Source: Candidatus Doudnabacteria bacterium
GTDB lineage: Bacteria; Patescibacteriota; Doudnabacteria; UBA920
DNA length: 64,000 bases
Reading direction: 5' to 3'
Assembly (NCBI GenBank): GCA_963768175.1
Contig: CAVYGQ010000001.1
Span: 254,305-318,304 of the forward strand
In this document: one piece after another, positions 1-64,000 of the stretch
Layout of the letters: each line of letters begins with the position of its first letter
Position numbering within the stretch: the first letter of the stretch is position 1
The notes under the pieces: generated by a model
The model's database searches: none
Seen by the model: only the letters and a program-made list of their open reading frames with translations
What the model was told of the DNA's origin: nothing
Position numbers and translations under genes: made by a program

Positions 1-1496
1 CTAACACTAATATCGTAGAACAACTCAAAAACAAAATTGCTAATTTCCAGGCTGACGTTAAAATTGAGAAAGTCGGCACTGTACTGGAAGTAGGGGACGG
101 CGTGGCGAGGGTGAGCGGATTAAAAGAATGCGCCAGCATGGAAATGTTGGATTTTGGCAATGATGTTTTTGGCGTAGCTTTAAACTTGGAAGAAAGCGTT
201 ATCGGAGCGATTATCCTTGGGGAATATCAAAAGATTAAAGCCGGCGACACGGTTCGTTTAACCGGAAAAATTTTATCCGTGCCGGTTGGCGAAGCTGTTG
301 TTGGCCGCGTGGTTAATGCTCTTGGAGTGCCTATTGACGGCAAAGGCCCGGTGAAATCCGATAAATTTTATCCGGTGGAAAAAATTGCTCCCGGCGTTAT
401 TACCCGCCAAGGCGTCAGGTCGCCGGTGCAAACCGGGATAAAAGCCATTGACGCGCTAATTCCCATCGGCCGGGGACAGCGCGAACTTATAATCGGCGAC
501 AGGCAAACCGGCAAGACGGCCTTGGCCATAGACACCATCATTAACCAAAAAGGCCAAAATATGATTTGCATTTACGTTGCCATTGGCCAAAAAGAAGGCA
601 AAGTTGCCAAAATTGTCGACACTTTGGAACAAGCCGGAGCTATGGAATACACCACCGTGGTTTCCGCCGGCGCCAGCGAGCCGGCCGCGCTTTCTTACAT
701 TGCGCCTTATGCCGGCTGCGCCATGGGCGAATATTTTATGGACCAGGGTAAAGATGTTTTAGTGGTTTATGACGACTTATCCAAACAAGCCGTGGCCTAC
801 CGCGAAATTTCTTTGCTCTTAAGGCGCCCGCCGGGACGCGAGGCTTACCCGGGCGATGTTTTTTATCTCCACAGCCGCTTACTGGAGCGCGCGGCAAAAC
901 TCAACCCGGATTTTGGCGGCGGAAGTTTAACCGCTTTGCCGATTGTGGAAACCCAAGCCGGCGACGTTACCGCTTACATCCCGACAAACGTCATTTCTAT
1001 TACCGACGGACAGATATTTTTGGAGACCGATTTATTTTACAAAGGCATCCGTCCGGCTTTGAACGTCGGCATTTCCGTGTCCCGCGTAGGCTCTTCCGCC
1101 CAAACCAAAGCGATGAAGAAAGTTGCCGGAAAATTAAAACTACAGCTCGCGCAATTTCGTGAGCTGGAAGCTTTTGCCCAGTTTGGCTCCGATTTGGATC
1201 CTGAAACCCAAAAACAGCTTGACCTTGGCCGCCGAATGACGGAAATTTTAAAACAGCCGCAATATACACCGTATGCTTTGGAAAAAGAAGTTACCGTATT
1301 ATACGCGGTCAACAACGGCTACTTTAACCCCATTCCCGTAGACAAAATGGCTGAAACGGAAAAAGCCTTCCACCAGTATATGGCCACGCAGGCAAAGGAC
1401 GTTTTATCGGAAATCGCCAAAACCAAAGAACTTTCGGATTCAACGGAAGCCAAATTAAAGACAGCGATTGAGCAGTTTGTATCAAGCACTAAATAA
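1..1496 (+). CDS. atpA: F0F1 ATP synthase subunit alpha (5'-partial; reading frame is open from base 3)
   Basis: Translation ...[11 protein letters not shown]...[17 protein letters not shown]... matches the F1 alpha family throughout; the frame is open to the window edge. Confidence 0.93.
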
Positions 1497-1498
1497 AC

Positions 1499-1750
1499 AT
1501 GAACAATCCCGAAAAAGCGAGTCCCATATTTGACAAAAATGGCAAAGAGATCCAGAAAGGGAGCAAAGTCAGAATTTCTGAAGAAGGAAGGAAGGCTTTG
1601 GCGCTTCATAAACTGCCATATTTCGATAGCCTTCCAAATTTTAGAGGAAATGTAATCAGCCTCGAAAGAGGAAAGGTAATTATCGGACTCACGGAAATAA
1701 CTTCTTCAAGTAGATTTCAAATGGAACCGGAGTGGTTAATAGTTGAATAA
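1499..1750 (+). CDS. hypothetical 83-aa protein inserted between atpA and atpG
   Basis: ORF abuts atpA stop (2-nt gap) and atpG start (3-nt gap); no family recognised. Confidence 0.45.
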   Translation: MNNPEKASPIFDKNGKEIQKGSKVRISEEGRKALALHKLPYFDSLPNFRGNVISLERGKVIIGLTEITSSSRFQMEPEWLIVE

Positions 1751-1753
1751 TTT

Positions 1754-2782
1754 ATGCCCGGAATTAAGGAACTTAAAACCAGAATAAAGTCTATTGGCGG
1801 CACCCGCAAGGTGACGCGGGCTATGCAAATGGTCAGCGCGGCCAAAATGCGCAAGAGCCAAGACGCGACCATGAGAAGCCGCAGTTACGCTTCTTTGGCT
1901 TGGGAGTTGATTATAAGTTTAAGCGGTGTCATTCCCGCGCAAGCGGAAATCTTAAACCAGGATCGAGATTCCGGCTCGGAGACCGGAATGGCACAACAGA
2001 TTGCGCGCTTGCTCCAATCTTTCCCCAAGGCCTCCAAAATCGCTGTCTTAATTCTCACCACAAACAGGGGAATGGTGGGTAGTTTGAATGCAAATTTACT
2101 GATGATGGTGCAAAAAACAATTCAATCTGGGAACCAAGGGGCATCCTCGGACCAGGCAAAACCTAAGACCGAAGATGCCCCTTGGCTTGAGGCGGATATT
2201 ATTACCTACGGCCGCAAAGGGCGGGATGTAATGGTCAAGAGCCACAAAGAAGTTTTGGCCGATTTTGAGAAATTTGATCGCGTTATAACCACGCAGGACA
2301 TTGAGCCAATTGCGAATTTTATTACCAATCTATACCTTTCCGGAAAATACCAAAAAGTTTTGATTTTTTATAACCATTTTGTGTCCACGCTGGCACAAAA
2401 GCCGACGGTAAAGCAGCTTCTCCCGTTTGCCTCCGATGTCATTGCGAGGAGTGCATCCGACGAAGCAATCTTACCTAAGGATAAAAAGATTGCCTCGGCT
2501 GCACTCGCAATGACAGATAGAAGCACCGATTACCTTTTCGAGCCTAACCCCAAAGAAGTTTTAGAACACTTACTCCCGCGCATCATAGAATCGCAGATAT
2601 ATCAAACAATATTAGAAAGCGAAGCCTCCGAACAGTCCGCCCGTATGGTCATGATGAAAAATGCCACCGAAGCCGCTGACGATCTGATTTCCGACCTGAC
2701 GCTGACATATAACAAATTAAGGCAGAACAAAATAACGACCGAACTGGCGGAAATAACCGCCGGTAAGATCGCTGTTGAATAA
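1754..2782 (+). CDS. atpG: F0F1 ATP synthase subunit gamma
   Basis: N-terminus MPGIKELKTRIKSIGGTRKVTRAMQMVSAAKMRK is the canonical gamma start; carries an in-frame repeat insertion ([15 protein letters not shown]). Confidence 0.9.
   Translation: MPGIKELKTRIKSIGGTRKVTRAMQMVSAAKMRKSQDATMRSRSYASLAWELIISLSGVIPAQAEILNQDRDSGSETGMAQQIARLLQSFPKASKIAVLILTTNRGMVGSLNANLLMMVQKTIQSGNQGASSDQAKPKTEDAPWLEADIITYGRKGRDVMVKSHKEVLADFEKFDRVITTQDIEPIANFITNLYLSGKYQKVLIFYNHFVSTLAQKPTVKQLLPFASDVIARSASDEAILPKDKKIASAALAMTDRSTDYLFEPNPKEVLEHLLPRIIESQIYQTILESEASEQSARMVMMKNATEAADDLISDLTLTYNKLRQNKITTELAEITAGKIAVE
2134..2185. repeat. Family-1 palindromic element (52 bp) inside atpG coding sequence
   Basis: ccaaggggcatcctcgg...ccgaagatgccccttgg: near-perfect inverted termini; the same core recurs at 3087, 21658, 18463 and 60782. 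Confidence 0.85.
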
Positions 2783-2876
2783 TAATTAATAATAAATCTT
2801 AAATCCTTAATCTTTAATCCAATTATGAACAAAGAAACAATATCACAAGCGACAAACTTTAATTAATTTTATAGCT

Positions 2877-2948
2877 GTCGTCCTGAGCGAAGCGAAGGAT
2901 CCCTTAACACAAGATAAAGAGATTCCTCACTGCGTTCGGAATGACGCC
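2877..2948. repeat. Family-2 dispersed repeat (GTCCTGAGCGAAGCGAAGGATC ... AGAGATTCCTCACTGCGTTCGGAATGACGCC), intergenic atpG-atpD
   Basis: Near-identical architecture to the copy at 22338-22407; related copies at 4955, 16640-16790, 23880-23945, 28520, 47425, 50505, 56905, 57765, 59453, 63495. Confidence 0.8.
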
Positions 2949-2961
2949 TAAAGAGTATTAA

Positions 2962-4413
<1,452 letters not shown>

Positions 4414-4481
4414 GCATTGGATAACTAGACATTAGATGTTGGATTTCAGGCCAGGCACCTAACAACTAAAACCTAAAACCT

Positions 4482-4937
4482 ATGACAAAGCTCCACTTTC
4501 AATTAGTAACCCCCGAGCGCACTGTTCTTAACGAAGAACTGGACAGTTTGTCATGCCCTACAACTTTAGGGCAGATTACCATATTACCAGGGCATATTCC
4601 GCTGGTAGCCACTTTAGTGCCGGGAGAGCTAATAGCCCGCGTCGGCGGTAAAGAGCATTTTATTAACGTTACAGGCGGATTTATTGAAGTTAGGGCAAAT
4701 AACGAGGTGGCTGCGCTGGCGGATGCTGCTGAACATTATTATGAAATAAACGTGCAAAAAACCGAGGAAGCCGTAAAGCGAGCCCAGCAGGCCATGAAAG
4801 AAACCAAAATGTCTTCCGAGGAATATGCCAAAGTGGCGAGCAGTTTAAATCAAAGTCTTATGCGCCTGAACATAGCCCGTAAGCATGCACACCGAAGGAA
4901 TATGCCAATAACAGGGCAGGGGAATTTGCAGGAATGA
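4482..4937 (+). CDS. atpC: F0F1 ATP synthase subunit epsilon
   Basis: Last gene of the atp operon; N-terminal beta-sandwich sequence LVTPERTVLNEE...ITILPGHIPLV is typical of epsilon. Confidence 0.85.
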   Translation: MTKLHFQLVTPERTVLNEELDSLSCPTTLGQITILPGHIPLVATLVPGELIARVGGKEHFINVTGGFIEVRANNEVAALADAAEHYYEINVQKTEEAVKRAQQAMKETKMSSEEYAKVASSLNQSLMRLNIARKHAHRRNMPITGQGNLQE

Positions 4938-5006
4938 TTTTATATAAATAATATTGTTCGAGCCCTTCGACTCCGCTCAGGGCAGGCTTGTCGAGAACAA
5001 TGGTAA

Positions 5007-5042
5007 AAATATGCTTCTCTTCAGGGTCGAAGCATATTTTTT
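5007..5042 (+). terminator. intrinsic terminator after atpC
   Basis: aaatatgcttc-loop-gaagcatattt stem followed by a T6 run. Confidence 0.7.
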
Positions 5043-5726
5043 ATGAAAATAGATTACCAACCAAAATCCCAGCTTGAAAAGTTTGGCAAAAAAATTATTG
5101 ATTTGCTTGTGGACAACTTCCCGCAAACTTTTTTTGTTGGCGGCATGGTCCGAGACTTGCTACTAGGCAAAATTTTAACTGATATTGATATCGCGACACA
5201 AGCAACGCCTTCGGAAGTCATAAAGTTGCTAACCAATAACAATGTTGTCTGCGATGGCGCGTACAGCCTTTTTGGAATAGTTGTGGCAAAAAGAGGGCGC
5301 TATAAAATTGAAATCGCCACTTTTCGCAAAGACTTGCCAAGCAAAAACAGATACCCAAAAATTTGTTTTGTAAAAAACTTAAAACAAGATAGTAACCGCC
5401 GCGATTTTACTATAAATGCCTTATATTTAAGCCCGAAAAGTGGAAGAATCCTGGATTTCCATCAAGGATTGAAAGATTTAAAATTGAAGCTCTTAAAATT
5501 TATCGGCAACCCGGAAAAACGGATTAAAGAAGACCCTTTAAGAATAATCAGAGCTTTGCGCTTTGCGCAAACTTTAAACTTCAAGTTGGATGGCAGGGCG
5601 AAAAATGCCATGGAGAAAAATTTTCCACTTGTAAAAACTTTGACGAAATCGCGGATAAAAAATGAGTTAGAAAAAATCGCAAACCTAAATCATAAAAAAA
5701 TCATTTTAAACATAATGGGTAAATAA
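5043..5726 (+). CDS. tRNA nucleotidyltransferase/poly(A) polymerase family protein (head domain only, 227 aa)
   Basis: GGMVRD, DIDIAT (DxD) and RRDFTINA motifs of class II CCA-adding enzymes; unusually short. Confidence 0.7.
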   Translation: MKIDYQPKSQLEKFGKKIIDLLVDNFPQTFFVGGMVRDLLLGKILTDIDIATQATPSEVIKLLTNNNVVCDGAYSLFGIVVAKRGRYKIEIATFRKDLPSKNRYPKICFVKNLKQDSNRRDFTINALYLSPKSGRILDFHQGLKDLKLKLLKFIGNPEKRIKEDPLRIIRALRFAQTLNFKLDGRAKNAMEKNFPLVKTLTKSRIKNELEKIANLNHKKIILNIMGK

Positions 5727-5736
5727 AATTTGCTTG

Positions 5737-5765
5737 ACATAAAATAAAAAAAACTCTATAATAAA
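5737..5765 (+). promoter_or_regulatory. consensus sigma70-like promoter (TTGACA-17-TATAAT)
   Basis: ttgacataaaataaaaaaaactctataat: perfect -35 and -10 hexamers with a 17-nt spacer. Confidence 0.6.
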
Positions 5766-5984
5766 TTTATAATATAAATAATTACCGAAACGAAAAGATA
5801 ACTAACATAGAAAACAGAAAAAACTTATAAAGATAGAACTTGCAGTATCCAATAATCGCGTATTAGTTTCGCAAATAGTCTAAGATGACACTACTCAACT
5901 TGAGACATAAAGTTTCAAGATCCCAGGGTAGAAAATTAAGAAAGCTTGGCCAAAATTAGTCAAGCTTTCAGGGAGACTAGCCCA

Positions 5985-6047
5985 ATGGCTAAGAAAAGGA
6001 AAGTTGCAAAGAAGAAAAAGGGCGGTTCCAAAAAGAAGCGCCGCTAG
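5985..6047 (+). CDS. tiny, highly basic 20-aa ORF (MAKKRKVAKKKKGGSKKKRR)
   Basis: GGGAGA SD 8 nt upstream; followed by a hairpin plus T-run at 6076-6110; lies downstream of the strong promoter. Confidence 0.3.
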   Translation: MAKKRKVAKKKKGGSKKKRR

Positions 6048-6158
6048 TCTTTGCTTTCCGATGTTATCGGAATAACAAGGCCACCCCAAAATTAAGGGTG
6101 GTTTTGTTGTTTTTTTACGCAATAGACAAAAACGCCCAAAAAATTGGGCGTTTTTGTC

Positions 6159-6235
6159 TGGCGGACTGAACGGGACTCGAACCCGCGACCTCTCCCGTGA
6201 CAGGGGAGCGCTCTAACCAACTGAGCTACCAGTCC
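6159..6235 (-). tRNA. tRNA-Asp (anticodon GTC)
   Basis: Manual cloverleaf: acceptor GGACTGG/TCAGTCC, D-arm GCTC-AGTTGGTTA-GAGC, anticodon arm CTCCC-CTGTCAC-GGGAG, T-arm GCGGG-TTCGAGT-CCCGT, encoded CCA. Confidence 0.9.
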
Positions 6236-6380
6236 GTATTGTAAAACCTATTTCGTGCCCCCCCCGACTACGCTCGGGACACCACTCGACTCCGTTTAGA
6301 GTTTGTGGTTGGTTGAGGCCTATACTAGGCCGAAATCACGAGCGAGTTTTGACGATAGTCAAAACGAGTTGAGTGGTGCC

Positions 6381-6545
6381 GAAGAGAGGAATTGCACCTC
6401 TGACCTTGGGCTTACTTGCCCGCCCACCAAATTTGAGGCGTTTAGAAAGGTTTTTTTGGTAGCGGGAAGAGGAATTGCACCTCTGACCTTGGGCTTACTT
6501 GCCCGCCCACCAAATTTGAGGCGTTTAGAAAGGTTTTTTTGGTAG
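6381..6545 (-). repeat. tandem direct repeat of about 82 bp (two copies plus a third fused to a tRNA-like sequence) carrying a tRNA 3'-half-like segment
   Basis: agaggaattgcacctctgaccttgggcttacttgcccgcccaccaaatttgaggcgtttagaaaggtttttttggtagcgggaag repeated; the minus-strand reading contains AAGCCCAAGGTCAGAGGTGCAATTCCTCTTCCCGCTACCA. Confidence 0.8.
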
Positions 6546-6617
6546 CGGGAAGAGGAATTGCACCTCTGACCTTGGGCTTATGAGTTCCCACGCTCTAACT
6601 AACTGAGCTATCCCGCC
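6540..6617 (-). other. tRNA-like sequence (78 nt) with good acceptor, D and T stems but a non-canonical anticodon arm
   Basis: GGCGGGATAGCTCAGTTAGTTAGAGCGTGGGAACTCATAAGCCCAAGGTCAGAGGTGCAATTCCTCTTCCCGCTACCA; the anticodon stem does not pair canonically and the T-loop is TGCAATT. Confidence 0.4.
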
Positions 6618-6818
6618 ATGTAACATATTGTTGGGAAATTTGGTGGGCGGGTGAAAGTCCCACGCTCCCCGCCCGTACCGAACGGTATGTTCGGGCGGGT
6701 AACTAACTGAGCTATCCCGCCATGTAACATATTGTTGGGAAATTTGGTGGGCGGGTGAAAGTCCCACGCTCCCCGCCCGTACCGAACGGTACGTTCGGGC
6801 GGGTAACTAACTGAGCTA
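6595..6818 (-). repeat. tandem direct repeat of about 112 bp (two copies plus a partial) carrying a tRNA 5'-fragment and a GC-rich palindrome
   Basis: ctaactaactgagctatcccgccatgtaacatattgttgggaaatttggtgggcgggtgaaagtcccacgctccccgcccgtaccgaacggta(t/c)gttcgggcgggtaa occurs twice. Confidence 0.8.
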
Positions 6819-7188
6819 CCCCGGCACGCCGCAACTCGCTCCAAGCTCCAGAATTTGCTAAAGCAAATTACTTTCGCTTTCCGCGGTTGCTCCTCTTTCC
6901 CAAAAATCCGTGCTCGTCACCCTGAGGGTGACTGCGCTCCTAATTTTCAGGAGCCTTTTTTTATAAAAACCCTCGTGCAGAGGGTAAAATCTGTCACGAT
7001 TTTAACTTTTTTAGTTTAACAATGTCGCATTCGCAACCACGGATTAGCCATATGTTCCCAAATGGGCTCTCCAAATTTTCTTCCTGGAAATGTCCTAGGA
7101 AAATTTGGGGAGAGGGGCAACATTCCGAACGAAGTGGAGTATCTCGCCCAAAGCGCGATACAAAACGGAGTGAGGAATGATTAACCCG

Positions 7189-7264
7189 TGGTTGCGGGAC
7201 CCGGACTCGAACCGGGAACCTCAAGGTTATGAGCCTTGCGAGCTGCCAATTGCTCTATCCCGCG
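7189..7264 (-). tRNA. tRNA-Met (anticodon CAT), with initiator-like features
   Basis: Cloverleaf: acceptor CGCGGGA/TCCCGCA with C1xA72 mismatch, D-arm GAGC-AATTGGCA-GCTC (A11:U24), anticodon arm CAAGG-CTCATAA-CCTTG, T-arm CCCGG-TTCGAGT-CCGGG, encoded CCA. Confidence 0.85.
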
Positions 7265-7378
7265 ATAATAGCTGATATATTATACTACACAACCTTTTTA
7301 AAAGCAACCGGCTCTTTTTGACTTCAGCTTCGTTTAAAGCTAGACTTTGAATATCATACGGAAAGGAGGAGGCTTCCA

Positions 7379-7765
7379 ATGCCTCAACGCGGTTGTATCC
7401 TTGTTTTGATGCCCGGCACACTCGTGCCAGTAATGCCCCAAGTCTATGCCACCATTCGCCAGGGACCCGAAAAACATCCCGTGGAAGTCTATGTACCGCT
7501 AACAACACTAATAAAAGATAGGAAGAACTATTTCCACATCGAGGATGGGCCCCATTCTCTTTGTGCGGAACTCTATCCCAGAACCATAGCGGTACTGGAT
7601 ATGGGCAGCGGCAAGTTGTTGTGGCTGAACGAAGGTTTGCTGGCGCGCAACCCTCAAATTTGCGGGAGATGCTTTTGTGTACAACCAGTACACAAAGATG
7701 ACTGCCCCACCACAGGAAACGGCATCGACGGACCGCGGAATTCCGCGGCCGAGGTTGGGGGGTGA
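7379..7765 (+). CDS. hypothetical 128-aa Cys-containing protein
   Basis: Strong SD AAGGAGGAGG directly upstream; followed by an 18-bp perfect palindromic terminator; GC slightly raised; adjacent to the tRNA genes. Confidence 0.5.
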   Translation: MPQRGCILVLMPGTLVPVMPQVYATIRQGPEKHPVEVYVPLTTLIKDRKNYFHIEDGPHSLCAELYPRTIAVLDMGSGKLLWLNEGLLARNPQICGRCFCVQPVHKDDCPTTGNGIDGPRNSAAEVGG

Positions 7766-7791
7766 GACCATCTCCCTTCCATTTTTAAAAC

Positions 7792-7835
7792 AAACCATCC
7801 CGCCTCTTTAAAGAGGCGGGATGGTTTTAAATTAT
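7792..7835 (+). terminator. palindromic terminator (aaaccatcccgcctcttt/aaagaggcgggatggttt)
   Basis: 18-bp perfect inverted repeat followed by an AT-rich tract. Confidence 0.6.
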
Positions 7836-8047
7836 TTATTCCTTTTTTGCTTTAATTTCCCGCCTTTGGGCCAAAGGCTAGGGGAGGGCTCTCTTTCCCC
7901 TGATGTTATTCAGGATAATCCCGTCCTCTCCTAACCGCAAACCCAAAGGCGGAGATTAATGATTAGACTTCTGTTATCACTCTATACCCAAGATTGATAA
8001 TTTGTCAAGCGGTTGTTTTTGGCTAAAAAATATAGTATAATAAGCGC

Positions 8048-9082
8048 ATGCAAACAACCATTCTTTACGTAATAATCCTTGTACTTTTGGCAGGTTTTGG
8101 CTTGCTTTTTTATTTTTTAACCGACTTAAAAAAGAAGACAGAAAAACCTACTGATGACCAAGGCATGAAAGTTATGATGGAATGGATGAAAGAGATAAAG
8201 CAAGGCACGGATGCCACACGCGAAGGCATGCAAAAAACCATCGACCAGACCAACAAGGCAATAAATGAACGATTGGACAATGCCGGCCGTGTAATCGCCG
8301 CGCTTACCAAAGAATTGGGAGGCATATCACAAGTCGGCCCGGACATCCGCCGGCTCACGGAAACTTTGGCGTCGCCCAAATTAAGAGGCAACTTTGGCGA
8401 AGAGATGCTGGAAAACATGCTTTCCCAGGCTTTGCCGAAAAACGGTTACGAAATCCAGCACAAATTTAATAACGGCGAAGTGGTGGATGCGATTATTTAC
8501 GTTGGGGACAAGATTTTGCCCATAGACAGCAAATTCAGCATGGAAAACTTCCGGCTTTACAAAGAAGCCAAAACCGAAGAGGCCGCCGAGGGCTTAAAAA
8601 AATCTTTTTTAAAAGACGTTAAAAAACGAGTAGACGAAATCCACAAAAAATATATTCTGCCGCAGGAGAACACTTTTGATTTTGCATTAATGTACATCCC
8701 TTCCGAAGGCGTATTCAGCGAGGTACTGGACGATACGGCGACGTTAACTTACGGCAGGGAAAAAAAAGTCTATTTTGTCAGCCCGAACACCCTGTATCAT
8801 CATTTGCAAATAATTTTATTGTCGCTTCGCGGGCAAAAGGTTAACGAAGCAGCCCAGCAGATATTGGCAATGATAGCCGGTATTAAACAGGAATCCGATA
8901 AATTCGGCCGCAATTTGGAAGTCTTGGGCAGTCACATCAAAAACGCCGGCAACACCATGGGCACGGTCAACAACGACTTTGCCAAATTAAAAACCAGCAT
9001 TAGCAACGCCGCGACGCTAGAGCTAAAAGAAACCGGCGAGGTAGATAAAGCCGCTGAAAAACCCCAAAAGTTATTGGAATAA
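8048..9082 (+). CDS. rmuC: DNA recombination protein RmuC homologue
   Basis: N-terminal TM helix, a long coiled-coil region, and a C-terminal region LRGNFGEEMLENML...YIPSEGVF typical of the RmuC family. Confidence 0.75.
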   Translation: MQTTILYVIILVLLAGFGLLFYFLTDLKKKTEKPTDDQGMKVMMEWMKEIKQGTDATREGMQKTIDQTNKAINERLDNAGRVIAALTKELGGISQVGPDIRRLTETLASPKLRGNFGEEMLENMLSQALPKNGYEIQHKFNNGEVVDAIIYVGDKILPIDSKFSMENFRLYKEAKTEEAAEGLKKSFLKDVKKRVDEIHKKYILPQENTFDFALMYIPSEGVFSEVLDDTATLTYGREKKVYFVSPNTLYHHLQIILLSLRGQKVNEAAQQILAMIAGIKQESDKFGRNLEVLGSHIKNAGNTMGTVNNDFAKLKTSISNAATLELKETGEVDKAAEKPQKLLE

Positions 9083-9084
9083 TT

Positions 9085-9672
9085 ATGTCTGACTTAAAAC
9101 CATATGAGTTAGGAGAGATAAACAGTCAAATGTCGGCCATGGGGAAATTCGCCGATATTTACGAAGCCAAAAAAGATCCGGACATTTTAGTAAAAGAATT
9201 TGACTCCGATAACCTTGAAGAAATAAAAAAAGCTTACGCTTTTATTAAAAATAACTTTTCTGATTTTACCCCACGGCATCAATTAGTTATTTTTGCAGAA
9301 GATGGACAACCGACCCCGGCTATAATTACAGAAAGGGTGCAGCCTGCCCAAATGAAAGATTACAGAAAAACCGCGGAAAAACTGGAAAACTTGTTGGTAG
9401 GAGCCGTTACTCTTTACTTGAAAAATTTCAATGCTGGTTTCATCCCCGACATAAGCAAAACCGAAAATTTACTATATGGAACAACAAGAAGCAACCCCGA
9501 ACCAAAATGGTATTTAATAGATACTTTCCCCGTATTATGCATATCAGTTAAAGAACTAAGAGAGTCACTGGGCAAAATTACCGATCCATTTATGAATTAC
9601 TACCAGTTTCCAAAAATAAATCAATTAATTAATTTATTAAACCAAAAAGAAAATGAGCATAAGAAATCCTGA
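9085..9672 (+). CDS. hypothetical protein (195 aa), translationally coupled to rmuC
   Basis: Starts 2 nt after the rmuC stop; overlaps the next gene; no family recognised. Confidence 0.5.
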   Translation: MSDLKPYELGEINSQMSAMGKFADIYEAKKDPDILVKEFDSDNLEEIKKAYAFIKNNFSDFTPRHQLVIFAEDGQPTPAIITERVQPAQMKDYRKTAEKLENLLVGAVTLYLKNFNAGFIPDISKTENLLYGTTRSNPEPKWYLIDTFPVLCISVKELRESLGKITDPFMNYYQFPKINQLINLLNQKENEHKKS

Positions 9673-10171
9673 CCAGCGTGTCGGTGTGTTCGTGGACGTG
9701 CAGAATTTATATTATTCCGCGCGCAATATTTATAATGCCAGAGTAAAGTTTAACGAGGTCTTAGATGCGGCTGTGGCCGGGCGCAAGCTTATCCGCGCCA
9801 TTGCTTATGTCGTTAAAGCCGACATGCCCGAAGAGCACACTTTTTTTGAGGCTCTGGAAAAAGCCGGCTTTGAGGTAAAAATGAAGGATCTGCAAACTTA
9901 TGCCGGCGGGCACCAAAAAGGTGATTGGGACGTAGGCATTGCCATGGATATTATCAAGCTGATGAATAAGCTGGACGTGATAGTTTTGGCCAGCGGCGAC
10001 GGCGACTACTTGCCGCTACTTGAATATTTGCAAATGTCCGGCCAGTTTACCGAGACTCTGGCTTTTGGCAAATCCTGCTCCGGCAAAATTAAGGAAGTGA
10101 CCGACTTTTTTATAGATCTGGACGAAAACCCACGCAAATTTTTAATGCCAATAAAAACAGGGAGAAAATAA
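9653..10171 (+). CDS. NYN-domain (LabA-like) putative RNase
   Basis: VFVDVQNLYYS ... LASGDGDYLPL motifs of the NYN/DUF88 nuclease fold. Confidence 0.7.
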   Translation: MSIRNPDQRVGVFVDVQNLYYSARNIYNARVKFNEVLDAAVAGRKLIRAIAYVVKADMPEEHTFFEALEKAGFEVKMKDLQTYAGGHQKGDWDVGIAMDIIKLMNKLDVIVLASGDGDYLPLLEYLQMSGQFTETLAFGKSCSGKIKEVTDFFIDLDENPRKFLMPIKTGRK

Positions 10172-10174
10172 TGT

Positions 10175-10777
10175 ATGCCGGAATTTGACCCAAATAAAGA
10201 GCCTTCTTTGCGGCCGGAGCAAAAACAGCCTGAAGAGCAGCCCGCCAAACCGACACAAATTTCCGAAAAAACTTTGGTTACGCAATTGGCTATGCGAACA
10301 TTTGAGAAAGGCTTGCGGACAATCGTTTTAAAACAACGAGAATATACGGAGCAAGAATTGGAGAGACTCTTTAATTTAGATTTTGAAAGCGTATTACTAA
10401 AATTTTTACCAAGGCGAACCACGTTCCAAAAAGTCGCTAAGCCGGGACGATCTCCGGCTTATGTATTTACTAGTATAATTAACGAACCCTTAATAGACCC
10501 GGATATAGAACTTGAGGGGACGGTTGCGGCTGCCCACAGAAAGAAAGCTTCGCGGACAGCAGGACAAGATGAGGCTTTTAAAAAAGCTCGGGAACAAATA
10601 TCAGAATTTCTGCAAAATCAACCAAAACAAAGGTTTACATCCGTCCAAATCGCTGAAGCTCTGGGCATCCCCAAACCGCTTGTTACGTCCAGCCTGCAAA
10701 TTCTTATGAGGTCAAAAACCAGCCAACTCACTTCCGTAATAGAAAAAGGCACGACTTTTTTTACGCGTCGACAATAA
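10175..10777 (+). CDS. hypothetical protein (200 aa), possibly with a C-terminal HTH-like domain
   Basis: Starts 3 nt after the NYN gene stop; Glu/Lys-rich N-terminus; C-terminus SVQIAEALGIPKPLVTSSLQILMRS is helix-turn-helix-like. Confidence 0.45.
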   Translation: MPEFDPNKEPSLRPEQKQPEEQPAKPTQISEKTLVTQLAMRTFEKGLRTIVLKQREYTEQELERLFNLDFESVLLKFLPRRTTFQKVAKPGRSPAYVFTSIINEPLIDPDIELEGTVAAAHRKKASRTAGQDEAFKKAREQISEFLQNQPKQRFTSVQIAEALGIPKPLVTSSLQILMRSKTSQLTSVIEKGTTFFTRRQ

Positions 10778-10836
10778 GCAAGAATAAACATGAAAATAGT
10801 ATTGGTTACAAATATTAAGGGCAATAAAGGATAAAT

Positions 10837-11148
10837 ATGCCGATTCGTCATACTTTTTTTAATCAAAACGAAAAGGAGGCTGAAAAATATGAACATGCAA
10901 AAAAACTTTCTCCTGATGTTTTTAAAGAAAGACAAAAAATAGTTGATGAGCTTAAAGCCGACTTTCTTAGAAGGGCGCAAAATTTAAAATTGGGAATAAA
11001 ATATTCCAGCGATCACTTGGTAACAAATATATTTGAACTCCGTTTTGAGGAAGGATTGCAGAAATTGCTTAAAGACCATACGGAATATGAAAAAGTCGGC
11101 AATGATTTTATTTTTACGCACATAGACCCAATGCCAGATGGTGAATAA
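10837..11148 (+). CDS. putative antitoxin-like small protein (103 aa) upstream of the PIN gene
   Basis: Overlaps the PIN ORF start by 11 nt (typical toxin-antitoxin coupling); no recognisable fold from sequence alone. Confidence 0.4.
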   Translation: MPIRHTFFNQNEKEAEKYEHAKKLSPDVFKERQKIVDELKADFLRRAQNLKLGIKYSSDHLVTNIFELRFEEGLQKLLKDHTEYEKVGNDFIFTHIDPMPDGE

Positions 11149-11593
11149 CATAAAAATTGTTTTGGATACTAACGTTTTAATTAATGGCTTTAAAGACGAG
11201 TATTCTTACGAAAAAAAGATTATTGACGCCGTAATTGCTGGAGAAATTGAGGCATCCGCCAATAAGCAGACTTTGCGGGAAAACAGGCTCATAAGTTCGG
11301 AATTGATTGATAACGACGAATACAAAAACCAGCTCAACGATTTATTCGCGCAAATTAACTGGGTGAAAAACCTTCGGCAAATCCGCGTTGTTTCCGACCC
11401 GGAAGACAATAAAATTCTGGAAAGCGCTGTGGAAGCCGGCGCGGATTATTTAATTACTTCCGATAATGCACTGTTGGAAATAGGCAAATTCCAAAATGTG
11501 CAGATTGTAAACCCCGCCCAGTTTTGGGCAAATTATAAAGACGAAGGCATGGATTTGTGGAAACAGTGGACGAACTACATCAAAAACCGATAA
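11138..11593 (+). CDS. PIN-domain protein (putative VapC-like toxin)
   Basis: IVLDTNVLI at the N-terminus and ADYLITSD acidic motif. Confidence 0.65.
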   Translation: MVNNIKIVLDTNVLINGFKDEYSYEKKIIDAVIAGEIEASANKQTLRENRLISSELIDNDEYKNQLNDLFAQINWVKNLRQIRVVSDPEDNKILESAVEAGADYLITSDNALLEIGKFQNVQIVNPAQFWANYKDEGMDLWKQWTNYIKNR

Positions 11594-11672
11594 CCGACCC
11601 GAATCCACGAATTGTACCCGAATTATCCGAATTCGTGTCATTCGGGTGCTATTTGTATATTAGTGTCGCTTT

Positions 11673-14600
11673 ATGGATAAACTTCTGGAAAACTTAAATA
11701 AAGAACAAATTGAAGCCGTCACCCACAAAGACGGTCCATTGTTAATTGTGGCCGGGGCAGGGACCGGGAAGACCACGGTTATAACCCGCAGGATCGCTTA
11801 CCTTATAGAACAAAAATTGGCTAAGCCCGATGAAATTTTAGCAGTGACTTTTACCGACAAAGCGGCCGGCGAAATGCAGGAGCGGGTGGATGTGCTATTG
11901 CCCATCGGCTACGTGGACACCTGGGTTTCCACGTTCCATAGTTTTTGTGATCGCGTCTTAAAGACCCATGCTTTGGACATCGGGCTTTCCAATGACTTTG
12001 AACTTTTGGACGCCACAAAGCAATGGGTACTGGTTTATAACAATTTTGAAAAGTTCAATTTGGATTATTACCGCCCTTTGGGCAACCCGGGAAAATTTAT
12101 CGGCGGCCTGCTTTCGCATTTCTCCAAGTGCAAAGACGAACTTATTACACCGGAAGAATACATGGATTATGCCCAATCCTTACGCCTGCAAATGGATCAG
12201 CCCCAAATAACCCAAAAAAAAGATTTGGAGGGCGTGGACGAAACGGAAATTTCCCGTTTGGAGGAAGTTGCCAACGCCTATCACGTTTACCAAAAACTTT
12301 TGCTGGATAACAATTATTTAGATTTTGGCGATCTGATAAATTACACTCTACTGTTGTTTCAAAAACGCCCGCAAATTTTGAAATATTACCAAAGTAAATT
12401 CAAGTTTATAATGGTGGACGAATTCCAGGACACCAATTTTGCCCAGTACCAGCTGGTTAAACTTTTATCCGGGGAAAAACAAAACGTGGCGGTTGTGGGC
12501 GATGACGACCAATCCATTTACAAATTCCGCGGCGCCAGCGTGTCCAATATTCTAAAATTCAAGGACGATTATCCAAAACTTAAAGAAATTACGCTGGCGG
12601 AGAATTACCGCAGCGGCAAACAGATTCTGGACCTGGCTTATAAATTTATCCAGCAAAACAACCCCGACAGGCTGGAAATTAAACTTAAAATCAACAAGGA
12701 GCTTAAAGCCAACGTGACGGAGCCAGGGGCCGTGGAAGTTTTGGAAGCGCCAGATTTAAACGCAGAATTAAACGAGATTGTCAAAAGAACCATTAAAGTA
12801 AAAACCCAAAAAAAATCCTGGAATGATTTTGCTATTTTAATAAGGAGCAACAACATGGCCGAACTGCTTTTACCGGCACTGGAAAACGCCCAAATTCCCC
12901 ACACGTTTTTGGCTAATACGGGTTTGTATAAAAAGCCCATCATTTTGGATCTTTTGGCTTACTTAAAGCTTTTGGACAATGTCCATGACTCTTTTTCGCT
13001 TTACCGCGTTCTTAACATCCCTTTGTTTAAGTTAAGCGTCCACGACATAGCTGGTATCCTGGAATTTTCCCAGAAAAAAACATTGAGCCTGTTTGAAACT
13101 TTGGAGCAACTGAAAATCGGCACCATGCTTACCGAGCAGGCGCGAAAAAAATTGCAAATTTTAACGTCCAATTTGCACAGGCACCACGCTTTAGCGCAGG
13201 GCAAAAGCGCCGCGGAAACCGCGGTGGAAATAATCAAGGACTTAAAAATGGCCGAGCGGCTGGAAGACGAAACTCCGGAAAATGCCCAAAACAGGGAACT
13301 AATAGAACAGTTCTACAAAAAAATAGAAAATTTTGAGGGCGAAAGCAAAGACAAGAGCCTGCATAATTTTTTACGCATATTGGAGTTGGAAGAAGAGGCG
13401 GGCGACGAGGGGAAAATCAACTTTAACCCAGATGAAGGCCCTGAAAGCTTAAAAGTTTTAACCGTCCACAGTGCCAAGGGCTTGGAATTTGAAAATGTTT
13501 TTGTGATAAATTTGGTAGACAAACGATTCCCGACCCTGGGTAAAAAAGATCCCATAGAAATTCCCAAAGAGCTTATTAAGGATATTTTGCCGCAAGGCGA
13601 CTTTCATTTGCAGGAGGAGCGGCGCTTGTTTTATGTGGCGGTGACGCGCGCCAAAAAAAACCTGTTTCTGACCTGGGCAAAGGACTATGGCGGCAAGCTA
13701 ACCAAAAAACCTTCTCAGTTTTTAGTGGAATCCGGTTTGGTGCCGAGCGATAAAACAACGCGGGCAACGGGCAAAGTTGTTTTTAATAAGGCACCTGCCA
13801 AAAAATCCCAAACTTTTCAGGTTTTACCCGAAAAGTTTTCCTATTCCCAGCTTAAAGATTTTGAAGCCTGCCCGCTAAAATATAAATACCAATATTACTT
13901 AAAACTGCCCGTCCAAGGAAGCCCGTATTTAAGTTTCGGCAACACTATCCACAAAGTTTTTGAAGAATATTTGCGGCAGTTTAGGGACGCAGGCACTTTT
14001 GCCCAGCAAGATTTGTTCGGCAAAAGCAAAACTGTCCCCGCTTTGCCCTGTTTTGAGGTACTTGAAAAACTTTACGAAAAAAATTGGATAGACGAATGGT
14101 ATCAAACCAAAAAACAAAAAGAAGATTATTTTACGCGGGGCAAACAAATGCTAAAACAATTTTATGACGAATGCCAAGCCAATAAGCCGGCGCCTAAATA
14201 TATAGAACAATCGTTTAATTTATTTTTGGACAAATTCAGGCTCGTGGGAAGAATTGACAGGGCCGACAAAACTCCGCAAGGGCTGGTAATTTACGATTAT
14301 AAAACAGGCAGGCTCCCTAAAAAATCGGAAAAAAAGGATATTGACCAGCTGTATATTTACCAATGGGCCGCACAGGAATACTTAAAAGAAAAAGTTATCG
14401 ACCTTAGGTATTGGTATTTGCAGGAAAAGCATAAGCAGTTTTTGACGGAAGAACTGGCGTCAGCCGAAGATGTCGTGAAGTTAAAACATGAGCTTCTGGA
14501 ACTTATGCATCGAGTTGTGGAGACCATTAAATTTGATCGTTTCAAGGAAGAACACAAAAAAACCAGGGAGCATAAATGCGAATTTGAGGACTTGGAATGA
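11673..14600 (+). CDS. UvrD/PcrA-family SF1 helicase fused to a C-terminal PD-(D/E)XK (RecB/AddA-like) nuclease domain
   Basis: AGAGTGKT Walker A, DEFQDTN, VGDDDQSIYKFRGA, TVHSAKGLEF; C-terminal IYDYKTG...QLYIYQWAAQ nuclease motif. Confidence 0.85.
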   Translation: MDKLLENLNKEQIEAVTHKDGPLLIVAGAGTGKTTVITRRIAYLIEQKLAKPDEILAVTFTDKAAGEMQERVDVLLPIGYVDTWVSTFHSFCDRVLKTHALDIGLSNDFELLDATKQWVLVYNNFEKFNLDYYRPLGNPGKFIGGLLSHFSKCKDELITPEEYMDYAQSLRLQMDQPQITQKKDLEGVDETEISRLEEVANAYHVYQKLLLDNNYLDFGDLINYTLLLFQKRPQILKYYQSKFKFIMVDEFQDTNFAQYQLVKLLSGEKQNVAVVGDDDQSIYKFRGASVSNILKFKDDYPKLKEITLAENYRSGKQILDLAYKFIQQNNPDRLEIKLKINKELKANVTEPGAVEVLEAPDLNAELNEIVKRTIKVKTQKKSWNDFAILIRSNNMAELLLPALENAQIPHTFLANTGLYKKPIILDLLAYLKLLDNVHDSFSLYRVLNIPLFKLSVHDIAGILEFSQKKTLSLFETLEQLKIGTMLTEQARKKLQILTSNLHRHHALAQGKSAAETAVEIIKDLKMAERLEDETPENAQNRELIEQFYKKIENFEGESKDKSLHNFLRILELEEEAGDEGKINFNPDEGPESLKVLTVHSAKGLEFENVFVINLVDKRFPTLGKKDPIEIPKELIKDILPQGDFHLQEERRLFYVAVTRAKKNLFLTWAKDYGGKLTKKPSQFLVESGLVPSDKTTRATGKVVFNKAPAKKSQTFQVLPEKFSYSQLKDFEACPLKYKYQYYLKLPVQGSPYLSFGNTIHKVFEEYLRQFRDAGTFAQQDLFGKSKTVPALPCFEVLEKLYEKNWIDEWYQTKKQKEDYFTRGKQMLKQFYDECQANKPAPKYIEQSFNLFLDKFRLVGRIDRADKTPQGLVIYDYKTGRLPKKSEKKDIDQLYIYQWAAQEYLKEKVIDLRYWYLQEKHKQFLTEELASAEDVVKLKHELLELMHRVVETIKFDRFKEEHKKTREHKCEFEDLE

Positions 14601-14712
14601 TTTTGCTGTCTTTACTAACTACTAATCAATGCTAATATGCTAAACCCCGCAAAGGTAAGTTCGTATATTAGTAAAAATTCATAGTTAGCAAAACCAGAAT
14701 ATTTGTGGTATA

Positions 14713-15093
14713 ATGTTTATGTCAACAAGCCCAAAACAACAACTATTTTTAATTGCTTTTAGCACTTTTTTAGCCGCTTTCTCGCTCGGTTCCATAATTA
14801 GTTTTACCGATCCCACAAGTAGTTCTTGGGTGACATTTGGGTTTTTTTACGTAAGCTTGCTTATTTTTTGTTTAGGCTTGTTTGCGCTTATTGGCCTCGG
14901 GCTTAGGCAAAAACTTTACCCCGGGCATTACGTAATAAATTTGGGCAACAGCTTTAGGCAGGGATTTTTCATTGCTATTTTAGTAGTCGCCTCATTCGTG
15001 CTTTTGTCCAAACATTTGTTGTTTTGGTGGGTAGAGCTAAGCTTAATTTTATTTTTAGCGGCCGTGGAAGCCTTTTTGAACTTAAAAATTTGA
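14713..15093 (+). CDS. small integral membrane protein (126 aa)
   Basis: Four hydrophobic segments; no family recognised. Confidence 0.45.
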   Translation: MFMSTSPKQQLFLIAFSTFLAAFSLGSIISFTDPTSSSWVTFGFFYVSLLIFCLGLFALIGLGLRQKLYPGHYVINLGNSFRQGFFIAILVVASFVLLSKHLLFWWVELSLILFLAAVEAFLNLKI

Positions 15094-15115
15094 AACCAAT
15101 AAAATAAATACAAAT

Positions 15116-16633
15116 ATGGACGAACAAACACCTCTAAATTCTGATGCTTTTACTTCAAAATCGGAACCGCAAAGCGAAACTTTATCCTCCGCCCGGACCA
15201 AACCTCAAACAGGGGAGGATTTGGTATTTTTTAATGTCATGCCCAAAGCCAGCACCCAAAGCGCTTTTATTGAACCAAAAATGAAGGTTGCCGTAATATC
15301 TGAAGAAGCCCCTGCCAAAACCAAAAACGGCTTTATGGAAATTTTTAAAAAATATAAACTATATATATTTATCGGGTTAGGCATTCTGGTTGCCGGAGCC
15401 GGAATATATTTTTTGATAAATTTTATAACCACGATTGGCTTAAACAGCTACAAAGCTGAAAATCTCCTGGTACAGCACCAGGCAAACCAAGCCCAAAAAC
15501 CGCAAACCCAAAGTCCCCAAACCACAGGGCAAACGGATTTTACGACGCCACAAACATGGAGAGATCATTATTTTACGGGCTGTACTGACGTAAAAGTCTG
15601 CGGCGATGACGCCGACCCAGACCACGACGGGCTTACCAATCTCCAGGAATACAAGTTAGGCACCGACCCAAATAATCCTGACTCCGACCAGGATGGCCTG
15701 GCCGACGGCGACGAAGTTAATGTTTTCGGCACCGACCCTTTAAACAGCCACACGGCCAATAATCCCAAATACTCCGACGCAGACTTTTTTAAGGGAGGCT
15801 ACGATATAACCACAAATAATAAAATGTCTGCCGCTCAAATTTCTGCTATAACGGCCAAAATGCAACAATTCGGCCTGCACGAACCAACCATTACCACTTT
15901 AAGCGGCGTGCTAGGCCCGTTATATAACTTTGCCGTCCCAAATTCCACGACCACCTCCACTTCAACCCAACCAAGCATGGCCAGCTCCACGAATCCAAAC
16001 GGGTTGGATGAATCAGTGGAAGCTAAGCAAGACCGCGACGCCCAGCGCTCGGACACCATAAAAAATTTGGAAATTGCCTTGGTTAAATACCAAACCGACA
16101 ATCAAGCTTACCCAGCGACCAATGACTTTAACGTCATGTATTTGGGAGTCAAACTTTACCTAAAAGTCGCGACAAACCCAATAGACCCAATTAACAAACC
16201 GCCTTACGTTTACTCCTACAGTTCCAATGCCAGCAGCTCCGATTTCAGTTTGTCTTTTTACAGCGAAGTTGCGGGCCAGCCGATAAGCAAAAATGCCGCC
16301 GACGCCATAAAAGACGCAAATAACGAGCAGTCAGCCATTTACGACAACCAAAGGGAAACCGATCTGGAAAGCATCAGAACGGCCCTGCTTTTATATTCCC
16401 AAAATAACGTCGCGGGCGGCCAGGATTACGTTTTCCCGACCAAAGGCAAATACAAAACCGCGATTGTGCCACAATATATTTCGGTAATACCAGTTGACCC
16501 GAAAACGGGAGCCGATTACGATTATGAAGTTTCGCCAACTTTTAACACCTTTACTTTAAAAACTTTGCTTGATAACCCGCCAACGGGAACCACAGGCTAT
16601 ATGTGCAACCAGGAAAACTGCCAAAATTACTAA
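15116..16633 (+). CDS. membrane-anchored protein with Ca-binding TSP3-like D-x-D-x-D-G repeats and two pseudopilin-like domains
   Basis: One TM helix, then DPDHDGLTNLQEYKLGTDPNNPDSDQDGLADGDE, then two regions resembling GspG-type pilin C-terminal domains. Confidence 0.5.
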   Translation: MDEQTPLNSDAFTSKSEPQSETLSSARTKPQTGEDLVFFNVMPKASTQSAFIEPKMKVAVISEEAPAKTKNGFMEIFKKYKLYIFIGLGILVAGAGIYFLINFITTIGLNSYKAENLLVQHQANQAQKPQTQSPQTTGQTDFTTPQTWRDHYFTGCTDVKVCGDDADPDHDGLTNLQEYKLGTDPNNPDSDQDGLADGDEVNVFGTDPLNSHTANNPKYSDADFFKGGYDITTNNKMSAAQISAITAKMQQFGLHEPTITTLSGVLGPLYNFAVPNSTTTSTSTQPSMASSTNPNGLDESVEAKQDRDAQRSDTIKNLEIALVKYQTDNQAYPATNDFNVMYLGVKLYLKVATNPIDPINKPPYVYSYSSNASSSDFSLSFYSEVAGQPISKNAADAIKDANNEQSAIYDNQRETDLESIRTALLLYSQNNVAGGQDYVFPTKGKYKTAIVPQYISVIPVDPKTGADYDYEVSPTFNTFTLKTLLDNPPTGTTGYMCNQENCQNY

Positions 16634-16806
16634 ATACCCACCCTCGGCGTTATCCTGAGCGGAAGCGTTGTGATCTCAATCAAAGATTAAGAGGATTCTT
16701 CGCCCTTCACCCTTTCGGCTTCGCTCAGGGTGCCTTGAGCAAAGTCGAAAGGCAGATGCATTCGGGCTCAGAATGACGCCAATAAAATAAGATTACTTCA
16801 GCTTTA

Positions 16807-17226
16807 ATGAAATTTTTTAACCAACTTTTTAAACGACTTTTTGGTAATAAACAATCTAACTTTGACGGCATTATTGCCGCCAAAGTTTTAGAAATACAAA
16901 AACACCCTAACGCGGACCGCTTAAGGATTGTAAAAGTTGATGCCGGAGATAAAATAATAGAGCCGATTGTATGCGGCGCGTTTAACTTTGACGCCGGCGC
17001 TATGGTAGCTTTGGCCTTGCCCGGGGCGAAAATCGCCCAAGACATCCATTCGCCTGACCACCAACCATTCGTATTGGGAAAAGCCAAAATTCGCGGCGTA
17101 GAGAGCCAAGGAATGATCTGCGCGGCCTTTGAACTCGGTCTCGCCAAAGAGCCCGGGCAGGGGATTATGCTGTTAAAAGATAATATTACGCCGGGTAGCA
17201 CATTTTCTCCCGAAATGGTAAAATAA
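16807..17226 (+). CDS. tRNA-binding domain protein (EMAP/Myf/CsaA-type OB fold, as in the PheT N-terminus)
   Basis: KVLEIQKHPNADRLRIVKVDAGD...VCGA...RGVESQGMICAAFELG. Confidence 0.7.
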   Translation: MKFFNQLFKRLFGNKQSNFDGIIAAKVLEIQKHPNADRLRIVKVDAGDKIIEPIVCGAFNFDAGAMVALALPGAKIAQDIHSPDHQPFVLGKAKIRGVESQGMICAAFELGLAKEPGQGIMLLKDNITPGSTFSPEMVK

Positions 17227-17318
17227 TTTAACTATATGACCTCACTTTGGGTATCAATAATAACTTTCGTTTTGCTAACCCTGTTATATTGGTGGAGGCC
17301 TGGGAAAAAATAATTTTT

Positions 17319-18461
17319 ATGACTGAGAATATTGTTATTTCAACCACGGAAGAAAACCGTTTAAAAAAAGAACTGGAAAAACGCACCGACTTTGAGGCTC
17401 AGCGCATAAGGCGGTATTTAAGCATGCCGGATTTGTCGCGCACCCCTGGACACCCACTTTATGAAATTGTCCAGCGAATCTTAAATTGGCCTTATTTTAA
17501 AGACTTGGATGTAATCGAAGTACCGGAAATTGTTCCTGCCAATATAAGTTTTGATTTATTTGATTTTCCGGCAGACCATCCTGCCAGAAGCAAGTCAGAT
17601 ACTTATTACGTTGATGAAAAAAATATTTTGCGCACCCATACAACCGTAATGTGGTATTATTATCTGCGGGACGAAAAAATCAAAAAACGCATGGCTGCCG
17701 ACGAACCGGTCGGCTGTTTCAGTTTTGGCAAAGTTTATCGCAAGGACGAGATAGACCGATATCATATGAATGTTTTTCATCAAATTGATGGCTGGTATCT
17801 TGCGCCGAAAGACAAAAAAGTTATTGGGATAGACATTTTAAAAGAAGCTTTGTCAAATTTTGCACAAGCTGTTTTTGGAACAGATGTCCAAGTACGCTTT
17901 AACAAAGATACGTTCCCATATACTGATCCTTCTTTGGAAATGGAAGTGAAAAAAGGCGATCAATGGTTGGAAGTAGCCGGAGCCGGTGTAGTAAAAGGAA
18001 GTGTTTTGGAAAAATTCGGCGTTGATTCTTCAAAATGGAACGGCTGGGCTTTTGGGCCGGGCATAGAACGTTTTGCGCTTATTTCGATAGACTTGCCGGA
18101 CATCCGCCTATTATGGTCAACCGACCCAAGAGTAACCAAGCAATTACATCTTGGACAAAAATTTGTGGAAGTCAGCAAATACCCGCCAATTACCCGCGAT
18201 ATATCTTTTGTTGTCGGCAGCGATTTTGTGCCCAACAACTATTTTGACCTAATCCGCGACATTGGCGGCGACCTTGTGGAGCAAGTGAAGCTTTTGGATA
18301 AGTACCAGGACGAAAAAAAGTTCGGTCCGGGAAAAGTCAGCTATACCTACCGCGTGGTCTATCGCAGTCCCGAACGGACGCTGAAAACCGATGAAGTTGA
18401 GCCCTTGCAAAACAAGCTTTACGAGCAAACCAAAGAGCAATACAACGCCCAATTACGATAA
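17319..18461 (+). CDS. pheS: phenylalanine--tRNA ligase alpha chain with a C-terminal FDX-ACB anticodon-binding domain (monomeric, mitochondrial-type architecture)
   Basis: Class II catalytic core (FPADHPARS, RTHTT, GWAFGPGIERFA), then YPPITRDISFVV ... GKVSYTYRVVYRSPERTLKTDEV, which resembles the FDX-ACB domain normally found at the PheT C-terminus. Confidence 0.8.
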   Translation: MTENIVISTTEENRLKKELEKRTDFEAQRIRRYLSMPDLSRTPGHPLYEIVQRILNWPYFKDLDVIEVPEIVPANISFDLFDFPADHPARSKSDTYYVDEKNILRTHTTVMWYYYLRDEKIKKRMAADEPVGCFSFGKVYRKDEIDRYHMNVFHQIDGWYLAPKDKKVIGIDILKEALSNFAQAVFGTDVQVRFNKDTFPYTDPSLEMEVKKGDQWLEVAGAGVVKGSVLEKFGVDSSKWNGWAFGPGIERFALISIDLPDIRLLWSTDPRVTKQLHLGQKFVEVSKYPPITRDISFVVGSDFVPNNYFDLIRDIGGDLVEQVKLLDKYQDEKKFGPGKVSYTYRVVYRSPERTLKTDEVEPLQNKLYEQTKEQYNAQLR

Positions 18462-18462
18462 C

Positions 18463-18501
18463 ACAAGGGGCATCCTTTTGCTGCAAAAGGATGCCCCTTG
18501 T
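18463..18501. repeat. Family-1 variant palindromic element (39 bp perfect hairpin) 2 nt after the pheS stop
   Basis: acaaggggcatccttttgctgcaaaaggatgccccttgt: 16-bp stem, 5-nt loop; identical (inverted) copy at 60782-60820. Confidence 0.85.
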
Positions 18502-18531
18502 TGGTAAGTAATTGTTGATAACTTTAAACCC

Positions 18532-18570
18532 AAATATCCCTCTTATTTAAGAGGGATATTTTATATTTTA
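18532..18570 (+). terminator. intrinsic terminator after pheS
   Basis: aaatatccctctta/taagagggatattt palindrome followed by a T-rich tract. Confidence 0.6.
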
Positions 18571-18682
18571 CCTCTAGATTTTTGGCTCAAATTATGCTAC
18601 AATATTAAGGTAAAATGACTACTTTAATTCATCTAAAAAAGTTGTATCATGATACCTAATTCCTGATACTTATTTTTATTTT

Positions 18683-20755
18683 ATGGCTAAAAAAGAAGAC
18701 CAAAAAAAGAAACCCTCTGGCGGGTATACCGCGGAAAATATTACGGTATTAGAGGGGCTGGAGCCGGTGCGCAAGCGCCCGGGCATGTACATTGGATCAA
18801 CCAGCGAGAGCGGGCTTCACCATTTGGTATGGGAAGTCGTGGACAACTCCGTAGACGAAGCCATGGGCGGCAATGCCACAAAAATCGGCGTGTTGCTGCA
18901 AAAAGACGGCGGCGTTATGGTAGTGGACAACGGCCGCGGCATCCCGGTAGACATCCACAAAACCACCAAAAAATCCGCGCTGGAAACCGTGCTCACGGTT
19001 TTACATGCCGGCGGCAAATTCGGCGGAGCTGCTTCCGGCTACAAAGTATCCGGCGGTCTTCACGGCGTGGGCGTTAGTGTCGTCAACGCTTTGTCAACTT
19101 TATTAATCGCGCAAGTCAAACGCGACGGAAAAATCTACGAACAAAAATACAAAATTGGCAAGGCGCAAGGAGCAGTTAAAGTTATTGGCAAGGTAGACAA
19201 AGACGATCCCGACCAAACCGGAACTTCTATAACTTTTTATCCCGACACAAGCGTTTTTGAAACCACGGAGTTTAAGCTTAAAACCGTGCTGGAACATTTG
19301 CGCAGCCAGGCGTATTTGACCAAAGGCCTGCATTTTATCATAACCGACGAAAGAGTCGGGCTAACGTATCAATACTATTTTGAGGGCGGCATTTTAAGCT
19401 ATATCAAACAGCTCAACCGCAACAAAAAAGTAAAAAACGTCCCCATCTACATCAATAAATCGGTTGACGACATAATGGTGGAACTTGCCATCCAGTATAC
19501 GGACGATTTTGACGAACGGATTTTGGCTTACGCCAACAACGAATACAATCCCGAAGGCGGCATGCACGTTACGGGCTTCCGTACCGCCCTAACGCGGTCG
19601 ATTAACAACTACGCGACCAAAAACGGCTATGTTAAAGAAGCAGAGAAGCTGACCGGCGAAGATATGCGCGAAGGGTTAACCGCGATTATTTCCGTAAAAC
19701 TGCCTAACCCGCAATTTGAAGGGCAGACCAAAGCCAAGCTTGGAAACCCGGAAGTACGGACCGCGGTGGAGACCGTGGTCAACGATGCTTTGGAAATTTA
19801 TTTGGAAGAACATCCGCAGGAAGCCGGCAAAGTAATCGAAAAAGTTATTTTGGCGGCCAAAGCCCGCTTGGCGGCACGGGCGGCGCGCGATTCCGTAATC
19901 CGCAAGGGAGTTTTGGAAGGCTTAGCTTTGCCGGGTAAATTGGCCGATTGCAGCGAGAGTGACCCCGCAAAATGTGAAATGTACATTGTGGAGGGGGAAA
20001 GCGCCGGCGGCACGGCCAAACAGGGGCGCGACAGGCGGTTTCAGGCCATACTTTCCATGCGTGGTAAAATTTTAAACGTGGAGCGCGCGCGTTTAGACAG
20101 GATGCTCGGCAACCAAGAAATAAAAAATATTATCATCGCCTTGGGAGCCGGCATCGGCGATATGTTTGATGTTGCCAAATTAAGATATCATCGCATAGTA
20201 ATTATGACCGATGCCGACGTGGACGGCTCGCACATCCGTACGCTTTTACTGACGCTCTTTTATAGATATTTCCCGGACATTATCAAGAACGGCTACGTTT
20301 ACATTGCCCAGCCGCCGCTATTTAAAGTCCAGGTGGGTCGGGAATCCAAATACGCTTTTTCCGAAGACGAACGGGATAAAGTTCTAAAAGAATTGATCGC
20401 GCAGGTAAAAGATAAAAAAACGGCTGTCAAAAAAGGGAAAGCTGATGCCAAAAAAGCGCCTGGCGATGAGACGGCAGAGCCACAAGAAGAAATATCCACC
20501 GTGGAAGAAACCACAGGCGGCAACATTGACGGCGTAAGATATGGCATTCAGCGTTACAAAGGCCTTGGGGAAATGAACGCCGAACAGCTTTGGGAAACCA
20601 CCATGGATCCGCAAAACCGCGTCATGCTCCAGGTCAAACTGACCGATGCGGAAAAAGTCAGCGAAATTTTTGAAGTGTTGATGGGCGACGAAGTCGCTCC
20701 GCGAAAAAGATTTATTACCACCCACGCCAAGGCGGTGAAAAATCTAGATATCTAG
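18683..20755 (+). CDS. gyrB: DNA gyrase subunit B (type IIA topoisomerase ATPase subunit)
   Basis: GHKL ATPase motifs (GLHHLVWEVVDNSVDE, DNGRGIP), TOPRIM EGESAGG, PLFK; a 24-bp perfect palindrome overlaps the stop codon. Confidence 0.85.
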   Translation: MAKKEDQKKKPSGGYTAENITVLEGLEPVRKRPGMYIGSTSESGLHHLVWEVVDNSVDEAMGGNATKIGVLLQKDGGVMVVDNGRGIPVDIHKTTKKSALETVLTVLHAGGKFGGAASGYKVSGGLHGVGVSVVNALSTLLIAQVKRDGKIYEQKYKIGKAQGAVKVIGKVDKDDPDQTGTSITFYPDTSVFETTEFKLKTVLEHLRSQAYLTKGLHFIITDERVGLTYQYYFEGGILSYIKQLNRNKKVKNVPIYINKSVDDIMVELAIQYTDDFDERILAYANNEYNPEGGMHVTGFRTALTRSINNYATKNGYVKEAEKLTGEDMREGLTAIISVKLPNPQFEGQTKAKLGNPEVRTAVETVVNDALEIYLEEHPQEAGKVIEKVILAAKARLAARAARDSVIRKGVLEGLALPGKLADCSESDPAKCEMYIVEGESAGGTAKQGRDRRFQAILSMRGKILNVERARLDRMLGNQEIKNIIIALGAGIGDMFDVAKLRYHRIVIMTDADVDGSHIRTLLLTLFYRYFPDIIKNGYVYIAQPPLFKVQVGRESKYAFSEDERDKVLKELIAQVKDKKTAVKKGKADAKKAPGDETAEPQEEISTVEETTGGNIDGVRYGIQRYKGLGEMNAEQLWETTMDPQNRVMLQVKLTDAEKVSEIFEVLMGDEVAPRKRFITTHAKAVKNLDI

Positions 20756-20920
20756 ATTTTTCACCCTGAGCCTATTGAACGGGTTAAGAATTTGGATATC
20801 TAGTTTTTTTACCCTAAGCTTGCTGGTGGATAAAAAATCTACCCATTTAAGCACTTATTATATACACTAAAAATCAATTATATAATTAACCACATATACT
20901 TGTGGAGAAATTTTAATAAA

Positions 20921-21568
20921 ATGTCCAATAAAGAATCTTTAACATCGGAAGAAATTGAAGAAAACAAGAAAAAAAGTGATCAGGAATTAATAGAAGGCGG
21001 GGCAAAAGAAGTAATTTCTAAAAAACCAGTTAACTGGATGGATCCGGATCAACCACTCCGTTTGGAAGTTACCAAATCCCAGCTTGAAAATATACGAAAC
21101 GAGATGAATCAAGACTTAAAAATAAAGGAAGGCCAAAAAAGAAAATTATTGCAAGAACAGGAAGATAAAAGAATACAAGAAGAACAAAAAATTACGGAAC
21201 AGAAAGCAGGTGAAACATTAAAAAAAATCGCAAGTTTTTTTGATAACCCGAGGCAAGCCTTGCAAATGTTAAAAGATCATTATCATACAGGTCAGGCCAT
21301 TACTTTAGATGACGGCCAAATGATTCCATTGGACTCATTCTTTAAATGGCATTTGGAAGCGCACAAAAAAAGGGCAGCTCAAAACTTAGCTGGCTTAGTT
21401 AGACTTTTAAAAATAGAGCTAAAAGGACACCTCCGTATACCCCGTAATAGTTCTGCTAGCCTTCCTAGAACTGCCGAGAAACCAAACTTGGACAGATACG
21501 ACAAAAGGATTGACATAGGTACCCTTGTTACTAAAAAATACAGAAAGATCAGACCAACCGATAAATAA
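20921..21568 (+). CDS. hypothetical charged protein (the ORF extends to a TTG at 20900)
   Basis: Lys/Glu-rich coiled-coil-like sequence; ATG at 20921. Confidence 0.45.
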   Translation: MSNKESLTSEEIEENKKKSDQELIEGGAKEVISKKPVNWMDPDQPLRLEVTKSQLENIRNEMNQDLKIKEGQKRKLLQEQEDKRIQEEQKITEQKAGETLKKIASFFDNPRQALQMLKDHYHTGQAITLDDGQMIPLDSFFKWHLEAHKKRAAQNLAGLVRLLKIELKGHLRIPRNSSASLPRTAEKPNLDRYDKRIDIGTLVTKKYRKIRPTDK

Positions 21569-21592
21569 ATATATGAATTGGTTGGGTGTTGG

Positions 21593-21621
21593 GTTGACAC
21601 AAAAGCCAACCTCAAGTATCA
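21593..21621 (+). promoter_or_regulatory. sigma70-like promoter (TTGACA-17-TATCAT) upstream of greA
   Basis: ttgacacaaaagccaacctcaagtatcat. Confidence 0.5.
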
Positions 21622-21657
21622 TATACGCAGCTTATTAAATAATTGACGCTTCAAAGG

Positions 21658-21709
21658 CCAAGGGCCATCTTCGGCCGACGAATCTCCTAAGTCCGAGGAT
21701 GACCCTTGG
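21658..21709. repeat. Family-1 palindromic element (intergenic, greA leader)
   Basis: ccaagggccatcttcggccgacgaatctcctaagtccgaggatgacccttgg aligns position-for-position with the atpG and atpD copies. Confidence 0.8.
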
Positions 21710-21770
21710 GCTACATGGCGTTTATATTCGCGTTGCAGTCTTCGCGCTTATTCTCGCCTCTACAAAATCA

Positions 21771-22232
21771 ATGTCCAAAAAATATTTGCTTACGCAAGAC
21801 GGTTTGCAAAAGCTAAACGACGAATTAAAGGAACTCATAAGCCAAAAACGGCCGGATGTGATAGAGCGCATTCGGGAGGCAGCCAGCCACGGCGACTTGT
21901 CGGAAAATGCCGATTACGCTCAAGCCCGGGAAGAACAGAGCTTTATTGAAGGCCGGGTTTTGGAAATTGAAGACATAATCAAAAACGCGGAAATCATTTC
22001 CACGAGCAGCCACGGCAGCACTGTAACCATCGGCTCAACGGTAACCGTAAAAATCAACGGCAGCGAAAAAAAATATACCATTGTCGGCAGTAACGAGGCC
22101 AACCCCAAGGAAGGCAAAATTTCCAACGAATCTTTGGTCGGCAAAGCGCTTTTAGGCCGCAAAGCCCGTGAGAAATTTAAAATTTCCGCTCCAGCGGGAG
22201 AAATGGATTATGAGATAATTTTTATCGAGTAA
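21771..22232 (+). CDS. greA: transcription elongation factor GreA
   Basis: LTQDGLQKLNDELKEL ... ARE.GDLSENADYAQAREEQSFIEGRVLEIE; the annotated ORF start at 21699 lies inside the repeat, so the true start is probably 21771. Confidence 0.85.
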   Translation: MSKKYLLTQDGLQKLNDELKELISQKRPDVIERIREAASHGDLSENADYAQAREEQSFIEGRVLEIEDIIKNAEIISTSSHGSTVTIGSTVTVKINGSEKKYTIVGSNEANPKEGKISNESLVGKALLGRKAREKFKISAPAGEMDYEIIFIE

Positions 22233-22273
22233 CCGCCGATTTTAGCAGTGGATTAATATGGCGATGCGCCACT

Positions 22274-22307
22274 AAACCGCCTTTTTTGCTTAAGGGGGCG
22301 GTTTTTG
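22274..22307 (+). terminator. intrinsic terminator after greA
   Basis: aaaccgcc...ggcggttttt with a T-run. Confidence 0.65.
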
Positions 22308-22337
22308 TTATAATCAAAATAACTTATAAGTTATTTT

Positions 22338-22407
22338 GTCCCGAGCGTAGCGAGGGATCTCTCAAAATTGAAGCATAGAGATTCTTCACTTCGTTCGGAA
22401 TGACGCC
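22338..22407. repeat. Family-2 dispersed repeat, upstream of and overlapping the annotated lysS start
   Basis: gtcccgagcgtagcgagggatctctc...agagattcttcacttcgttcggaatgacgcc; its terminal ATGACGCC supplies a spurious ATG (MTP...). Confidence 0.8.
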
Positions 22408-22417
22408 AATAAAACCT

Positions 22418-23881
22418 ATGTCCGAACGTTTTGAAGATATCCTAGCCGCGAGGCGGAAAAAATTGGAAGAAATCAAAAAAGCCGGGATAGACCCATACCC
22501 GCCTTTTACGTCGCGCACCCACACCAACAAACAGGCGGTGGATAATTTTGACGAGCTTGAAGGCAAAAAAATTACCGTAGTCGGCCGCATCCGCAGCTGG
22601 CGCGATATGGGCAAAATCACGTTCGCGCAAATTGAAGACGGCACCGGAAAAATCCAAATTTTATTCAAGCAAGAGTCGGTTGGAGCCGATAATTACCAAT
22701 TTATAATAAACAACACCGACATTGGAGACTTTATTGAGGCCACGGGTACGCTGTTTAAAACAAAAACCGGCGAAAAAACCATACAAGCCACAAGCTACAA
22801 GCTACTGGCTAAATCCCTCCGCCCCTTGCCCGACCAGCATTCCGGTTTGGCTGATGAAGAAATCAAATTACGGAAACGCTATTTGGACATTCTAATGGAC
22901 CCTTCCACAAAGGAAATTTTTGTTAAAAAGAACAAATTTTGGTCTTCCATGCGTGAATTTCTGGTAAAGAAAGGGTTTTTGGAGCTGGAAATGCCTGTTT
23001 TGGAAACCGTGCCGGGGGGAGCCGAGGCAGAACCCTTTATTACCCACCACAATGCCTTAGGCCGCGATTTTTATCTTAGAATAAGTCTGGAACTGCCGCT
23101 AAAAAAAATGCTGGTGGCGGGTTTGGAAAAAGTTTTTGAAATCGGCAGGATTTTTAGGAACGAGGGTATCTCCCCGGAACATTTACAGGACTACACCCAA
23201 ATGGAATTTTACTGGGCTTACGGCGATTTTGAAAAGTTAATGGATTTTTTGCAGGAGATGTACCAGTATGTTATAGAGCAAACTTTCGGCACGCTTAAAA
23301 TCACAAGTGGCGAAACAGAAGTCAATTGGAGCGGAAGCTGGGACAAGTACAATTACATTGATCTTTTTAAAAAGCATACGGGCTTGGACTTAATGGATTG
23401 TTCCGATGGTGAGCTGAAAAAATTTGCCGATAAAAACCATATTACTTACGAAAACTTTGCCCGCAGGGGACGGTTCATAGATTTAATTTTTAAAAAGAAA
23501 GTCCGAGCGAACATTAAAACCAATAAACCCGCCTTTTTAATCAACCAGCCTTTAGAGCTGGAGCCTTTGGCTAAGCGCGATCCCAAAAATCCCAAAATTG
23601 TCCAAAGGCTGCAAATTTTAGCCTACGGTACGGAGCTTGGCAAAGGTTTTGGGGAGCTTAACGATCCCGTAGACCAACGTTCACGCTTTGAAGAGCAAAT
23701 GAAGCTTAGGGCTGCCGGCGACAGCGAAGCCCAAATGCTGGATGAAGACTACGTAGAAGCCATGGAATACGGCATGCCTCCAGCCGCGGGTTTTGGCGTA
23801 AGCGAAAGACTATTTAGCGTACTAATGGGCAAATCTATCCGCGAAACCATAATTTTTCCGCCGATGAAATCAGAAAAATGA
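22418..23881 (+). CDS. lysS: lysine--tRNA ligase (class II)
   Basis: OB-fold N-domain, class II motifs (FRNEG, GFGVSERL); true start probably the second Met (22418) rather than 22400. Confidence 0.88.
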   Translation: MSERFEDILAARRKKLEEIKKAGIDPYPPFTSRTHTNKQAVDNFDELEGKKITVVGRIRSWRDMGKITFAQIEDGTGKIQILFKQESVGADNYQFIINNTDIGDFIEATGTLFKTKTGEKTIQATSYKLLAKSLRPLPDQHSGLADEEIKLRKRYLDILMDPSTKEIFVKKNKFWSSMREFLVKKGFLELEMPVLETVPGGAEAEPFITHHNALGRDFYLRISLELPLKKMLVAGLEKVFEIGRIFRNEGISPEHLQDYTQMEFYWAYGDFEKLMDFLQEMYQYVIEQTFGTLKITSGETEVNWSGSWDKYNYIDLFKKHTGLDLMDCSDGELKKFADKNHITYENFARRGRFIDLIFKKKVRANIKTNKPAFLINQPLELEPLAKRDPKNPKIVQRLQILAYGTELGKGFGELNDPVDQRSRFEEQMKLRAAGDSEAQMLDEDYVEAMEYGMPPAAGFGVSERLFSVLMGKSIRETIIFPPMKSEK

Positions 23882-23949
23882 CGCCAATGCCTGGCGTCAT
23901 CCCTGAATCAAGTTCAGGGCAGGCTCTGAGCGTAGCGAAGGATCTCTTT

Positions 23950-24708
23950 ATGGATGTTAGGTCAAAATATTTTGAAGCTGACGGAATAAAACTGCACTAC
24001 CTGATCCTAGGACAGGGAAGACCATTGCTATTCTTACATGGTGTCGGGGTTTCAACGCTTTCTTATCGCCATGTTTTAGATTTACTGGCTTCAAAATTTA
24101 CGGTTTATGCCCCAGATATTCCTGGCTTCGGCAAATCCAGCGTTCCACAAACCATTTGGAGTTATGAAGATTACGCAGAATTTTTAAATAAGTTTGCCGC
24201 GGACTTAAAATTACAAAATCTGATTCTGGTTGGCCATTCCTTTGGCGGAGAGATCGCGCTGCGCATGGCAAAAAAAAATGCGGAAATTTCTAAATTGGTT
24301 TTAATTGCCGCAACCGGAAGTCCGGTTATCCACTCCATCCCAAAACTTCTTTATATCATTCTGTTTAAGAAACATAGGACTAATCTCAAAGCTTATCAAG
24401 ACCCGCAAAGATTACATCTAATCCGGAATGATTATTTAAGCAATATCTGGCGAAAATTTAGCCAATCAATCACCCTAGCCAGAATAATTTTAAGATCAAT
24501 TTATTCGTCTGTAATTTTGGAAGAAAAATTGCCCACCGAAACCTTGATTTTGTGGAGTGAAAAAGATGAAATATTAGACTATGAATCTATTAATAAATTA
24601 AGCCAAAAACTTGGTCCGCATACTATAAGAAAACTCGATGAACATCATGACTGGCTGTTATTCAAACCAGAACTTTTAATGGAAGAATTGGATAAGCTTG
24701 GATTATAA
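23950..24708 (+). CDS. alpha/beta-hydrolase fold protein
   Basis: HGVGVS...GHSFGG nucleophile elbow; the annotated ORF start at 23878 lies inside a Family-2 repeat (MTPMPG...), so the true start is probably MDVRS at 23950. Confidence 0.7.
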   Translation: MDVRSKYFEADGIKLHYLILGQGRPLLFLHGVGVSTLSYRHVLDLLASKFTVYAPDIPGFGKSSVPQTIWSYEDYAEFLNKFAADLKLQNLILVGHSFGGEIALRMAKKNAEISKLVLIAATGSPVIHSIPKLLYIILFKKHRTNLKAYQDPQRLHLIRNDYLSNIWRKFSQSITLARIILRSIYSSVILEEKLPTETLILWSEKDEILDYESINKLSQKLGPHTIRKLDEHHDWLLFKPELLMEELDKLGL

Positions 24709-24720
24709 AATTATCACATT

Positions 24721-25143
24721 ATGGCGCAAAAACAAATTACCATAGTTGCTGCAATAATCAGGAATGAAAAAGGAGAAGTGCTTTTGGCCAAAAGAAACCA
24801 GCCTGAAACTACCGAAATCCACGGCAAGTGGGAATTCGTGGGAGGAGGCGTGGATTTTGGCGAGGATCCGGTAGCTTCGTTAAAAAGGGAGGTTTTGGAA
24901 GAAATCGGGGTTGAGGTGGAAGTACTCAGGTTATTACCAAAAGTTATCAGCGACATCCAAAAATACGATAACGGCAATAGGCTTCAGGTTTTGGTGCTGT
25001 CGTACGAATGCAAAATAATTTCCGGCATCCCGAAACCCACAGATGCGGAAATAGGGCAAGTAAAATTTTTTTCTTTGGAAGAAATTAAAAACCTGGATGC
25101 TTTCCAAAATATTTATGAAACAATCAGCCTTCTTCAATCATAA
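24721..25143 (+). CDS. NUDIX hydrolase
   Basis: Nudix box GGGVDFGEDPVASLKREVLEEIG. Confidence 0.8.
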   Translation: MAQKQITIVAAIIRNEKGEVLLAKRNQPETTEIHGKWEFVGGGVDFGEDPVASLKREVLEEIGVEVEVLRLLPKVISDIQKYDNGNRLQVLVLSYECKIISGIPKPTDAEIGQVKFFSLEEIKNLDAFQNIYETISLLQS

Positions 25144-25166
25144 TTTTCAATTTTTAATTTTATCAT

Positions 25167-26519
25167 ATGCTGGACATAAAATTTATCCGCGATAACGCGG
25201 ACAAAGTTAAAGAAGCGGTAAAAAATAAACGCATAGATTTAAGCGTGGACCAGCTTTTGGATTTAGACACCAAGCGCCGTGATTTAATCACGGAACTCGA
25301 AAGCCTGCAGGCGGCAAAAAACCAGGCCTCCAAAGAAATCCCGAAACTTTCGGCCAAAGACAAAAAAATCAAACTTTTGGAAATGAAGGAGGTTGACACA
25401 AAGACAGGGGAGTTAAAAACTCGGCTAAAAGATGTTTGGCAGGAATATGAGAACCTGATGTATCTGGTACCCAATATTCCCAGCCAAGAAACGCCAATCG
25501 GAGCGGATCCTTCCGGCAATGTGCCGTGGCGCTATTGGAACTTGTCCCTAGGAATCGTTGACCCGACAAAGGACAAGGACAAAGCCAAAGAAATTCCGCC
25601 CAAATTCGATTTTGAAATTAAAGACCATCTGGCTCTAGGAAAAAGTTTAGATTTACTTGACACCGAAGCCGGAGTAAAAACTTCAGGCTTCCGCGGCTAT
25701 TATTTAAAGAACGAAGCGGTGTTGATGCAATACGGCCTGATTTGGCTGGCGCTGAAAAAGATGCAAGAAAAGGGTTTTACGCTGATGGTACCGCCTATGT
25801 TGGATAAGCCTTTCGCTTTTTACGGCAGCGGCCATTTCCCAGTCGGCAAGGCAGACCAATACCGCGTGCTGGACGGCGAAGAATTGGAAAAAGTCCAAAC
25901 AGGCACGGCCACGGAAGAAATTTATTTGGCCGGAACATCGGAGCCGGCGCTTTTGGCATATTACGCCGACAAAACTTTGGAGGAAAAAGATTTACCAATA
26001 AAAATTTGCGGCGTCAGCCCATGCTTTCGGGGAGAAATCGGCAGTTACGGCAAAGATACCAAGGGCATTTACCGCGTCCATGAATTTATGAAGGTTGAGC
26101 AGGTGGTCTTATGTAAAGCGGATATTATTGAAAGCGACAAGTGGCTGGAAAGTATGCGCGAGATTGCGGAAAGCCTGCTACAGGATTTGAAGTTGCCGTA
26201 TCGCGTAGTGAACATTTGCACCGCCGATATGGGCGCGGGTAAATACAAAATGTACGACATAGAAACCTGGATGCCCAGCCGCAAGGACTTTGGGGAAACG
26301 CATTCCGATTCCAACCTGACCGACTGGCAGGCGCGCCGGCTGAACATAAAATACAAAGCCACAGACGGCAAAACCAAATTTGTCTATACTTTAAACAACA
26401 CGGTTATCGCCAGCCCGCGCATTCTAATCGCCATTTTGGAAAATTATCAGCAAAAAGACGGCTCCATTATTGTGCCGGAAGTTTTAAGGCCGTATGTGGG
26501 GAAAGAGGTTATAAAATAA
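25167..26519 (+). CDS. serS: serine--tRNA ligase
   Basis: N-terminal coiled-coil arm, class II core FRGE...GxxxxxR, GTSEPAL. Confidence 0.88.
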   Translation: MLDIKFIRDNADKVKEAVKNKRIDLSVDQLLDLDTKRRDLITELESLQAAKNQASKEIPKLSAKDKKIKLLEMKEVDTKTGELKTRLKDVWQEYENLMYLVPNIPSQETPIGADPSGNVPWRYWNLSLGIVDPTKDKDKAKEIPPKFDFEIKDHLALGKSLDLLDTEAGVKTSGFRGYYLKNEAVLMQYGLIWLALKKMQEKGFTLMVPPMLDKPFAFYGSGHFPVGKADQYRVLDGEELEKVQTGTATEEIYLAGTSEPALLAYYADKTLEEKDLPIKICGVSPCFRGEIGSYGKDTKGIYRVHEFMKVEQVVLCKADIIESDKWLESMREIAESLLQDLKLPYRVVNICTADMGAGKYKMYDIETWMPSRKDFGETHSDSNLTDWQARRLNIKYKATDGKTKFVYTLNNTVIASPRILIAILENYQQKDGSIIVPEVLRPYVGKEVIK

Positions 26520-26661
26520 CACGGATTTACGGATCGGATTCGGATCTACAGATGTCTACTGATTCTAAATTGCGACGATTTGGTTAAATCTTCACGAACG
26601 GTGTTTTGCTTCATCCGTAGACATCCGTAGATCCGCATTTAATCAGTAGATCCGTGTTAAA

Positions 26662-27627
26662 ATGTTCAATAAAAACAAAAGAAAAATTGACTCCCGCATC
26701 CGTTTCCAAAACAGCCGGTTTAAGCAACGTCTGCGGGAGGCCCGCGGGTATAAAAGGCCCGTACGCAGCAGGCCTCTGGGAGCCGGCGAAATTTTTCTTT
26801 TTAAAATCGGTTTAGGTTCGTGGTTTTCAAGGCTCATTACTTTGCTTGTCTTTTTGCTTTTAATATATTTGGTATTTATACCAAATGTTTTTTTTGTTAA
26901 ACATATTATTATTAACGATACACATACCGACGATAAACCAACTATCGAAACATTGGTTAATTCCTACTTGTCAAAAAAACTTCCCTGGCCGCAAAAAAAT
27001 TTGGTTTTGCTTTCCAAAGCCGGACTCAAAAATTTTTTGCTGGAAAACGACCAAAAAATTCTGAACATAAACAGCATTAACAAAAGATTCCCGTCAACTT
27101 TGGTTTTAGACATAACCCCAAGAGTTGACCAATTTGTTATTCAAACCGCCAGCTCAACCGGCTTTTCGGTTTCAGGAGACGGTTTAATAACAAGCGAGGT
27201 GTCCTTAAACGCTTCCGGTACCTTGCCAAACGGCCTGACTTCCATTAAACTGGACAACAGCGAAGGTTTAATTATTGGTCATCAAGCCTTTAGCCAAACA
27301 GAGGTTGATTTTTTAAACCAAATGCAAACACAGCTGGCGGGGATTGCGAAATTGCCCGTAGCCTACTATGAACTTTCCGGGCTTCAAATACCTGATCTTA
27401 CCGTTTATTTTAAAAACGGCTTTAAGATAATGCTCAGCCTGGATTCAGATGTTGCGCAAACCTTAGGCCATTTAAAGCTGCTGTTTTCCCAGTTTGCCGA
27501 TTCCGATATCAACAAATTATTTTACATTGATATGCGATTTGGTAATAACGGATACGTTTGCTATAAGGGTACCGCCTGCGTGCAGGACATAAACCTTCCG
27601 GCGTCCAGCACCACGCCTGCTAATTAA
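26662..27627 (+). CDS. putative cell-division protein FtsQ/DivIB-like (single TM plus POTRA-like domain)
   Basis: Basic N-terminus, one TM helix, periplasmic beta-rich domain; weak family assignment. Confidence 0.45.
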   Translation: MFNKNKRKIDSRIRFQNSRFKQRLREARGYKRPVRSRPLGAGEIFLFKIGLGSWFSRLITLLVFLLLIYLVFIPNVFFVKHIIINDTHTDDKPTIETLVNSYLSKKLPWPQKNLVLLSKAGLKNFLLENDQKILNINSINKRFPSTLVLDITPRVDQFVIQTASSTGFSVSGDGLITSEVSLNASGTLPNGLTSIKLDNSEGLIIGHQAFSQTEVDFLNQMQTQLAGIAKLPVAYYELSGLQIPDLTVYFKNGFKIMLSLDSDVAQTLGHLKLLFSQFADSDINKLFYIDMRFGNNGYVCYKGTACVQDINLPASSTTPAN

Positions 27628-27642
27628 AACTATCCAGCGCGC

Positions 27643-27750
27643 TTGAAGACTGTCTTCTGGAAAAGAAAATTTATTGTTTAATTGGTAACTTTAAAAAACC
27701 AATATACGATTAAATGACAAAGCGCTTGCATCCCAGAAGACAGTCTTCAA
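27643..27750. repeat. inverted-repeat-flanked element (18-bp perfect TIRs, about 108 bp)
   Basis: ttgaagactgtcttctgg ... ccagaagacagtcttcaa flank a 72-bp AT-rich core. Confidence 0.7.
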
Positions 27751-27784
27751 GGGGTTGAGCATCTAACACTAACTACTGATACTT

Positions 27785-28471
27785 ATGCAACGAAAAAAAC
27801 TTTTTGTAATTTCCTTGGGCGGATCGCTAATAAACCCCGGTCAAGTGGACACGGCATTTCTAAAAAATTTCCGCCAGCTGATGATTAGCCAAGCAAAAAA
27901 AGGAAATCGCTTTGTTTTAATTACCGGCGGGGGAACCTTGTGCCGGCATTACCAAAACGCTCTAAGCGGCATCGGCAAACCCGCGAACAGCGATCTGGAC
28001 TGGCTCGGCATCTACACAACGCGCCTTAATGCGCAACTAGCACGTTTAAGTTTTGGCAAATTGGCCCATCCTGTCGTGGTTGAAGACCCGAATAAAAAAG
28101 TAAATTTTAAAGAAAAAATTTTGGTCGCCGGGGGCTGGATGCCGGGACGGAGCACGGACGACGACGCCGTAAGGCTGGCCCATATTTACGGTGCCAAAAC
28201 CGTAATTAATTTAAGCAACATAGATTACGTCTATACCAAAGATCCCCGCAAATTTAAAGACGCCAAAAAGATTAAGTTAGCCTCCTGGCCGGAATTCCGT
28301 AAAATTGTGGGGAGCCGTTGGAATCCGGGAAAAAACGCGCCGTTTGACCCCACTGCAGCCAAATTAGCACAGAAAAATAAGTTAAAAATAATTATTGCCA
28401 ATGGGAAAAACTTGAAGAATCTAAAAGATATTTTGGAAGGCAAAAAGTTTAAGGGAACAATAATTAAATAA
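27785..28471 (+). CDS. pyrH: uridylate (UMP) kinase
   Basis: Amino-acid kinase fold VISLGGSL ... LITGGG ... archaeal/bacterial PyrH-like. Confidence 0.75.
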   Translation: MQRKKLFVISLGGSLINPGQVDTAFLKNFRQLMISQAKKGNRFVLITGGGTLCRHYQNALSGIGKPANSDLDWLGIYTTRLNAQLARLSFGKLAHPVVVEDPNKKVNFKEKILVAGGWMPGRSTDDDAVRLAHIYGAKTVINLSNIDYVYTKDPRKFKDAKKIKLASWPEFRKIVGSRWNPGKNAPFDPTAAKLAQKNKLKIIIANGKNLKNLKDILEGKKFKGTIIK

Positions 28472-28485
28472 CGATGGCAAAATTA

Positions 28486-28528
28486 CAAAGATACTCTTTG
28501 CGCAGCGCAAAGAGTATCTTTGTTTTTT
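28486..28528 (+). terminator. intrinsic terminator after pyrH
   Basis: 18-bp perfect stem caaagatactctttgcgc/gcgcaaagagtatctttg plus T6. Confidence 0.8.
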
Positions 28529-28570
28529 AGATCCCTCGCTACGCTCGGGGTGAATTAATTTTTAACAAAA

Positions 28571-30208
28571 TTAATTCACCTTATATTCCGTCACATAAAT
28601 ATTGGTACCGACCCAAGGCCGGACATCGGGGAAGTCCCTCTTATCGACGGATGTCCAGTTGAGGGGCACTTGAGGCCCGTCGGGGTCAGACCCAAAAGCA
28701 TCAGTCCACAAAAGCCAGACTGTGTCTCCTGTATGCACGGCGTCCGAAAAACTTGGGAGCAAATCCTGATTGGTCAGCAGGGCTATGCCTTCCACATGCG
28801 AAATTTGGCTTATGTCGCCGCGCCCTCCGGTAAACAACAGAGGCTGCACGCCCTTGGGCAGGGGGTAATAGGTATAATCGTAATATTTGTAGTTAAAAAA
28901 TTCAAAACTACTGCCAACAAAAACATGGTCGTTTTCCGCGACTACGGAATGCAAAAAAATGGCCGCGCCGTTCATGCCAGGGTTTTTTGCAATGTCCAAC
29001 CCGTTCCAATAATGGAAAAACGCGCAAAAACTGAATAAACAGTAAGCGGTAAATAAAACTACAGATAGCCATTTTATGCGAATTTCGGAGAGCCAGGCGG
29101 CCAGGGCGACAATAAAAAATGTGCTGGAAAATAAAAAGTAGCGCTCTTCGTAAACCGAAACCGTGCTGCCTTTCAAGCGCGCCAACAAAACAAATAAAAT
29201 TGCACCGCCGAACGGGGCTATGGTCGCCAAAACCACCAGCCATTTTTCAAAATACTGGGTCTTGCGCAAAAACTGCCAAAAGAAAAAGATACAAAACAAA
29301 AATACAACCACTAGCATTTTTAAAGTAAAAGAATTGCTGTTGTCGTGCCCGATGCCCAAGAGCATAGCCCACAAAGTTCCGGGGATGCTCCAAATATCCA
29401 TTGGCGGAATCCAGTAGCCGGCAGAAACTTGCTTGTATTGGAAAATGAACTGTCTCAGCCAGGGGAGAAAAAATATAACTATCACAAGATACGACAGTAA
29501 TAACTCCCAGTAGCGCTTATAATTTGAGCGGTAATGATAGATGTGGTACACCAGCGCGTAAAAGCACAGCGCGGCCGTGGTAAACAAAAGATAGTAATGG
29601 GTAAAATTCATAATGCCGGCGCAAACCGCAAACCACAAATAGTGCCAAAGATAGGATTTTTTTAAGCTGATGTCCTGCGGTAGATTAGGCATGTTCAGTT
29701 TTTTATCATCGTAAAACTGTTTTTGCTCCCTAAGAGCACGGACCAAAAAGTAAGCTCCCAAAACCGAGAAAAACGCGCCCATGGTATACATTCTGGCTTC
29801 GGTGACGTATTGCAACTGAAAAGTACTGATGGCAACCAGCAAAGCCGCCCACAGAGCCATTTTTTCGCTCCTGCGCCCCGTACCTGAGGCTGTAGCCGAA
29901 TGGTGCGGGGTAAAGACGTATTTTACAAAAAGCCAGGTTGCCCAAATCGTCAAAACACCAAATAAAATGGAAAAGCCCCGCAAAGACAAAAGTTTGTCGC
30001 CAAAAACATAATGCCAAACTTTTAAGAAAATATAATACATCGGCGGGTGCACGTCCAAAGCCAGCCTCCGAAACATTTCCGGCCAGCTGTAGCGGATCAT
30101 CAGCGCCGAAAAAGCCTCGTCGTGCCAAAGCGAAATGGAAGTATTGTGATAAAACCTTAAAGCAGTTCCTACTGCTAAAATTACGATTAACCAAAAATAT
30201 TTTTTCAT
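28571..30208 (-). CDS. GT39/GT83-family membrane glycosyltransferase (ArnT/PMT-like)
   Basis: Multi-TM protein with N-terminal loop LWHDEAFSA...HPPMYY typical of ArnT/dolichyl-phosphate-mannose transferases. Confidence 0.75.
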   Translation of the reverse strand: MKKYFWLIVILAVGTALRFYHNTSISLWHDEAFSALMIRYSWPEMFRRLALDVHPPMYYIFLKVWHYVFGDKLLSLRGFSILFGVLTIWATWLFVKYVFTPHHSATASGTGRRSEKMALWAALLVAISTFQLQYVTEARMYTMGAFFSVLGAYFLVRALREQKQFYDDKKLNMPNLPQDISLKKSYLWHYLWFAVCAGIMNFTHYYLLFTTAALCFYALVYHIYHYRSNYKRYWELLLSYLVIVIFFLPWLRQFIFQYKQVSAGYWIPPMDIWSIPGTLWAMLLGIGHDNSNSFTLKMLVVVFLFCIFFFWQFLRKTQYFEKWLVVLATIAPFGGAILFVLLARLKGSTVSVYEERYFLFSSTFFIVALAAWLSEIRIKWLSVVLFTAYCLFSFCAFFHYWNGLDIAKNPGMNGAAIFLHSVVAENDHVFVGSSFEFFNYKYYDYTYYPLPKGVQPLLFTGGRGDISQISHVEGIALLTNQDLLPSFSDAVHTGDTVWLLWTDAFGSDPDGPQVPLNWTSVDKRDFPDVRPWVGTNIYVTEYKVN

Positions 30209-30285
30209 AGATTCTTCATTATTTTTCTCCCCAATTCATGGGGAGATGTCCCGCTTTTGGCGGGACAGAGAGGTTAAATCTAAAG

Positions 30286-30928
30286 TTAATTTGTAAATTT
30301 AAAAGAGGAAACGATTTTATTAAAAATGTTCACAGTATATGTATCAGAATCATCTTCAATCTCTAAATAATAAACCTTACCGTTATTTTCTATGAGTAAT
30401 TGATCTGAAGTAGTAACACCTGGCCAATAAACCATGTAAGCTTTTAGTCCACCCAAAGTACCAATAGAATAACTAGCCATAATTTCTGGATCTTTAGTAA
30501 TCTTTACCAGCCAATCTTCCAAGTTAGAAGCTTTTTCTTGGAAAAATAGTTGAGAAGGGTTTTCATAAATTCCTACACGAACAAGACCTTCATACAGTCC
30601 TGCATTATAATTTGTTGTATAAACCATCATCTCTGAATGTAATGGCGACCCTGAAACTGAAAAAGGATCAATATTCCAATCAGACGGATAATCCAAACTA
30701 AACCCATACTGGCTATTTGTATATGTTTTCCACCCATTGACTGCACTCGGGGACGATGACCCGCTGACATTGGTCTGCGATCTGGATTACTGATGAAGCA
30801 CCGGGTTTGGCCTGGTGATGAACAATAACCGGCCCCAAATCCGGTGCGGGTTGCTTTAAGTAGTAAAAAACACCGGCGCAAATTGTGGCGACTGCTAACA
30901 AAGTTAATGCCCAGTATTTTGGTTTCAT
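30286..30928 (-). pseudogene. secreted/lipoprotein-like hypothetical gene split by an apparent frameshift (ORFs 30713-30928 and 30286-30696)
   Basis: Upstream ORF has a signal-peptide-like N-terminus; the downstream ORF's frame is open across the junction (…YTNSQYGFSLDYPSDW…), so a 1-nt indel near 30700-30715 would fuse them. Confidence 0.4.
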
Positions 30929-30951
30929 AAAATGTTAATTGTTAATTGTGA

Positions 30952-32823
30952 TTAATGTATCTTATACACCGCCATTACATCTTGGTTAAATTGGTTGCGG
31001 TCTTCCTGGGCAAGATAGGCGTTGGAATGATATTGCTTAAATTTTACCGTGTCAAACAGACTGCTTTGGGTAAATACTATTTGGTCTTGTGAAGTTAGCC
31101 CCGAAAGCTCCCAGGCATGTTCCGGATCAACCTGGTGATAAGGCACATTGCACGGCTGGCTAAAATTGCCTTTTGGGTCGGAAGTCAAAAAATCCGTAGT
31201 TTGGATGGAAAATGAGTCCAAAACCAGATAGGTATGCTCTTTGGTTGAGCCAAGACCGGCAGCCACAGACTGATTGCAATGGTCAACCAAATATTGGCTG
31301 ACCGGCGTTAAATCCGCGCGGAAAGCGTAAAAATACTCCGGGCTATTTGCCGCGTACACAAAATATAAAAAGTAGGTTTGGAGCGTCAGGGCAACAAAGA
31401 AACAAACGACAAGAATTTTAAATGAAAAATTCACAATGCGTAACCGCGGCGGAGTAAAACTACTATCTTTCACCCAAGCAGGATCTTTATAATAATGCAA
31501 AACACTATTCCAAAGTTTTTTATGAAGTTTAATTATTATTTGAAAAAATTCATACAGCGCCCAAGCAGTAATAATAAACACCGGCGCAATGGCCCCGGCA
31601 CTGCGCAGTCCGTGCGGTATGCCTTCGGCTGTGGCCAACTCGGGCAACAGCATGCCCCAAAACCAACCAGTAAGCAAAAAATATCTCCAGTATTTTTGCC
31701 GTTTAGCCGGGGCAAAAAAATACCAAATCCCCAGCAGAGTTACAATTGCTAAACCAACCCCAAAAAACGGGCTGATTAACGGAGAAAGAAACGGATAGCC
31801 GGAAATGTTTTGCCGCCAATTTAAATCGCCCTGCGTAAAAAACCCGACTACCGATGCTTTTAGCACAGTCCAAAAAACCGCGGCTATAACCGGAAAAGAA
31901 GGCTTGCTGGTTAATTGCTGCCCGTTTACCAAATACAGGGATTGGTTGAAAATACTGACCTGGCCGCTGCGGCCGATAAAATAACCAAAATTGTGGTAAA
32001 AATAATCGGCAATCCAGGAAACAAAAACCGCAAAGGCCGCCACAAATACCAAAAACTGTTTCCGATATTTTTGTATTGCCACCTTTAGTTCATGTTTTTT
32101 AAATGATGCTAAAAGAGGCCAGAGCAAAACCATAAACAAAATCGGCACCATTATACGGTAGGCAATGTAAGTATAAAAACCCAGCGCAAAACTGGTTCCC
32201 AGTAAAAGTGAAAACCAATACCTGGCCTTTTGGCTTTGCGCCTGGTAAACGCGGAGCAAAAAATACAAGCTTATGGCGCCAAAAAGGGGAGTAAGGTTGG
32301 CTCTAAGCGCCGTGCGCGACAAAACAATGTGCCACGTGGAGACGGCCATTAAAAAGGATGCCAGCAAAGCAATACTTACTGCCCGCTTTTTTTTACGCTG
32401 CTCATCGTTTTCGCCTGAATCCGCCTTCGCTTCCATCTTCACTAAAGTTTCGTCGGACAAGAAAGCCCTAGCGGATGACCGGCTATTTTTATTTTCAAAG
32501 TCGGTCAAAAACAGGCGGTAGGCTACAAAAAATACCGCTATGACCGCAAGCACCCCGACCAAGGCGGAAGTCGCGTGCATTTGCCACTGGCCTTTGCCGA
32601 ATAAGGAGGTTGCTCCCCACTCCAAATAAAAAAACAAGGCTTCCCGTCCATTACCCCTTTCGTAAAAGGGCTGCAAGTGGCCCTGTTGCATTAAGTTGAC
32701 ATCCAGCCCATTAGCGGCTTCGTCCGGAAATAACCCGCCCGGCATACGGACAATTTGATAGAACCGAAAAAACACCGCTAAAAGAATTATCAGCATCAAG
32801 TAAACTTTTTGTTTCCTGCTCAT
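30952..32823 (-). CDS. GT39/GT83-family membrane glycosyltransferase (ArnT/PMT-like), second copy
   Basis: GGLFPDEAANG ... multi-TM; same family as 28571-30208. Confidence 0.75.
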   Translation of the reverse strand: MSRKQKVYLMLIILLAVFFRFYQIVRMPGGLFPDEAANGLDVNLMQQGHLQPFYERGNGREALFFYLEWGATSLFGKGQWQMHATSALVGVLAVIAVFFVAYRLFLTDFENKNSRSSARAFLSDETLVKMEAKADSGENDEQRKKKRAVSIALLASFLMAVSTWHIVLSRTALRANLTPLFGAISLYFLLRVYQAQSQKARYWFSLLLGTSFALGFYTYIAYRIMVPILFMVLLWPLLASFKKHELKVAIQKYRKQFLVFVAAFAVFVSWIADYFYHNFGYFIGRSGQVSIFNQSLYLVNGQQLTSKPSFPVIAAVFWTVLKASVVGFFTQGDLNWRQNISGYPFLSPLISPFFGVGLAIVTLLGIWYFFAPAKRQKYWRYFLLTGWFWGMLLPELATAEGIPHGLRSAGAIAPVFIITAWALYEFFQIIIKLHKKLWNSVLHYYKDPAWVKDSSFTPPRLRIVNFSFKILVVCFFVALTLQTYFLYFVYAANSPEYFYAFRADLTPVSQYLVDHCNQSVAAGLGSTKEHTYLVLDSFSIQTTDFLTSDPKGNFSQPCNVPYHQVDPEHAWELSGLTSQDQIVFTQSSLFDTVKFKQYHSNAYLAQEDRNQFNQDVMAVYKIH

Positions 32824-32943
32824 GGGTTGTAATTTTCCGGCTTAATTATAGTTTTTATTTTATTTTCAAATAAACTCTGGCAATGGAAATTAATCCCTTT
32901 TTTTGCTATAATTGGAAAGTAAAAAAACCGTTATCTAAATGAA

Positions 32944-33300
32944 ATGACGCTTAAGCGTACGGAAAAAATTAAAGCTTGGTTACTAAATATTTGGTTTCTA
33001 TGGGCCTTGTGCCTAATTTTTAATATTATAACATTTTTATTCATATATTTCAAAATTCACCCGGGCAATAAAACCCTGGCTTTGCACTATAACGTATTGG
33101 TCGGCGTGCAGTGGTATGGCAAAGGAAAAAATTTGTACCTTATCCCGGGAGTTGGGTTGGTTATATCAGCAGCCAATTTTACGCTCTATAGAGCTTTGCG
33201 TGACAATAAAAATTTTTTATCGGCGCTAACGGTTTTTGTCAGCCTTTGCGCACAAGTAATTTTGCTTGCCGTGTCTTTATTTTTGTCTAAAGTGAACTAA
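32944..33300 (+). CDS. small integral membrane protein (118 aa)
   Basis: Three or four TM segments; possibly a GtrA-like flippase accessory protein, but this is unproven. Confidence 0.4.
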   Translation: MTLKRTEKIKAWLLNIWFLWALCLIFNIITFLFIYFKIHPGNKTLALHYNVLVGVQWYGKGKNLYLIPGVGLVISAANFTLYRALRDNKNFLSALTVFVSLCAQVILLAVSLFLSKVN

Positions 33301-33415
33301 CGCGGATCTACTGATGGTACACGGATCAACGGATGACTACAGATACCGCTGGCAGTGCCCATCAGTAAACATCGGTAGATCCGAATTCAATCCGTAGATC
33401 CGTGTTAACTAAATT

Positions 33416-35074
33416 ATGTTTAGAAAAAGAACATTCCAAGAAAGACTGTGGGAAATTTTACCCGGGTTGCAATTTTGGGTGGTTTTCTTCGGATCCATTT
33501 TGCTTTCATTTTACTTGCCGGTGTGGGCGGCAATTTTTATTATTTGTTTTGATTTATACTGGGTCTTAAAGGCAATAAACGTCGCCGTCCATTTGTTGGC
33601 CAGTTATAGAAAATTTAAGTTTATTGTCACCATAAACTGGGAAGATTATATAAAACGACTGGGTAATTTCCAAAAGTTTACGGAATTTTTGCTGGTACAG
33701 GAAAAAGCCTCTAAAACATCCCTGGCAAAAACTTTTTTCAGCGAGGAAATAATAAAAATCCAAAGGCTAACGGCCTTGGGCAAAGCAGGCGGCGATTATT
33801 TAAATTACTACCAGCTGATTTTAATCCCGTTTATTGACGAAAGCTTTGAAGTTTTAGACTCAACTTTTAAGGCCTTGGGCGCCAGCAATTACCCCAAAGA
33901 AAAAATGATTGTGCTTTTGGCCAGCGAAGAACGCGCCGGGGCTAAAGCGCAGAAGGTGGCCGCGCAAATTAAGGAAAAATACCAAGGCCAATTTTATAAA
34001 TTTTTTGTCACCGTCCACCCGGATGGGCTTTTAGGCGAAATTAAGGGCAAAAGCGCCAACGCCAGTTTTGCGGTCCAGTCAATTTTGCCGGAATTACAAA
34101 AATTAGACATAAAGGATGAGCAGGTTTTAGTCTCCAACTTTGATTCCGACACAATCATCCACCCGCAATATTTTGCACGGGTTATGTACGAATTTTTAAC
34201 CGTGGACAAACCCTACCAAAAAAGCTACCAGCCCGTGGCTATTTACAATAATAATATCTGGGACAGCCCGGCAATCATTAGGGTAGTTTCGGTCTCCAAT
34301 TCCTTTTGGCAATTTACGGAAAGCAGCCGGCCTGACCGCCTGCGGACTTTTTCCTCGCACACTATGACTCTAAAAGCCTTAATTGAGGTGGGCTTTTGGG
34401 AAAAAGATATCGTTAATGAAGATGGTTATATTTACTGGCAATGCTATTTGCATTATAACGGCGACTACCAGGTGGTGCCATTGTTTATCCCAATTTCTTT
34501 GGATACCTGTTTGGCCAAAAGCACCTGGCAAACCTTAATTAACCAGTACAAGCAAAAACGCCGCTGGGCTTACAACGTAGAATACTACCCCCATTTAATC
34601 CCCGCACTTTTAAAATCCAAAGCTAAATTTTGGGACAAAATGTATAAACTTTACCAATACGCGGAAGGCAATTTTAACTGGGCAACCGCCAGCATACTTA
34701 TTACTCTCTTAGGCCGTTTGCCTTTGTATTTGGGCGGCGAAGCCTTTAACCAGAGCGTAGTCGGCTATAATTTGCCCAAAATAACGGTTATCCTGCTGGA
34801 TATAGCTTTGGTATTTTTGATTTTCAGCGTCTATGTAAACATGGTCCTACTGCCGCCGCGGCCGAAAAAATACAGCGTCTGGCGCTCTGTTATGATGTAC
34901 GTACAGTGGATTTTTGTGCCGTTTGTTTCGGTAATTTTCGGCAGCCTTCCGGCCGTGGAAGCCCAAACCCGCCTGATGTTCGGCAAATATCTGGAATTTT
35001 GGGTTACTCCCAAAGCCCGAAAAGGAGAAAACACCGGACTGACCATGAAGGAAATGCAAACCACGAATAAATAA
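33416..35074 (+). CDS. family 2 glycosyltransferase, processive type (cellulose/chitin-synthase-like, membrane-embedded)
   Basis: DSD (NFDSD) and QxxRW (QYKQKRRW) motifs, TM helices at both ends. Confidence 0.75.
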   Translation: MFRKRTFQERLWEILPGLQFWVVFFGSILLSFYLPVWAAIFIICFDLYWVLKAINVAVHLLASYRKFKFIVTINWEDYIKRLGNFQKFTEFLLVQEKASKTSLAKTFFSEEIIKIQRLTALGKAGGDYLNYYQLILIPFIDESFEVLDSTFKALGASNYPKEKMIVLLASEERAGAKAQKVAAQIKEKYQGQFYKFFVTVHPDGLLGEIKGKSANASFAVQSILPELQKLDIKDEQVLVSNFDSDTIIHPQYFARVMYEFLTVDKPYQKSYQPVAIYNNNIWDSPAIIRVVSVSNSFWQFTESSRPDRLRTFSSHTMTLKALIEVGFWEKDIVNEDGYIYWQCYLHYNGDYQVVPLFIPISLDTCLAKSTWQTLINQYKQKRRWAYNVEYYPHLIPALLKSKAKFWDKMYKLYQYAEGNFNWATASILITLLGRLPLYLGGEAFNQSVVGYNLPKITVILLDIALVFLIFSVYVNMVLLPPRPKKYSVWRSVMMYVQWIFVPFVSVIFGSLPAVEAQTRLMFGKYLEFWVTPKARKGENTGLTMKEMQTTNK

Positions 35075-35083
35075 TATACTTTT

Positions 35084-37507
35084 GTGCGGAAACTTTTTTT
35101 ACAAATTGAAGATAAAATTAATTTACGGCCAAACTCTGCCGCCGCAGTTATTTTAAGCTTGCTGGTTTTAATTTTTATTTCACCCTCGTTTTTTCAAGGA
35201 CGCTTTTTGGCGCCGGTGGATACCACCCATTACGTGGCGCCGTATTTGGATATAACCACCCAGATGCTGCCGTGGTGGAAACTTTCCGGTGAGCTGGTCA
35301 AATCCGGCCATTTGCCGTTTTGGAACATTTTTTCCGGCAACGGTTTGCCTCTTTTAGCCAATATGCAGTCCGCGGTTTTTTTTCCGCTAACCTGGCTGTT
35401 TTATATTTTTAACGTCCGTTTCGCGCTGGATGCTTACGCGTTTTTAAAATTGCTTTTGATGGGTTTGCTTACCTATTTTTATTTGCGCGAACTGAAATTA
35501 AAGTATTACCCCTGTTTGCTCGGGGCAATTTTATTCGCTTTTTGTAATAGCAACGTCATCTGGTTTTTATGGCCCCTGACTTCGGTAATTTTAATTTTGC
35601 CTTTATCGTTTTTCCTGCTGGAGCGGTATTTTAATACTCGCGATATTAAAACCGCCTTCTGGCTTGCGCCAGTAACGGCTTTGGGTTTATTTGCCGGGCA
35701 CCCGCAAACCTTTTTTTATATTTTTTGCGCGATTTACGGCTATACGGTATTTAAATCGTTTTTCTTTGGCCAAAACTTAAGACAGGGGACTTACAAATTA
35801 ATTTTACTCTCGGCAATTTACCTCCTCGGCTTTATTATGTCCGCATTGGCGGTTTTGCCGTTTTTGGAATATTTAAAGCTAAGCGCCAATTTAAATTACC
35901 GCGCAGGCTTTACCGAAAACCCGTTTTATTTGCAGCCGCTGGTATTTTTGGCTAATTTAATTCCGGATTTTTACGGCAATACCGGCGTAAAAAACTTCAG
36001 CTATTTGCTGGTGCCGAATTACGGCGAACTGGCGCTGGGCTACATTGGCATTAGCGGTTTTATAATGGCACTGTTCGCCTTTGGCAAAAAGATGCGAAAA
36101 CAGATCTGGTTTTTCATTATCCTCGCGGTCTTTTGCTTATCCTTGATTTATCACGCGCCGATTATTTATTTTCTGATAAATAAATTTCCCGGTTTTAACC
36201 TGAATTACAATAACCGCCTGCTGTATTTATGGGCGTTTTGCGGCTCGGTGCTGGCGGCTTTCGGCTTGGAAAATTTGCTTGATAACAAAATTTGCCGCAA
36301 ACGCCTGAACTGGACCTTTGCCGGTTTTGCGATTTTTTCGTTGATTTTTATCGTGGCCAATAAAATTGCCACCAGACATTGGCAGTTCGCGCATAATCTT
36401 AACTGGCACACGGTCAGCCTGTGGCAAGACGCGCTAATTATTGCTTTTTTTGCCAACCTTCTGGTGGCGTATTTGATAATCAAAACTGCGGTTGCTTCGC
36501 CAAATAATAGTGTTCGACCAAGTGGAGAACCTATTATTTGGCCTGGTGACAAAAATATCTTCTCCACAAAGCCTGCCCTAAGCTTGCCGAAGGGGTCGAA
36601 GAATATTTTTGTTTTTCCCAAACTTTCCTTCCTTATGCTTTTTTTACTGATTATCATCGAAACCACCATCCACGGCATGATCTTTATGAAAACTTCTAAA
36701 CCGGCTAATTTTTACCCCAACGAGCCGGCCTTAAATTATCTGCAAAACCAGTATCCTCAAAATTTTTACCGGGTTTTTACTTATGGCGACAATTTACTGC
36801 CCAACATCGGCACCCGGTACCATATTAACGAGCTCAACGACCACGACACCATCTATTTAACCAGCAACAAACAGCTTAAGGCGGCGGTGGGCGATTACAA
36901 CTATTCGCCGGAATATACTTTTAGCGACCCGAATTTTAACGCCTTGCGCTTTTTAAGCGTAGGGTACTTGCTTTATCCCGCGCAGCAAGGCTTGGATTTT
37001 TTAAAATTCCACGCGGCCGATTTAAGTTTGGCTTTTAGCGATAATAATTACGCCGTATTAAAACTGAATAACCCCTTGCCCAGGGCTTTTACCATTAAAG
37101 CTTCCGATACTAATGATTTAATAACCAAACTGGCCGGTTTGCAAAACGGCAAAAATCTAAACTTGATAATACCAGCCGTAGGTTTTAGCATTTTGGAAGA
37201 CGGCGCGGAAAATATTGTCTATAACGCGCCCTCAGGCAGTTACTTGGTAACCACCGATAATTACTATCCCGGCTGGTTTGCGAAAATTGACGGTCGGCGC
37301 ATTCCGGTGCAGAATGTAATGGGCTTAAGGGCCGTGGCCGTCCCAGCAGGGAAGGGCAGCATTAAAATTGGTTATCATCCCAAAAACTACGCCTATGGCT
37401 TAGGCTGGAAATTATCGCTGGCCGCGGTTTTGCTTTGGCTTTTACTATACCTTTGGCTATCAAAAACTAACCATAAACCAAAACAAGCCGCTTTACCCAA
37501 TTTATGA
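35084..37507 (+). CDS. YfhO-family membrane protein
   Basis: About 800 aa, many N-terminal TM helices, conserved HLPFWN motif, C-terminal TM anchor. Confidence 0.65.
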   Translation: MRKLFLQIEDKINLRPNSAAAVILSLLVLIFISPSFFQGRFLAPVDTTHYVAPYLDITTQMLPWWKLSGELVKSGHLPFWNIFSGNGLPLLANMQSAVFFPLTWLFYIFNVRFALDAYAFLKLLLMGLLTYFYLRELKLKYYPCLLGAILFAFCNSNVIWFLWPLTSVILILPLSFFLLERYFNTRDIKTAFWLAPVTALGLFAGHPQTFFYIFCAIYGYTVFKSFFFGQNLRQGTYKLILLSAIYLLGFIMSALAVLPFLEYLKLSANLNYRAGFTENPFYLQPLVFLANLIPDFYGNTGVKNFSYLLVPNYGELALGYIGISGFIMALFAFGKKMRKQIWFFIILAVFCLSLIYHAPIIYFLINKFPGFNLNYNNRLLYLWAFCGSVLAAFGLENLLDNKICRKRLNWTFAGFAIFSLIFIVANKIATRHWQFAHNLNWHTVSLWQDALIIAFFANLLVAYLIIKTAVASPNNSVRPSGEPIIWPGDKNIFSTKPALSLPKGSKNIFVFPKLSFLMLFLLIIIETTIHGMIFMKTSKPANFYPNEPALNYLQNQYPQNFYRVFTYGDNLLPNIGTRYHINELNDHDTIYLTSNKQLKAAVGDYNYSPEYTFSDPNFNALRFLSVGYLLYPAQQGLDFLKFHAADLSLAFSDNNYAVLKLNNPLPRAFTIKASDTNDLITKLAGLQNGKNLNLIIPAVGFSILEDGAENIVYNAPSGSYLVTTDNYYPGWFAKIDGRRIPVQNVMGLRAVAVPAGKGSIKIGYHPKNYAYGLGWKLSLAAVLLWLLLYLWLSKTNHKPKQAALPNL

Positions 37508-38631
37508 TGTATTTACTTTTCTTTTTATTGGCTTTGTTGCTCTCGCTTGGCATTACACCTGTTATAAAAAAGCTTGCCTGGTGCCGGCGGGTTTTGGATT
37601 TACCCGACCAATCCCGAAAACTGCACCCAAATCCTACGCCGCTTTTGGGAGGGGCGGCTGTTTATTTGAGCATGCTTGTTGCACTATTGGCATACTTTGA
37701 ATTCGGACATCCGGATTTTAATATTGTGCCCATGCGATTTTTCTGCGGAATCATTTTTGGCGGCTTAATTTTAATTATCGGCGGCGCCTTAGACGACAAA
37801 TTTAACTTACCGCCAAAAATTTTGTGGCTGTTTCCGGCCTTGGCGTCTTTAATAATTATTTGGTCGGGCATTGGCGTAGGCATAACCCATATAAGCAACC
37901 CGTTTGGCTCGCCGATAAACATTAACCATAATTTTCAATTTTTAATTTTTAATTTTCGATTGTCTGCTATTTTGGTTTGGCTCTGGATGATGGGCATGAT
38001 TTTTACCACCAAGCTTTTGGACGGGCTGGACGGGCTATGCAGCGGAGTGGGGCTAATCGGCTCGCTGACCATGTTTGCTTTATCGCTGACAGCCAAAGTC
38101 AACCAGCCGATTACCGCCACCATCGCGATTATTTTTGCGGGATGCCTTTTAGGATTTTTGTTTTATAATTTTAACCCGGCTTCAATTTTTTTGGGGGAAT
38201 CGGGCAGCACATTAATTGGTTTTATGCTCGGCGTGCTGGCCATTATTTTAGGGGCAAAAATCGCCACGGCTTTGCTGGTTATGGGTATTCCGATCTTAGA
38301 CGTTGCCTGGGCCATTATCCGCCGGCTGTTTTACCGCCGCAGTCCCTTTAAAGGCGACCGCCAGCACCTGCATTTCAGGCTCCTGGATATTGGTTTAAGC
38401 CAGCGCCAGGCGGTTTTGGCGCTTTACGCGATATCAGTAGTTTTTGGCGGCGTCGCCATATTTTTGCAAAGCTACGGCAAACTAATCGCTCTGTTAATTT
38501 TATTTATAGTAATGATAATTATCGCTCTAACCACGGTGATTTTGTACAAAAAACAACACCCGCATTTGCCCGACTTGTTTGACTATGCGGAGTTGACGGA
38601 TAAACAAAAAGCTGATAAAATATCCGAGTAA
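37504..38631 (+). CDS. polyprenyl-phosphate N-acetylhexosamine-1-phosphate transferase (WecA/MraY family)
   Basis: KLHPNPTPLLGG and TKLLDGLDGL motifs; overlaps the YfhO gene stop by 4 nt. Confidence 0.75.
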   Translation: MMYLLFFLLALLLSLGITPVIKKLAWCRRVLDLPDQSRKLHPNPTPLLGGAAVYLSMLVALLAYFEFGHPDFNIVPMRFFCGIIFGGLILIIGGALDDKFNLPPKILWLFPALASLIIIWSGIGVGITHISNPFGSPININHNFQFLIFNFRLSAILVWLWMMGMIFTTKLLDGLDGLCSGVGLIGSLTMFALSLTAKVNQPITATIAIIFAGCLLGFLFYNFNPASIFLGESGSTLIGFMLGVLAIILGAKIATALLVMGIPILDVAWAIIRRLFYRRSPFKGDRQHLHFRLLDIGLSQRQAVLALYAISVVFGGVAIFLQSYGKLIALLILFIVMIIIALTTVILYKKQHPHLPDLFDYAELTDKQKADKISE

Positions 38632-38662
38632 CTTAAATCTTTAATCATAAATCTTTAATCTG

Positions 38663-38956
38663 ATGTTAGCTATCATAGAATCCGGCGGAAAACAATATTT
38701 GGTTAAAACCGGCGATAAAATCCAGGTAGAAAAGCTAAATGCGGAAGCCGGTAAGACCGTCACCTTTGATAAAGTTTTATTTCACGACGGCAAAGTCGGC
38801 AAACCCTACGTCTCCGGGGCGACCGTGACCGGCAAAGTCCTAAAGCAGGGCAGGGGAGACAAAGTCCACGTGCTCAAATACCGCGCCAAAAGCAAATATC
38901 GAAGGAAAATTGGGGCGAGGCAAGCTTATACCGAAATAGAGATTACCAAAGCATAA
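38663..38956 (+). CDS. rplU: 50S ribosomal protein L21
   Basis: [15 protein letters not shown]...VEKL. matches bL21. Confidence 0.9.
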
Positions 38957-38977
38957 ATATATACACCAATGAATAAA

Positions 38978-39012
38978 GGACTGCCAGGGCGACCGCCAAG
39001 GCAGTCCTTTTT
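38978..39012. terminator. bidirectional hairpin terminator between rplU and the GC-rich gene
   Basis: ggactgcc-loop-ggcagtcc + ttttt on the plus strand; T-rich on the minus strand as well. Confidence 0.65.
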
Positions 39013-39031
39013 CGTTTCCGCCAGTTCGTTC

Positions 39032-39337
39032 TTATCCCGTAACGAGGATGCAGCACGCATCGTCGAAGACGAGCGTTCTATTCTCCGGGTCGTCGCCGGC
39101 TCGCTGAAACCACCAAAGATGAGCGGCGACATCGTGGGCGGCCAGGATCTGCATCGCCTTCATGAAGTCAACAACATAGCCAATATCCAATGTCCGAGGT
39201 TTGCCACTTACTACGTCGGTCACCTGCATGTGGGGATAGGCTTCTTTGATCGGCAATTCGAGACCGACCCAGGCTTTCCTGACTTCCAACGGCGCTTCGC
39301 CACTGGGAACACTGACGATACGAATCCGTTCCTCCAT
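39032..39337 (-). CDS. hypothetical 101-aa protein, compositionally atypical (GC-rich), with its own promoter and SD
   Basis: AGGAGG 6 nt upstream of ATG; TTGCCC-17-TATAGT upstream on the minus strand; codon usage (CTG/GCG/GGC-rich) differs from neighbouring genes. Confidence 0.55.
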   Translation of the reverse strand: MEERIRIVSVPSGEAPLEVRKAWVGLELPIKEAYPHMQVTDVVSGKPRTLDIGYVVDFMKAMQILAAHDVAAHLWWFQRAGDDPENRTLVFDDACCILVTG

Positions 39338-39417
39338 TTCGGCCTCCTATCACAACTATAGTGTAATTCAAATATATGGGCAAGCCTGTTTGCATACCTA
39401 AGCTAAAGTGCTGATCA

Positions 39418-39449
39418 GAAAAACCGCCCTACTCTTAGGGCGGTTTTTT
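39418..39449 (-). terminator. intrinsic terminator downstream of recR
   Basis: aaaaaccgccc...gggcggtttttt. Confidence 0.7.
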
Positions 39450-39524
39450 ATTGATCAATTAATATTCCCTTCTACCTTCCAAAATTTAATGTACATTCAT
39501 ACAGTCGTGTATGAATGTACAAGC

Positions 39525-40139
39525 TTAATATTCACGACGACCTTCCATAGCGCGCATTAAAGTTATATCGTCGGCATACTCTAAATCTCCGCCCATGGGC
39601 AGGCCGCGGGCAATGCGGGTGATTTTTATTTTTGGGCTGGCCGCCTTGATAATTTTGGAAAGATGCATGGCCGTCGTTTCGCCTTCAAGCGACGGATTGG
39701 TTGCGATGATGATCTCGCTGACCGGCTTATCCGCTGACTTGCTTATCCGCTTGATTAATGACTCCACTTCCAAGTTCTCCGGCCCAATCCCTTCCAAAGG
39801 ATTTAGCACCCCACCCAGCACATGGAATACCCCGCTGTATTGTCCGGATTTATCTATGGCCTGCGCGTCCAGCGGCTCTTCCACCACGCAAATTAGGCTT
39901 TGGTCGCGCTTTGGGTCAGTACAAGTATTACAAGGGTCAGCTTCACCCATATTATGGCAAACGGAGCAAAAAACAATGCCTTCTTTAACTTGCGCGATGG
40001 ATTGTGAAAGGTTATTTAAATCTATACTGTCTTCTTTCAACAAATAAAAAGCCAAGCGTTGGGCGGTTTTTGGCCCAATGCCGGGAAGTTTTCCGAGTTC
40101 GTTAATCAATTTTTGGAGGGAGGAGGGGAGTTTGGTCAT
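39525..40139 (-). CDS. recR: recombination protein RecR
   Basis: HhH GIGPKTAQRLA, C4 zinc finger CSVCHN...CNTC, Toprim domain. Confidence 0.9.
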   Translation of the reverse strand: MTKLPSSLQKLINELGKLPGIGPKTAQRLAFYLLKEDSIDLNNLSQSIAQVKEGIVFCSVCHNMGEADPCNTCTDPKRDQSLICVVEEPLDAQAIDKSGQYSGVFHVLGGVLNPLEGIGPENLEVESLIKRISKSADKPVSEIIIATNPSLEGETTAMHLSKIIKAASPKIKITRIARGLPMGGDLEYADDITLMRAMEGRREY

Positions 40140-40240
40140 GAATCATTTTATCATACTATCATTTTAACATTTTAACATAACCGTAAAATTCCAGTTTGAT
40201 AACATGATAAAATGTTAAGATGTTAAGATGTTAAGATGAT

Positions 40241-41632
40241 TTACACCGGTTCTTCCGCCGGGATCATGCCCTCCATTACCGCTTGCGGGGAAACGTCAAA
40301 AGTCCGGTCTAAATTCTTAAACGAGGTCTTGTCCTGGTCAAAATATAAATCTATCTGGCCGGTGGGGCCGTTTCTGTGTTTTTTAATGTGGATTTCCGCG
40401 ATATGCGGGCGCCTGGCATCTTTGCCTTTATACATTTCTTCGCGGTAAATGAACATGACCACGTCCGCGTCCTGTTCAATGCTGCCGGATTCGCGCAAGT
40501 CGGCCAGCTGGGGAACTTTATCGGGACGGCTTTCCACGCCGCGGGATAATTGCGATAAAGCCAACACCGGCACGTTCAGTTCGCGGGCCAGCAGCTTTAA
40601 CGCGCGGGAAATTTCGGAAACTTCCTGCACGCGGTTTTCCTGGTTGCGTCCCTCCATCAATTGTAAATAGTCTACAATAATCAGCCCCGCGCCGTGCTCG
40701 GACTGGAGCCTGCGGGCTTTGGTGCGGAGCTCCATAATGTTGTTGCCGGCGGCGTCATCTATAAAAATAGGGGACTCGCTAAGTTCGCCCATGGCTTTGC
40801 CAATGTGGTCAAAGTCGTCTTCGTTTAAATGGCCGGTGCGGATTTTCCAAAGGTTAACGTCGCTTTGGCTGGAAAGCAGACGGTCCACCAACTGGTCTTT
40901 GCTCATTTCCAGAGAAAAAATTCCCACCGGCACTTTAACGTTTACCGCGACATGCCGCATAATGTCCAAAGCCAAGGAAGTCTTCCCCATAGAGGGGCGC
41001 GCGGCCAAAACCACCAAGTCCGATTTTTGCAAACCGCCAAGCAAGTTATCCAAATCCACGTAGCCAGTGGGAAGACCTCGCAATTTCCCTTTTTCACGAT
41101 GCAACTCGTCTATCCTTTCAAAGGTGGCGTGCAAAATATTGCCAATGGGGACAAAATTTTGTTTTAAATGTTTTTGCGAAATGCTGAATAATTTTTGTTC
41201 GGCAATATCTAAAATATCTTCCATTTCGCCTTCTTCCTTAAACGCGATATTGGAAATTTCTCCGGCGGCGGTAATTAATTTTCTTAACGTGCCTTTTTTC
41301 CGCACAATATAAGCGTAATGGGTTACGTGCGCGGCCGAGGGCACCGCGTTGACCAGCTGGGTTAAGTAAGAGCTGCCGCCGACTTTATCCAATAACTTTT
41401 TTTCTTCCAACCAGTTGGTCACGGTTAAAATATCAATTGAGGTATTTTTGGTATATAAATCCAAAATCGCCTCAAAAATCTGCTTGTTCTTTTCGTCGTA
41501 AAAATGGTCCGCGCTGACAATGTCGCCGATCTTGATAATCGCATCTTTATCCAGCATTAAACAACCGAGTACCGACATTTCGGCGTCCAGGTTTTGCGGC
41601 GGCATTCTTTGAATGAAGGAATTATCAGCCAT
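40241..41632 (-). CDS. dnaB: replicative DNA helicase DnaB
   Basis: N-terminal domain LPPQNLDAEMSVLG, RecA-like core GARPSMGKTSLAL, SLEMS, DYLQLM. Confidence 0.92.
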   Translation of the reverse strand: MADNSFIQRMPPQNLDAEMSVLGCLMLDKDAIIKIGDIVSADHFYDEKNKQIFEAILDLYTKNTSIDILTVTNWLEEKKLLDKVGGSSYLTQLVNAVPSAAHVTHYAYIVRKKGTLRKLITAAGEISNIAFKEEGEMEDILDIAEQKLFSISQKHLKQNFVPIGNILHATFERIDELHREKGKLRGLPTGYVDLDNLLGGLQKSDLVVLAARPSMGKTSLALDIMRHVAVNVKVPVGIFSLEMSKDQLVDRLLSSQSDVNLWKIRTGHLNEDDFDHIGKAMGELSESPIFIDDAAGNNIMELRTKARRLQSEHGAGLIIVDYLQLMEGRNQENRVQEVSEISRALKLLARELNVPVLALSQLSRGVESRPDKVPQLADLRESGSIEQDADVVMFIYREEMYKGKDARRPHIAEIHIKKHRNGPTGQIDLYFDQDKTSFKNLDRTFDVSPQAVMEGMIPAEEPV

Positions 41633-41921
41633 ACAAATCGTTTCCCTCTCCCTCCTGCAAGTCCGCCGAAGCTTCAGCGAAGGCGGATGGGAGAGGGATT
41701 AAAAGTGAGGGTTAAAAAGTAAGATAATACCATTATAGCCTGTTTCTCGTAGCCTTCCAAGACCAAAAATAGGCCAAAATCGGCCTATTTTGTGGGTATA
41801 GTGGGGAATACAGGTGGATGCCCCATTAGAGAATAACCAATAGTCTTATTTGATTGCCGTCGGTTCCAAACAGCAAGCCTTTATCATCGGCTTATTGATA
41901 ACATTCTCTAACGGGGTAAAC

Positions 41922-43301
41922 CTAAATTTGCAGCTTTTTCTTGACCTTTTGCCCTTCCGGCGTATCCATAACCTCATAGCCCAAGGCTTCTATTTGTTTT
42001 CTAAGTTTGTCTGATTTTACGAAATCTTTCTTCTGTTTTGCTTCATTTCTTTGGTCAAGCAATTTTGTTATCTCGCTCGGAATTATATTTGCTTTTTCTT
42101 CTTTTAACTTTAATGCGGAAACTAATTCGATTTTGTCGAGCAACTTTTCATCAGCAGTTTCAATTGCACCTCTTAGTAAAGGAAGGATCGCGGAAATATT
42201 TAAATCTTGGTTTATTCTACTTTCAAAATTTTCCAAAAGCCCCTTGGACAATTTCTCATCGAATTTACCTAAATATTTAGCTTTCTCAGATAATCTTTCC
42301 CTGCCTGTTTTTGCTGATTCTAGACTAAATATCGTAAAATTTTGTTGAAGATTATAAGTGGTATCAAAAAATACAGAACGCAAATCTAAACCATCAAATC
42401 CTTTTTCCTTTAAATCTTTCAGTGTATAAAAATTCCCCGCGCTCTTGGACATTTTTTTGCCGTCAACCAATAGGTGCTCGGAATGAAACCAATGCTTAAC
42501 AAAATTGCCTTTACCGACCAAAGCTTGCGACTGCGCGATTTCGTTGGTGTGGTGGGGGAAGATTAAGTCTACGCCGCCGGTGTGGATATCGGTGGGTTCG
42601 CCGTTGAAGCCGATTTGGTTTATCACCGAGCATTCAATGTGCCAACCCGGGCGGCCTTTGCCCAAAGACGGATGATCCCAATAAATGTTGGCGTCGGTAG
42701 ATTTATCCCAGGCTTTCCAAAGCGCGAAGTCTGATAAATTTTCTTTTTCATATTCGTCTACGGCCACGCGGGCGCCGACTTTTTTGCCTTCCAAAAATTT
42801 ATGCCCGACCAATTCGCCGTAATCGCCAAAATCTTTTTGGTATTTTTCAATGCTGAAATAAGTACTGCCGTCTTCGGCTTTGTAGGCATAGCCTTTCTCT
42901 ATCAGCTTGACAGTAAAATCCTGGACTTGCGGAATAACCTCAGTCACGCGGATAAATGTGATTTCGTCTTTTAAAACATTAACCCCCCCCAAATCTTTTA
43001 AAAATTTGTCCAAATAAAAGTTGGTAAACTCCCGTAAATTTTCTACCGTAGCGTTATTGCCATGTTTGGCAATCGTGCTTTTGATGGTTTTGTCATCTAT
43101 GTCTGTGACATTCATAACCCACTTGGGTTTGTAGCCGTCATATTTTAAAGTCCGATACAATAAATCGGCCATAATGTAACTGCGCAGATTGCCGATGTGC
43201 GCGTAATTATAAACCGTCGGCCCGCAAGTATAAAGGTTAAAGTGATCCTTTTTCGGGATTTCTTCAATTTTTCTGGACAGGGTATCGTAAAGTTTTAGCA
43301 T
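41922..43301 (-). CDS. cysS: cysteine--tRNA ligase
   Basis: HIGN (HIGH) and KMSKS motifs; class I catalytic core. Confidence 0.9.
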   Translation of the reverse strand: MLKLYDTLSRKIEEIPKKDHFNLYTCGPTVYNYAHIGNLRSYIMADLLYRTLKYDGYKPKWVMNVTDIDDKTIKSTIAKHGNNATVENLREFTNFYLDKFLKDLGGVNVLKDEITFIRVTEVIPQVQDFTVKLIEKGYAYKAEDGSTYFSIEKYQKDFGDYGELVGHKFLEGKKVGARVAVDEYEKENLSDFALWKAWDKSTDANIYWDHPSLGKGRPGWHIECSVINQIGFNGEPTDIHTGGVDLIFPHHTNEIAQSQALVGKGNFVKHWFHSEHLLVDGKKMSKSAGNFYTLKDLKEKGFDGLDLRSVFFDTTYNLQQNFTIFSLESAKTGRERLSEKAKYLGKFDEKLSKGLLENFESRINQDLNISAILPLLRGAIETADEKLLDKIELVSALKLKEEKANIIPSEITKLLDQRNEAKQKKDFVKSDKLRKQIEALGYEVMDTPEGQKVKKKLQI

Positions 43302-43339
43302 ACAACTATTTTAACAAAAAAGCTTCCGTTTTGGAAGCT

Positions 43340-45058
43340 TTAACGGCCATCGGTAAGTAAAATTTTCATATGCTGTTCGCGCAGTTTCCTAAGGTCAAAC
43401 GCCGCCTGTTTGCCTTCCAAAATTTTGGCCAAATGCATGCCGCCCATAAAATGCGGGGAAATAACGTAATCCACGCCTTCCTCATAAAACGCTTTGGTTT
43501 CCGTTTCATCCTGCGCGACAAAAATCAGCTTAGGCTTATACTGCTTACCCAAAGCCACCCTTCTTATGGCATGCAACAAAGCCATGTTATCAACAAAATC
43601 CGGCACCGTGGAAATTACCATTTTGGCTTTGGGCAAATTTACCTGCTCCTGGATAAAGCTGTCCGTAATGTCACCGCACAAGGCTAAAATTTCTTTTTCC
43701 GCATAAAATTCCGCGATTTCCGGATTAAAATCCACCACCACAAAAGGCGTTTTTTGACTTTGCAAAGTTTCAATTAAATGATGCCCAAGCCGGTGCGCTC
43801 CCACTAAAATAATATGATTCTTTAAAACCACATTATGCAAATGCTTTTCCGCGGCGCCCTTGCGGAAGTCAAAAATTTTAAGCAGGGGATGCAGCCGATC
43901 ATAAATCTTTCCGGCGTACATAATCAGGTAGGAAGATATGGCAATGGTTATCATGCCAATTAAAGTAACCAGGCTGACTTCGCTTTGCGATAAATTCCCC
44001 GAGGCGTAAGCCGCGCTGACCAAAATCAAACTAAACTCGGAGATTTGCCCCACCGTCACTCCGGCCAAAAAACTGGTCCTGGGCTTATAGCCGAACAGGC
44101 CGAGCAGAATCATAACAATTATAGGATTGCCGATGAGTACAAACAGAGAAAGAATAATTGCCGGGCGGGCCATTGTGCTTAAATTATTCAGCGCCAGGCC
44201 GGAGCCCAAAACGATAAAAAAGATAATAATAAAAAAGTCGCGGATCGGCTTGATTTTTCCGCCTATTTCATAATGCACCCCGGATCTTGCCAAAGACAGC
44301 CCAGCCAAAAACCCGCCGATTTCCAAACTAAAGCCCATTATGGGGGAGGCGACAAAGGACGCCAGCCCCAAAGCCCAGGCCAAGGAAACCACCAGCATCA
44401 ACTCGTCGTTTTTGCCGATGTATTCCATAATTTTGGGAAAAACTTTGGCGCTTAACCACCAAACCACCAAAATTAAAATCAGTCCCCGAACCAATGCCAT
44501 AATAATGTTCTCCCACAGCGGGAGGTTGGTATAAATACTGCCGCTGTTTGGCTGAAGGCTGGACAGGGAAATTAAAATTAATATGGCGACAAAATCCTGC
44601 GTCAAAAAAATACCCACAACCAGTTTACCGTAAAGGCTTTGTAGGTCTTTTTTCTCGCCCAAAAGTTTTACCACGATTATAGTGGAGGAAAAAGTCAGGG
44701 CGGGAGCGATGAATAAAGACGAAACCGCGCTAAACCCCAAAGCCCGCAAAATGCCGTAGCCAATTATGCTGGTAAAAAATACCTGGCCAAGCCCGGCTAG
44801 TAGCGCGGTTTTGCCGATGCGTTTTAGCTGGCCAATATCCAGCTGCAGGCCGACCATAAAGAGCAGCAAGGTTATGCCGATTTGCGCCAAAGCCGAAAAC
44901 ACGTCGCCCTGCTGCAGGCGATAATAGCCCAACGGCCCGACAATTAAACCGGTAAGGATGTAAGCGATGATGCTGGGCTGCTTAAGCAGGCTGACGATAA
45001 AAGATATCAGCCCCGCCAGAATTAAAACCGTTGTGAGTTCAAAAAAAATCCCGTTCAT
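43340..45058 (-). CDS. CPA2-family monovalent cation:proton antiporter (KefB/KefC-like) with a C-terminal RCK/TrkA-N domain
   Basis: 12-13 TM helices, then VGAHRLGHHLIETL Rossmann-like RCK domain. Confidence 0.75.
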   Translation of the reverse strand: MNGIFFELTTVLILAGLISFIVSLLKQPSIIAYILTGLIVGPLGYYRLQQGDVFSALAQIGITLLLFMVGLQLDIGQLKRIGKTALLAGLGQVFFTSIIGYGILRALGFSAVSSLFIAPALTFSSTIIVVKLLGEKKDLQSLYGKLVVGIFLTQDFVAILILISLSSLQPNSGSIYTNLPLWENIIMALVRGLILILVVWWLSAKVFPKIMEYIGKNDELMLVVSLAWALGLASFVASPIMGFSLEIGGFLAGLSLARSGVHYEIGGKIKPIRDFFIIIFFIVLGSGLALNNLSTMARPAIILSLFVLIGNPIIVMILLGLFGYKPRTSFLAGVTVGQISEFSLILVSAAYASGNLSQSEVSLVTLIGMITIAISSYLIMYAGKIYDRLHPLLKIFDFRKGAAEKHLHNVVLKNHIILVGAHRLGHHLIETLQSQKTPFVVVDFNPEIAEFYAEKEILALCGDITDSFIQEQVNLPKAKMVISTVPDFVDNMALLHAIRRVALGKQYKPKLIFVAQDETETKAFYEEGVDYVISPHFMGGMHLAKILEGKQAAFDLRKLREQHMKILLTDGR

Positions 45059-45237
45059 TTAAAATTTTTGCTTTTTGATTTCTAATGCAAGAATTTTAAA
45101 TATTATAACACAACTTGACCCCGTTAGAAAAGCCAATGACCGTTTACCACAAAAAAGTAGGCGTTTTTAGTGGGGTTTTGACCTAAAATTCGTTTTTTAA
45201 TTTTCTAACGGGGTTGATAAAAAGCCAAAATTAAGCT

Positions 45238-45352
45238 AAAATAAATCCAGCACCTTCCGGAATACCCCGCAGCTCTGCTCTATGGATAAATGATTTTAAT
45301 AAAATATTTCTATATAGTTGGATACTCAGCAGGAAGGTGCTGGATAAATACA
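45238..45352. repeat. Family-3 inverted-repeat element (ATAAATCCAGCACCTTCC ... GGAAGGTGCTGGATAAATA), intergenic upstream of adk
   Basis: 18-19-bp TIRs flanking about 73 bp; related copy at 58937-59047. Confidence 0.7.
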
Positions 45353-45365
45353 TTAACTTAATACC

Positions 45366-45938
45366 ATGGAATTAAATACAATATTTTTCATTGGACCGCA
45401 AGGAAGCGGCAAAGGCACGCAGGCAAAAATTTTGGCCAAGCGTTTGGATTTTTTCTATTGGGAAATGGGGGGGATTTTGCGCGAAGTGGCGGCAGGGGAT
45501 ACCATTTTGGGCATTAGGATTAAAAACTTGATAGATTCCGGGGTGCTTTTGCAAGATGACGATTTATACCAGGTGGTAAAAATGCGCCTTGGCGAAATCC
45601 CAAAAACCAAGGGGGTAATTTTTGACGGGATCCCCAGGCGCCTCGGACAGGCGGAATTCTTGCTTGATTTCCTAAAAAAGCAGGGGAGAGATAATTTTAC
45701 GACCCTTTATGTAAGTTTGCCGCGCGAGGAATCGCTGGCCCGCCTGCTTAAACGCGCCGAAACAGAAAAGCGCGCCGACGACACAAAAGAAAAAATAGAG
45801 TTTCGACTCAAGCAATACGAGGAAGAAACATTGCCGGTTTTGGATTTCCTAAAGCAAAATTCCCAATTTTTTGAAATTGACGGGACACCATCGATTGAAG
45901 AAGTGGTAAAAAAAATTAGCCAGACTTTGGGTCTGTAA
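45366..45938 (+). CDS. adk: adenylate kinase (short form)
   Basis: GPQGSGKGTQA P-loop; NMP-binding and short LID regions. Confidence 0.85.
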   Translation: MELNTIFFIGPQGSGKGTQAKILAKRLDFFYWEMGGILREVAAGDTILGIRIKNLIDSGVLLQDDDLYQVVKMRLGEIPKTKGVIFDGIPRRLGQAEFLLDFLKKQGRDNFTTLYVSLPREESLARLLKRAETEKRADDTKEKIEFRLKQYEEETLPVLDFLKQNSQFFEIDGTPSIEEVVKKISQTLGL

Positions 45939-45973
45939 ACAATAGGCACCGTTGTGCTATACAACGGTGCCCA

Positions 45974-46609
45974 TTGTGTAAAAAAATGTTTATGAATAAA
46001 ATGGGTTCGCAACCATTAAATATCATTCTTCTGGGTGACCCAGCGTCCGGGAAAGCCACTCACGGCGCGTTTTTGGCCAAAAAGTACCGGCTTTACGATT
46101 TGGACATGGGTAAGGAATTGCGCTCGCTGGAGCACAACCTCCCGCTGCGGAAAAAATACCGGCTGAATAAAACCTTGGACAGCGGCAAACTTACGCCCAC
46201 GGAATTGGTCAGAAACCTGCTGCACGACAGAATTCACTCTACCGAAAAAAAACGCGGCATCCTTTTTGACGGCACACCCAAAATGCTGGGAGAGGCCAAG
46301 CTGGTGGCCAAATGGCTTAGGCAGGAAAAGCGCAATCGTGTGCTTTTTATTTATTTGTCCATACCGATACAGGAAACCATCCGCCGCATGACAAGCCGCA
46401 AAACTTATTTTAAAGGAAAGTTCTCCAAAAGGCCGGACGACAACGGCAAAGCTTTAAAAAACCGGATTGCTTACTACAAAAAAAATATTACGGAAGTCGT
46501 GGCATTTTTCAAAAAACATTATCCATTTATAAAAATTTCGACCATGGGCAGCATACCGGAGGCAAGAGAAAGATTAAAAGAAAAGCTGCAAAATTTTAAT
46601 ACCGATTAA
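45974..46609 (+). CDS. adenylate kinase-family paralogue (divergent P-loop GDPASGKAT)
   Basis: Collinear with Adk but P-loop altered; start could be an internal Met (45986/45992). Confidence 0.6.
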   Translation: MCKKMFMNKMGSQPLNIILLGDPASGKATHGAFLAKKYRLYDLDMGKELRSLEHNLPLRKKYRLNKTLDSGKLTPTELVRNLLHDRIHSTEKKRGILFDGTPKMLGEAKLVAKWLRQEKRNRVLFIYLSIPIQETIRRMTSRKTYFKGKFSKRPDDNGKALKNRIAYYKKNITEVVAFFKKHYPFIKISTMGSIPEARERLKEKLQNFNTD

Positions 46610-46621
46610 TTTTTACCTTGT

Positions 46622-46653
46622 TGACAAAACGCGCGGCCGCGCGTTTTGTCAAC
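46622..46653. promoter_or_regulatory. 32-bp perfect palindrome (ttgacaaaacgcgcgg/ccgcgcgttttgtcaa) between the adk paralogue and map
   Basis: Perfect dyad; could serve as terminator and/or operator. Confidence 0.5.
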
Positions 46654-46664
46654 AGATACCCAAA

Positions 46665-47426
46665 ATGAAAAAAGGGTTAATTAAATCCCCATCGGAAATA
46701 AATATTATTGCCGAGGGCGGCAGGCTTATTCATAACATTTTATACGCCACAGCCGAGCTGGTCAGGCCCGGCATTTCTACGTGGGAGCTAAACGAATTTG
46801 CGGAAAAGGAAATAGAAAAAATCGGCGGGCGGCCGAGCTTTAAAAATTACGGCCCAAAAAAGAATCCCTTTCCCGCGGGGCTTTGCACCTCGGTAAACTC
46901 CGTTGTGGTCCACGGCATACCATCACGGAATACGATTTTAAAAGCCGGCGACCTTATCGGCCTGGACATTGGCATGGAATACAAAGGATTGTTTACCGAT
47001 ACCGCAATTACCGTCCCGGTCGGCAAAATATCAGAGACGGCCAAAAAATTAATAGACGTTACTAAAAAATCTTTATTTGCCGCCATTGACCAAGCCAAAG
47101 CGGGTAACACTACCGGCGATATAGCTTTTGCCACGCAAAAAACCGCCGAGGCGGCCGGTTTTTCCGCGATTCGCGATTTGGTCGGCCACGGCGTGGGCTA
47201 CGATGTGCACGAAGACCCAGCCGTGCCGAATTTTGGCAAAAAAGGCACCGGGGAAATTTTACGGGAAGGTATGGTTTTGGCCATTGAACCCATGATTTGC
47301 GAGCACGAATACTTTGTGCAATTTGAACCCAACGGCTGGGCCATTTCCACCCGTGACGGCGGCTTGGCCGCGCACTTTGAACACACAATTGCCATAACCA
47401 AAAACGGGGCGAGGATATTGACATAG
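46665..47426 (+). CDS. map: type I methionine aminopeptidase
   Basis: Pita-bread fold metal ligands D...D...H...E...E; VVVHGIP, GHGVG. Confidence 0.9.
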   Translation: MKKGLIKSPSEINIIAEGGRLIHNILYATAELVRPGISTWELNEFAEKEIEKIGGRPSFKNYGPKKNPFPAGLCTSVNSVVVHGIPSRNTILKAGDLIGLDIGMEYKGLFTDTAITVPVGKISETAKKLIDVTKKSLFAAIDQAKAGNTTGDIAFATQKTAEAAGFSAIRDLVGHGVGYDVHEDPAVPNFGKKGTGEILREGMVLAIEPMICEHEYFVQFEPNGWAISTRDGGLAAHFEHTIAITKNGARILT

Positions 47427-47450
47427 CAGATCCTTCGCTTCGCTTAGGAT

Positions 47451-47484
47451 AAAAAATTGGCGGCCGCCCGGCCGCCAATTTTCA
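47451..47484. terminator. bidirectional hairpin between map and thrS (convergent genes)
   Basis: aaaattggcggccgcccggccgccaatttt; preceded by a Family-2 repeat fragment. Confidence 0.65.
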
Positions 47485-49311
47485 CTTTTTCTTTTCAATT
47501 TCCATCTTAATCTTTTTCACAAACTTTTTCAGCGGCATAACACCCAAATCTTTGCCTTCGCGGGTCCTGACCGCGATTTTTCCGCCGGAGACGGATCCGC
47601 CTTTGGCGGATTTCGCTTCTTTTTCACCGACAATTATCTGGTATGGAATTTTTTGCATGCTGGCCTCGCGGATTTTTTTGCCTATTGATTCATCTCTGTC
47701 ATCAAGCTCAATTCTTAATTCTTGATTCATAATTCCTAATTCCTTCATAACTTTTTTAGCATAAACATTTTGCTTCCTTGAAATCGGCAAAATCTTTACC
47801 TGAACCGGTGACAACCACAAAGGCAAAGAGCCGGCGTAATGTTCAATGAGCAAACCGATAAAACGTTCAAGGGAGCCGTAAATTACGCGGTGAATGGCCA
47901 CAGGAGTCTTGCGCGATCCGTCTTGGGCAATGTATTCCAAACCAAACCGCTTGGGCTGTTGGAAATCCAACTGAATGGTCCCCGTTTGCCACTGCCGGCC
48001 GAGCGCGTCTTTCATTAAAATATCAATCTTCGGCCCGTAAAACGCGCCGTCGCCCGCTTCTATGGAATACTCTTTGCCGGATTTGTCCAATATCCGTTTT
48101 AGCGCGGCTTCGGCGTTATTCCAAGTGGCAACATCGCCCATAAATTTCTCCGGCCTGGTTCCCAAACGGTAGCGGTATTGCATTTTAAAAATCCCGTAAA
48201 ATAATTTGGTAATTTCAAATACCCTGGCGTATTCCGCTTCTATCATTTCTTCGGTAATAAAAATATGGGCGTCGTCCTGCCGAAACTCCCGCACGCGGAG
48301 CAATCCGTTTAAAGTTCCGGCCAGCTCATAACGGTGCAGCATATCGGTGTCGGAAAATCTTAGCGGGAGATCTTTGTAACTGCGCAGGCGAGAGCCAAAC
48401 ACCACCATGGCATTGGGACAGTTCATGGCCTTAATGCCGTATTCTTCGTTTTCCCCCATATTTGCCATAAACATATCGTGCCAATAGTGTTCAAAATGCC
48501 CCGAAGTCCGGAATAATTCTTTTTTATTAAGCAAAGGAGAGACAATTTCCTGATAACCGCGCTTGGCATGCTCCTTGCGCCAAAAATCTATCAGCTGATT
48601 GTACAAAATTACTCCCTTGGGCAGCCAATAAGGCATCCCGGGCGACGTGTGATGAAACATAAACAGTTCCAACTTGGGTCCCAAAACTTTATGGTCGCGC
48701 TTAGCGGCTTCTTCAAGCAATTTTAGATGCTTATCAAGTTCTTGTTTGGTCTCAAACGCGATGCCGTAAATCCGCTGCATTTGCGGGTTTTTTTGGTCGC
48801 CGCGCCAGTAAGCACCGCTAACTTTATCCAGCTTAAAGGCGTCGGTTCTTATTTGCGAAGTATTATCAACGTGCCCGCCGCGGCAGAGGTCTATAAACTT
48901 GCCGGTTTTATAAAGAGAAACTTGACTTACTGTTGGCGAAGGTGTGCCTCCAGTTGTAATCGCAAATTCTTGATCAAAAATTTTGTCAGTCCTACCATAT
49001 TTTTCTATATCTTCTATTAGCTGAACTTTAAACGGCTGGTTTTGTTTTTTAAAAAATTCTTTGGCTTCGGCCGTGGTCATCTCCATCCGTTCAAACGGCA
49101 ATTTGGATTGCGCCAACGCCCGCATTCTTTTTTCCAATACCTTAATATCTGAAGGCTGAAGGGGGCGGGGGAGCAGAAAATCATAAAAAAAGCCGTTTTC
49201 AATAACCGGCCCGACTCCCAATTGCGCCTTGGGAAATATTTCCAAAACCGCCGACGCAAGAAGGTGCGCGAGTGAGTGGCGTAAGTTATGTAATTTTTCG
49301 TTGCCATCCAT
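47482..49311 (-). CDS. thrS: threonine--tRNA ligase (no N-terminal TGS domain)
   Basis: Editing/second additional domain HSLAHLL, class II core, C-terminal anticodon-binding domain. Confidence 0.9.
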   Translation of the reverse strand: MDGNEKLHNLRHSLAHLLASAVLEIFPKAQLGVGPVIENGFFYDFLLPRPLQPSDIKVLEKRMRALAQSKLPFERMEMTTAEAKEFFKKQNQPFKVQLIEDIEKYGRTDKIFDQEFAITTGGTPSPTVSQVSLYKTGKFIDLCRGGHVDNTSQIRTDAFKLDKVSGAYWRGDQKNPQMQRIYGIAFETKQELDKHLKLLEEAAKRDHKVLGPKLELFMFHHTSPGMPYWLPKGVILYNQLIDFWRKEHAKRGYQEIVSPLLNKKELFRTSGHFEHYWHDMFMANMGENEEYGIKAMNCPNAMVVFGSRLRSYKDLPLRFSDTDMLHRYELAGTLNGLLRVREFRQDDAHIFITEEMIEAEYARVFEITKLFYGIFKMQYRYRLGTRPEKFMGDVATWNNAEAALKRILDKSGKEYSIEAGDGAFYGPKIDILMKDALGRQWQTGTIQLDFQQPKRFGLEYIAQDGSRKTPVAIHRVIYGSLERFIGLLIEHYAGSLPLWLSPVQVKILPISRKQNVYAKKVMKELGIMNQELRIELDDRDESIGKKIREASMQKIPYQIIVGEKEAKSAKGGSVSGGKIAVRTREGKDLGVMPLKKFVKKIKMEIEKKK

Positions 49312-49822
49312 AAAATTATTAGCGATATTAATAATACTAATCGCATACGAACGATACTAATTCGTGATTCGTGTCATTCGTATCCAATTCGTATATTCGT
49401 ATATTAGTGTCGGTTATAAACACAAAACCCCAGAACTTCACCATCGATACTCGATAATGAAATTCCGGGGTCTCAATGCGCCCTCCTTCGCTGAAGCTTC
49501 GGAGGACAAGAGACGTTTCCGTCCCAGAATATCCCCGATGATTTACATCGGAAATCTTTTCATCCGCTATGGCTCTAGAACCAAAACAGATTTATTGCCG
49601 TTTGTTTCAAACTCCCCGGTTGGTGGCCGGATCAACATTTGAAGAACTAAAATAACTATAACATATGCCTTAATTTGAAGCAACAACGTTTTCCACAATA
49701 AATTTAGGCTTATATAAACCAAATTTTTGGTAAAGCTTTGACAAAAAGGATTTTACGATATAGCTTATGCTTATCAGGCTCACTCGCAGTCAGGAGGTGA
49801 ACTGATAGAAAAGAGGAATTCT

Positions 49823-49927
49823 ATGTTGATCGCAGGCGCGATCGCAGTCGGTGTAATCGGGTTGGTGGCCCTATACATCACCCGCAAACGCAAAGGCGCC
49901 GACCTCAGCATGCACTTGAATGATTAG
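49823..49927 (+). CDS. 34-aa single-TM peptide (GC-rich island)
   Basis: AGAGGA SD; MLIAGAIAVGVIGLVALYITRKRKGADLSMHLND; directly followed by the SD of the next gene. Confidence 0.4.
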   Translation: MLIAGAIAVGVIGLVALYITRKRKGADLSMHLND

Positions 49928-49935
49928 GAGGGCTC

Positions 49936-50385
49936 ATGGGCATCCTGCGCAAAATCACCGCCATCGCGCGGTGGATCGGCGAGCACAACAGGGAGCCGCG
50001 CTACCCCTATTCAGGAGGGATGCCAACCTCCGAGTACCTGTGGTTCCTGTCGCTCGTGGTTGGAATTCTGTGTGTAGCAGCCATCTCTAAAGCCAGCCAG
50101 TACGGCTGGTGGGTGCCAGTACTCGTCTCGGCATTCTGGAGTGCGCTGTTTGGAGCCGGCCTATCGGTATACTTGCAGAGCCGCCGGGCGACGTGGGCAA
50201 TCATCGCCACGTACTTGCTGTGCGGGGCGATGGTAACCGGAGCCTTCCAGATTTCCCCAGCATTGAGCGCGATTATGGCCGCCCCGGTCGGGCCGCTATA
50301 CGTGCTGGCGGCGTTAACGACGAACCCGCCGGTTCAGCGAACCGGCGGTTCAACAACCAGCGGCCGCCGCAACACGGCCGCATAG
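49936..50385 (+). CDS. hypothetical 4-TM membrane protein, compositionally foreign (about 60% GC)
   Basis: TAGGAGGG SD; codon usage and GC differ sharply from flanking thrS and dnaE. Confidence 0.55.
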   Translation: MGILRKITAIARWIGEHNREPRYPYSGGMPTSEYLWFLSLVVGILCVAAISKASQYGWWVPVLVSAFWSALFGAGLSVYLQSRRATWAIIATYLLCGAMVTGAFQISPALSAIMAAPVGPLYVLAALTTNPPVQRTGGSTTSGRRNTAA

Positions 50386-50565
50386 CGGAAAGGAGGTCTA
50401 GATGAAAGCAAAACCGCCGCCGTGAGGTCCTATCCCTCCGGCGGCACGAATTTTTTACAGGGGTCTTTTTTTCTTCTGTACGCTACACGCTAACCGCTAT
50501 AAGCTTAATCCACCTCTCGACTACGCTCGGGGTGAATTAAAATTTTGTACAACAACGACAAAATT

Positions 50566-53500
50566 TTAATTCACATCCACCATATCTATCTGCGGAATCA
50601 GCCGCAATTTCGTCATCAGTTCGTTACTCATCGCCACTTGCGACTGGGTTTTTATTTTTTTTGCCCCCAAACCCGAGCCGACCGACAAATAAACCTGGAC
50701 GTTGCCCGGATGGGTTTGCAAAATATTTTTTATCTTGTTTAAAACATCTTTTTCGGCCAACGCCGACATATGCAAAACCACCTGCCGCTTTTTTTCCATT
50801 TGGCTCAGCGCCGTTGTGTATAAGTCGTCGTTCGGAAGCTCCGTAATTGTGTCCGCGATTAATTTAAACTCCTCGTCCTTGTCGGAAAGCCGGCCGGTAA
50901 CCTGCACAATTTTATCGTTTTCCAAAAACGGCAAACTTTTTTCCATGACTGTGGGGAAAACCAATACCTCTATGCTGCCGGTGAAATCTTCCAGGATAAA
51001 AAAGGCCATTGGGTCGTTCTTGCGCGTTAAAGTCCTCTTCATGCGGGAAACAATGCCCCCCATGACCACGTTTGCCCCAAGCTCGTCCAAAGTCAGGCTT
51101 TTAACCGTCCTTAAAGTAGCCAGCACTTTGCCGTAAGCATCCAGTGGATGCGCCGAAACATACATGCCCAAGTGCTCTTTTTCCCAAAGCAATTTTTCCT
51201 CTTTGGTGGCCGCCACAGATTCCCTTAATTTTAGTTTGCCGGCCTGCAAAGATTTGCCGAACAGGGAGTTTTGGCCGCTGGCTTCATTTTTAAAATGCTG
51301 CCGCACGAAGTCCAAAACTTCTTCGGTGTTATTAAGCAGCTGGCCGCGTTCGCCAAAAGCATCCAGCGCTCCGGCCTTAACCAAAGCTTCCCAGGACTTT
51401 TTGTTAAGATTTTTGGTATGAGATTTTATAAGGAAGTCTTCAAGGGATTGGAAATCGGCTTGGCCGGAAGTCGGACTTGATGAATTTTCCGATTTTCCGA
51501 TTTTCCGATTTTCCGATCTAACCTGTATAATCTTCTCTATCACATCGCTCCCCAAATTTTTAATCGCGTTTAGGCCAAAGCGGATAGTTTTGTCATCAAC
51601 TACGGTAAAATCGCCGAGCGATTCGTTTACATCCGGCGGCAAAACGGCAATACCCAAAGCCTGGCAGTCTTCCACGGCTTCGTAAATTTTTTCTTCGTCA
51701 CCGGACTCCGCGGTCATAAGCGCGGCCATAAATTCCACCGGAAAATTGGCCTTCATATAGGCGGTTTGGTAGCTGACAATGGCATACGAAGCCGAGTGCG
51801 CCTTGTTAAAACCATAAGCCGCAAACGGCTCTATCCACGTCCAAATTTGCGTAGCCTTTTCAAAGCTCCATTTGGAAGTTTCCTGGCAGCCCTGGATAAA
51901 CTTAATTTTTTGCTTGGCCATTTCCTCGGGAATTTTTTTGCCCACGGCTTTGCGGAACTTGTCCACCTCTTCCCAGGTATAGCCGGCCAAATCGTGCGCA
52001 ATAGTCAAAAGATCATCCTGGTAAACCAGCACCCCGTAAGTCCGGGAAAGGATTTTTTCCAGCGCCGGATCAAAGTATTTTATTAATTTTGGGTTGTTTT
52101 TGCGGGCAATGTACTCGGGAATAAACTGCATCGGACCAGGGCGGTAAAGCGCTATCATGGCCATAATGTCAAAAATTGACGACGGCTTGAGTTCGCGCAA
52201 ATACCGCGTCATGCCCGAAGAGCCCAGCTGGAACACGCCAAAAGTTAAACCCTCCGATAACAATTTAAAAGTTTTCGGGTCGGGATGGGGGAGATTGTAA
52301 ATATCTATCTTCACGCCGTGGCGCTGCTCCGTCATTTTTACCGCTGATTCCAGAATGCTAAGGTTGCGGATACCCAACAAATCCAGCTTGACCACGCCCA
52401 AAGCTTTGCCGTTGGCGTTAACGTCCAAAGCGTACATATCGTACTGGGTAATAATTCTTTCGCCGTCCGGCTCTTTTTGCAGCGGCATATAGTCGGTAAG
52501 GACGGTTGGGGTAATCACGATTCCGGCGGCGTGCATGGAGGCGTGGCGCGCGCAACCTTCCAGTTTTTTGGCGATTTCCAAAACGTGCCGGGTCTCCGGA
52601 TCATGGTCATAAATTTCCTTGAGCTCCGGACTTTTTCCCAAAGCCTTGTCCAAAGTCATTTGGAAACCCTGCTTGCCCAATCGGGATCATTTTGGCAATT
52701 TGGTCGCACTTGGAATAAGGCACGGCCAGCGCGCGGCCGGCATCGCGCACCGCGGCGCGCGCGGTCATGGTGCCAAAAGTAATAATTTGCGCGACTTTAT
52801 CTTTGCCGTAGTGTTCGGTAATATATTCTATGACCTCGTCACGGCGGTTGTCGGCAATATCCAAATCAATATCGGGCGGGGTGGGGCGATGCATGGTTAA
52901 AAAACGCTCAAACGGCAATTCATAATAAAGCGGGTCAACGTTGGTAATGCCCAAAATGCGCCCGACAATACTGCCGGCGGCGCTGCCCCTGGTGTTGGTA
53001 ATGGCGCCGATGTCATGCGCTCCCGCTACCACATCGGCCACCATTAAAAAATAAGTGTCAAAACCTTTTTTACAGATAATGTTCAGCTCGTAATCTATGC
53101 GCTGCTTGATGTCTTCGGGCAGGCGGCCGCTTTGGCCGTAAAGCGGCAACGCTTTTTCATAAGTAATCTTTTTAAGATATTCTTCGGATGTTTCGCCTTC
53201 CGGAATTTTAACTTTGGGAAAATATCGTCTGGTTAATTAATATTTCCAAATCGCACAGGTCGGCGACTTTTTGGGTGTTTTCCAAAGCTTCGGGCAAATC
53301 GGAAAACAGTTCCCACATCTTTTCCGGCGATTTTAAGGAAAGCTCGTAGCCGCGCATATCCAAACGGTCCTGGTCGTTTACCGTGCGTCCCGTGCCAATA
53401 CAAACCAGCACGTCCTGGGCCTCGGCGTCCTCGGGATAGATATAATGGCAGTCGGCGGTGGCGACAATGCCAAGATTATTCTTTTTGGCCAGAGCGATTA

Positions 53501-54074
53501 GTTTTTGGTTCAATTCTTCTTCCTTTGGATCTTTTGACTTGCTGTTTCTCTGAATTTCAATAAACAGCTTCTCGGGTCCAAAAATGTCCAAATATTTTCC
53601 CAAAACTTTTTGCGCCTCGGTTTCGGACTTGTTTGTTACCGCGCGCGCGATTTCCCCGCGCTGGCAACCGGACAGGCAAAGCAACCCTCCAGAGTGCTGT
53701 TTTAACAAAGCAAGGTCTATTCTCGGCTTATAATAAAACCCGCGTAAGTGGGCCTCGGTGGTGAGCTTGATTAAATTTTTATATCCGGAGTTGTTTTGGG
53801 CGAGCAAAATCAAATGATGGTAGTCCGCGTCCACCCTGCCTTCCTTTTCCTCCATGCCGCGCGGCGCTATGTAGGCTTCCAGCCCGACAATGGGTTTTAT
53901 TCCGGCTTCCCTACACTTGTTGTAAAATTCAATTGTCCCGTACATCACGCCGTGATCGGTAACGGCCAGCGCTTCCATACCGAGCTCTTTGGCGCGTTCA
54001 ATCAGCGGGTCAATTTTTGACAACCCGTCAAGCAGGGAATAATGGGAGTGGCAATGGAGATGGGTAAAGGTCAT
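50566..54074 (-). pseudogene. dnaE: DNA polymerase III alpha subunit (dnaE) interrupted by two apparent frameshifts (ORFs 53208-54074, 52607-53149(-53237), 50566-52680)
   Basis: PHP domain (HLHCHSHYSLLDG), palm/fingers, OB domain in three consecutive frames; shifts at about 53213-53224 (tattttcccaaa) and about 52650-52680 (cagggtttcc). Confidence 0.8.
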
Positions 54075-54240
54075 TGAGCAAAATTGACAAAAATGACATA
54101 AATGAGCAAAAATTAAGTGCAGACTATTCTTGTCAATTTTGTCATTTTTTTAATTTTTGTCATTTCCTCTCTAGTGTACCAAAAAACGGCCAACTTTGCT
54201 ATAATGACTTTAGCGAGAAAAATAAAAAATCAATCACCAA

Positions 54241-55116
54241 ATGTCCCTTTTAAAAGACAAAATCGAGCTGGATGTTCAGGAAGCCGAACTTTACACGCAA
54301 AAAAAATTAAGCCAGTTTCCGCCCGTGCTAATTTGGCTCATTGTTTTGGCACTTTTGGCGGTTATCCCGGCTTACTACATTTCCAGAAGCTTATCGCAAA
54401 AAATTTGGCTGGCCCGCTATGAGCAAGGCGCTATTGTGGCCAAACCAAGCTTTACCAATCCGCAAGCGCCACAAATTTCGCCTGTAACTTTAACCAATTC
54501 CGGCTCTGGGGGTATTGCCGCAGTAGTACAAATCAGCAATCAAAATTTGGATTTATCCATTGACAATGTCCCGTACAGTTTTACTTTTTATAACGCGCAA
54601 AAACAACAAATTTACCAGTACCAAAATACGCTCTTTTTGCTGCCAAACCAGGCCAAATATGTTACGGCGCCGAAGTTTACCCCAAGTCAGCCCATAGCTT
54701 ACAGCAATTTTGGGCTGCCCCAAACCCTTCCCTGGCAAAAGCGGCTGGCCATTCCTACCGTAAACTTCTCAACATCGCAACCCCAAACTTTTGAGCAAAC
54801 CTCTCCCATAGCCTTTGTGGCGCAAGGGGATTTTGTCAATAATAGCCCATACACTTTAGGCACAGTGCATTTAACTTTTGTTCTGTTTGACCAAAGCAAT
54901 AACATTATCGGCATAAGCCAGCGGGATGAATTTACCGTCGCCCCGTTTGAACGCCGCGCCTACAAACAGCTTTGGCCTAATATGGTTGCGCCCAATTTAA
55001 ACCGCATAGACGTAACCGCCGATACCAATACTTTAGACCCAAACAACCTTTCCGCGCCTGGAATAAATTCCAATTCTTCCTCCGATTTAAGCCGGCCTGC
55101 GACAAGGCAACAATAA
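54241..55116 (+). CDS. hypothetical membrane-anchored protein (291 aa)
   Basis: One N-terminal TM helix; Q/N/T-rich extracytoplasmic region. Confidence 0.45.
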   Translation: MSLLKDKIELDVQEAELYTQKKLSQFPPVLIWLIVLALLAVIPAYYISRSLSQKIWLARYEQGAIVAKPSFTNPQAPQISPVTLTNSGSGGIAAVVQISNQNLDLSIDNVPYSFTFYNAQKQQIYQYQNTLFLLPNQAKYVTAPKFTPSQPIAYSNFGLPQTLPWQKRLAIPTVNFSTSQPQTFEQTSPIAFVAQGDFVNNSPYTLGTVHLTFVLFDQSNNIIGISQRDEFTVAPFERRAYKQLWPNMVAPNLNRIDVTADTNTLDPNNLSAPGINSNSSSDLSRPATRQQ

Positions 55117-55182
55117 GCATCCTTAATCCATTATCCTCGGCACCGGTAAAAGATAAATGATTAAGGATAGAGGATAACCATT

Positions 55183-56283
55183 TTGTTTTCTTTTTTAAAC
55201 CGGTTTAAATATTTTGACGTGCCGCTTTTGGTTTGCACCCTGCTACTAGTAGCGGCGGGGCTGGCCACGCTGTACGCCACCACGCTCTCGGACGCGAGCT
55301 CCGCGGTGTTTTTCCGCCAGTTGTTATTTTTGGGTTTAGGCTTGGCGGCTTTTTTGTTTTTAAGTTTCTTTGATTACCACGCCTTGGCCAAAACCAACCG
55401 GATAATTTATGTCGTGCTGGTTTCTTTGCTTTTATATTTAACCGTGTTCGGCTCCTTAGTCCGCGGCGGCAGGCGCTGGGTAGATTTCGGGATTACCCGC
55501 TTCCAACCGGCCGAATTTGTAAAATTTACGGTAATTTTAGGTCTATCGCGTTTGCTTTATTTAAAACGCGGCCAAATCAATTCCTATAAAACCATCCTCT
55601 GGACTTTGGCTTACGCCTTGGTGCCGGCGGCACTAGTTGCGCTTGAGCCGGATTTGGGTTCGGCAATTATTATTTCCGGCATTTGGATTGGCATCATCTT
55701 AATTAGTCCGATTAAGAAAAAATATTTGGCGGTAATATTTGCCGCGTTTTTGGTTTTCACCGGTGTGACCTGGAAATTTGTTTTAAAAGATTTCCAAAAA
55801 GCCCGCATAGAGGTATTTTTAAACCCAGGGCTCGATCCGCGCGGCCGCGGTTATAATGTGCGTCAGGCGACCATTGCCGTGGGCAGCGGGGAATTTACCG
55901 GAACGGGGCTCGGGAAAGGCGTGGAAAGCCAGAGGAAATTTTTACCCGAACGCCAAACCGATTTTATTTTTGCCGCCAGCAGCGAAGAAATCGGCTTTTT
56001 AGGTTCCGCCAGCTTGCTTGGTTTATATTTTTTCCTCCTTTTTAGGCTGCTTAGAATTATGAAAAACGCCAAAGACGATTTAGGCATGTACTTGGCGGGC
56101 GGCATATTTTTCTTTTTCTTTCTGCACGTATTTATAAACATCGGCATGAACATCGGACTTTTGCCGGTAACCGGCATCCCCCTGCCCTTTGTTTCCGCCG
56201 GCGGCAGCTCGCTGGTTGTTTGCCTCATGCTTTTGGGCGTTTTGCAGAACGTGTCCATCCAGTCCAAAGCTTTGCGGTTTTAG
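55183..56283 (+). CDS. SEDS-family peptidoglycan glycosyltransferase (RodA/FtsW)
   Basis: 10 TM helices; EP.LGSA..., GxGxSxxK, PxxGIPLPFxSxGGSS motifs. Confidence 0.85.
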   Translation: MFSFLNRFKYFDVPLLVCTLLLVAAGLATLYATTLSDASSAVFFRQLLFLGLGLAAFLFLSFFDYHALAKTNRIIYVVLVSLLLYLTVFGSLVRGGRRWVDFGITRFQPAEFVKFTVILGLSRLLYLKRGQINSYKTILWTLAYALVPAALVALEPDLGSAIIISGIWIGIILISPIKKKYLAVIFAAFLVFTGVTWKFVLKDFQKARIEVFLNPGLDPRGRGYNVRQATIAVGSGEFTGTGLGKGVESQRKFLPERQTDFIFAASSEEIGFLGSASLLGLYFFLLFRLLRIMKNAKDDLGMYLAGGIFFFFFLHVFINIGMNIGLLPVTGIPLPFVSAGGSSLVVCLMLLGVLQNVSIQSKALRF

Positions 56284-56306
56284 GGTTTATCTGATAAAAT
56301 TAAGGC

Positions 56307-56717
56307 ATGAAAAACGATATGTCCCGCGGAGCGGGATCCGCCTTTGGCGGAAAAAACTTTGACTTTAAAAGGATCATCGAATGGCTCGGGGTAATTTTAA
56401 AGTGCCCAATTTGCGGCGCCAAGTACAACATCGATAAAACCCGGGTGGTGGAAAGCGAGCAGGACGAAGTTTACGGCGAGGCCAGAGTATTAATCCATTC
56501 CGACTGCGGCAAATGCAAAAGTTCGGTAATGTTCAATGTTGAAATCCGCGGACCGGAAGTTTTTAGCGTGGGCATGGTTACGGACCTCACCGGCCAGGAC
56601 AGCTCCAAGTTTAACAAGCTCGGCCCCATTAAAACCAACGAAATTATCAACATCCACCAAAACCTAAAAGGCTTTAAAGGGGATTTTGTCTCCTTGTTTA
56701 CCAGCAAGCCAAAATAG
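56307..56717 (+). CDS. hypothetical zinc-ribbon protein (CPICG...CGKC)
   Basis: Two CxxC pairs; no family assigned. Confidence 0.45.
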   Translation: MKNDMSRGAGSAFGGKNFDFKRIIEWLGVILKCPICGAKYNIDKTRVVESEQDEVYGEARVLIHSDCGKCKSSVMFNVEIRGPEVFSVGMVTDLTGQDSSKFNKLGPIKTNEIINIHQNLKGFKGDFVSLFTSKPK

Positions 56718-56956
56718 CAAAGTGGCATTTCTTACAAAGCCCTTGCCAAAGCAGGGGTTTTTTGATAGAATTATCAAGTCCCGCACCAATTTTAATAAGC
56801 CAACACTAATTAAAGTCATTAGTTCTAAAACGCAATCAATATCTTTCTATTGGAATGGTTTGTTGAAATTTGTACGGGATAAAATCTAAATTTTAAGGTT
56901 TTGTGAGTACCCTGAGCGTAGTCGAAGGGGATGGGCAAAGCCGGGCAAGGATCAAA

Positions 56957-57757
56957 ATGGAGAAACTCCAACTTAAAGCAGCCGTTCGCGACGTAAAAAA
57001 AGACAAGCCGGGAAAAATGCGCAAAAACGGACAGCTGCCCGCAATTTTGTATGGACACAAAATCCCTAATTTAACGCTATCGATAAATGCCAGAGAATTT
57101 GACAAGGTTCTCAAAAAAGCCGGCGAAAGCACTATCGTGGAATTAATAACCGATGACGGCAAAGTCCACCCGGTGCTGATTCACGAATTCCAAAAGCATT
57201 ATTTAACCAGCGTTCCTACCCACGTTGATTTTTACCAAATCAGCATGACCGAAAAACTCAAAGCCAAAGTTGCTTTGGACTTTGTCGGTGAAAGCAAAGC
57301 CGTAAAAGAACTGGGCGGGGTGCTGGTAAAAGTACTAAACGAAGTGGAAGTGGAATGTTTGCCGGTGGATTTGCCGCACAGCATTGCGGTAAGCTTAAAC
57401 TCCTTGGTAACCCTGCAGGATTCCGTCCACGTTAAAGACTTGTCCGCTCCGGCCAAAGTTAAAATTGTAACTCCGGGCGACGAAATGATTGTTAAAGTCC
57501 AGCCGCCCAGGGATGTGGAAGCCGAATTGGCGACTCCGGTAGTGGAAGATGTAAGCAAAGTTGAAGGCGCCGCGGAAGAAAAACCGGCTGCTGAAGGTGA
57601 AGTTAAAACGGCCGATAAGGGCGAAAAGGCAGAAAAGACCGATAAGCCGGAAAAAGCCGAGAAGGAACAAAAACCCGCCAAAGGCGGAACTCAGCCAAAG
57701 GCTGACCAGCCTCTGGCTGGCGCAAAAACCCCCGGCGGAAAAGAAGAAAAAAAGTAA
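56957..57757 (+). CDS. rplY: 50S ribosomal protein L25 / general stress protein Ctc (with a K/E/A-rich C-terminal tail)
   Basis: MEKLQLKAAVRD...GQLPAILYG; the annotated ORF start at 56903 lies inside a Family-2 repeat fragment. Confidence 0.8.
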   Translation: MEKLQLKAAVRDVKKDKPGKMRKNGQLPAILYGHKIPNLTLSINAREFDKVLKKAGESTIVELITDDGKVHPVLIHEFQKHYLTSVPTHVDFYQISMTEKLKAKVALDFVGESKAVKELGGVLVKVLNEVEVECLPVDLPHSIAVSLNSLVTLQDSVHVKDLSAPAKVKIVTPGDEMIVKVQPPRDVEAELATPVVEDVSKVEGAAEEKPAAEGEVKTADKGEKAEKTDKPEKAEKEQKPAKGGTQPKADQPLAGAKTPGGKEEKK

Positions 57758-57839
57758 AGGCTTTTTAACCCCGCCCCGAACGAAGTCGAGGGGCGGAGTT
57801 TTTGTATGTCGACAATATAATTTGATATACTTCCTAAGT

Positions 57840-58727
57840 ATGGGACTGGAAAAAAATAAATTTTCTATCTCCGTTTTAATCTTACTTATTTTGGCCTGCT
57901 TGGCTGCGGCTTATTTTTACCGTCAAAGGCTTGCGGGCCAATCAAATTCGGACGTTTTAAACTACAGCAGCATAGTCAAGCCGGAAGATTTTGCGCCTTT
58001 GCCGGTCTCGCCGCAGTCCCTAAAAAACGGCCGCACGCTGGCAATACCAATTTTAATGTACCATCACGTAGGGGATTGGCCTAAAGCTGCCGACGAAACC
58101 CTTGCGGACTTGACTGTCCCCACAGCCAATTTTGAAGCCGAGGTTAAATGGCTGAACAATAACGGCTACACCGGCATCAGTTTGGAAGACATCTATCTTT
58201 ACAGCCAAGGCAAATTCACCATGCCTCAAAAGCCGGTGGTCTTTACCTTTGACGACGGCTACCTAGACGCTTATGCAAATGCGGTGCCGATTTTAAAAAA
58301 ATACGGCTACACCGGCAGCTTTGGCATAATTACCCAAAACCCCGGAACCACAAACGGGAATAATGTCTACGCTTCCTGGAACGATATTGTCCAAGCTTAC
58401 CTGGGCGGCAATGAAATTGTCTCGCACACCCAAAATCACTTTGACGGCTCCAGCCCCAAATTCACCGCCGGCTATATTTTCCAAAACCTTTCCGGCTCAA
58501 TTTCCGACATAAAGCAGCACCTAAGTACAATCACAAATATCTTAATTTATCCCTATGGCCATTACACCGCAACCTACCTTGAGCAGGCAAAAAAAGCCGG
58601 CTTTGTAATGGGCATAACCGTCCATGAAGGCAAGTTTGTGGATTTGGATAATTTAATGGAAGTTCCGCGTATCCGAGTCCACGGCGCCGAGACTCTGGAA
58701 AAATTTGAAAAGTCAATATTAAAATAG
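57840..58727 (+). CDS. polysaccharide deacetylase (NodB-homology domain) with N-terminal TM anchor
   Basis: FTFDDGY, HT.NH motifs. Confidence 0.8.
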   Translation: MGLEKNKFSISVLILLILACLAAAYFYRQRLAGQSNSDVLNYSSIVKPEDFAPLPVSPQSLKNGRTLAIPILMYHHVGDWPKAADETLADLTVPTANFEAEVKWLNNNGYTGISLEDIYLYSQGKFTMPQKPVVFTFDDGYLDAYANAVPILKKYGYTGSFGIITQNPGTTNGNNVYASWNDIVQAYLGGNEIVSHTQNHFDGSSPKFTAGYIFQNLSGSISDIKQHLSTITNILIYPYGHYTATYLEQAKKAGFVMGITVHEGKFVDLDNLMEVPRIRVHGAETLEKFEKSILK

Positions 58728-58759
58728 TCCGGAATAGTCCAATTTCATGTTTCATGACT

Positions 58760-58793
58760 GTTAGCATAAAATGCGGCCGCATTTTATGCTAAC
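58760..58793. terminator. bidirectional 34-bp perfect palindrome between convergent pda and prmC
   Basis: gttagcataaaatgcggc/gccgcattttatgctaac. Confidence 0.7.
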
Positions 58794-58806
58794 ACGATAA
58801 GATAAA

Positions 58807-59817
58807 TTAAACCTTCATTTCAATTTCAACGTATCGCCACAAGTTGTTGTAGTCTTTATAAAATTTTGCTTTTGATCCCGGCAAGGATTTTTTTATTAAT
58901 TTCAACAATAGCAATTTTTGCCTAGGATCAAATTCCAAATAAATCCAGCACTTTTTTGCCGGACTTTCATCAACTGGCGAAGATTTTATTAAACCATCTT
59001 TTTTAATGGAAGATTTTTGGGATTTTTCAAAAAGTGCTGGATATACCAACTTTGGTTTTTGCTTTCTTTGTGCTATTTGCTCCAATAAAAGACGGATAAT
59101 CATCAGCCCCTTTTCTTTGGTAAACAACGCTCGCTTTGGCTCAAATTTTAAACCAGCCGATTCCGCCGCGCGGTTGTTTTTCCAGGCGTGCGACAAATAT
59201 GGCAGATTAGCGATGATTATATCAAAATTGTCATTGATATTTTTTAACAAATCGCTTTGGATAAATTTTACTTTGACGTGATGTTTTTTAGCGTTTTGTT
59301 TGGCGATTTTAAGCGCGACTGCGGAAATGTCAGAAGCATACCAGTGGGGAATTTGTATATTTGTACAATTTTTCCACTGGTTAAATTTTGAAGCCAGGCT
59401 AATAATAATGCACCCGCTGCCGGTGCCAATATCCAAAATCCTGATTTTGCCTGCGTCATCCTGAGGAGTCAGACGACGAAGGATCTTTTTATTCCTTTTT
59501 TGAGATTCTTCGGCTTCGGTTGCGCTCAGCCTCAGAATGACGCCGTCGACGAGGGACTCCGTCTCCGGGCGGGGGATTAGCACATGGCTATTAACTTTAA
59601 ACCTCATGCCGTAAAAATCCTTATATCCCAAAATATAAGCCACCGGCTCTCCCACCAATCTGCGCCTTATCAGTCTTGATAAAATGTTAAAATGATAAGA
59701 TGATAAAATGTATTCCGGATGCAAAAAAACAAACTCCTTGGGTTTCCGCAGAACATGCGCCAGCAGGAGTTCGATTTCTATTTTATGATATTTTTTTAAT
59801 ATTTCTTTTATTGTCAT
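58807..59817 (-). CDS. prmC: release-factor glutamine methyltransferase PrmC (HemK), carrying two in-frame repeat-element insertions
   Basis: ILDIGTGSGCI, NLPY (NPPY-type) motifs; Family-2 repeat at 59453-59553 and Family-3 element at 58937-59047 are both translated in frame. Confidence 0.8.
   Translation of the reverse strand: MTIKEILKKYHKIEIELLLAHVLRKPKEFVFLHPEYILSSYHFNILSRLIRRRLVGEPVAYILGYKDFYGMRFKVNSHVLIPRPETESLVDGVILRLSATEAEESQKRNKKILRRLTPQDDAGKIRILDIGTGSGCIIISLASKFNQWKNCTNIQIPHWYASDISAVALKIAKQNAKKHHVKVKFIQSDLLKNINDNFDIIIANLPYLSHAWKNNRAAESAGLKFEPKRALFTKEKGLMIIRLLLEQIAQRKQKPKLVYPALFEKSQKSSIKKDGLIKSSPVDESPAKKCWIYLEFDPRQKLLLLKLIKKSLPGSKAKFYKDYNNLWRYVEIEMKV
58937..59047. repeat. Family-3 inverted-repeat element within the prmC 3' coding region
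   Basis: aaataaatccagcactttttt ... caaaaagtgctggatatacc; encodes ...YPALFEKSQKSSIKKDGLIKSSPVDESPAKKCWIYLEF... Confidence 0.65.
59453..59553. repeat. Family-2 repeat inserted in frame in prmC
   Basis: gcgtcatcctgaggagtcagacgacgaaggatc...gagattcttcggcttcggttgcgctcagcctcagaatgacgcc; encodes LRLSATEAEESQKRNKKILRRLTPQDDAGK between PRPETE and ILDIGTGSG. Confidence 0.65.
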
Positions 59818-60218
59818 TCGCCTTTTTTCTCATTTCCAATGGTTTTTTTAATTAACTTATTGATATATTCCTTATCTTTTGGTAATAATTTTCCGTCTTC
59901 ATCAACCTTTAAGTTAGCTTTTAAATCTACATCAAACCCTACCAAATCACTAATCCATTTTTTTACAGCACGCATTGCTAAAGATTGTAATGAAGATGGA
60001 TCAAATTGTTTATAACTATAACCATCCCTCTGGATAGTATCTTTTAAGAACCCAAATACATACCCTCGAAGTCTTAGCAATATTGCATCTGGAAAATCAG
60101 CTACACCAATATTATATTGTTCTTTCAAATAAGAAATTGCGTATTGCAAAATAATGGGATAATCTCTTTCGAGATATTGGTGTATCTGTTCATTTTCTAG
60201 GCTTTCCATATATTTCAT
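59814..60218 (-). CDS. hypothetical protein (134 aa) between prfA and prmC
   Basis: Start and stop overlap the neighbours by 4 nt (ATGA); no family recognised. Confidence 0.45.
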
Positions 60219-61336
60219 TTTTTTAACGCCTCCTTTTTCAGTTCCAAATCCGCCTTTTGCAGGGCTTCGGCTATGGGGGTGAATTTACCTTCCATTATTA
60301 AATTTATCTGGTTAAAGTTCTGGTTTATTCGATGGTCAGTTACGCGATCTTGCGGGAAATTATAAGTGCGGATTTTTTCCGAGCGGTCGCCAGTGCCGAT
60401 TTGGGATTTGGTGAGGTCGCGGACTTTTTTATTTTCTATTTCCCCGTAATACGCGGCAACGCGGGCGCGGATGACTTCCAGAGCTTTTTCCCGGTTTTGC
60501 GCTTGCGATCTTTCGTCCTGGCACTGCGCGGTTATGCCGGTTGGGATGTGGGTAATGCGGATAGCCGAATAAGTCGTGTTAACCGACTGCCCGCCGTGCC
60601 CGCTGGAAGTGGTGGCTTCTATTTTTAAATCTTTTTCCGCAATGGCGTAATCTTTTTCTTCCAAAATCGGCAAAACCGCGACAGTTATAGTGGAAGTATG
60701 GACGCGGCCGCTTTTTTCCGTTTCCGGCACGCGCTGGACGCGGTGTACGCCGGATTCGTATTTGAAAACACTATACGGCCCACAAGGGGCATCCTTTTGC
60801 AGCAAAAGGATGCCCCTTGTGGCATGAATTTCAAAAATAATTTCCTTAAACCCGCCGGCGTCCGAACGCGAAGAAGAAACAATATGCGGCTTTAATCCCA
60901 GCTCTTCGGCAAATTTGCCGTAAGCGCGAAACATCTCGGCCGCGAACAATGTCGCTTCATCGCCGCCAGCCCCGGCGCGGATTTCCACAATGGCGTTTTT
61001 GGAGTCGTTGGGATTTTTGGGCAAGAGCATCTCTTCTATTTCGGATTTTAGATTTAAGATTTCGGATTCAAGCCGCCTGGATTCATCGAGAGCCATGGAC
61101 TTGATTTCCGGATTATTATCAGCCAATAATTTCTGGTTATCTTCAAGTTCTTTAATCTTTAATCCTAAATCTTTAATCTTTTCCACAACCGGCTCCAACT
61201 CCGCCTGTCGTTTGCCCAACTTGGCCATGCCTAAAGAGCCGCCCGACCTGTCCCCCGAAGCTTTAGCGAAGGGGGGAGACATGTCCGCGGTCAGCCGGTT
61301 ATATTCGTCTAAGATTTTTTGAAAAGCGATTTCCAT
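60215..61336 (-). CDS. prfA: peptide chain release factor 1
   Basis: GGQ motif (SGHGGQSVN), PET tripeptide in the RF1 PxT position, GVHRVQRVP; start is probably the Met at 61336 (MEIAFQKIL) directly after the conserved leader motif; contains in-frame 39-bp hairpin element ([13 protein letters not shown]). Confidence 0.88.
60782..60820. repeat. Family-1 variant 39-bp hairpin element inserted in frame in prfA
   Basis: acaaggggcatccttttgcagcaaaaggatgccccttgt is the exact reverse complement of the copy at 18463-18501. Confidence 0.85.
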
Positions 61337-61502
61337 AAAAGCGACACTAATGACACCAATTGCCACCCGAATGACACTAATTCGCGTTATTCGCGTCTTT
61401 TTCGCATATCCGTGTCGGTTATATTTTAACACAAAACCGCGCCAAAAAGGAGCGGTTATTGCTGCGCCCCGTACCCTTGGCGGTACGGGGTTATGGTTAT
61501 AG

Positions 61503-61763
61503 TTATTTCTTGGCTCTTGTTTTACGCTCTTTCTTCGGTTTTTTTGAAGCTTTAATGGCCACCGCGGCTTGCTTGCGCTTTTTGAACTTGTCGATACTGC
61601 CGGCGGTGTCCAGCAACTTTTGCTTGCCGGTATAAAACGGGTGGCACTGGCTGCAAACTTCCGTATGCAAAGACGCAGCGGTAGAGCCGGTAATAAAAGT
61701 GTTGCCGCAGGCACAGGTGACTTTCACGGCGGTATTGAATTGGGGATGAATATTGGGCTTCAT
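61503..61763 (-). CDS. rpmE: 50S ribosomal protein L31
   Basis: MKPNIHPQF...CxCG...[12 protein letters not shown]; the longer ORF to 61856 is probably an artefactual extension. Confidence 0.85.
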
Positions 61764-62066
61764 GTTTCTAAGTTTATTCTTAATTATCCGCTGATTAATC
61801 GCTGATTTGTACGCTGATAAAACGCTGATCAGCATAACTTCAGCGCTGGTGTTCAAATCAGCGTCGTTTCAGCATTATGCAATAATCATTAGAACTAATT
61901 ATAATAGCTATTGCATAAAACGTCAAGGCTTGATATAATAAGCAAGTTATAAACTAATCAAACATATCCCGCACACCCTGCACCACTTTCGGGTACAGGG
62001 CAAGTCTTCCTCACTTTTGGCAATCAGGCTACAAAGTGCCGCGGGATAAAAGGAAAGGTTAAGAGC

Positions 62067-62801
62067 ATGAGAGACATAACTCTTTTGGAGTTGATGAAAA
62101 GCGGCGCGCATTTTGGCCACACCACCTCGCGGTGGAACCCCAAAATGAAGCCGTATATTTTTACGACCCGCAACGACATCCACATATTGGATTTGGAACA
62201 AACCAAACAGGGGATGGAAAAAGCCGCCAAATTCGCCAAGGAAACGGTTTCCCGAGGCGGCGTGATTCTGTTTGTCGGCACCAAGCGCCAGAGCAAGGAC
62301 ATTTTAAAAAAGGCCGCGCTGGCCTGCAATGTGCCTTTTGTTAACGTGCGCTGGCTGGGCGGCACGTTTACCAACTTTAAGACCATCCAAAAAACCATCC
62401 GCAAAATGGAAAAGCTGGAAAGCCTAAAAGCTTCGGGCGAACTGGAAAGCCGCTACACCAAAAAAGAACGCCTATTAATAGAACGCGAAATCGAAAAGCT
62501 TAAAAAACTGTTTGAGGGCATCCAGAACATGAAAAAACTGCCAGACGCGATATTTGTCACCGACGTCAAGCACGATGCCATTGCCGTAAAAGAAGCCCAA
62601 AAAAGCAAAGTCAAGATTATCGGCCTGGTGGACACCAACTGCAGCCCCGAAGGGATAGACTATGTTATTCCCTGCAACGACGACGCCACCAAAACCATTG
62701 AGCTTATGTGTTCGGTAATTTCCGAAGCGGTTAACGAAGGCAGGCAGGCGCAGACGGTAATAAAGGAAGCGGATAAAGTTGCCGAGGTTAAACCAGTCTA
62801 A
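62067..62801 (+). CDS. rpsB: 30S ribosomal protein S2
   Basis: LLE.G.HFGH..RWNPKM..YIF, VLFVGTK matches uS2. Confidence 0.92.
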   Translation: MRDITLLELMKSGAHFGHTTSRWNPKMKPYIFTTRNDIHILDLEQTKQGMEKAAKFAKETVSRGGVILFVGTKRQSKDILKKAALACNVPFVNVRWLGGTFTNFKTIQKTIRKMEKLESLKASGELESRYTKKERLLIEREIEKLKKLFEGIQNMKKLPDAIFVTDVKHDAIAVKEAQKSKVKIIGLVDTNCSPEGIDYVIPCNDDATKTIELMCSVISEAVNEGRQAQTVIKEADKVAEVKPV

Positions 62802-62883
62802 CAATTCAACAATGTAGCAATACAACAATTGCTTCATTGCTAAATTGTTACATTGTTATTTACTAAACTTAAAATATAAATTT

Positions 62884-63486
62884 ATGGATAACAACCTAAT
62901 AAAACAGCTCCGGCAGCAGACCGGAGCGGGAATAATGGAAATTAAAAGCGCGCTTACCGAAAGTCAAGGCGACAAAAACAAAGCCGTAGAAATTCTGCGC
63001 AAAAAGGGCGCCCTAAAAGCCGGCAAAAAAGCGGACAGGGTCGCCAACGAAGGCCTGGTGGAAGCTTACATCCACCCGGGCGGCCGCGTGGGCGTTTTGG
63101 TGGAAGTCAACTGCGAAACCGATTTTGTGGCGCGAACTCAGGACTTTAAAAACCTGGTTAAGGAGCTGGCTTTGCACATTGCGGCCGCAAATCCGCTTTA
63201 TGTAAGCCCTGGCGACGTTCCGGCCGAGGTGGTGGAAAAAGAAAAAGAAATTTACAAGGAGTTCCGCCTCCGCCAAGGCTACGGCGGACAAGCAGGTCTC
63301 CGATGCAATCCTGAATAAAATAGTGGAAGGTAAGCTGGCAAAATATTACGAGGAAACCTGCTTAATGGAGCAGCCGTATTGTAAAAACCCCGACATTAAA
63401 GTTAAAGATTTAATCGGCGAAGCCGTGGCCAAAATGGGGGAAAAGGTAGAGGTTAAAAGATTCGCACGGTTTGTATTGGGAAATTG
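62884..63486 (+). pseudogene. tsf: elongation factor Ts with an apparent C-terminal frameshift (about 63275-63300)
   Basis: UBA-like N-terminus [19 protein letters not shown]; the conserved C-terminal segment ...[26 protein letters not shown]... continues in another frame to a stop at 63484-63486. Confidence 0.75.
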
Positions 63487-63494
63487 ACGCTAAT

Positions 63495-63615
63495 TTGTGG
63501 CGTCATTCTGAAGCCTGAATGCATCTGAAGGCTGAAGAATCCCATTTGCGACGAATAAAGAGATCCTTCGGTCGTTGCTACTTCCCTCAGGATGACGCCG
63601 ACGAATGGGATCCCA
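63495..63615. repeat. Family-2 repeat (long form) downstream of tsf
   Basis: ggcgtcattctgaagcctgaatgcatctgaaggc ... ccctcaggatgacgcc; shares gcgtcattctga-N-gaatgcatctg with the copy at 16745-16790. Confidence 0.7.
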
Positions 63616-63680
63616 AAAAGTTTGACCGTAAATTAAATAATTGACATAATTAAATTACAAACTTAACTTTGTCAATTCCT

Positions 63681-64000
63681 TTGAGCTACCAAATCCTTCC
63701 CAGCATCATATTTATTTTCGCGGTTTTGGGGATATTGCTGATTATTCTCAGGCGTTTGCCGGAGGCGGACTTTATTATGCGTCAAACGCCCGAGGAAGCC
63801 GACGCCCACGAAAAGCTTTTGGCTAAGGGGCTGCCGGCCCAGGCTTTTTCCAAAGTTGCCACGTTTTTAAAATTTTGGTCAAGGAAATTTTGGAACTTTA
63901 TTTTGGAAGCCAAGGACTTAAGGCCGCACGCGGCCGCCGGCTATCGCATGCAAAAAATCTTTAACGGCAAACTGCAGGACTTTAAGGCCCAGACCGCCCC
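63681..64000 (+). CDS. hypothetical protein, 3'-partial (possible N-terminal TM helix if the TTG at 63681 is used; otherwise ATG at 63777)
   Basis: Open frame to the window end; not in the ORF table because no stop is reached. Confidence 0.35.
   Translation, partial: MSYQILPSIIFIFAVLGILLIILRRLPEADFIMRQTPEEADAHEKLLAKGLPAQAFSKVATFLKFWSRKFWNFILEAKDLRPHAAAGYRMQKIFNGKLQDFKAQTA

Follow-up and report, generated by a model that had tools for sequence, protein, structure and literature searches.

The family of short palindromic repeats dispersed through the window, by which we mean the whole 64,000-nucleotide stretch of DNA analysed, is quite probably a variant of the CGTC-tagged REPs; its pattern of base pairing points to hairpin units that are arranged in head-to-head doublets, and these units are probably selfish and non-autonomous. 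The novelty lies in the variant and in a range of hosts far broader than that recorded for the class, which is itself already known.

Results

Repeat units in the window

The window contains housekeeping genes only (atpAGDC, a uvrD-like gene, pheS, gyrB, greA, lysS, serS, thrS, cysS, dnaB, recR, dnaE, rplY, prfA, prmC, rpsB and tsf), has a GC content of 40-50%, and lacks Shine-Dalgarno sites at most of these genes. The best PrmC homologues that carry names belong to Doudnabacteria MAGs (Patescibacteria/CPR). No transposase of any type was found within the 64-kb window, and tblastn with three RAYT-type queries (E. coli YafM, in an approximate sequence, and two RAYT-like ORFs) gave 0 matches in it. 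With Rfam 15, only tRNAs exceeded the gathering score over the window, and a permissive scan of two copies of the repeat yielded E values of 0.5-9, which are at chance level.

A sequence-only reading had placed full copies of the repeat at 2877-2948 and 22338-22407 and had counted at least 12 dispersed loci. We found the full copies at 2876-2948 and 22335-22407, each of 72-73 nt, and a recognizable unit was present at every locus that had been named. The repeat loci are listed below.

2876..2948: doublet A, atpG/atpD spacer; left unit 2876-2902 (+), tag TGTC, stem GTCCT..AGGAT; right unit 2920-2948 (-), GGCGTC-ATTCC-GAA-CGCAG-TGA-GGAAT, with compensatory changes at two stem pairs
22335..22407: doublet B, between the greA terminator and lysS; left unit 22335-22360 (+), degenerate tag TTTGTC; right unit 22379-22407 (-), tag GGCGTC, its terminal ATGACGCC giving the ATG at 22400
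59452..59544: doublet C, inside prmC, 93 nt = 31 codons, translation GVILRLSATEAEESQKRNKKILRRLTPQDDA; units 59452-59486 (+) and 59503-59544 (-), CGTC tag on both, the right unit holding a nested GAG..CGA module
63499..63599: doublet D, 12 nt past the tsf stop; units 63499-63542 (+) and 63561-63599 (-), GGCGTC on both, the left unit with a nested GAA-TGCATC-TGA module
16646..16780: compound doublet E, between the ORF at 15116-16633 and the tRNA-binding-domain gene at 16807-17226; left unit 16646-16678, degenerate; right unit 16690-16780 (-), split by two nested small hairpins at about 16706-16731 (-) and about 16732-16753 (+)
23878..23946 (+): cluster F, lysS/hydrolase junction; in order, a lone tag ATGACGCC (lysS stop and ATG of the hydrolase ORF), GGCGTC-ATCCCTGAA..TTCAGGG, and an untagged unit CTCTGAGCGTAGCGAAGGATCTC
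28529..28553 (-): single unit, TCACCCC-GAG-CGTAG-CGA-GGGAT, no CGTC tag, between convergent genes, adjoining a terminator-like hairpin
47427..47452 (-): single unit, TTATCCT-AAG-CGAAG-CGA-AGGAT, no CGTC tag, between the convergent genes map and thrS
50510..50537 (-): single core-only unit, CACCCC-GAG-CGTAGT-CGA-GAGGTGG, 3' of dnaE
56905..56932 (+): single core-only unit, ACCCT-GAG-CGTAGT-CGA-AGGGG, 5' end of the rplY (L25) ORF, which has its GTG call at 56903
57766..57799 (+): core-only unit, CCCCGCCCC-GAA-CGAAGT-CGA-GGGGCGG followed by TTTTT, immediately past the rplY stop; looks like an intrinsic terminator (hairpin plus T-run)
4955..4999: nested palindromes between atpC and the next gene; outer pair TGTTCGAG..CTCGAGAACA-like, inner unit 4960-4985 (-), GCCCT-GAG-CGGAGT-CGA-AGGGC
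7119..7145 (+): degenerate unit, ACATTCC-GAA-CGAAG-TGG-AGTAT, adjoining tRNA-Met; membership doubtful

The left-arm 22-mer GTCCTGAGCGAAGCGAAGGATC, with up to three mismatches, had four matches in the window compared with 0.01 expected, and the right-arm 26-mer occurred twice compared with 0 expected. All twelve named loci share the core YCCYGAG-CGNAG(N)-CGARGGR. The core GAR-CGNAG(N)-YGA was found 11 times in the window, against an expectation of 0.48 ± 0.68 and a maximum of three in 300 dinucleotide shuffles, with four or five complementary bases flanking all 11 occurrences. The tagged head GCGTCATYCTGAG, with up to two mismatches, was located at 2935, 16647, 16767, 22394, 59453, 59531, 63500, and 63586. 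The family is nevertheless heterogeneous: a CGTC/TGTC tag (GGCGTC, TGCGTC, or TGTC, directly 5' of the stem) is present on only about 10 window arms, and the units at 4960-4985, 28529-28553, 50510-50537, 56905-56932, and 57766-57799 have the core with another tag or none. A generic hairpin scan (5-bp stem with GAR...YGA) gave 33 matches, compared with 23 ± 4 in shuffles, and was dropped as unspecific in favor of the sequence core. Given that such a structure-only definition performs at chance level, what supports the family is its sequence motif together with covariation, and a general capacity to form hairpins is not used as evidence. Two further sites were set aside, one at 6914 (GTCACCCTGAGGGTGAC) as a plain small palindrome judged not to be a member and one at 25023 as a chance match.

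Architecture of the hairpin unit

We scanned 185,579 species-representative genomes for both ends together (GCGTCATYCTGAG-N40-70-CTCAGRATGACGC), a search for which we estimate about 0.03 chance matches. It yielded 104 exact-match stretches, all of which follow one plan, GCGTCAT-Y-CTGAG [X] CGAAG-R-ATC, then a lineage-specific center and the mirror image. The presence of the CGTC tag on all 210 arms from other genomes follows from the construction of the search. The inner R, by contrast, is not fixed by the search pattern, and it pairs with the outer Y of its own arm in 179 of 184 arms (C-G in 97, T-A in 82), while the two arms of one copy differ in Y in 50 of 92 copies. When 49 distinct arms were aligned with five window arms, 96% of cells were paired, a value reached by 0 of 500 shuffles. 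Of the 54 aligned sequences, 35 have C-G and 18 have U-A at one stem pair, 53 have U-A at pair 8-26, and 41 have A-U at pair 7-27. At two further pairs, both members have changed in the window's arms 2920-2948 and 22379-22407, from T-A to C-G and from G-C to A-U.

Because pairing covaries within an arm while the arms of one copy differ, the full copies are best described as doublets of independent hairpins. Each arm is thus a predicted autonomous hairpin of 21-45 nt, and the 70-bp "copy" a head-to-head doublet with its tags facing outward. This description replaces that of the two halves as imperfect inverted repeats of one another, given that each half forms a hairpin of its own and that the halves of a copy can be of different subtype.

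An arm consists of an unpaired (G)CGTC tag, an A-T and a T-A pair, three covarying pairs (YCT/AGR), a tandem G.A/A.G, a G-C and a C-G pair, and a GNA loop; written as a DNA strand, the predicted fold is that of d(CGTCATCCTGAGCGAAGCGAAGGATC). Doublets measure 70-135 bp, with a short lineage-specific spacer between the two units. The commonest forms of X are CGAAG, CGTAG, CGCAG, and CGGAG, which together with their neighbors make up d(GCGNAGC). Longer forms (6-25 nt) are nested GAG...CGA modules, such as GAG-G-GAG-TGCATC-CGA-C-CGA, and the segment between GAG and CGA spans 4-25 nt. The d(GCGNAGC) mini-hairpin DNA described by Hirao and colleagues is extraordinarily stable, with a Tm of about 76 °C (PMC13037366).

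Whole doublets folded better than shuffles, with z scores of -3.7 to -5.5 (doublet A, -24.6 kcal/mol and z -3.7; doublet B, -29 kcal/mol and z -4.1; doublet D, z -4.1; doublet E, z -5.3). Single arms, evaluated with nearest-neighbor DNA parameters, adopted the fold (((((..((...))..))))) but with energies of only -1.5 to -5.4 kcal/mol, no better than those of shuffles. Standard parameters may be poor for sheared G.A pairs or a GNA loop, and with nearest-neighbor energies this weak the folding of the arm rests on covariation.

Direct 3-nt repeats flanked 1 of 103 copies, compared with 1.6 expected, and none of 4 nt or longer was present. An excess of 2-nt flanking repeats corresponds to a palindromic extension, with complementarity running 1-2 nt outward (YG-GCGTC...GACGC-CR).

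Distribution among genomes and differences between relatives

The family extends well beyond the window, with the 104 genome matches and at least 80 metagenome contigs; a lack of copies elsewhere had been named as the finding that would speak against it. About 50 genomes, representing at least 14 phyla, account for the 104 matches, which have identical 13-nt ends. Among the carriers are CAWINB010000004.1 and the CAZQFQ01 bin, the latter with at least 14 loci. Carriers include Saccharibacteria, Doudnabacteria, other Patescibacteria, Acidobacteriota, Gemmatimonadota, Clostridia, Verrucomicrobiota, Planctomycetota, Bacteroidota, Abditibacteriota, Omnitrophota, Hydrogenedentota, Alpha- and Betaproteobacteria, Chloroflexota, Melainabacteria, and Bifidobacterium. 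Three carriers are isolates (Abditibacteriota IAD-21, Hymenobacter rigui, and Bifidobacterium vespertilionis), and errors in MAG binning therefore cannot account for the spread. We counted 306 heads in 747 kb of matched loci, many of which have extra heads beyond the seed doublet. The 28-nt right arm of doublets A and B was found exactly in the metagenome contigs, whose GC content ranges from 33 to 71%. The viral contigs, plasmids, and phages that we searched gave no matches.

Two related loci were informative with regard to occupancy. One (L105), whose prmC is 72% identical at the nucleotide level, has the same tsf-rpsB-prfA-prmC neighborhood; the copy in prmC is present there too, but no doublet follows tsf. 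In the other (L170), which has gyrB-greA synteny, the doublet precedes greA by 30 nt; the window doublet lies on the other, downstream side of the gene. The databases contained no closer relatives, the next PrmC being 55-59% identical by BLASTP. Such differences in occupancy between diverged relatives suggest that the element is mobile. In one Verrucomicrobia genome, the doublet forms part of a longer repeat, about 190 bp in size; we considered a larger gene-bearing element at the Verrucomicrobia loci and found only this repeat, with no ORF.

An in-frame copy in prmC

Doublet C lies within the following gene.

58807..59817 (-): prmC, release-factor glutamine methyltransferase, 336 aa, host of doublet C

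The copy at 59453-59553 had been read as translated in frame within PrmC, and we indeed found the element, at 59452-59544, between PRPETE and ILDIGTGSG; the peptide from the insert region is GVILRLSATEAEESQK. The estimate that about 30 aa had been added holds for the element itself, with its 31 codons, but not for the net gain relative to the shortest orthologues, which is about 19 aa. The PRPETE, GTGSG, and NLPY motifs are intact in the predicted protein with the insert. An AlphaFold2 model (pLDDT of 75.7) retained the methyltransferase fold, in which helix 86-108 is extended by the first arm and the remainder forms a low-confidence disordered loop (109-120). An identical PrmC (P0001) is encoded on a 1.8-kb Logan contig.

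The prmC gene of L105 has the element at the corresponding position and likewise oriented, with an indel of 6 nt that preserves the frame; the two elements are 72-88% identical, compared with 72% for the whole gene. Being orthologous at this level of identity, the element is old and has remained open. The conserved copy shows persistence, not activity. A comparison of 26 PrmC orthologues revealed that the loop bears different inserts elsewhere: the segment from PETE to ILDxGTGSG ranges from about 20 residues (P0014, P0022, P0048, P0056) to more than 60, and long orthologues carry other CGTC-type translations (VIARSQATKQS..., VIPGAS...RNDT, VIAKNQ..., and ...LGWDDT). Because the inserts start 4, 8, or 15 residues after PETE, they indicate several independent insertions in one tolerant segment. 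Two of the three reading frames of the element are open, the third having a TGA in the head. In-frame copies were also found at other CPR loci, in MnmA (one site in two genomes, L015 and L034), MiaA (L098), a TatD-like protein (L001), and RecX (L084).

ATG codons supplied by the repeat

The sequence-only reading had also attributed the opening ATGs of two ORFs to the repeat, and this attribution was confirmed: with the ATG of ATGACGCC, the lysS ORF opens at 22400 and the hydrolase ORF at 23878, and both begin with MTP. The probable true starts of the two genes are as follows.

22418..23881 (+): lysS, from Met7 of the ORF opening at 22400
23950..24708 (+): alpha/beta hydrolase gene, from Met25 of the ORF opening at 23878

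The alternative NH2-termini of LysS are MTPIKPMSER and MSERFEDILAAR. Alignment with homologues of solved structure begins at the second Met, with query residue 9 aligning with residue 3 of 3a74_A, the Geobacillus enzyme; this match argues for Met7 (22418) as the normal LysS start, and the start at MTPIKP is probably spurious. In the hydrolase ORF, the Abhydrolase_1 domain begins at residue 49, and the 24 residues upstream of Met25 are encoded by the repeat. A start at Met25 would leave the usual 24 residues ahead of the domain and appears to be the natural one.

Discussion

Relation to known palindromic elements

Di Nocera, De Gregorio & Rocco (2013, BMC Genomics 14:522; PMC3733652) sorted REPs into GTAG- and CGTC-tagged superfamilies, with the families CGTC-1 to -4 including dRS3 of Neisseria and RPE-4 and RPE-6 of Rickettsia conorii. 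According to that paper, CGTC REPs have TGTC and CCTC as tag variants and a stem that almost always opens with complementary A and T; they occur mostly as "HH" dimers with the tags outside, many of them heterodimers, between unidirectional or convergent ORFs; and they include intragenic copies, have no associated transposase, and were recorded in five phyla (PMC3733652). The paper also gives VIPAKAGI...EIPAFAGMT, SFPRKRES...DSRFRGND, and RHPGGGR... as encoded peptides and treats NH2-terminal copies as probable misannotation (PMC3733652).

Judged by this written description of the superfamily as a whole, rather than family by family (CGTC-1 to -4), the window family resembles CGTC REPs in its unpaired CGTC/TGTC tag and A-T-first stem, its head-to-head pairs with tags outside (the five window doublets), its intragenic copy (prmC), and the lack of a transposase in the window. 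Further points of likeness are dispersal in the spacers of co-directional or convergent genes, the frequency of heterodimers, a hairpin tip of the GCGAAAGC/GCGNAGC mini-hairpin type, and over-long ORF calls caused by NH2-terminal copies. The peptides also agree, with VILRLS..., RRHSE..., and ...QDDA of the window family falling in the same tag-defined frames as VI.., RH.., ..MT, and ..ND/DD.

The two differ in the stem, which in the published CGTC REPs is an uninterrupted 8-9 bp with a loop of 4-5 nt, whereas that of the window family has five Watson-Crick pairs, a tandem G.A, two pairs, and a 3-nt loop. The tandem G.A lies on either side of the tip (CTGAG...CGAAG), and the tip consists of 3 nt or of nested modules of 6-25 nt. 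The 3' tail is mostly CCA in the published elements and CTC, CCC, or CTG in the window family. Hosts outside the five phyla of 2013 include Patescibacteria, Acidobacteriota, Gemmatimonadota, Bacillota, Planctomycetota, and Verrucomicrobiota, and the window-family peptides do not appear among the intragenic copies listed in the 2013 paper (PMC3733652).

A second point of comparison is provided by REPINs. These share with the window family an inverted doublet of two short REP hairpins with a spacer, multiple intergenic copies, and the lack of target duplication. REPINs and RAYT transposases, reportedly described by Bertels & Rainey in 2011 and by Nunvar et al. in 2010, differ in that REPINs carry GTAG tags and a single-copy RAYT (Y1 HUH; PF01797/NF047646) flanked by the same REPs, whereas the window has the CGTC tag and no RAYT. 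RAYT-like genes were detected at two of the matched loci, L084 (Saccharibacteria) and L009 (Oscillospiraceae), with NF047646 below the cut-off and PF01797 for one of them. The REPs on either side of these genes, and also within them, are of the GTAG type rather than CGTC units, in agreement with the conclusion reached in 2013, and we rejected the genes as the CGTC mobilizer on the basis of this linkage. A further apparent RAYT match (L103) proved to be a GTAG REP translated inside rpsG.

Palindromic elements in frame inside proteins are said to have been found in Rickettsia by Ogata et al. in 2000 and 2002. Like the copy in prmC, they lie in frame within essential genes without destroying them, in segments that are apparently surface-exposed. 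At about 100-150 bp, however, RPE-1 is the longer element, and its sequence is unrelated; moreover, Rickettsia is an alpha-proteobacterial endosymbiont, compared with a free or epibiotic CPR host in the present case. For the RPE in the guanylate kinase of R. conorii, the protein has reportedly been compared with and without its insert. Our literature search found no relevant record of these sequence strings or of in-frame palindromes in CPR.

A putative course of spread and its rivals

If the family is a CGTC REP variant, the units would act as folded hairpins on single-stranded DNA, and a trans-acting enzyme encoded outside the window, RAYT-like or other, would copy them to new sites without target duplication. 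Copies would survive where harm is small, in the short spacers of co-directional or convergent genes, and also in protein surface loops if length and frame allow. The ORF-lengthening ATGs of ATGACGCC and the in-frame 31-codon insert of PrmC would then be side effects, and if the units also serve as RNA hairpins, either terminating transcription or stabilizing mRNA, this role would be secondary and may be incidental for intergenic copies.

The units might instead be functional RNA elements in the first place, that is, terminators, attenuators, or 3'-end stabilizers of mRNA selected site by site. The REPs of E. coli stabilize upstream mRNA, and in the window doublets and units occupy short spacers that follow stops, with D and E each 12 nt after the upstream gene; a T-run comes directly after the hairpin at 57766-57799, and the doublets fold well as RNA. 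Strand preference relative to neighboring genes is nevertheless lacking, with 7 sense and 10 antisense among the tagged single units in low-GC loci and 11 sense and 13 antisense among in-gene units, so that RNA function is not the organizing principle. A sense-strand bias suggested by the untagged single units of the window (7 of 7 sense to their neighbor) was not borne out for tagged units. Copies are also present inside coding regions and upstream of genes, no Rfam match was obtained even at permissive thresholds, and the identical 28-mer recurs in genomes of 33-71% GC in unrelated contexts. We consider this explanation quite unlikely.

Selection by the host could also be invoked for a single-stranded-DNA signal, such as a site for primase, gyrase, or another host factor, maintained across phyla. 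Identity over 13-28 nt in at least 14 phyla at 33-71% GC fits such a signal, as do the lack of a known dedicated transposase (PMC3733652) and the occurrence of GCGNAGC-type mini-hairpins at the single-strand initiation sites of phage G4 and RSF1010 (PMC13037366). Copy number and positions vary among relatives, however, and the element is missing from most genomes, with 104 exact matches in 185,579 species genomes. The in-gene and mutually nested copies look parasitic, and Di Nocera et al. hold the uneven distribution of CGTC REPs to exclude a general function (PMC3733652). A host signal is accordingly very improbable.

A classical MITE, that is, a deletion derivative of an IS with terminal inverted repeats of 13-14 nt (GGCGTCATYCTGAG) mobilized by a DDE transposase in trans, is equally hard to credit: the conserved inverted ends, the size of 70-135 bp, and the repeated unit of about 190 bp in one Verrucomicrobia genome are what it would predict, but the 103 copies lack a target-site duplication, each end is self-complementary and covaries internally with the two ends often of different subtype, single arms exist alone, and neither the window nor the 104 loci yielded a transposase with these ends. 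Known MITEs (Correia/NEMIS, RUP, and Nezha) are similar in size, have inverted ends, are dispersed between genes, and at times affect adjacent ORFs; the window family departs from them in its missing target-site duplication, in ends that are autonomous hairpins, and in that no parent IS was seen in the window or 186 loci. Of the original label "REP/MITE-like," the first half thus stands and the second does not.

Implications

The CGTC REP reading has consequences for annotation. The units cause probably false NH2-terminal extensions (MTP...) and odd low-complexity peptides (VILS.., RRHSE.., and ..AQDDA) in predicted proteins of CPR and many other genomes, and masking them would improve gene calls. 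To our knowledge, CGTC REPs are the sole large REP class without a known mobilizing enzyme. Because the variant has identical ends in a great many phyla, and because its carriers include very small CPR genomes in which candidate genes are few, a search for this enzyme by phylogenetic profile is feasible.

We also put forward, as a tentative extension that we regard as unlikely, that the GA-interrupted CGTC hairpin is one pan-bacterial element whose ends are identical over 13-28 nt since it depends on a widely conserved or transferred factor, not a dedicated transposase, that recognizes the folded d(GCGNAGC)-tipped hairpin in single-stranded DNA, and that in streamlined CPR genomes the element, together with sister palindromes, is a principal supplier of new peptide segments to essential proteins, much as in Rickettsia. 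Palindromic insertions in essential proteins were, as far as we know, formerly held to be a peculiarity of Rickettsia; a CPR bacterium tolerates them in several such proteins. Segments derived from the element and its sister palindromes were found in PrmC, AtpG, AtpD, and RF1 in the window, and in MnmA, MiaA, RecX, and S7 at related loci.

Insertion sites of CGTC doublets and further features of prmC

In MnmA of two different Patescibacteria genomes, we observed CGTC doublets (two CGTC-tagged hairpin REP units arranged head-to-head) at one and the same position, 3' of the sequence encoding ..ATGHYA.. and 5' of that encoding ..KDQTYF.., in opposite orientations. The MnmA site is a second insertion hot spot, like that of PrmC. 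In two other genomes, CGTC heads formed short same-strand tandem arrays with a spacing of 20-32 nt that adjoined a doublet.

CGTC features in other genomes
L015 6439-6519, doublet in MnmA
L034 5086-5178, doublet in MnmA
L093 2845-3079, head array, Bifidobacterium vespertilionis
L080 4150-4230, head array, Clostridia MAG

The prmC gene of the window contains a second insertion (approximately 58955-59047, corresponding to residues ~258-288), with the two arms of a perfect 12-bp inverted repeat, CCAGCACTTTTT / AAAAAGTGCTGG, at its borders. This insertion is missing in most PrmC orthologues, with one of those compared (P0004) having part of it, and the AlphaFold model of PrmC showed low confidence across these residues. 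A short 8-nt tandem array, TGATAAAA/TGTTAAGA, is present within the 5' part of prmC (59677-59718) as well as in the recR-dnaB spacer (40189-40246).

Other repeats read in frame

REPs of the GTAG superfamily were also found in coding sequences. RAYT-like genes of a Saccharibacteria MAG (L084, 3756-4286) and an Oscillospiraceae MAG (L009, 3784-4293) carry them in frame within their own coding sequence, where GTAGGGGAGGGTTTGAAACCCTCCCCTAC is translated as VGEGFKPSPT and GGGGCGATTCATGAATCGCCCC as GAIHESP. In L103 (7655-7700), the gene for ribosomal protein S7 likewise carries the same GTAG REP in frame.

Two further palindromes were observed in the window. A 52-nt family, CCAAGGGGCATCCTCGGACC...CCGAAGATGCCCCTTGG, which differs from the CGTC units, has three copies, and a 40-nt perfect hairpin, CACAAGGGGCATCCTTTTGC.GCAAAAGGATGCCCCTTGT, is present as a pair whose members are 98% identical.

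Palindromes in the window
2134-2185, 52-nt family, in frame within atpG
3087-3138, 52-nt family, in frame within atpD
21658-21709, 52-nt family, greA ORF start
18462-18501, 40-nt hairpin, directly 3' of the pheS stop
60781-60820, 40-nt hairpin, within prfA

Residues 36-60 of AtpD form an insert of ~24 residues relative to all solved beta subunits, exactly at the palindrome, and RF1 has a 12-residue insert relative to Thermus RF1 at the hairpin site in prfA.

Additional features of the window

The dnaE gene (50566-54074, minus strand) is apparently split into separate ORFs. This arrangement could stem from a frameshift or from an element that interrupts the gene, or dnaE could be a split gene.

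Apparent components of dnaE, all minus strand
53208-54074, PHP domain
52607-53149, 180-aa ORF
50566-52680, polymerase core, beginning at profile position 169

Between tRNA-Asp and tRNA-Met (6374-6830), tandem repeats of 83 and 104 nt are built from tRNA-like fragments; the segment 6540-6617 was called by ARAGORN as 'tRNA-???' with a 2-base anticodon and also obtained a tRNA score in Rfam. A Shine-Dalgarno-like motif was located upstream of only ~11 of the 55 ORF starts in the window; ribosome-binding sites are no guide to start-codon choice in this organism.

What the first reader, a model, noticed from the sequence alone, without database searches (positions are those of the whole stretch)
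6381..6830. Tandem array of tRNA-derived fragments with long complementary GC-rich segments between tRNA-Asp and tRNA-Met
On the minus strand the order is: two 112-bp units, each starting with a tRNA 5' fragment (G)GCGGGATAGCTCAGTTAGTTA followed by a GC-rich palindrome and CACCCGCCCACCAAATTT; then a 78-nt tRNA-like sequence with a non-canonical anticodon arm; then two 82-bp units, each ending in a tRNA 3' half (…AAGCCCAAGGTCAGAGGTGCAATTCCTCTTCCCGCTACCA) and preceded by AAATTTGGTGGGCGGG. The latter is the reverse complement of the segment in the 5' units. This could be stacked att-site remnants of tRNA-targeting integrative elements, or a split/processed tRNA-like arrangement (compare the complementary leaders of split tRNAs in Nanoarchaeum). 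I cannot distinguish these from sequence alone.
Basis: partly seen in the sequence, partly recalled or inferred. Interest (0 to 1): 0.65.

Follow-up and report, generated by a model that had tools for sequence, protein, structure and literature searches.

The report
Russian-doll tRNA gene with palindromes
A methionine-type tRNA gene in an ultra-small (Patescibacteria) bacterium has been split twice, one copy inside the other, by a small gene-less insertion that brings its own spare tRNA, and its 32-base hairpin marks a widespread family of tRNA-targeting elements for which my limited literature searches found no description.

Summary
It reads: outer 5' half, middle 5' half, one complete tRNA(CAU), middle 3' half, outer 3' half. 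The acceptor strands pair layer by layer. Each displaced 5' half carries a 32-nt palindromic hairpin in its D-loop. Each layer is closed by a perfect 16-bp leader/trailer helix.

Related Patescibacteria genomes have a single intact tRNA(CAU) at this site. The outer halves are continuous with the orthologous flanks, so they are the split resident gene. Three other genomes have one layer with a different leader that is still complementary.

The same hairpin is almost letter-identical in at least 120 metagenome contigs. It nearly always sits in a truncated tRNA 5' fragment just upstream of a complete tRNA, often with a 75-80 aa Slx1-like GIY-YIG nuclease gene between them.

Best reading: relics of a non-splicing, intron-like mobile cassette that carries a replacement tRNA and then re-entered its own spare copy. 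No integrase, group I intron core or workable archaeal-type splice motif was found. The mechanism is inferred, not shown.

The parts
6804..6825 (-). Outer layer, tRNA positions 1-21 (GCCGGGGTAGCTCAGTTAGTTA): 5' end of the resident tRNA(CAU) gene
   Evidence: Exact coordinates. Same acceptor type as the single-copy genes in L001, L020, L025 and L017, and continuous with the orthologous upstream flank.
6772..6803 (-). Hairpin copy 1 (CCCGCCCGAACGTACCGTTCGGTACGGGCGGG), inserted between D-loop position 21 and D-stem position 22
   Evidence: Identical to the commonest variant found in at least 120 metagenome contigs.
6756..6771 (-). Outer layer, positions 22-33 plus TTCA (GAGCGTGGGACTTTCA): D-stem 3' strand, anticodon-stem 5' strand and the start of the anticodon loop up to the split anticodon CA|T
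   Evidence: Junction found by comparison with intact orthologues.
6740..6755 (-). Leader L, copy 1 (CCCGCCCACCAAATTT)
   Evidence: 16/16 complementary to L'.
6722..6739 (-). Spacer s1, copy 1 (CCCAACAATATGTTACAT)
   Evidence: part of the 104-bp repeat.
6700..6721 (-). Middle layer, positions 1-21 (GGCGGGATAGCTCAGTTAGTTA), cassette-type acceptor strand
   Evidence: Pairs with TCCCGCT of the middle 3' half.
6668..6699 (-). Hairpin copy 2 (one G-to-A difference from copy 1)
6652..6667 (-). Middle layer, positions 22-33 plus TTCA
6636..6651 (-). Leader L, copy 2
6618..6635 (-). Spacer s1, copy 2
6540..6617 (-). Innermost complete tRNA(CAU), 78 nt with CCA encoded; one extra A between positions 31 and 32; presumed live gene
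   Evidence: ARAGORN labels it 'tRNA-???'. Rfam tRNA 53.2 bits with one insert. Positions 8-65 are otherwise identical to the orthologues.
6518..6539 (-). Spacer s2, copy 1 (AAAAAACCTTTCTAAACGCCTC)
   Evidence: part of the 83-bp repeat.
6502..6517 (-). Trailer L', copy 1 (AAATTTGGTGGGCGGG)
6457..6501 (-). CAAG plus the middle-layer 3' half (positions 36-76, ...TCCCGCTACCA)
6435..6456 (-). Spacer s2, copy 2
6419..6434 (-). Trailer L', copy 2
6374..6418 (-). CAAG plus the outer-layer 3' half (positions 36-76, ...CTTCGGCACCA): 3' end of the resident gene
   Evidence: Followed by a trailer homologous to the one after the intact gene in L001 and L020.

Best explanation
**What it is.** The locus is a resident elongator-type tRNA(CAU) gene of a Patescibacteria chromosome. 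It has been interrupted by a small, ORF-less, intron-like mobile cassette. The cassette consists of a 32-nt palindromic hairpin placed at D-loop position 21/22 and a second insertion inside the anticodon (between A35 and T36). This second insertion contains leader L, spacer, a complete replacement tRNA(CAU) gene, spacer, and the complementary trailer L'. The split resident gene is dead, and the imported inner tRNA takes over its job.

**How the second layer arose (inferred).** The same event then happened again in the imported tRNA, giving a second layer. The most economical route is a double-strand break in the intact inner copy, repaired using the flanking split copy as template (self-homing). 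Two unequal crossovers would give the same product.

**Role of the L/L' helix (inferred).** It is most likely kept either as a processing stalk that releases the inner tRNA from the chimeric transcript, as the stems flanking rRNAs do, or as the cassette's inverted terminal repeat.

**Wider family (shown) and its mobilisation (inferred).** The cassette belongs to a widespread Patescibacteria family. Autonomous members carry a 75-80 aa Slx1-like GIY-YIG nuclease gene between the hairpin-marked 5' fragment and the complete tRNA. The window's copy would be a non-autonomous relative mobilised in trans.
For: **Shown**
1. Nested anatomy with layer-matched acceptor stems and three nested cloverleaves in the minimum-energy fold.
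2. Empty sites exist. At least 18 related genomes have one intact tRNA(CAU) in the same fMet - Met - Asp synteny. The window's outer halves are continuous with the orthologous flanks.
3. L010, L024 and L007 have the same architecture with one layer. They have a hairpin at 21/22, an insertion at 35/36 and an inner intact tRNA, but a different leader that is still complementary. Window versus L010 shows 4 compensatory pairs of 15 and 0 one-sided changes. The 4-bp helix next to the junction also covaries.
4. In those three genomes the outer halves have decayed (mismatched acceptor or D stems, lost CCA). The inner tRNAs stay complete and are called as tRNA-Met(CAU), so the inner copy is the selected one.
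5. The 32-nt hairpin is near-identical in at least 120 metagenome contigs and in the tRNA-Asp of L010 and L018.
   - In 48 of 125 occurrences a complete same-strand tRNA follows within 700 nt.
   - 30 occurrences have a GIY-YIG ORF beside the hairpin, mostly between it and the tRNA.
   - Only 1 of 104 hairpins lies in an otherwise intact tRNA.
   - The 5' fragments are usually near-identical (often 100%) to the first 18-40 nt of the downstream tRNA.
6. Other tRNAs show the same nested, leader-flanked design: L052 (Ile), L092/L100 (Val, at least 3 layers) and L124 (Ala). Among about 195 tRNAs with scorable flanks in all loci, flank complementarity of 10 nt or more occurs in only ten tRNAs; eight of these belong to the nested cases, against a background mode of 6-7 nt.
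7. The hairpin occurs in both orientations relative to the tRNA and the GIY-YIG gene, as expected of a DNA-level palindrome.
8. The GIY-YIG proteins match only PF01541. Their closest solved relatives are the bacterial Slx1-like UPF0213 proteins (PMC1564403).

**Precedent.** The T4 GIY-YIG endonuclease SegB acts in a tRNA gene cluster and drives segmental amplification (PMC2330249, PMC13096335).
Against: - No nuclease gene lies in the 64-kb window, so mobilisation in trans is assumed.
- No cleavage site, donor or intermediate has been observed. The homing step is inferred from anatomy only.
- In L010 the outer 5' half has a foreign-looking acceptor strand while the inner tRNA and the outer 3' half are of the local type. 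A simple 'resident split, foreign inner' history does not explain this without extra recombination.
- Slx1-like GIY-YIG proteins are not from the classical homing-endonuclease lineage and have no DNA-binding domain, so sequence-specific homing is not established.
- The innermost tRNA has an 8-nt anticodon loop and may not be fully functional, or the extra A may be an assembly error.
- Among non-Watson-Crick positions in the leader helices, G-T outnumbers A-C on the sense strand (about 6 to 3). This hints at RNA-level selection but is not significant.
Confidence: 0.6

Rival explanations
1. There was only one insertion event. The second layer arose later by two independent unequal crossovers or replication slippages between the short direct repeats the first insertion created. 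On the left these are D-arm repeats 104 bp apart. On the right they are 3'-half repeats 83 bp apart.
For: The repeat registers fit exactly. The 104-bp unit runs from position 8 of one 5' half to position 7 of the next, and the 83-bp unit from position 36 onward. The copies are 99-100% identical, so the duplication is recent. SegB-type amplification of tRNA segments is documented (PMC13096335).
Against: It needs two independent events that happen to add exactly one unit on each side. One repair event using the split copy as template gives both at once. Stacked 5' fragments upstream of live tRNAs are common in the family (L092, L094, L124), which suggests a recurrent directed process.
Confidence: 0.2
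2. A functional split or nested tRNA at the RNA level. The outer halves are transcribed, held together by the leader helix, and joined or used as a two-piece tRNA, as in Nanoarchaeum split tRNAs or archaeal bulge-helix-bulge introns.
For: Complementary GC-rich leaders with compensatory changes. Layer-matched acceptor stems and encoded CCA ends. A 4-bp helix flanked by 3-nt bulges next to the junction resembles a bulge-helix-bulge motif. In L010, L007 and L024, precise removal of the insert would restore a CAU anticodon loop.
Against: - The host is bacterial (F-type ATP synthase, RmuC, AddA-like helicase, C1-A72 initiator tRNA). Bacteria have no known splicing endonuclease, and none appeared among the 40 ORFs scanned.
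- Canonical cleavage in the two bulges would give the loop ACUUUCG without U33.
- Precise excision in the window gives a 9-nt loop.
- A 32-nt hairpin sits in the D-loop.
- The outer halves are decayed in L010, L024 and L007.
- ARAGORN intron mode finds no sensible tRNA, with or without the hairpins.
Confidence: 0.07
3. Stacked attachment-site remnants left by successive integrase-mediated integrations and deletions of genomic islands in a tRNA gene.
For: tRNA genes are classic integration targets, and tandem islands leave repeated tRNA 3' portions (established knowledge).
Against: No integrase or recombinase in the 40 ORFs scanned. The units are 83-104 bp with no island remnants. 5' halves are duplicated as well as 3' halves. 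The arrangement is nested with complementary arms. The same hairpin-marked design recurs beside GIY-YIG genes, not integrases.
Confidence: 0.03
4. Assembly artefact: a repeat-induced mis-join or over-expansion of one split gene.
For: Short-read contigs of the same sample (Logan, ERR10755942) stop at 6215 and restart at 7798, so the array is not independently assembled there. DnaE in the window is in three reading frames, so indel errors are possible.
Against: The flanks are 100% and 99.98% identical to the independent contigs. The two 5' units differ by a SNP and by acceptor sequence, so both exist. The number of 3' units matches the number of 5' units and the acceptor strands pair by layer, which an assembler would not create. 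Single-layer and multi-layer versions occur in unrelated assemblies.
Confidence: 0.05

Closest known systems
Free-standing GIY-YIG homing endonucleases in tRNA gene clusters (phage T4 SegB)
   Same: A small GIY-YIG nuclease gene sits among tRNA genes. Breaks in tRNA genes are repaired by copying the nuclease-bearing allele with its flanks, and this can amplify tRNA segments (PMC2330249, PMC13096335).
   Different: The associated proteins here are minimal Slx1-like/UPF0213 domains with no DNA-binding domain. The window's copy has no nuclease gene. The target tRNA is split and replaced by an imported copy nested inside it. A conserved 32-nt palindrome marks the displaced fragment.
Group I introns in the anticodon loops of Patescibacteria tRNA genes (positions 33/34 and 35/36; PMC13011429)
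   Same: Same phylum, same target (the tRNA anticodon loop, including 35/36), and the insert ends in G.
   Different: No group I catalytic core: no Intron_gpI match at E up to 1, and the insert proper is too short. The 5' exon ends in A, not U. The insert contains a whole tRNA gene. Nothing indicates self-splicing.
Split tRNA genes of Nanoarchaeum equitans and archaeal bulge-helix-bulge introns
   Same: 5' and 3' tRNA halves carry GC-rich complementary extensions that would bring them together. A helix flanked by bulges lies at the junction.
   Different: Bacterial host. The halves are nested on one strand around a complete tRNA. The motif is not canonical and its predicted product is invalid. 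The outer halves decay in relatives.
Integrative elements that restore the tRNA gene they integrate into
   Same: A mobile element targets a tRNA gene and supplies sequence that keeps a functional tRNA.
   Different: No integrase. The element supplies a whole tRNA inside the disrupted one rather than a replacement 3' end. It is tiny (about 190 bp).
Small palindromic repeat elements (REP/RAYT, Rickettsia palindromic elements, MITEs)
   Same: A short, highly conserved palindrome is spread over many loci and genomes, in either orientation, and is tolerated inside RNA-gene sequence.
   Different: At least about half of the copies found here sit next to a tRNA gene, at two precise sites of tRNA 5' fragments (after position 9 or 21), and many are linked to a GIY-YIG rather than a tyrosine (Y1) transposase.
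RNase III processing stems flanking rRNAs, and intervening sequences in bacterial 23S rRNA
   Same: Long complementary flanks around an embedded stable RNA; excision without re-ligation.
   Different: Here the embedded RNA is a tRNA inside another tRNA. Processing has not been shown.

Membership tests
Nanoarchaeum-type split tRNA | 5' and 3' halves encoded as separate, dispersed genes with their own promoters | tested here: not met
   All halves lie on one strand within 452 bp, nested around a complete tRNA.
Nanoarchaeum-type split tRNA | Complementary GC-rich extensions that pair the two halves | tested here: met
   16/16 complementary in both layers, with compensatory differences from L010.
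Nanoarchaeum-type split tRNA / archaeal BHB intron | Canonical bulge-helix-bulge (3-nt bulge, 4-bp helix, 3-nt bulge) whose cleavage and ligation gives a normal 7-nt anticodon loop | tested here: not met
   The window has AAG and TCA bulges around ACTT/AAGT, but with an extra unpaired C. L010, L024 and L007 have only a 1x1 loop on one side. The predicted product ACUUUCG lacks U33.
Nanoarchaeum-type split tRNA / archaeal BHB intron | Host encodes a splicing endonuclease (EndA) and an RtcB-type ligase | not testable with these tools
   None among the 40 window ORFs scanned, but the rest of the genome is not available. The host is bacterial.
Group I intron in tRNA | Conserved catalytic core detectable by the Rfam Intron_gpI model | tested here: not met
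   No such match at E up to 1 in 5000-9000.
Group I intron in tRNA | 5' exon ends in U; intron ends in G | tested here: not met
   The intron-like insert ends in G (CAAG/CGAG), but the 5' exon ends in A35.
Integrase-mediated island at a tRNA att site | Tyrosine or serine recombinase gene next to the repeated tRNA portion | tested here: not met
   Pfam scan of 40 ORFs across the window found only housekeeping genes.
Integrase-mediated island at a tRNA att site | Direct repeats of one end of the tRNA flanking kilobases of foreign DNA | tested here: not met
   Both ends are repeated, the units are 83-104 bp, and the order is nested.
GIY-YIG homing cassette at tRNA genes (SegB-like behaviour) | GIY-YIG nuclease gene within or beside the element | tested here: not met
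   tblastn of the family against the window is negative. A GIY-YIG ORF lies beside 30 of 125 hairpin occurrences elsewhere (PF01541).
GIY-YIG homing cassette at tRNA genes (SegB-like behaviour) | Presence/absence polymorphism at orthologous sites, with flanking homology to the target | tested here: met
   0, 1 or 2 layers at the same fMet-Met-Asp locus in related genomes. The 5' fragments are near-identical to the target tRNA.
GIY-YIG homing cassette at tRNA genes (SegB-like behaviour) | Nuclease cleaves the empty target site | not testable with these tools
   Needs biochemistry.
Hairpin-marked tRNA 5'-fragment cassettes of Patescibacteria (family defined here) | 32-nt palindrome CCCGCCCGAACGTACCGTTCGGTACGGGCGGG after tRNA position 21 (or 9) of a truncated 5' fragment, upstream of a complete tRNA | tested here: met
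   Two copies in the window, one identical to the commonest variant. At least 120 contigs elsewhere.

The most novel reading that the evidence does not exclude
The nested gene works at the RNA level. The whole array would be one transcript in which the palindromic stems are processing or joining signals, and the outer layers would be assembled or spliced into usable tRNAs. This would be the first non-self-splicing tRNA intron or split tRNA system in Bacteria, with a tRNA matured from inside another tRNA.
Probability: 0.07. Interest if true: 0.95.

Novelty: new variant of a known kind. Interest (0 to 1): 0.68.

Why it matters
**Conceptual.** If the reading is right, these elements solve the problem of inserting into an essential single-copy gene in a third way. 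They neither splice out (introns) nor rebuild the gene's end (integrative islands). They carry a complete spare copy inside the gene they break. Because the spare is again a target, this predicts recursive 'Russian-doll' genes, which is what is seen here.

**Function of a protein family.** The data link the poorly understood bacterial Slx1-like/UPF0213 GIY-YIG proteins to a concrete genomic behaviour: hairpin-marked cassettes at tRNA genes.

**Annotation.** tRNA finders mislabel or miss these loci, and partial tRNA fragments inflate or confuse tRNA counts in Patescibacteria genomes. Apparent tRNA losses in this phylum are already debated.

**A search handle.** The conserved 32-nt palindrome is an easy way to find many more cases.

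Tried and rejected
- **Rfam, permissive thresholds, 5000-9000.** Only the three tRNAs matched. No intron, ribozyme or other family was found.
- **ARAGORN in intron mode, with and without the hairpins.** It gave only artefactual joins of the inner 5' part to the next 3' half.
- **Independent assemblies through neighbouring proteins.** The Logan contigs are identical in the flanks but end before the array. The ORF at 7379-7765 and the two mechanical ORFs over the array are not on record.
- **GIY-YIG homologue in the window.** None by tblastn.
- **Integrase, transposase, EndA or RtcB.** None in 40 ORFs.
- **Hairpin contexts that did not look like tRNA.** Rfam on 20 such loci showed only tRNAs nearby, in the opposite orientation.
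- **Viral contigs.** One loose hairpin match and no GIY-YIG relatives.
- **NCBIfam.** It has no model for these GIY-YIG proteins.
- **Literature.** Searches for the hairpin sequence, for GIY-YIG + tRNA + Patescibacteria, for nested or split bacterial tRNAs, and for UPF0213/COG2827 found no description of this arrangement.
- **RNA versus DNA selection on the helices.** I tried to decide this from the G-T versus A-C mismatch bias, but there are too few events.
- **MAFFT alignment A1 of the junction region.** It put the indel out of register with the pairing, so I counted pairs with a script instead.
- **The 'tRNA-Stop(tta)' call in L078.** Rejected; it is most likely tRNA-Lys(UUU) read in another register.
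Full report
**1. The observation**

Tandem Repeats Finder gives a 104-bp unit (2.2 copies, 98%) and an 83-bp unit (2.4 copies, 100%). The 16-mer CCCGCCCACCAAATTT and its complement AAATTTGGTGGGCGGG each occur twice, with 16/16 pairing in all four combinations. A 32-nt palindrome occurs twice with one G/A difference.

ARAGORN finds tRNA-Asp (6159-6235), an odd 'tRNA-???' (6540-6617) and a tRNA-Met (7189-7264). The latter has the C1-A72 mismatch of a bacterial initiator.

**2. The array is nested**

Reading 5' to 3':
- Outer 5' half: GCCGGGG..., positions 1-21.
- Hairpin.
- Positions 22-33 plus TTCA.
- Leader L.
- Spacer s1.
- Middle 5' half (GGCGGGA...) with the same hairpin, L and s1.
- A complete 78-nt tRNA(CAU) (GGCGGGA...TCCCGCTACCA).
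- Spacer s2, trailer L', CAAG and the middle 3' half (positions 36-76, TCCCGCTACCA).
- Spacer s2, L', CAAG and the outer 3' half (CTTCGGCACCA).

Outer pairs with outer (5 Watson-Crick + 2 G-U pairs). Middle pairs with middle (6 + 1). Crossed combinations have 1-2 mismatches. The 466-nt RNA folds as three nested cloverleaves: -192.7 kcal/mol, z = -7.25.

**3. Host and context**

The neighbours are:
- F-type ATP synthase subunits;
- a short PolyA_pol-head protein;
- RmuC;
- an AddA-like helicase-nuclease;
- aminoacyl-tRNA synthetases;
- GyrB, GreA, DnaB, RecR and DnaE.

This is a bacterial chromosome, about 44% G+C. None of the 40 ORFs scanned is an integrase, transposase, homing endonuclease, EndA or RtcB.

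A scan of one genome per species with the unusual T-arm 21-mer gave 26 loci. Most are Patescibacteria MAGs labelled Doudnabacteria, Saccharibacteria or Zambryskibacteria.

**4. The ancestral state**

In at least 18 of those genomes the same fMet - Met(CAU) - Asp synteny holds a single intact 77-nt tRNA(CAU). Positions 8-65 are identical to the window's copies, and only the acceptor stem varies between genomes.

An alignment shows two things:
- The window's outer 3' half runs straight into the trailer that follows the intact gene in L001 and L020.
- The outer 5' half follows the same upstream sequence as in L008.

So the outer halves are the resident gene, split. The inner and middle layers have an acceptor stem (GGCGGGA/TCCCGCT) seen in none of the other genomes, which suggests import.

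**5. The same design elsewhere at this gene**

L010, L024 and L007 have one layer. Each has a 5' half with a hairpin of another sequence (CCTGCCTGCCGGCAGGCAGG) at 21/22. The insertion lies between A35 and T36 of the anticodon, and it holds an intact inner tRNA(CAU) followed by a 3' half. Their leader is GCCCGCACTAAATTT / AAATTTAGTGCGGGC.

| Helix | Pairing |
|---|---|
| Window leader | 16/16 |
| L010 leader | 15/15 |
| L024 leader | 13 Watson-Crick + 2 G-U |
| L007 leader | 13 + 1 G-U + 1 mismatch |

Window versus L010 differs at 4 of 15 pairs, all compensatory. The 4-bp helix formed by positions 31-34 with the last bases of the insert plus T36 also covaries: ACTT/AAGT, ACTC/GAGT, ATTC/GAGT.

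The outer halves in these genomes are degraded, while the inner tRNAs remain complete and are called as tRNA-Met(CAU):
- L010: acceptor 4 of 7 pairs, D stem GCTC/GATC.
- L024: no acceptor 5' strand and no CCA.
- L007: an insertion in the D arm and a 3' end reading ATCA.

Pairing of the arms is maintained, but the outer tRNA as such is not.

**6. The hairpin is a widespread signature**

The window's hairpin recurs in the D-loop of a tRNA-Asp 5' fragment in L010 and L018. In L018 the order is: positions 1-21, hairpin, positions 22-40, a small GIY-YIG ORF, then a complete tRNA-Asp.

In 104 of 125 occurrences the unconstrained right arm closes the hairpin, while the loop varies.

The dominant architecture is:
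- a tRNA 5' fragment, usually near-identical (often 100%) to the first 18-40 nt of the downstream tRNA;
- the hairpin after position 21/22 or position 9;
- a 75-80 aa ORF (PF01541 only) at about +55 to +285;
- a complete tRNA at about +290.

Shorter ORF-less versions put the tRNA 50-130 nt after the hairpin. Many tRNA identities are involved: Ala, Arg, Asp, Ile, Lys, Thr, Val, Phe and His. Only 1 of 104 hairpins lies in an otherwise intact tRNA. The hairpin occurs in either orientation relative to the ORF and tRNA, which points to a DNA-level palindrome.

The proteins' closest solved relatives are UPF0213 proteins 1ywl and 1zg2, with a faint SLX1 match. These are the 'prokaryotic Slx1-like' minimal GIY-YIG domains of PMC1564403. 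That lineage is separate from classical homing endonucleases and related to structure-specific nucleases.

**7. Nesting is a family trait**

- L052 (tRNA-Ile) and L124 (tRNA-Ala) have split outer tRNAs around an inner tRNA with complementary arms.
- L092/L100 (tRNA-Val) has an inner tRNA inside a D-loop insert of a well-preserved outer tRNA, a second insert at 37/38, and further hairpin-marked 5' fragments upstream.
- Among about 195 tRNAs with scorable flanks (of 200 predicted in all fetched loci), flank complementarity of 10 nt or more occurs in only ten. Eight of these belong to the nested cases. The mode is 6-7 nt.

**8. Mechanism: what is shown and what is inferred**

Shown:
- insertion polymorphism at the orthologous site;
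- a split resident gene;
- an intact inner gene;
- conserved pairing of the arms;
- a shared hairpin signature with GIY-YIG cassettes.

Inferred:
- A break in the tRNA gene is repaired from a cassette-bearing allele, using the tRNA halves as homology arms.
- Because the cassette's spare tRNA is itself an intact target flanked by the split copy, a further break copies the whole cassette into it and adds a layer.
- Two unequal crossovers between the D-arm repeats (104 bp apart) and the 3'-half repeats (83 bp apart) would give the same product. I keep this as a rival for the second layer.
- The L/L' helix may be a processing stalk for the inner tRNA or the cassette's inverted repeat. The mismatch spectrum is too small to decide between these.
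- The hairpin may be the nuclease's structured target. It may also break up the direct repeat that would otherwise delete the cassette.

A sequence-level oddity may bear on origin. L and L' share the central AAATTT, so L-AAATTT-L' would be a perfect 26-nt palindrome. The same holds in L010. It looks as if the tRNA segment sits in the centre of a palindrome with AAATTT duplicated.

**9. Readings tested and not supported**

- **Group I intron.** No core by Rfam, the insert is too short, and the 5' exon ends in A. The 35/36 site does coincide with the intron site reported for Patescibacteria tRNA-Asn and tRNA-Asp (PMC13011429).
- **Archaeal-type splicing.** The look-alike motif is non-canonical. 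Its product would be ACUUUCG. Precise excision in the window gives a 9-nt loop (CTTTCA|TAA).
- **Integrase att stacks.** No recombinase, and the geometry is wrong.
- **Artefact.** The flanks are 100% and 99.98% identical to independent short-read contigs that break before the array. The SNP between hairpins, the matched unit numbers and the layer-wise pairing argue that the array is real. Direct spanning evidence is still lacking.

**10. Caveats**

- The extra A in the innermost anticodon loop could be real (a scar, a resistance change, or a defect) or a homopolymer error. DnaE in this window is in three frames.
- L010's outer 5' half has a cassette-like acceptor strand, which needs extra recombination to explain.
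- No nuclease activity, RNA data or whole-genome view is available.
- My literature search was limited to open-access text and found no description of this arrangement.

**11. Verdict**

It is best read as relics of a recursive, tRNA-carrying, intron-like mobile cassette from a widespread and apparently undescribed Patescibacteria family marked by a conserved palindrome and Slx1-like GIY-YIG genes. I rate it a new variant of a known kind (nuclease-driven selfish insertions at tRNA genes), with interest 0.68.

Noticed in passing
window 7032-7051 and 7177-7196 (minus-strand RNA); also 6366-6378 and 6280-6292: The sequence downstream of the initiator tRNA is complementary to that tRNA's own 3' end, including ACCA. 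The tRNA(CAU) trailer likewise contains GAGTCGAGTGGTG, which pairs with CACCACTCAACTC at the tRNA's 3' end. Both pairings are conserved in related genomes (L007; L001, L020). They may be a 3'-end sequestering or processing structure.
   Followed up: partly
window 6965-7003 (minus strand): The motif AAAATCGTGACAGATTTT followed by a terminator-like hairpin and a T-run sits between the fMet and Met tRNAs in most related loci. It matches no Rfam family.
   Followed up: partly
window 6886-6947 (minus strand); L010 about 7683-7745; L004: A conserved 62-nt element, AAAATTAGGAGCGCAGT-hairpin-ACGAGCACGGATTTTTGGGAAAGAGGAGCAAC, lies next to these tRNA genes in several genomes. No Rfam match at E up to 1. 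It is a possible undescribed small RNA or leader.
   Followed up: no
window 50566-54074 (minus strand): DNA polymerase III alpha (DnaE) is spread over three consecutive ORFs in different frames (PHP domain; a 180-aa middle piece; the rest). This means two frameshifts: either assembly indels or a genuinely broken or recoded gene.
   Followed up: partly
window 18450-18514 and 60780-60822: The same 21-nt-arm palindrome (CCACAAGGGGCATCCTTTTGC / GCAAAAGGATGCCCCTTGTGG) occurs at two distant places. It may be another repeated palindromic element or a shared terminator.
   Followed up: no
window 6419-6434 with 6740-6755 (and the second pair); L010 7452-7466 with 7596-7610: L and L' share the central AAATTT, so together they would form a perfect palindrome (26 nt in the window, 24 nt in L010). 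The inner tRNA segment looks as if it was inserted at a palindrome centre with AAATTT duplicated.
   Followed up: partly
L010 5767-5786: The second hairpin type (CCTGCCTGCCGGCAGGCAGG), found in the D-loops of L010, L024 and L007, also occurs in a non-tRNA context inside a longer inverted repeat. The palindromes are therefore not confined to tRNA fragments.
   Followed up: no
L090 (hairpin-oriented extract, +458 to about +620): This is the only case of 104 where the hairpin, with an expanded loop, sits in the D-loop of an otherwise complete tRNA-Ile. It lies directly downstream of a normal copy and a GIY-YIG cassette. It may be a freshly hit gene.
   Followed up: partly
window 5043-5726: A 227-aa protein with only the PolyA_pol head domain plus a weak RNA-binding motif is encoded about 430 bp from tRNA-Asp. 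It is unusually short for a CCA-adding enzyme.
   Followed up: no
L026 4700-7945: 33 tRNA genes are packed into about 3.3 kb in a MAG labelled Acidobacteria. One of them shares the unusual GGTGCAATTCC T-loop.
   Followed up: no

What the first reader, a model, noticed from the sequence alone, without database searches (positions are those of the whole stretch)
16807..18461. Mitochondrial-type monomeric PheRS architecture: PheS catalytic core fused to an FDX-ACB anticodon-binding domain, preceded by a free-standing tRNA-binding OB-domain gene
The pheS product is about 380 aa and ends with a domain (YPPITRDISFVV…GKVSYTYRVVYRSPERTLKTDEV) matching the ferredoxin-fold anticodon-binding domain normally found at the C-terminus of the beta subunit PheT, and in monomeric mitochondrial PheRS. 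Immediately upstream is a separate 139-aa EMAP/CsaA-type tRNA-binding protein, which resembles the PheT N-terminus. No pheT follows pheS in this window. This suggests a minimal PheRS lacking the large beta subunit and its editing domain.
Basis: partly seen in the sequence, partly recalled or inferred. Interest (0 to 1): 0.6.

Follow-up and report, generated by a model that had tools for sequence, protein, structure and literature searches.

The report
Single-chain mitochondrial-type PheRS in a CPR bacterium
This small-genome (Patescibacteria/CPR) bacterium encodes a one-piece phenylalanyl-tRNA synthetase built like the human mitochondrial enzyme, next to a small tRNA-binding helper gene, and probably lacks the large editing subunit that other bacteria have.

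Summary
ORF 17319-18461 (380 aa) is a complete PheS class II core joined end-to-start to a PheT-type FDX-ACB anticodon-binding domain. Its closest solved relative, in sequence and in predicted fold over the full length, is human mitochondrial PheRS (3CMQ). ORF 16807-17226 (139 aa) is a free-standing homolog of the B2 OB-fold domain of PheT.

The fused gene is one per locus and more conserved than the neighbouring GyrB. It keeps the PheRS catalytic and Phe-pocket motifs, and it occurs in thousands of Patescibacteria sequences from at least 328 GTDB species. The B2 gene accompanies it only in a Doudnabacteria-like subclade. In eight diverged protein clusters it is fused in-frame, giving B2-core-ACB.

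No PheT editing or B5 remnant was found in the window or in 1.29 Mb of related loci.

Best reading (about 0.65): this is the housekeeping PheRS, it has no editing domain, and the B2 protein assists tRNA binding.

The decisive test, whether pheT is absent from the whole 949-kb genome, could not be run with these tools. One paper notes PheRS-beta genes in some CPR lineages. I found no published description of a bacterial single-chain PheRS.

The parts
16807..17226 (+). Free-standing 139-aa tRNA-binding OB-fold protein, homolog of the B2 domain of bacterial PheT
   Evidence: Pfam tRNA_bind 6.3e-18. NCBIfam pheT_bact positions 41-151, 5.4e-33; YtpR 89.6 bits, below its cutoff of 100. Best PDB relatives are PheT B2 domains 4p71_A and 3pco_B. 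About 626 homologs, the top 120 all standalone at 134-181 aa.
17319..18461 (+). Single-chain PheRS gene (380 aa from ATG 17319; the mechanical ORF starts at TTG 17247, 404 aa)
   Evidence: AF2 pLDDT 93.8. Best fold match is human mitochondrial PheRS 3CMQ.
17445..18143 (+). Class IIc catalytic core (PheS-alpha type) with motifs 2 and 3 and the Phe pocket
   Evidence: Pfam tRNA-synt_2d, residues 67-299 of the 404-aa ORF. Motifs HPARS, LRTHTT, VYRKDEID..H...FHQIDG, FPYTDPS and GWAFGxGxER are conserved across the CPR family.
18174..18458 (+). FDX-ACB (PheT B8-type) anticodon-binding domain fused to the C-terminal end of the core
   Evidence: Pfam FDX-ACB, residues 310-404, 3.2e-23. Aligns to PheT residues ~692-791. 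Thirteen positions of this domain are invariant or nearly invariant across CPR, phage-like and FARS2-like sequences.
18532..18561 (+). Terminator-like hairpin (13-bp stem plus T run) after the synthetase gene and before gyrB. No such site lies between the two genes, which fits a two-gene transcription unit.
   Evidence: consensus scan only, not proof of function.

Best explanation
The pair is the organism's phenylalanyl-tRNA synthetase system. The 380-aa protein is a single-chain, PheRS-M (mitochondrial-type) enzyme. Its class II core activates Phe with ATP, and its C-terminal FDX-ACB domain reads the tRNA-Phe anticodon, swinging on the short linker between a closed and an open state as in human mtPheRS (inferred by homology). 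It has no B3/4 editing domain, so Tyr-tRNA-Phe cannot be cleared in cis. The upstream 139-aa B2-type OB-fold protein is a lineage-specific tRNA-binding accessory, co-transcribed with the synthetase, that works in trans. In a sister lineage it works in cis as an N-terminal domain. It likely increases tRNA affinity in place of the lost beta subunit and alpha coiled coil (inferred). The gene most simply arose from a pheS-pheT operon by an in-frame deletion removing the pheS stop codon and PheT residues 1 to about 690. Shown here: the architecture, fold, motif conservation, distribution, synteny and fusions. Inferred: monomeric state, Phe specificity, the role of B2, and absence of a beta subunit from the genome.
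For: Architecture and fold. The alpha alignment reaches the alpha C-terminus and the PheT alignment starts about 4 residues later. The catalytic and Phe-pocket motifs are kept, including the positions equivalent to E. coli T251 and A294, whereas true SrmL paralogs (P0258, P0231) have altered them. The family is very large (more than 6,500 clusters at E<1e-10; at least 328 GTDB species, one locus per assembly among the best 80). It is more conserved than GyrB in the same genomes (median 70% vs 62% identity, 58 pairs). It sits in a housekeeping neighbourhood, with gyrB downstream in 61 of 81 loci. No PheT B3/4, B5 or B6/7 remnant was found in the window or 80 related loci (1.29 Mb). pheS and pheT are normally adjacent in bacteria (general knowledge). 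The B2 gene lies directly upstream in 25 of 80 related loci as well as in the window, and is fused in-frame in 2 more loci. Eight diverged clusters (66-72% identity) have the B2-core-ACB form. There is no terminator-like site between the two genes, and a hairpin follows them.
Against: The whole 949-kb genome could not be searched, so a beta subunit or a canonical pheST pair elsewhere is not excluded. With only about 2% of each related genome sampled, finding no pheT is weak evidence (about 1.5 expected if pheT were randomly placed). Mukai et al. 2017 state that many CPR PheRS-beta lack B2, so beta subunits exist in some CPR lineages. The protein scores below the curated cutoffs of both pheS_mito (232 vs 258) and pheS (172 vs 237). 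In a rough tree its nearest non-CPR relatives include SrmL and an Oligoflexia 'hypothetical protein' that are probably not housekeeping enzymes. Two pocket positions differ from E. coli (FPF to FPY, HQxE to HQxD). About 50 related loci have no B2 gene within 10 kb, so B2 is not required by the enzyme in general.
Confidence: 0.65

Rival explanations
1. Accessory paralog. The genome has an ordinary pheS-pheT pair elsewhere, and this fused protein is an extra PheS-related ligase with another role, like the NCBIfam 'SrmL mystery ligase' or the copy in an Oligoflexia MAG.
For: Its best NCBIfam hit by score is SrmL (243.5 bits). SrmL and the Oligoflexia protein group with the CPR clade in a rough NJ tree (77% support). 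CPR PheRS-beta genes are reported in the literature. NCBI annotates these proteins as 'hypothetical protein'.
Against: It scores below the SrmL cutoff of 300, and it keeps the PheRS pocket motifs that true SrmL members have changed. Conservation above GyrB, very wide distribution with one locus per assembly among the best 80 hits, and fixed housekeeping synteny are unusual for an accessory gene in a genome under 1 Mb.
Confidence: 0.15
2. Reshuffled hetero-oligomer. A residual beta subunit (B1, B3/4, B5, B6/7, without B2 and B8) is encoded elsewhere and still assembles with this alpha-B8 fusion. The domains would then have moved between chains, and editing would not have been lost.
For: Mukai et al. 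2017 note that B2 is missing from many CPR PheRS-beta, which would fit B2 having become a separate gene.
Against: No such gene lies near the fused gene in 81 loci, although pheS and pheT are normally adjacent. The predicted fold matches the closed monomeric mtPheRS over its full length. The in-frame fusions join B2 to the alpha-B8 chain, not to a beta-like chain. The cited example accession probably comes from a different CPR class (my inference from the accession range).
Confidence: 0.12
3. A single-chain synthetase with shifted amino-acid specificity (e.g. toward a Tyr-like or modified aromatic substrate), not a standard PheRS.
For: The second aromatic residue of the FPF pocket motif is Tyr throughout the CPR clade, and the motif-2 Glu is Asp.
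Against: HQxD also occurs in many FARS2-like sequences that pass the pheS_mito cutoff. The specificity-determining T and A positions are unchanged. The organism needs a PheRS, and no other candidate was seen.
Confidence: 0.05

Closest known systems
Mitochondrial phenylalanyl-tRNA synthetase (FARS2 / yeast MSF1; 'PheRS-M' in AARS Online; PDB 3CMQ, 3TUP; TIGR00469)
   Same: It has the same two-module chain: the PheS core runs to its natural C-terminus, followed by a short linker and FDX-ACB. There is no N-terminal coiled coil and no editing domain. It is the best sequence and fold match over the full length, and the linker motif DIRL(L/F)W and the ACB residues are shared.
   Different: It is bacterial and chromosomal, with no presequence, and it lacks the insertion that splits the core alignment in eukaryotic proteins. 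It scores just below the TIGR00469 cutoff. It forms its own clade, not nested in the FARS2 group in a rough tree. It has FPY instead of FPF in the pocket. It is accompanied by, or fused to, a B2 OB-fold domain that FARS2 lacks.
Canonical bacterial (alpha-beta)2 PheRS (PheS TIGR00468 + PheT TIGR00472)
   Same: The catalytic core, the B2-like protein and the B8-like domain are each homologous to parts of PheS and PheT.
   Different: No Phe_tRNA-synt_N coiled coil was detected, and no B1, B3/4, B5 or B6/7. B8 is on the alpha chain and B2 is a separate gene upstream. No pheT is adjacent.
SrmL, 'PheS-related mystery ligase' (NCBIfam NF051887)
   Same: Same overall core + ACB layout, and bacterial. 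It is the highest-scoring NCBIfam model for the window protein.
   Different: The window protein is below the cutoff (243.5 vs 300). True members (P0258, P0231) have NPG[QR]S, HPYT and GLALG where the CPR protein keeps HPARS, FPYT and GWAFG.
Trans-acting or appended tRNA-binding OB-fold domains (Trbp111, CsaA, YgjH, YtpR, Arc1p/EMAPII, MetRS C-terminal domain; TapR and B2-TyrRS fusions in CPR)
   Same: The 139-aa protein belongs to the same tRNA_bind fold family. Such domains are known to act in trans or as appended domains to raise tRNA affinity (general knowledge; B2-TyrRS fusions in CPR are described in PMC5370408).
   Different: Its sequence is closest to PheT B2, not to CsaA, YgjH or Trbp111. 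It is below the YtpR cutoff and lacks the YtpR N-terminal half. Its partner here is a PheRS.

Membership tests
PheRS-M (mitochondrial-type single-chain PheRS, TIGR00469 / PDB 3CMQ) | Class IIc PheS-type catalytic core with intact motifs 2 and 3 and the Phe pocket | tested here: met
   Pfam tRNA-synt_2d 2.8e-55; motif comparison.
PheRS-M (mitochondrial-type single-chain PheRS, TIGR00469 / PDB 3CMQ) | FDX-ACB anticodon-binding domain on the same chain, directly after the core | tested here: met
   Pfam FDX-ACB 3.2e-23 at residues 310-404; junction mapped from the PDB alignments.
PheRS-M (mitochondrial-type single-chain PheRS, TIGR00469 / PDB 3CMQ) | Full-length fold like human mtPheRS | tested here: met
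   AF2 pLDDT 93.8; Foldseek 3CMQ E 4.2e-36, TMq 0.78, 388 columns, whereas bacterial alpha subunits match the core only.
PheRS-M (mitochondrial-type single-chain PheRS, TIGR00469 / PDB 3CMQ) | Score at or above the curated TIGR00469 cutoff (258.35 bits) | tested here: not met
   232.1 bits. A 59%-identical relative, P0121, passes with 264.3.
PheRS-M (mitochondrial-type single-chain PheRS, TIGR00469 / PDB 3CMQ) | Works as a monomer without any beta subunit; it is the only PheRS of its compartment or genome | not testable with these tools
   Only the window and +/-10 kb of related loci could be read, and no pheT was found there.
Bacterial PheS alpha subunit (TIGR00468) | Score at or above the cutoff (237.45), an N-terminal coiled-coil domain, and an adjacent pheT | tested here: not met
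   171.6 bits. No Phe_tRNA-synt_N in the Pfam scan. gyrB, not pheT, lies downstream.
SrmL PheS-related mystery ligase (NF051887) | Score at or above 300 bits and SrmL-type pocket motifs | tested here: not met
   243.5 bits. The motifs differ from those of true members P0258 and P0231.
PheT beta subunit (TIGR00472), for the 139-aa ORF | Full-length beta with B1-B8, including B3/4 editing and B5 | tested here: not met
   Only profile positions 41-151 of 798 match, at 114 bits against a cutoff of 402. It is a B2-domain homolog only.
YtpR family tRNA-binding protein (NF045760), for the 139-aa ORF | Score at or above 100 bits across the 185-position model | tested here: not met
   89.6 bits, matching only positions 66-185.
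CsaA / YgjH / Trbp111-type free tRNA-binding proteins | Sequence membership (e.g. NF007492 cutoff of 150 bits) | tested here: not met
   27.2 bits. YgjH 3ers E 1.5e-4, compared with PheT B2 at 4.6e-15.

The most novel reading that the evidence does not exclude
A large part of the Patescibacteria (Paceibacteria-type lineages and Doudnabacteria) has replaced the otherwise universal bacterial (alpha-beta)2 PheRS with a single-chain enzyme that has no editing domain and was thought specific to organelles. One subclade has re-recruited the PheT B2 domain as a trans-acting or fused tRNA-binding module. Together with the related copies in other bacteria and on a huge-phage-like contig, this would define a prokaryotic gene pool from which mitochondrial FARS2 could have been acquired.
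Probability: 0.5. Interest if true: 0.75.

Novelty: new variant of a known kind. Interest (0 to 1): 0.6.

Why it matters
Reviews describe three forms of PheRS: bacterial (alpha-beta)2, archaeal/eukaryotic cytosolic (alpha-beta)2, and a monomeric organellar form (e.g. PMC3275996, listed). If the one-chain form is the housekeeping enzyme of a major bacterial radiation, four things follow.

1. The beta subunit and its editing site are dispensable in free-standing cells, not only in organelles.
2. These bacteria must tolerate Tyr and m-Tyr misacylation or control it in another way.
3. The unresolved origin of mitochondrial FARS2 becomes testable with prokaryotic relatives.
4. Marker-gene sets that rely on TIGR00468/TIGR00472 (such as bac120, from my own knowledge of that marker set) and KEGG-style surveys will misjudge these genomes. 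JGI labels the 139-aa B2 protein 'PheRS beta chain', and NCBI labels the synthetase 'hypothetical protein'.

The compact enzyme is also of practical interest as a one-gene PheRS.

Tried and rejected
**Access to the source genome**
- I looked up the exact proteins, but only a 1.7-kb Logan contig was returned, and GyrB was not on record.
The source genome is not a GTDB representative: the best hit was 80% identical.

**Searching for pheT**
- The 807-aa ORF 35084-37507 looked like a possible pheT by size, but it has no Pfam domain and sits among glycosyltransferases.
- No conserved neighbour resembling a beta remnant was found.
- A permissive phmmer search with E. coli PheT residues 150-690 gave only noise on GyrB.
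- The Mukai et al. supplement, which might have held a CPR PheRS-beta sequence, is not available.

**Literature**
- Ten searches were made (SrmL; monomeric or mitochondrial-type PheRS with CPR, Patescibacteria or Parcubacteria; pheT; AARS Online; PheRS + CPR).
- None describes a bacterial single-chain PheRS. The papers I opened were irrelevant except PMC5370408.

**Other dead ends**
- SrmL membership was rejected on both score and motifs.
- The 612-aa ORF in L068 has no extra domain and is just an upstream ORF extension.
- The IMG/VR scan with the phage-like relative found nothing, and BFVD has no close counterpart.
- The AFDB50 fold library was unavailable.
- The AF2 model of the three-domain fusion did not give a confident position for B2 (pTM 0.73 vs 0.89), so no docking geometry is claimed.

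Full report
**What is in the sequence**

Two same-strand ORFs sit between a pilin-like/UvrD block and gyrB.

ORF 16807-17226 (139 aa) is a tRNA_bind OB-fold protein (Pfam 6.3e-18). Its best curated match is the B2 segment of bacterial PheT (pheT_bact profile positions 41-151, 5.4e-33). It falls below the YtpR cutoff and scores far below the CsaA/YgjH-type models. Its closest solved relatives are the B2 domains of Pseudomonas and E. coli PheT.

The second ORF is 404 aa from a TTG at 17247. Homologs are 378-380 aa, so the start is taken as ATG 17319 (380 aa). It contains a PheS-type class II core (2.8e-55) followed by an FDX-ACB domain (3.2e-23). In the PDB alignments, bacterial alpha subunits align up to their last residues (query about 300 in the 404-aa numbering) and PheT aligns from query about 304, corresponding to PheT ~692 to its end. 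The protein is therefore a complete alpha core joined almost directly to the B8 domain of beta. That is what an in-frame deletion inside a pheS-pheT operon would give (inference).

**Similarity to the mitochondrial enzyme**

The best solved relatives by sequence are human mitochondrial PheRS entries (3.6e-55, against about 1e-36 for bacterial alpha). An AF2 model built on 36 homologs is confident (pLDDT 93.8, pTM 0.89). It superposes on 3CMQ, the closed state of human mtPheRS, over 388 columns (TM 0.78). Bacterial alpha subunits cover only the core (TMq about 0.55), and the open tRNA-bound state 3TUP gives 0.58. No N-terminal coiled-coil domain was detected.

**Is it still a PheRS?**

Across more than 100 CPR homologs the functional motifs are nearly fixed:
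- HPARS and LRTHTT;
- motif 2, VYRKDEID..H...FHQIDG;
- the pocket motif FPYTDPS;
- motif 3, GWAFGxGxER, including the positions equivalent to E. coli T251 and A294.

Two differences from E. coli stand out. FPF becomes FPY, which is specific to the CPR clade. HQxE becomes HQxD, which also occurs in many FARS2-like proteins.

The top NCBIfam hit by score is 'PheS-related mystery ligase SrmL', but at 243.5 bits against a cutoff of 300. pheS_mito gives 232 against 258, and pheS gives 172 against 237. I identified true SrmL members among the distant relatives (P0258 at 359 bits, P0231 at 376 bits). They carry NPG[QR]S, HPYT and GLALG at the sites where the CPR protein keeps the PheRS residues. The window protein is therefore not SrmL.

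**Distribution and selection**

The fused protein has more than 6,500 relatives at E<1e-10. The best 120 are 71-100% identical (71-92% apart from the exact protein itself), and those that carry a taxon name come from Patescibacteria (Doudnabacteria, Liptonbacteria, Paceibacterota). NCBI calls them 'hypothetical protein' and JGI calls them 'PheRS alpha chain'.

The best 80 are one locus per assembly, labelled Doudna-, Yanofsky-, Zambryski-, Vogel-, Nomura- and Giovannonibacteria, Paceibacterota and others. The exact protein lies on a 949,077-bp contig, so the source is a small genome.

Compared with the window, the fused protein is more conserved than the adjacent GyrB in the same genomes (median 70% vs 62% identity, 58 pairs). 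gyrB follows it in 61 of 81 loci. An 811-kb contig of a relative shows the same gene order as the window: UvrD, membrane protein, pilin-like protein, B2, PheRS, gyrB, greA, lysS, serS. This is the profile of a core, single-copy informational gene.

**The upstream B2 gene**

- It lies directly upstream in 25 of the 80 related loci as well as in the window, all among the closest relatives. It is fused in-frame in two further loci (507 aa).
- About 50 loci with enough upstream sequence lack it within 10 kb.
- The family is correspondingly smaller: 626 hits, the top 120 all standalone. JGI names these 'PheRS beta chain'.
- The three-domain form B2-core-ACB occurs in eight clusters that are only 66-72% identical to the query, so it is an established fusion and not an artefact.
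- No terminator-like site separates the two genes in the window, and a 13-bp hairpin with a T run follows them.
- AF2 models the fusion with good local confidence but lower pTM (0.73), suggesting a tethered and not a rigidly docked B2.

Adjacency plus fusion link B2 functionally to this synthetase. Its role as a tRNA-affinity module is inferred from what is known of Trbp111/Arc1p-type domains.

**The missing beta subunit**

The window holds lysS, serS, cysS and thrS but nothing like pheT. E. coli PheT matches only the B2 ORF and the ACB domain in the window and in all 80 related loci. A permissive search with PheT residues 150-690 over all ORFs in 1.29 Mb found nothing better than E 0.6. Because pheS and pheT are normally adjacent, this counts against a beta subunit.

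The evidence is still weak as a genome-wide statement. Only about 2% of each genome was sampled, and I could not read the rest of any genome.

[quoted passage not shown] The example cited is probably from another CPR class (my inference from the accession range). This keeps two rivals alive: an accessory paralog alongside a normal pheST pair, and a reshuffled hetero-oligomer with a residual beta encoded elsewhere.

**Relatives outside the CPR**

An exhaustive search of 1.84 billion cluster representatives found only 241 clusters at E<=1e-30. They fall into four groups:
- the CPR group;
- a few other bacterial proteins, such as an Oligoflexia MAG protein in a non-housekeeping context;
- SrmL;
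- a large set of eukaryote-like FARS2 proteins together with compact 337-372-aa proteins that pass the pheS_mito cutoff.

One of the compact proteins lies on a 340-kb contig full of phage-like genes. A rough NJ tree with one outgroup puts the CPR clade (100% support) with the other bacterial proteins (77%) and apart from the FARS2 and compact group. This tree is indicative only.

**Literature**

Ten full-text searches found no description of a bacterial or CPR single-chain PheRS. AARS Online lists PheRS-M with FARS2 as its example, and none of the PheRS passages retrieved from it mentions bacterial members.

**Verdict**

The architecture is a new bacterial variant of the mitochondrial-type PheRS, with a B2 module in trans or in cis. 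That it is the sole PheRS and works without any beta subunit is the best-supported reading (about 0.65) but remains unproven.

Noticed in passing
window 50566-54074 (-): dnaE (DNA polymerase III alpha) is broken into three consecutive ORFs: PHP domain (53208-54074), the first part of the NTPase domain (52607-53149), and the remainder with finger, HHH and OB domains (50566-52680). This could be frameshifts or sequencing errors, a pseudogene, or a genuinely split gene.
   Followed up: partly
window 6540-6617 (-): ARAGORN reports a tRNA with an undetermined two-base anticodon. Reading the sequence gives a CAT-anticodon tRNA (Met or Ile2 type) with an A-G mismatch closing the anticodon stem. Rfam scores it as a tRNA at 53 bits.
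   Followed up: partly
L084 10001-11047 (ENA contig GROS21-1_SAMEA9560610_METAG-scaffold_19, 340,874 bp): A compact 348-aa single-chain PheRS (core + FDX-ACB, passing the pheS_mito cutoff) lies on a 340-kb contig. Its neighbours are mostly small unknown ORFs plus PhageMetallopep, PcfJ and SNF2-helicase genes. It looks like a huge phage carrying its own one-gene PheRS. IMG/VR and BFVD showed no close match.
   Followed up: partly
L040 9608-11131 and L047 9608-11131; proteins P0404-P0410, P0092: A natural three-domain PheRS (tRNA_bind B2 + core + FDX-ACB, 504-520 aa) occurs in eight diverged clusters.
   Followed up: yes
proteins P0258, P0231 (metagenomic): True members of NCBIfam SrmL ('PheS-related mystery ligase') share the core + ACB layout but have replaced the pocket and motif residues (NPG[QR]S, HPYT, GLALG). 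This points to a different substrate.
   Followed up: partly
window 35084-37507 (+): An 807-aa ORF with no Pfam match, between a family-2-like and a family-4 glycosyltransferase, close to two PMT_2-like membrane glycosyltransferases.
   Followed up: no
window 45366-46609 (+): Two adjacent adenylate-kinase-family genes (190 and 211 aa) in a genome under 1 Mb.
   Followed up: no
window 5043-5726 (+): A short (227 aa) PolyA_pol head-domain protein next to the tRNA cluster, possibly a truncated or split CCA-adding enzyme.
   Followed up: no
L083 (NCBI GCA_034680565.1, contig JAXOUH010030583.1, 811,108 bp): A close relative with the same gene order as the window sits on an 811-kb contig whose number (030583) suggests a very large assembly. 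It may be a CPR genome embedded in a host or bulk assembly.
   Followed up: no
public annotations of the two gene families: JGI names the 139-aa B2 protein 'phenylalanyl-tRNA synthetase beta chain' and the fused protein 'alpha chain', while NCBI names both 'hypothetical protein'. Automated surveys would therefore either count both subunits as present or miss PheRS altogether.
   Followed up: yes

Follow-up and report, generated by a model that had tools for sequence, protein, structure and literature searches.

What occupies the space between rplU and recR on this contig of Candidatus Doudnabacteria, and how might it have come to be there? In the 64,000-nucleotide stretch of DNA that was analysed (referred to here as the window, with a GC content of 44.3%), an ORF of 101 amino acids lies directly after rplU. 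The original prediction, made from the letters alone, had described this ORF as a compositionally distinct gene with its own promoter, seemingly a recent insertion into a ribosomal-protein neighbourhood at the place of rpmA, the gene for ribosomal protein L27. The features identified in the region, given with their coordinates in the window and with the strand where one applies, are as follows.

38663..38956, + strand: rplU (ribosomal protein L21; PF00829, E 4.7e-35; TIGR00061, E 8e-30), the left border of the slot
38975..39010: hairpin terminator (a), with 17-nt arms that are 88% complementary (dG -29.3 kcal/mol, z -5.4)
39032..39337, - strand: the 101-aa gene, encoding a short form of an unnamed family (signature P-x-GEAP..R..WVG-L-x-LP ... 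A..L ... A.WW ... F)
39343..39348, - strand: Shine-Dalgarno sequence AGGAGG of the 101-aa gene, 5 nt before the ATG, read from the sequence
39355..39383, - strand: promoter-like site TTGCCC-17-TATAGT, a 9/12 match
39419..39451: bidirectional terminator (b), AAAAACCGCCCTA...TAGGGCGGTTTTTT, with 13-nt arms that are 100% complementary, in the arrangement A-run, stem, T-run
39459..39481, - strand: relic of the recR 3' end, direct repeat D1 (83%), with the in-frame reading LEGRREY* (last 7 codons)
39490..39521: hairpin (c), TGTACATTCATACA-N4-TGTATGAATGTACA, a perfect 14-bp stem immediately past the stop codon of the live recR, found only once in the window
39525..40139, - strand: recR (TIGR00615, E 4e-73), the right border of the slot

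The 101-aa ORF was found to be convergent with rplU, with hairpin terminator (a) between the two, as had been described. This terminator is common to both genes; its + strand carries a T-run, and its - strand the weaker TTTATT. Terminator (b), on the other side of the gene, is predicted to isolate its transcription unit from recR, and is of the same style as the single terminator of those relatives whose rplU-recR gap is otherwise empty. The region containing hairpins (b) and (c), between the promoter-like site and recR, was calculated to have a folding energy of -49 kcal/mol (z -7.6), and a search of the spacer for structured RNA or a riboswitch using Rfam gave only sub-threshold chance matches. 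Elsewhere in the window (6540-6617, - strand), ARAGORN reported a tRNA between tRNA-Asp and tRNA-Met whose anticodon was not determined ('ca' at position 36); Rfam supports a tRNA at 6543-6617 (53 bits).

The gene order around rplU was compared using 80 rplU loci from species-representative genomes. Among the loci fetched from Proteobacteria, Bacillota, Chloroflexota, other phyla and some other CPR bacteria, rplU was followed by rpmA, sometimes with Prp between them. A group of 24 related Patescibacteria loci, with L21 proteins 48-81% identical to that of the window and the closest labelled as Ca. Doudnabacteria or Patescibacteria, instead shared the order (552-aa gene)-(MraY-like gene)-rplU-> <-recR<-dnaB<-cysS without rpmA, and the same order was found in the window. 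The synteny comparison called for by the original prediction thus showed conserved flanks around a variable spacer. No rpmA was detected in the 64-kb window by tblastn, and the L27 of this genome was not among the best 120 L27 matches. In one relative (L021) an L27 gene was identified 2 kb upstream of rplU on the other strand, and the databases hold many L27 proteins from the clade of the window. The absence of rpmA after rplU, while correctly noted, is a lineage-wide arrangement seen at all 24 loci and unrelated to the 101-aa gene. Nor is the setting a ribosomal-protein neighbourhood, as rplU of the window is a lone ribosomal protein gene adjoining a gene for an MraY-like transferase. The case has little bearing on ribosome biology, the apparent break of an rplU-rpmA operon being the normal organisation in this lineage.

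The expression signals attributed to the ORF were found to differ in their weight. The AGGAGG sequence is present at the distance given above, and a strong Shine-Dalgarno sequence at a plausible start was identified for only two of 54 window genes, the 101-aa gene being one of them. Across all window genes, the host hardly employs such sites. The sole other gene with AGGAG or GGAGG at a plausible start encodes a 134-aa protein (59814-60218, - strand); it is a low-GC outlier (30%) without a Pfam match. Strong Shine-Dalgarno sequences are also present in the CPR-like homologs P0023 and P0045 of the family described below. The TTGCCC-17-TATAGT site exists as reported, although promoter-like sites in the region numbered 5, compared with 3.4 +/- 1.8 on shuffling, and its status is that of a putative promoter of the 101-aa gene with a match count at chance level.

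The GC content and codon usage of the gene had been described as clearly higher than, and different from, those of its neighbours. Its GC content of 0.552 does exceed the gene mean of 0.443 (z 2.0; rank 2 of 55 genes) and was attained by only 1.5% of in-frame 306-nt pieces taken from other genes. Its GC3 (0.64 vs 0.49, 1.5 sd over the mean) was attained by 4.5% of such pieces, its GC1 of 0.63 was the top value in the window, and its synonymous-codon score fell within the lowest 7%. The composition is atypical, but moderately so. Moreover, genes of the same family in all nine other low-GC, mostly CPR-like contexts were found to be GC-richer than host DNA, by 0.02 to 0.12, with the excess lying mainly at codon position 1 (0.52-0.69). 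The high GC1 follows from a protein rich in Gly, Ala, Val, Glu, Asp, Pro and Arg, and since the GC excess is a general trait of the family, part of the anomaly of the 101-aa gene is intrinsic to it. The GC excess of a short gene can stem from amino-acid composition and is, on its own, no sign of horizontal transfer. The strongest compositional outlier of the window was identified elsewhere, namely a 149-aa hydrophobic ORF at 49936-50385 (+ strand; GC 62%, GC3 76%) with no Pfam match, in a surrounding region (49.3-50.6 kb) without an Rfam family or another long ORF.

The original prediction did not recognise the protein family, and searches with the single protein of the window found no match in Pfam (E<=1), NCBIfam, PHROGs, PADLOC or the PDB. 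It was nevertheless found to belong to a sizeable family of its own. The family profile (alignment A3, with the window protein as the reference row) matched 1192 representative proteins at E<=1e-3, of which 221 reached E<=1e-10, in an exhaustive profile search, these representatives (about 1,200) being clusters at 50% identity. The window protein matched the family HMM with an E value of 2.3e-30 (hmmsearch) and was recovered in profile searches at 1.3e-48 and 6.5e-27. The family signature opens with a hydrophobic strand, and all of its invariant (P11, G13, R20, W23, V24, G25, L65 and F91) and near-invariant residues (E14, A15, P16, L28, P29, A61, A72, W75 and W76) were found in the window protein. 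The Shine-Dalgarno sequence and start codon agree with the N-termini of other members in the alignment. A word-indexed search returned only the window protein itself and one 132-aa relative sharing an identical 22-residue N-terminal block. Named members are all annotated as hypothetical proteins, and their sources include Patescibacteria, Ca. Nomurabacteria, Phyllobacterium sp. YR531 and Caulobacteraceae. No meaningful match to Pfam, NCBIfam or PADLOC models was obtained with sets of 32, 73 or 42 members, the PDB profile search with the family alignment was empty (best E 0.087), and a literature search by family motif strings found no paper. On this sequence evidence, the 101-aa ORF is a genuine gene, predicted to encode a small, acidic, soluble cytoplasmic protein of a widespread single-domain family. 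The family is found in Patescibacteria and Alphaproteobacteria, and probably in soil bacteria of the planctomycete type. With no Pfam, NCBIfam or PDB entry, it lends itself well to registration as a new domain of unknown function and to structural genomics.

The structure prediction proposed for the protein was carried out with AF2, using the family alignment as input, for the window protein only. It gave a confident model (pLDDT 96.1, pTM 0.85) for which Foldseek found no significant structural neighbour, the best matches being SH3-like barrels at E >= 0.17 (TM 0.3-0.5, rmsd 6-8 A). The window protein has a pI of 5.0 and neither a signal peptide nor a TM segment. It is a short form, ending in ...FDDACCILVTG, and differs in this from many CPR-like long-form members (P0002, P0005-P0009, P0012 and P0020), which have a strongly conserved C-terminal tail, GLLEVGVGAHDHxAN, as well as from presumably planctomycete-type members with an N-terminal membrane anchor. 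With the proteins of Phyllobacterium sp. YR531, Patescibacteria (V4697_03125) and Ca. Nomurabacteria (IT397_01270), among others, it shares the same domain over the full length. In many longer homologs the domain is preceded by a signal-like N-terminus, a Pro-rich stretch and a TM helix, with basic residues between helix and domain, which puts the domain on the cytoplasmic side of the membrane. Apart from such signal or TM segments, Pro-rich linkers and unannotated N-terminal regions, no fused Pfam domain was identified among the longer members. In one member (P0018) the domain occurs as a tandem duplication.

Several known identities were considered for the protein and rejected. A Prp/YsxB protease (PF04327) was examined by comparing A3 with an alignment of Prp proteins from the fetched loci (A6, one member of which was verified as PF04327 at E 6e-25); hhalign returned a probability of 0.1%, no Pfam match was found at E<=1, and the His-Cys dyad is missing. 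The gene is also convergent with rplU, not co-directional between rplU and rpmA, and the L27 of a relative begins with MAHKKAGGS, without a propeptide. Identity with L27 itself (PF01016) was dismissed for want of a Pfam or tblastn match. Phage or mobile cargo was rejected as PHROGs gave 0 matches, no IMG/VR relative was found, no integrase or transposase neighbours were listed and no repeats bracket the gene. A component of a known anti-phage or toxin-antitoxin system was likewise rejected, with 0 PADLOC matches for the window protein and 73 members and no recurrent neighbour among 99 adjacent ORFs.

The spacer between rplU and recR was found to vary from 19 to 1535 bp among the relatives. In many of them it is a gap of roughly 20-140 bp holding one bidirectional terminator only (e.g. 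AAAACCACCCTTAGGGTGGTTTTTTT), while others carry cargo. A peptidase S51 gene with NUDIX fragments was identified in L001, and a split metallo-beta-lactamase-like ORF and an M23-like ORF, both judged from sequence, in L006 and L069, respectively. The spacers of L003, L005, L008 and L009 contain ORFs of no assigned kind; those of L008 (201 aa) and L009 (184 aa) have a short SNVLS motif in common, as seen by eye. In these reduced CPR genomes the spacer is a small gain-and-loss slot bounded by conserved core genes.

When every ORF in the 80 loci was searched with the family HMM, the sole match was a gene of 130 aa in L009 (10338-10730, - strand; E 4e-15), located directly after rplU and convergent with it. 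Its GC content (0.44) equals that of its locus. The family gene is missing from the remaining 23 of the 24 syntenic relatives. The best family match of the window protein overall, P0023 (46% identity), was found on two short contigs (L176/L177) that start with the RecR C-terminus, followed by 93 nt, a GGAGG sequence, a GTG start, P0023 and a hairpin. P0023 has the same orientation relative to recR as the 101-aa gene, and both contigs end before rplU. By its recR 3' end (84% nucleotide identity, second of 13), the host of L176 is among the close relatives. Three related genomes (those of the window, L009 and L176/L177) therefore have a family member in the slot. The proteins of the window and L009 are 26% identical and rank 216th and 96th for one another among 218 family members, whereas full-length host proteins of L009 are 70-78% identical to those of the window; with such low identity and poor mutual ranks, the two may not be simple orthologs. 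The rplU-ORF-recR arrangement, which the original prediction held against an insertion if conserved across the lineage with matching composition, does recur but is not so conserved. Of the predicted insertion, it remains that the gene is non-universal, has its own signals and is lacking from most syntenic relatives, but its slot-mates in L009 and L176/L177 do not agree with a one-off recent foreign insertion.

A trace of past recombination was identified on the recR side of the slot. The relic of the recR 3' end (23 nt) lies 66 bp downstream of the live recR end (39525-39547), and the only differences between the two in the matching part are synonymous ones at the Arg codons, which read AGA AGG for the relic and CGT CGT for the live copy. 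At the second Arg position, AGR-type codons were found in 13 of 13 relatives and in L176, and ten of them have such codons at both positions, as in the relic. This codon use identifies the relic as the lineage-typical recR end, and the live CGT CGT as atypical for the lineage. The live recR end with hairpin (c) looks like a later insertion of 66 bp that regenerated the RecR C-terminus. Alternatively, the relic may mark the edge of an imported segment comprising the recR end and the 101-aa gene. Under either reading the slot has recombined more than once.

Outside the slot, members of the family were found in varied contexts and, like the window gene, as stand-alone small genes with their own signals. 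Their neighbours included tatA/tatC and mscL; dnaE together with rnhB; smpB, at some 3 kb from obg; pyruvate:ferredoxin oxidoreductase; an AsnC regulator together with a cupin; a gene for two CSD (cold-shock) domains; a two-component system; and an aminotransferase. In L087 (4625-5420) and L088 (5-779), the gene of the long-form member P0008 (139 aa) comes immediately after rpmA and is read in the same direction. These two loci represent a CPR-like genome with a GC content of 43%, and the pairing may be due to chance, with only about eight unbiased CPR contexts available. A further 80 metagenome loci of the family had a median GC content of 62%, and none had L21, L27, RecR or Obg nearby. All-vs-all clustering of neighbours grouped only re-sampled genomes, and in a Pfam scan of 99 non-redundant adjacent ORFs no family occurred more than twice, with no integrase or transposase among the 25 Pfam families listed. 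The family thus has no conserved partner gene and no mobile-element gene in the contexts surveyed. No relative was found on IMG/VR viral contigs by pattern search and tblastn. No convincing att-like, direct or inverted repeats bracket the 101-aa gene, the sole repeat being the recR-end relic, which does not bracket it.

The reading preferred here, to which a probability of about 60% was given, is that the 101-aa gene is a sporadic but recurrent, very fast-diverging accessory occupant of the rplU-recR slot in this lineage. In this lineage rplU and recR are convergent neighbours, rpmA is encoded elsewhere, and the spacer is a gain-and-loss slot flanked by conserved core genes. The family gene may be ancestral, with losses in most relatives, or it may have moved from one relative to another through homologous recombination in the rplU and recR flanks. 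Here it would form a transcription unit of its own, insulated by terminators on both sides. The reading is strained in that only three genomes have the gene, while equally close relatives (L001-L006, L021) do not, so that many losses or repeated transfers are needed.

Other explanations were weighed against this reading. The short length of the ORF and the presence of a longer antisense ORF of 130 aa (38969..39361, + strand) could suggest that it is spurious and that the region is a non-coding spacer or codes on the opposite strand. This is refuted by homology and can be given practically no credence, in view of the highly significant family membership of the minus-strand product, with all invariant residues, a confident fold and a fitting Shine-Dalgarno sequence and start. 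A recent horizontal arrival from outside the lineage, as a cassette of promoter, Shine-Dalgarno sequence, gene and terminator from a GC-richer donor that uses Shine-Dalgarno sites, was judged unlikely. It would account for the raised GC content, reached by so few pieces of the same length, for the low codon score, for the perfect AGGAGG in a host with so few strong sites, and for the gene being missing in 23 of 24 syntenic relatives. Most metagenome loci of the family are, in addition, high in GC, and the recR relic beside the cassette attests to past recombination of the region. The GC3 of the gene together with a strong Shine-Dalgarno sequence, both unusual for this host, indeed leaves room for a fairly recent arrival. 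On the other hand, a close relative has the best match overall in this very slot and L009 has a further member there, the GC excess is general to the family and derives from GC1, that is, from amino-acid composition, strong Shine-Dalgarno sequences also occur in the CPR-like P0023 and P0045, and searches for mobile-element genes, for a pair of flanking repeats and for homologs on viral contigs were negative.

Two further explanations concern the role of the gene. It might be conflict-related, namely an orphan immunity protein, an anti-phage factor or a factor in symbiont-host interaction, under diversifying selection and hotspot turnover. A small, acidic, stand-alone protein of patchy distribution in a variable islet between core genes would suit this, as would slot-mates only 46% and 26% identical, compared with the far better conserved full-length host proteins of L009. 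The lack of a PADLOC or PHROG match for the window protein or 73 members, of a toxin-like or other recurrent partner among the 99 adjacent ORFs, of viral contigs with the family and of any match to a Pfam immunity family makes it decidedly improbable. Still less probable is a ribosome-related factor tied to L21 or L27, such as a Prp/YsxB substitute or an assembly factor. The gene does lie beside rplU in the window and in L009, the member in L176/L177 is at the recR end of the same slot, P0008 directly follows rpmA, and the size is similar to that of Prp, which is located after rplU in Firmicutes. However, being convergent with rplU it is not co-transcribed with it; the window protein has no PF04327 match, the profile-profile probability against the verified Prp alignment is 0.1%, and the family has no invariant Cys or His; and the L27 of a relative has no propeptide to be cleaved by such an enzyme. 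The cases linked to rplU came from searches anchored on rplU and thus reflect ascertainment bias, other contexts are unrelated, and 0 of 80 metagenome loci had L21, L27 or RecR nearby.

For the accessory occupant of the slot favoured here, the conservation pattern, charge and architecture tentatively suggest a binding or adaptor module for a protein or small ligand on the cytoplasmic side. Binding would make use of the conserved GEAP loop, Arg20, Trp23 and Trp75-Trp76, and in other phyla an N-terminal anchor would keep the same domain close to the inner face of the membrane. Neither a structural neighbour (best Foldseek E 0.17, TM 0.43-0.52) nor a genomic association points to a specific activity. 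More speculatively, and with rather long odds, the family could represent a new fold whose CPR members are rapidly diversifying conflict or host-interaction factors swapped at core-flanked slots; in a variant of this idea, recurrence beside rplU and rpmA would link the domain to the biology of L21 and L27.

With respect to known systems, Prp/YsxB is encoded by a gene of ~110 aa after rplU in Firmicutes and relatives, which the window gene resembles in size and place while being opposite in orientation. The model of the window protein is similar to SH3-like small beta-barrels (the C-terminal domain of nitrile hydratase beta, PetP and R67 DHFR) in being a small beta-rich domain, but it contains an inserted two-helix hairpin and has no sequence relationship to them, and the matches are not significant. 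Variable islets are gain-and-loss hotspots between conserved core genes of bacterial genomes. The slot of the window is comparable to these in its conserved flanks, its differing or absent cargo, its small insulated units and its traces of recombination, whereas it differs from them in being tiny (0-1.5 kb), in containing no integrase, tRNA or recognisable defence genes, and in its location between convergent genes at a shared terminator.
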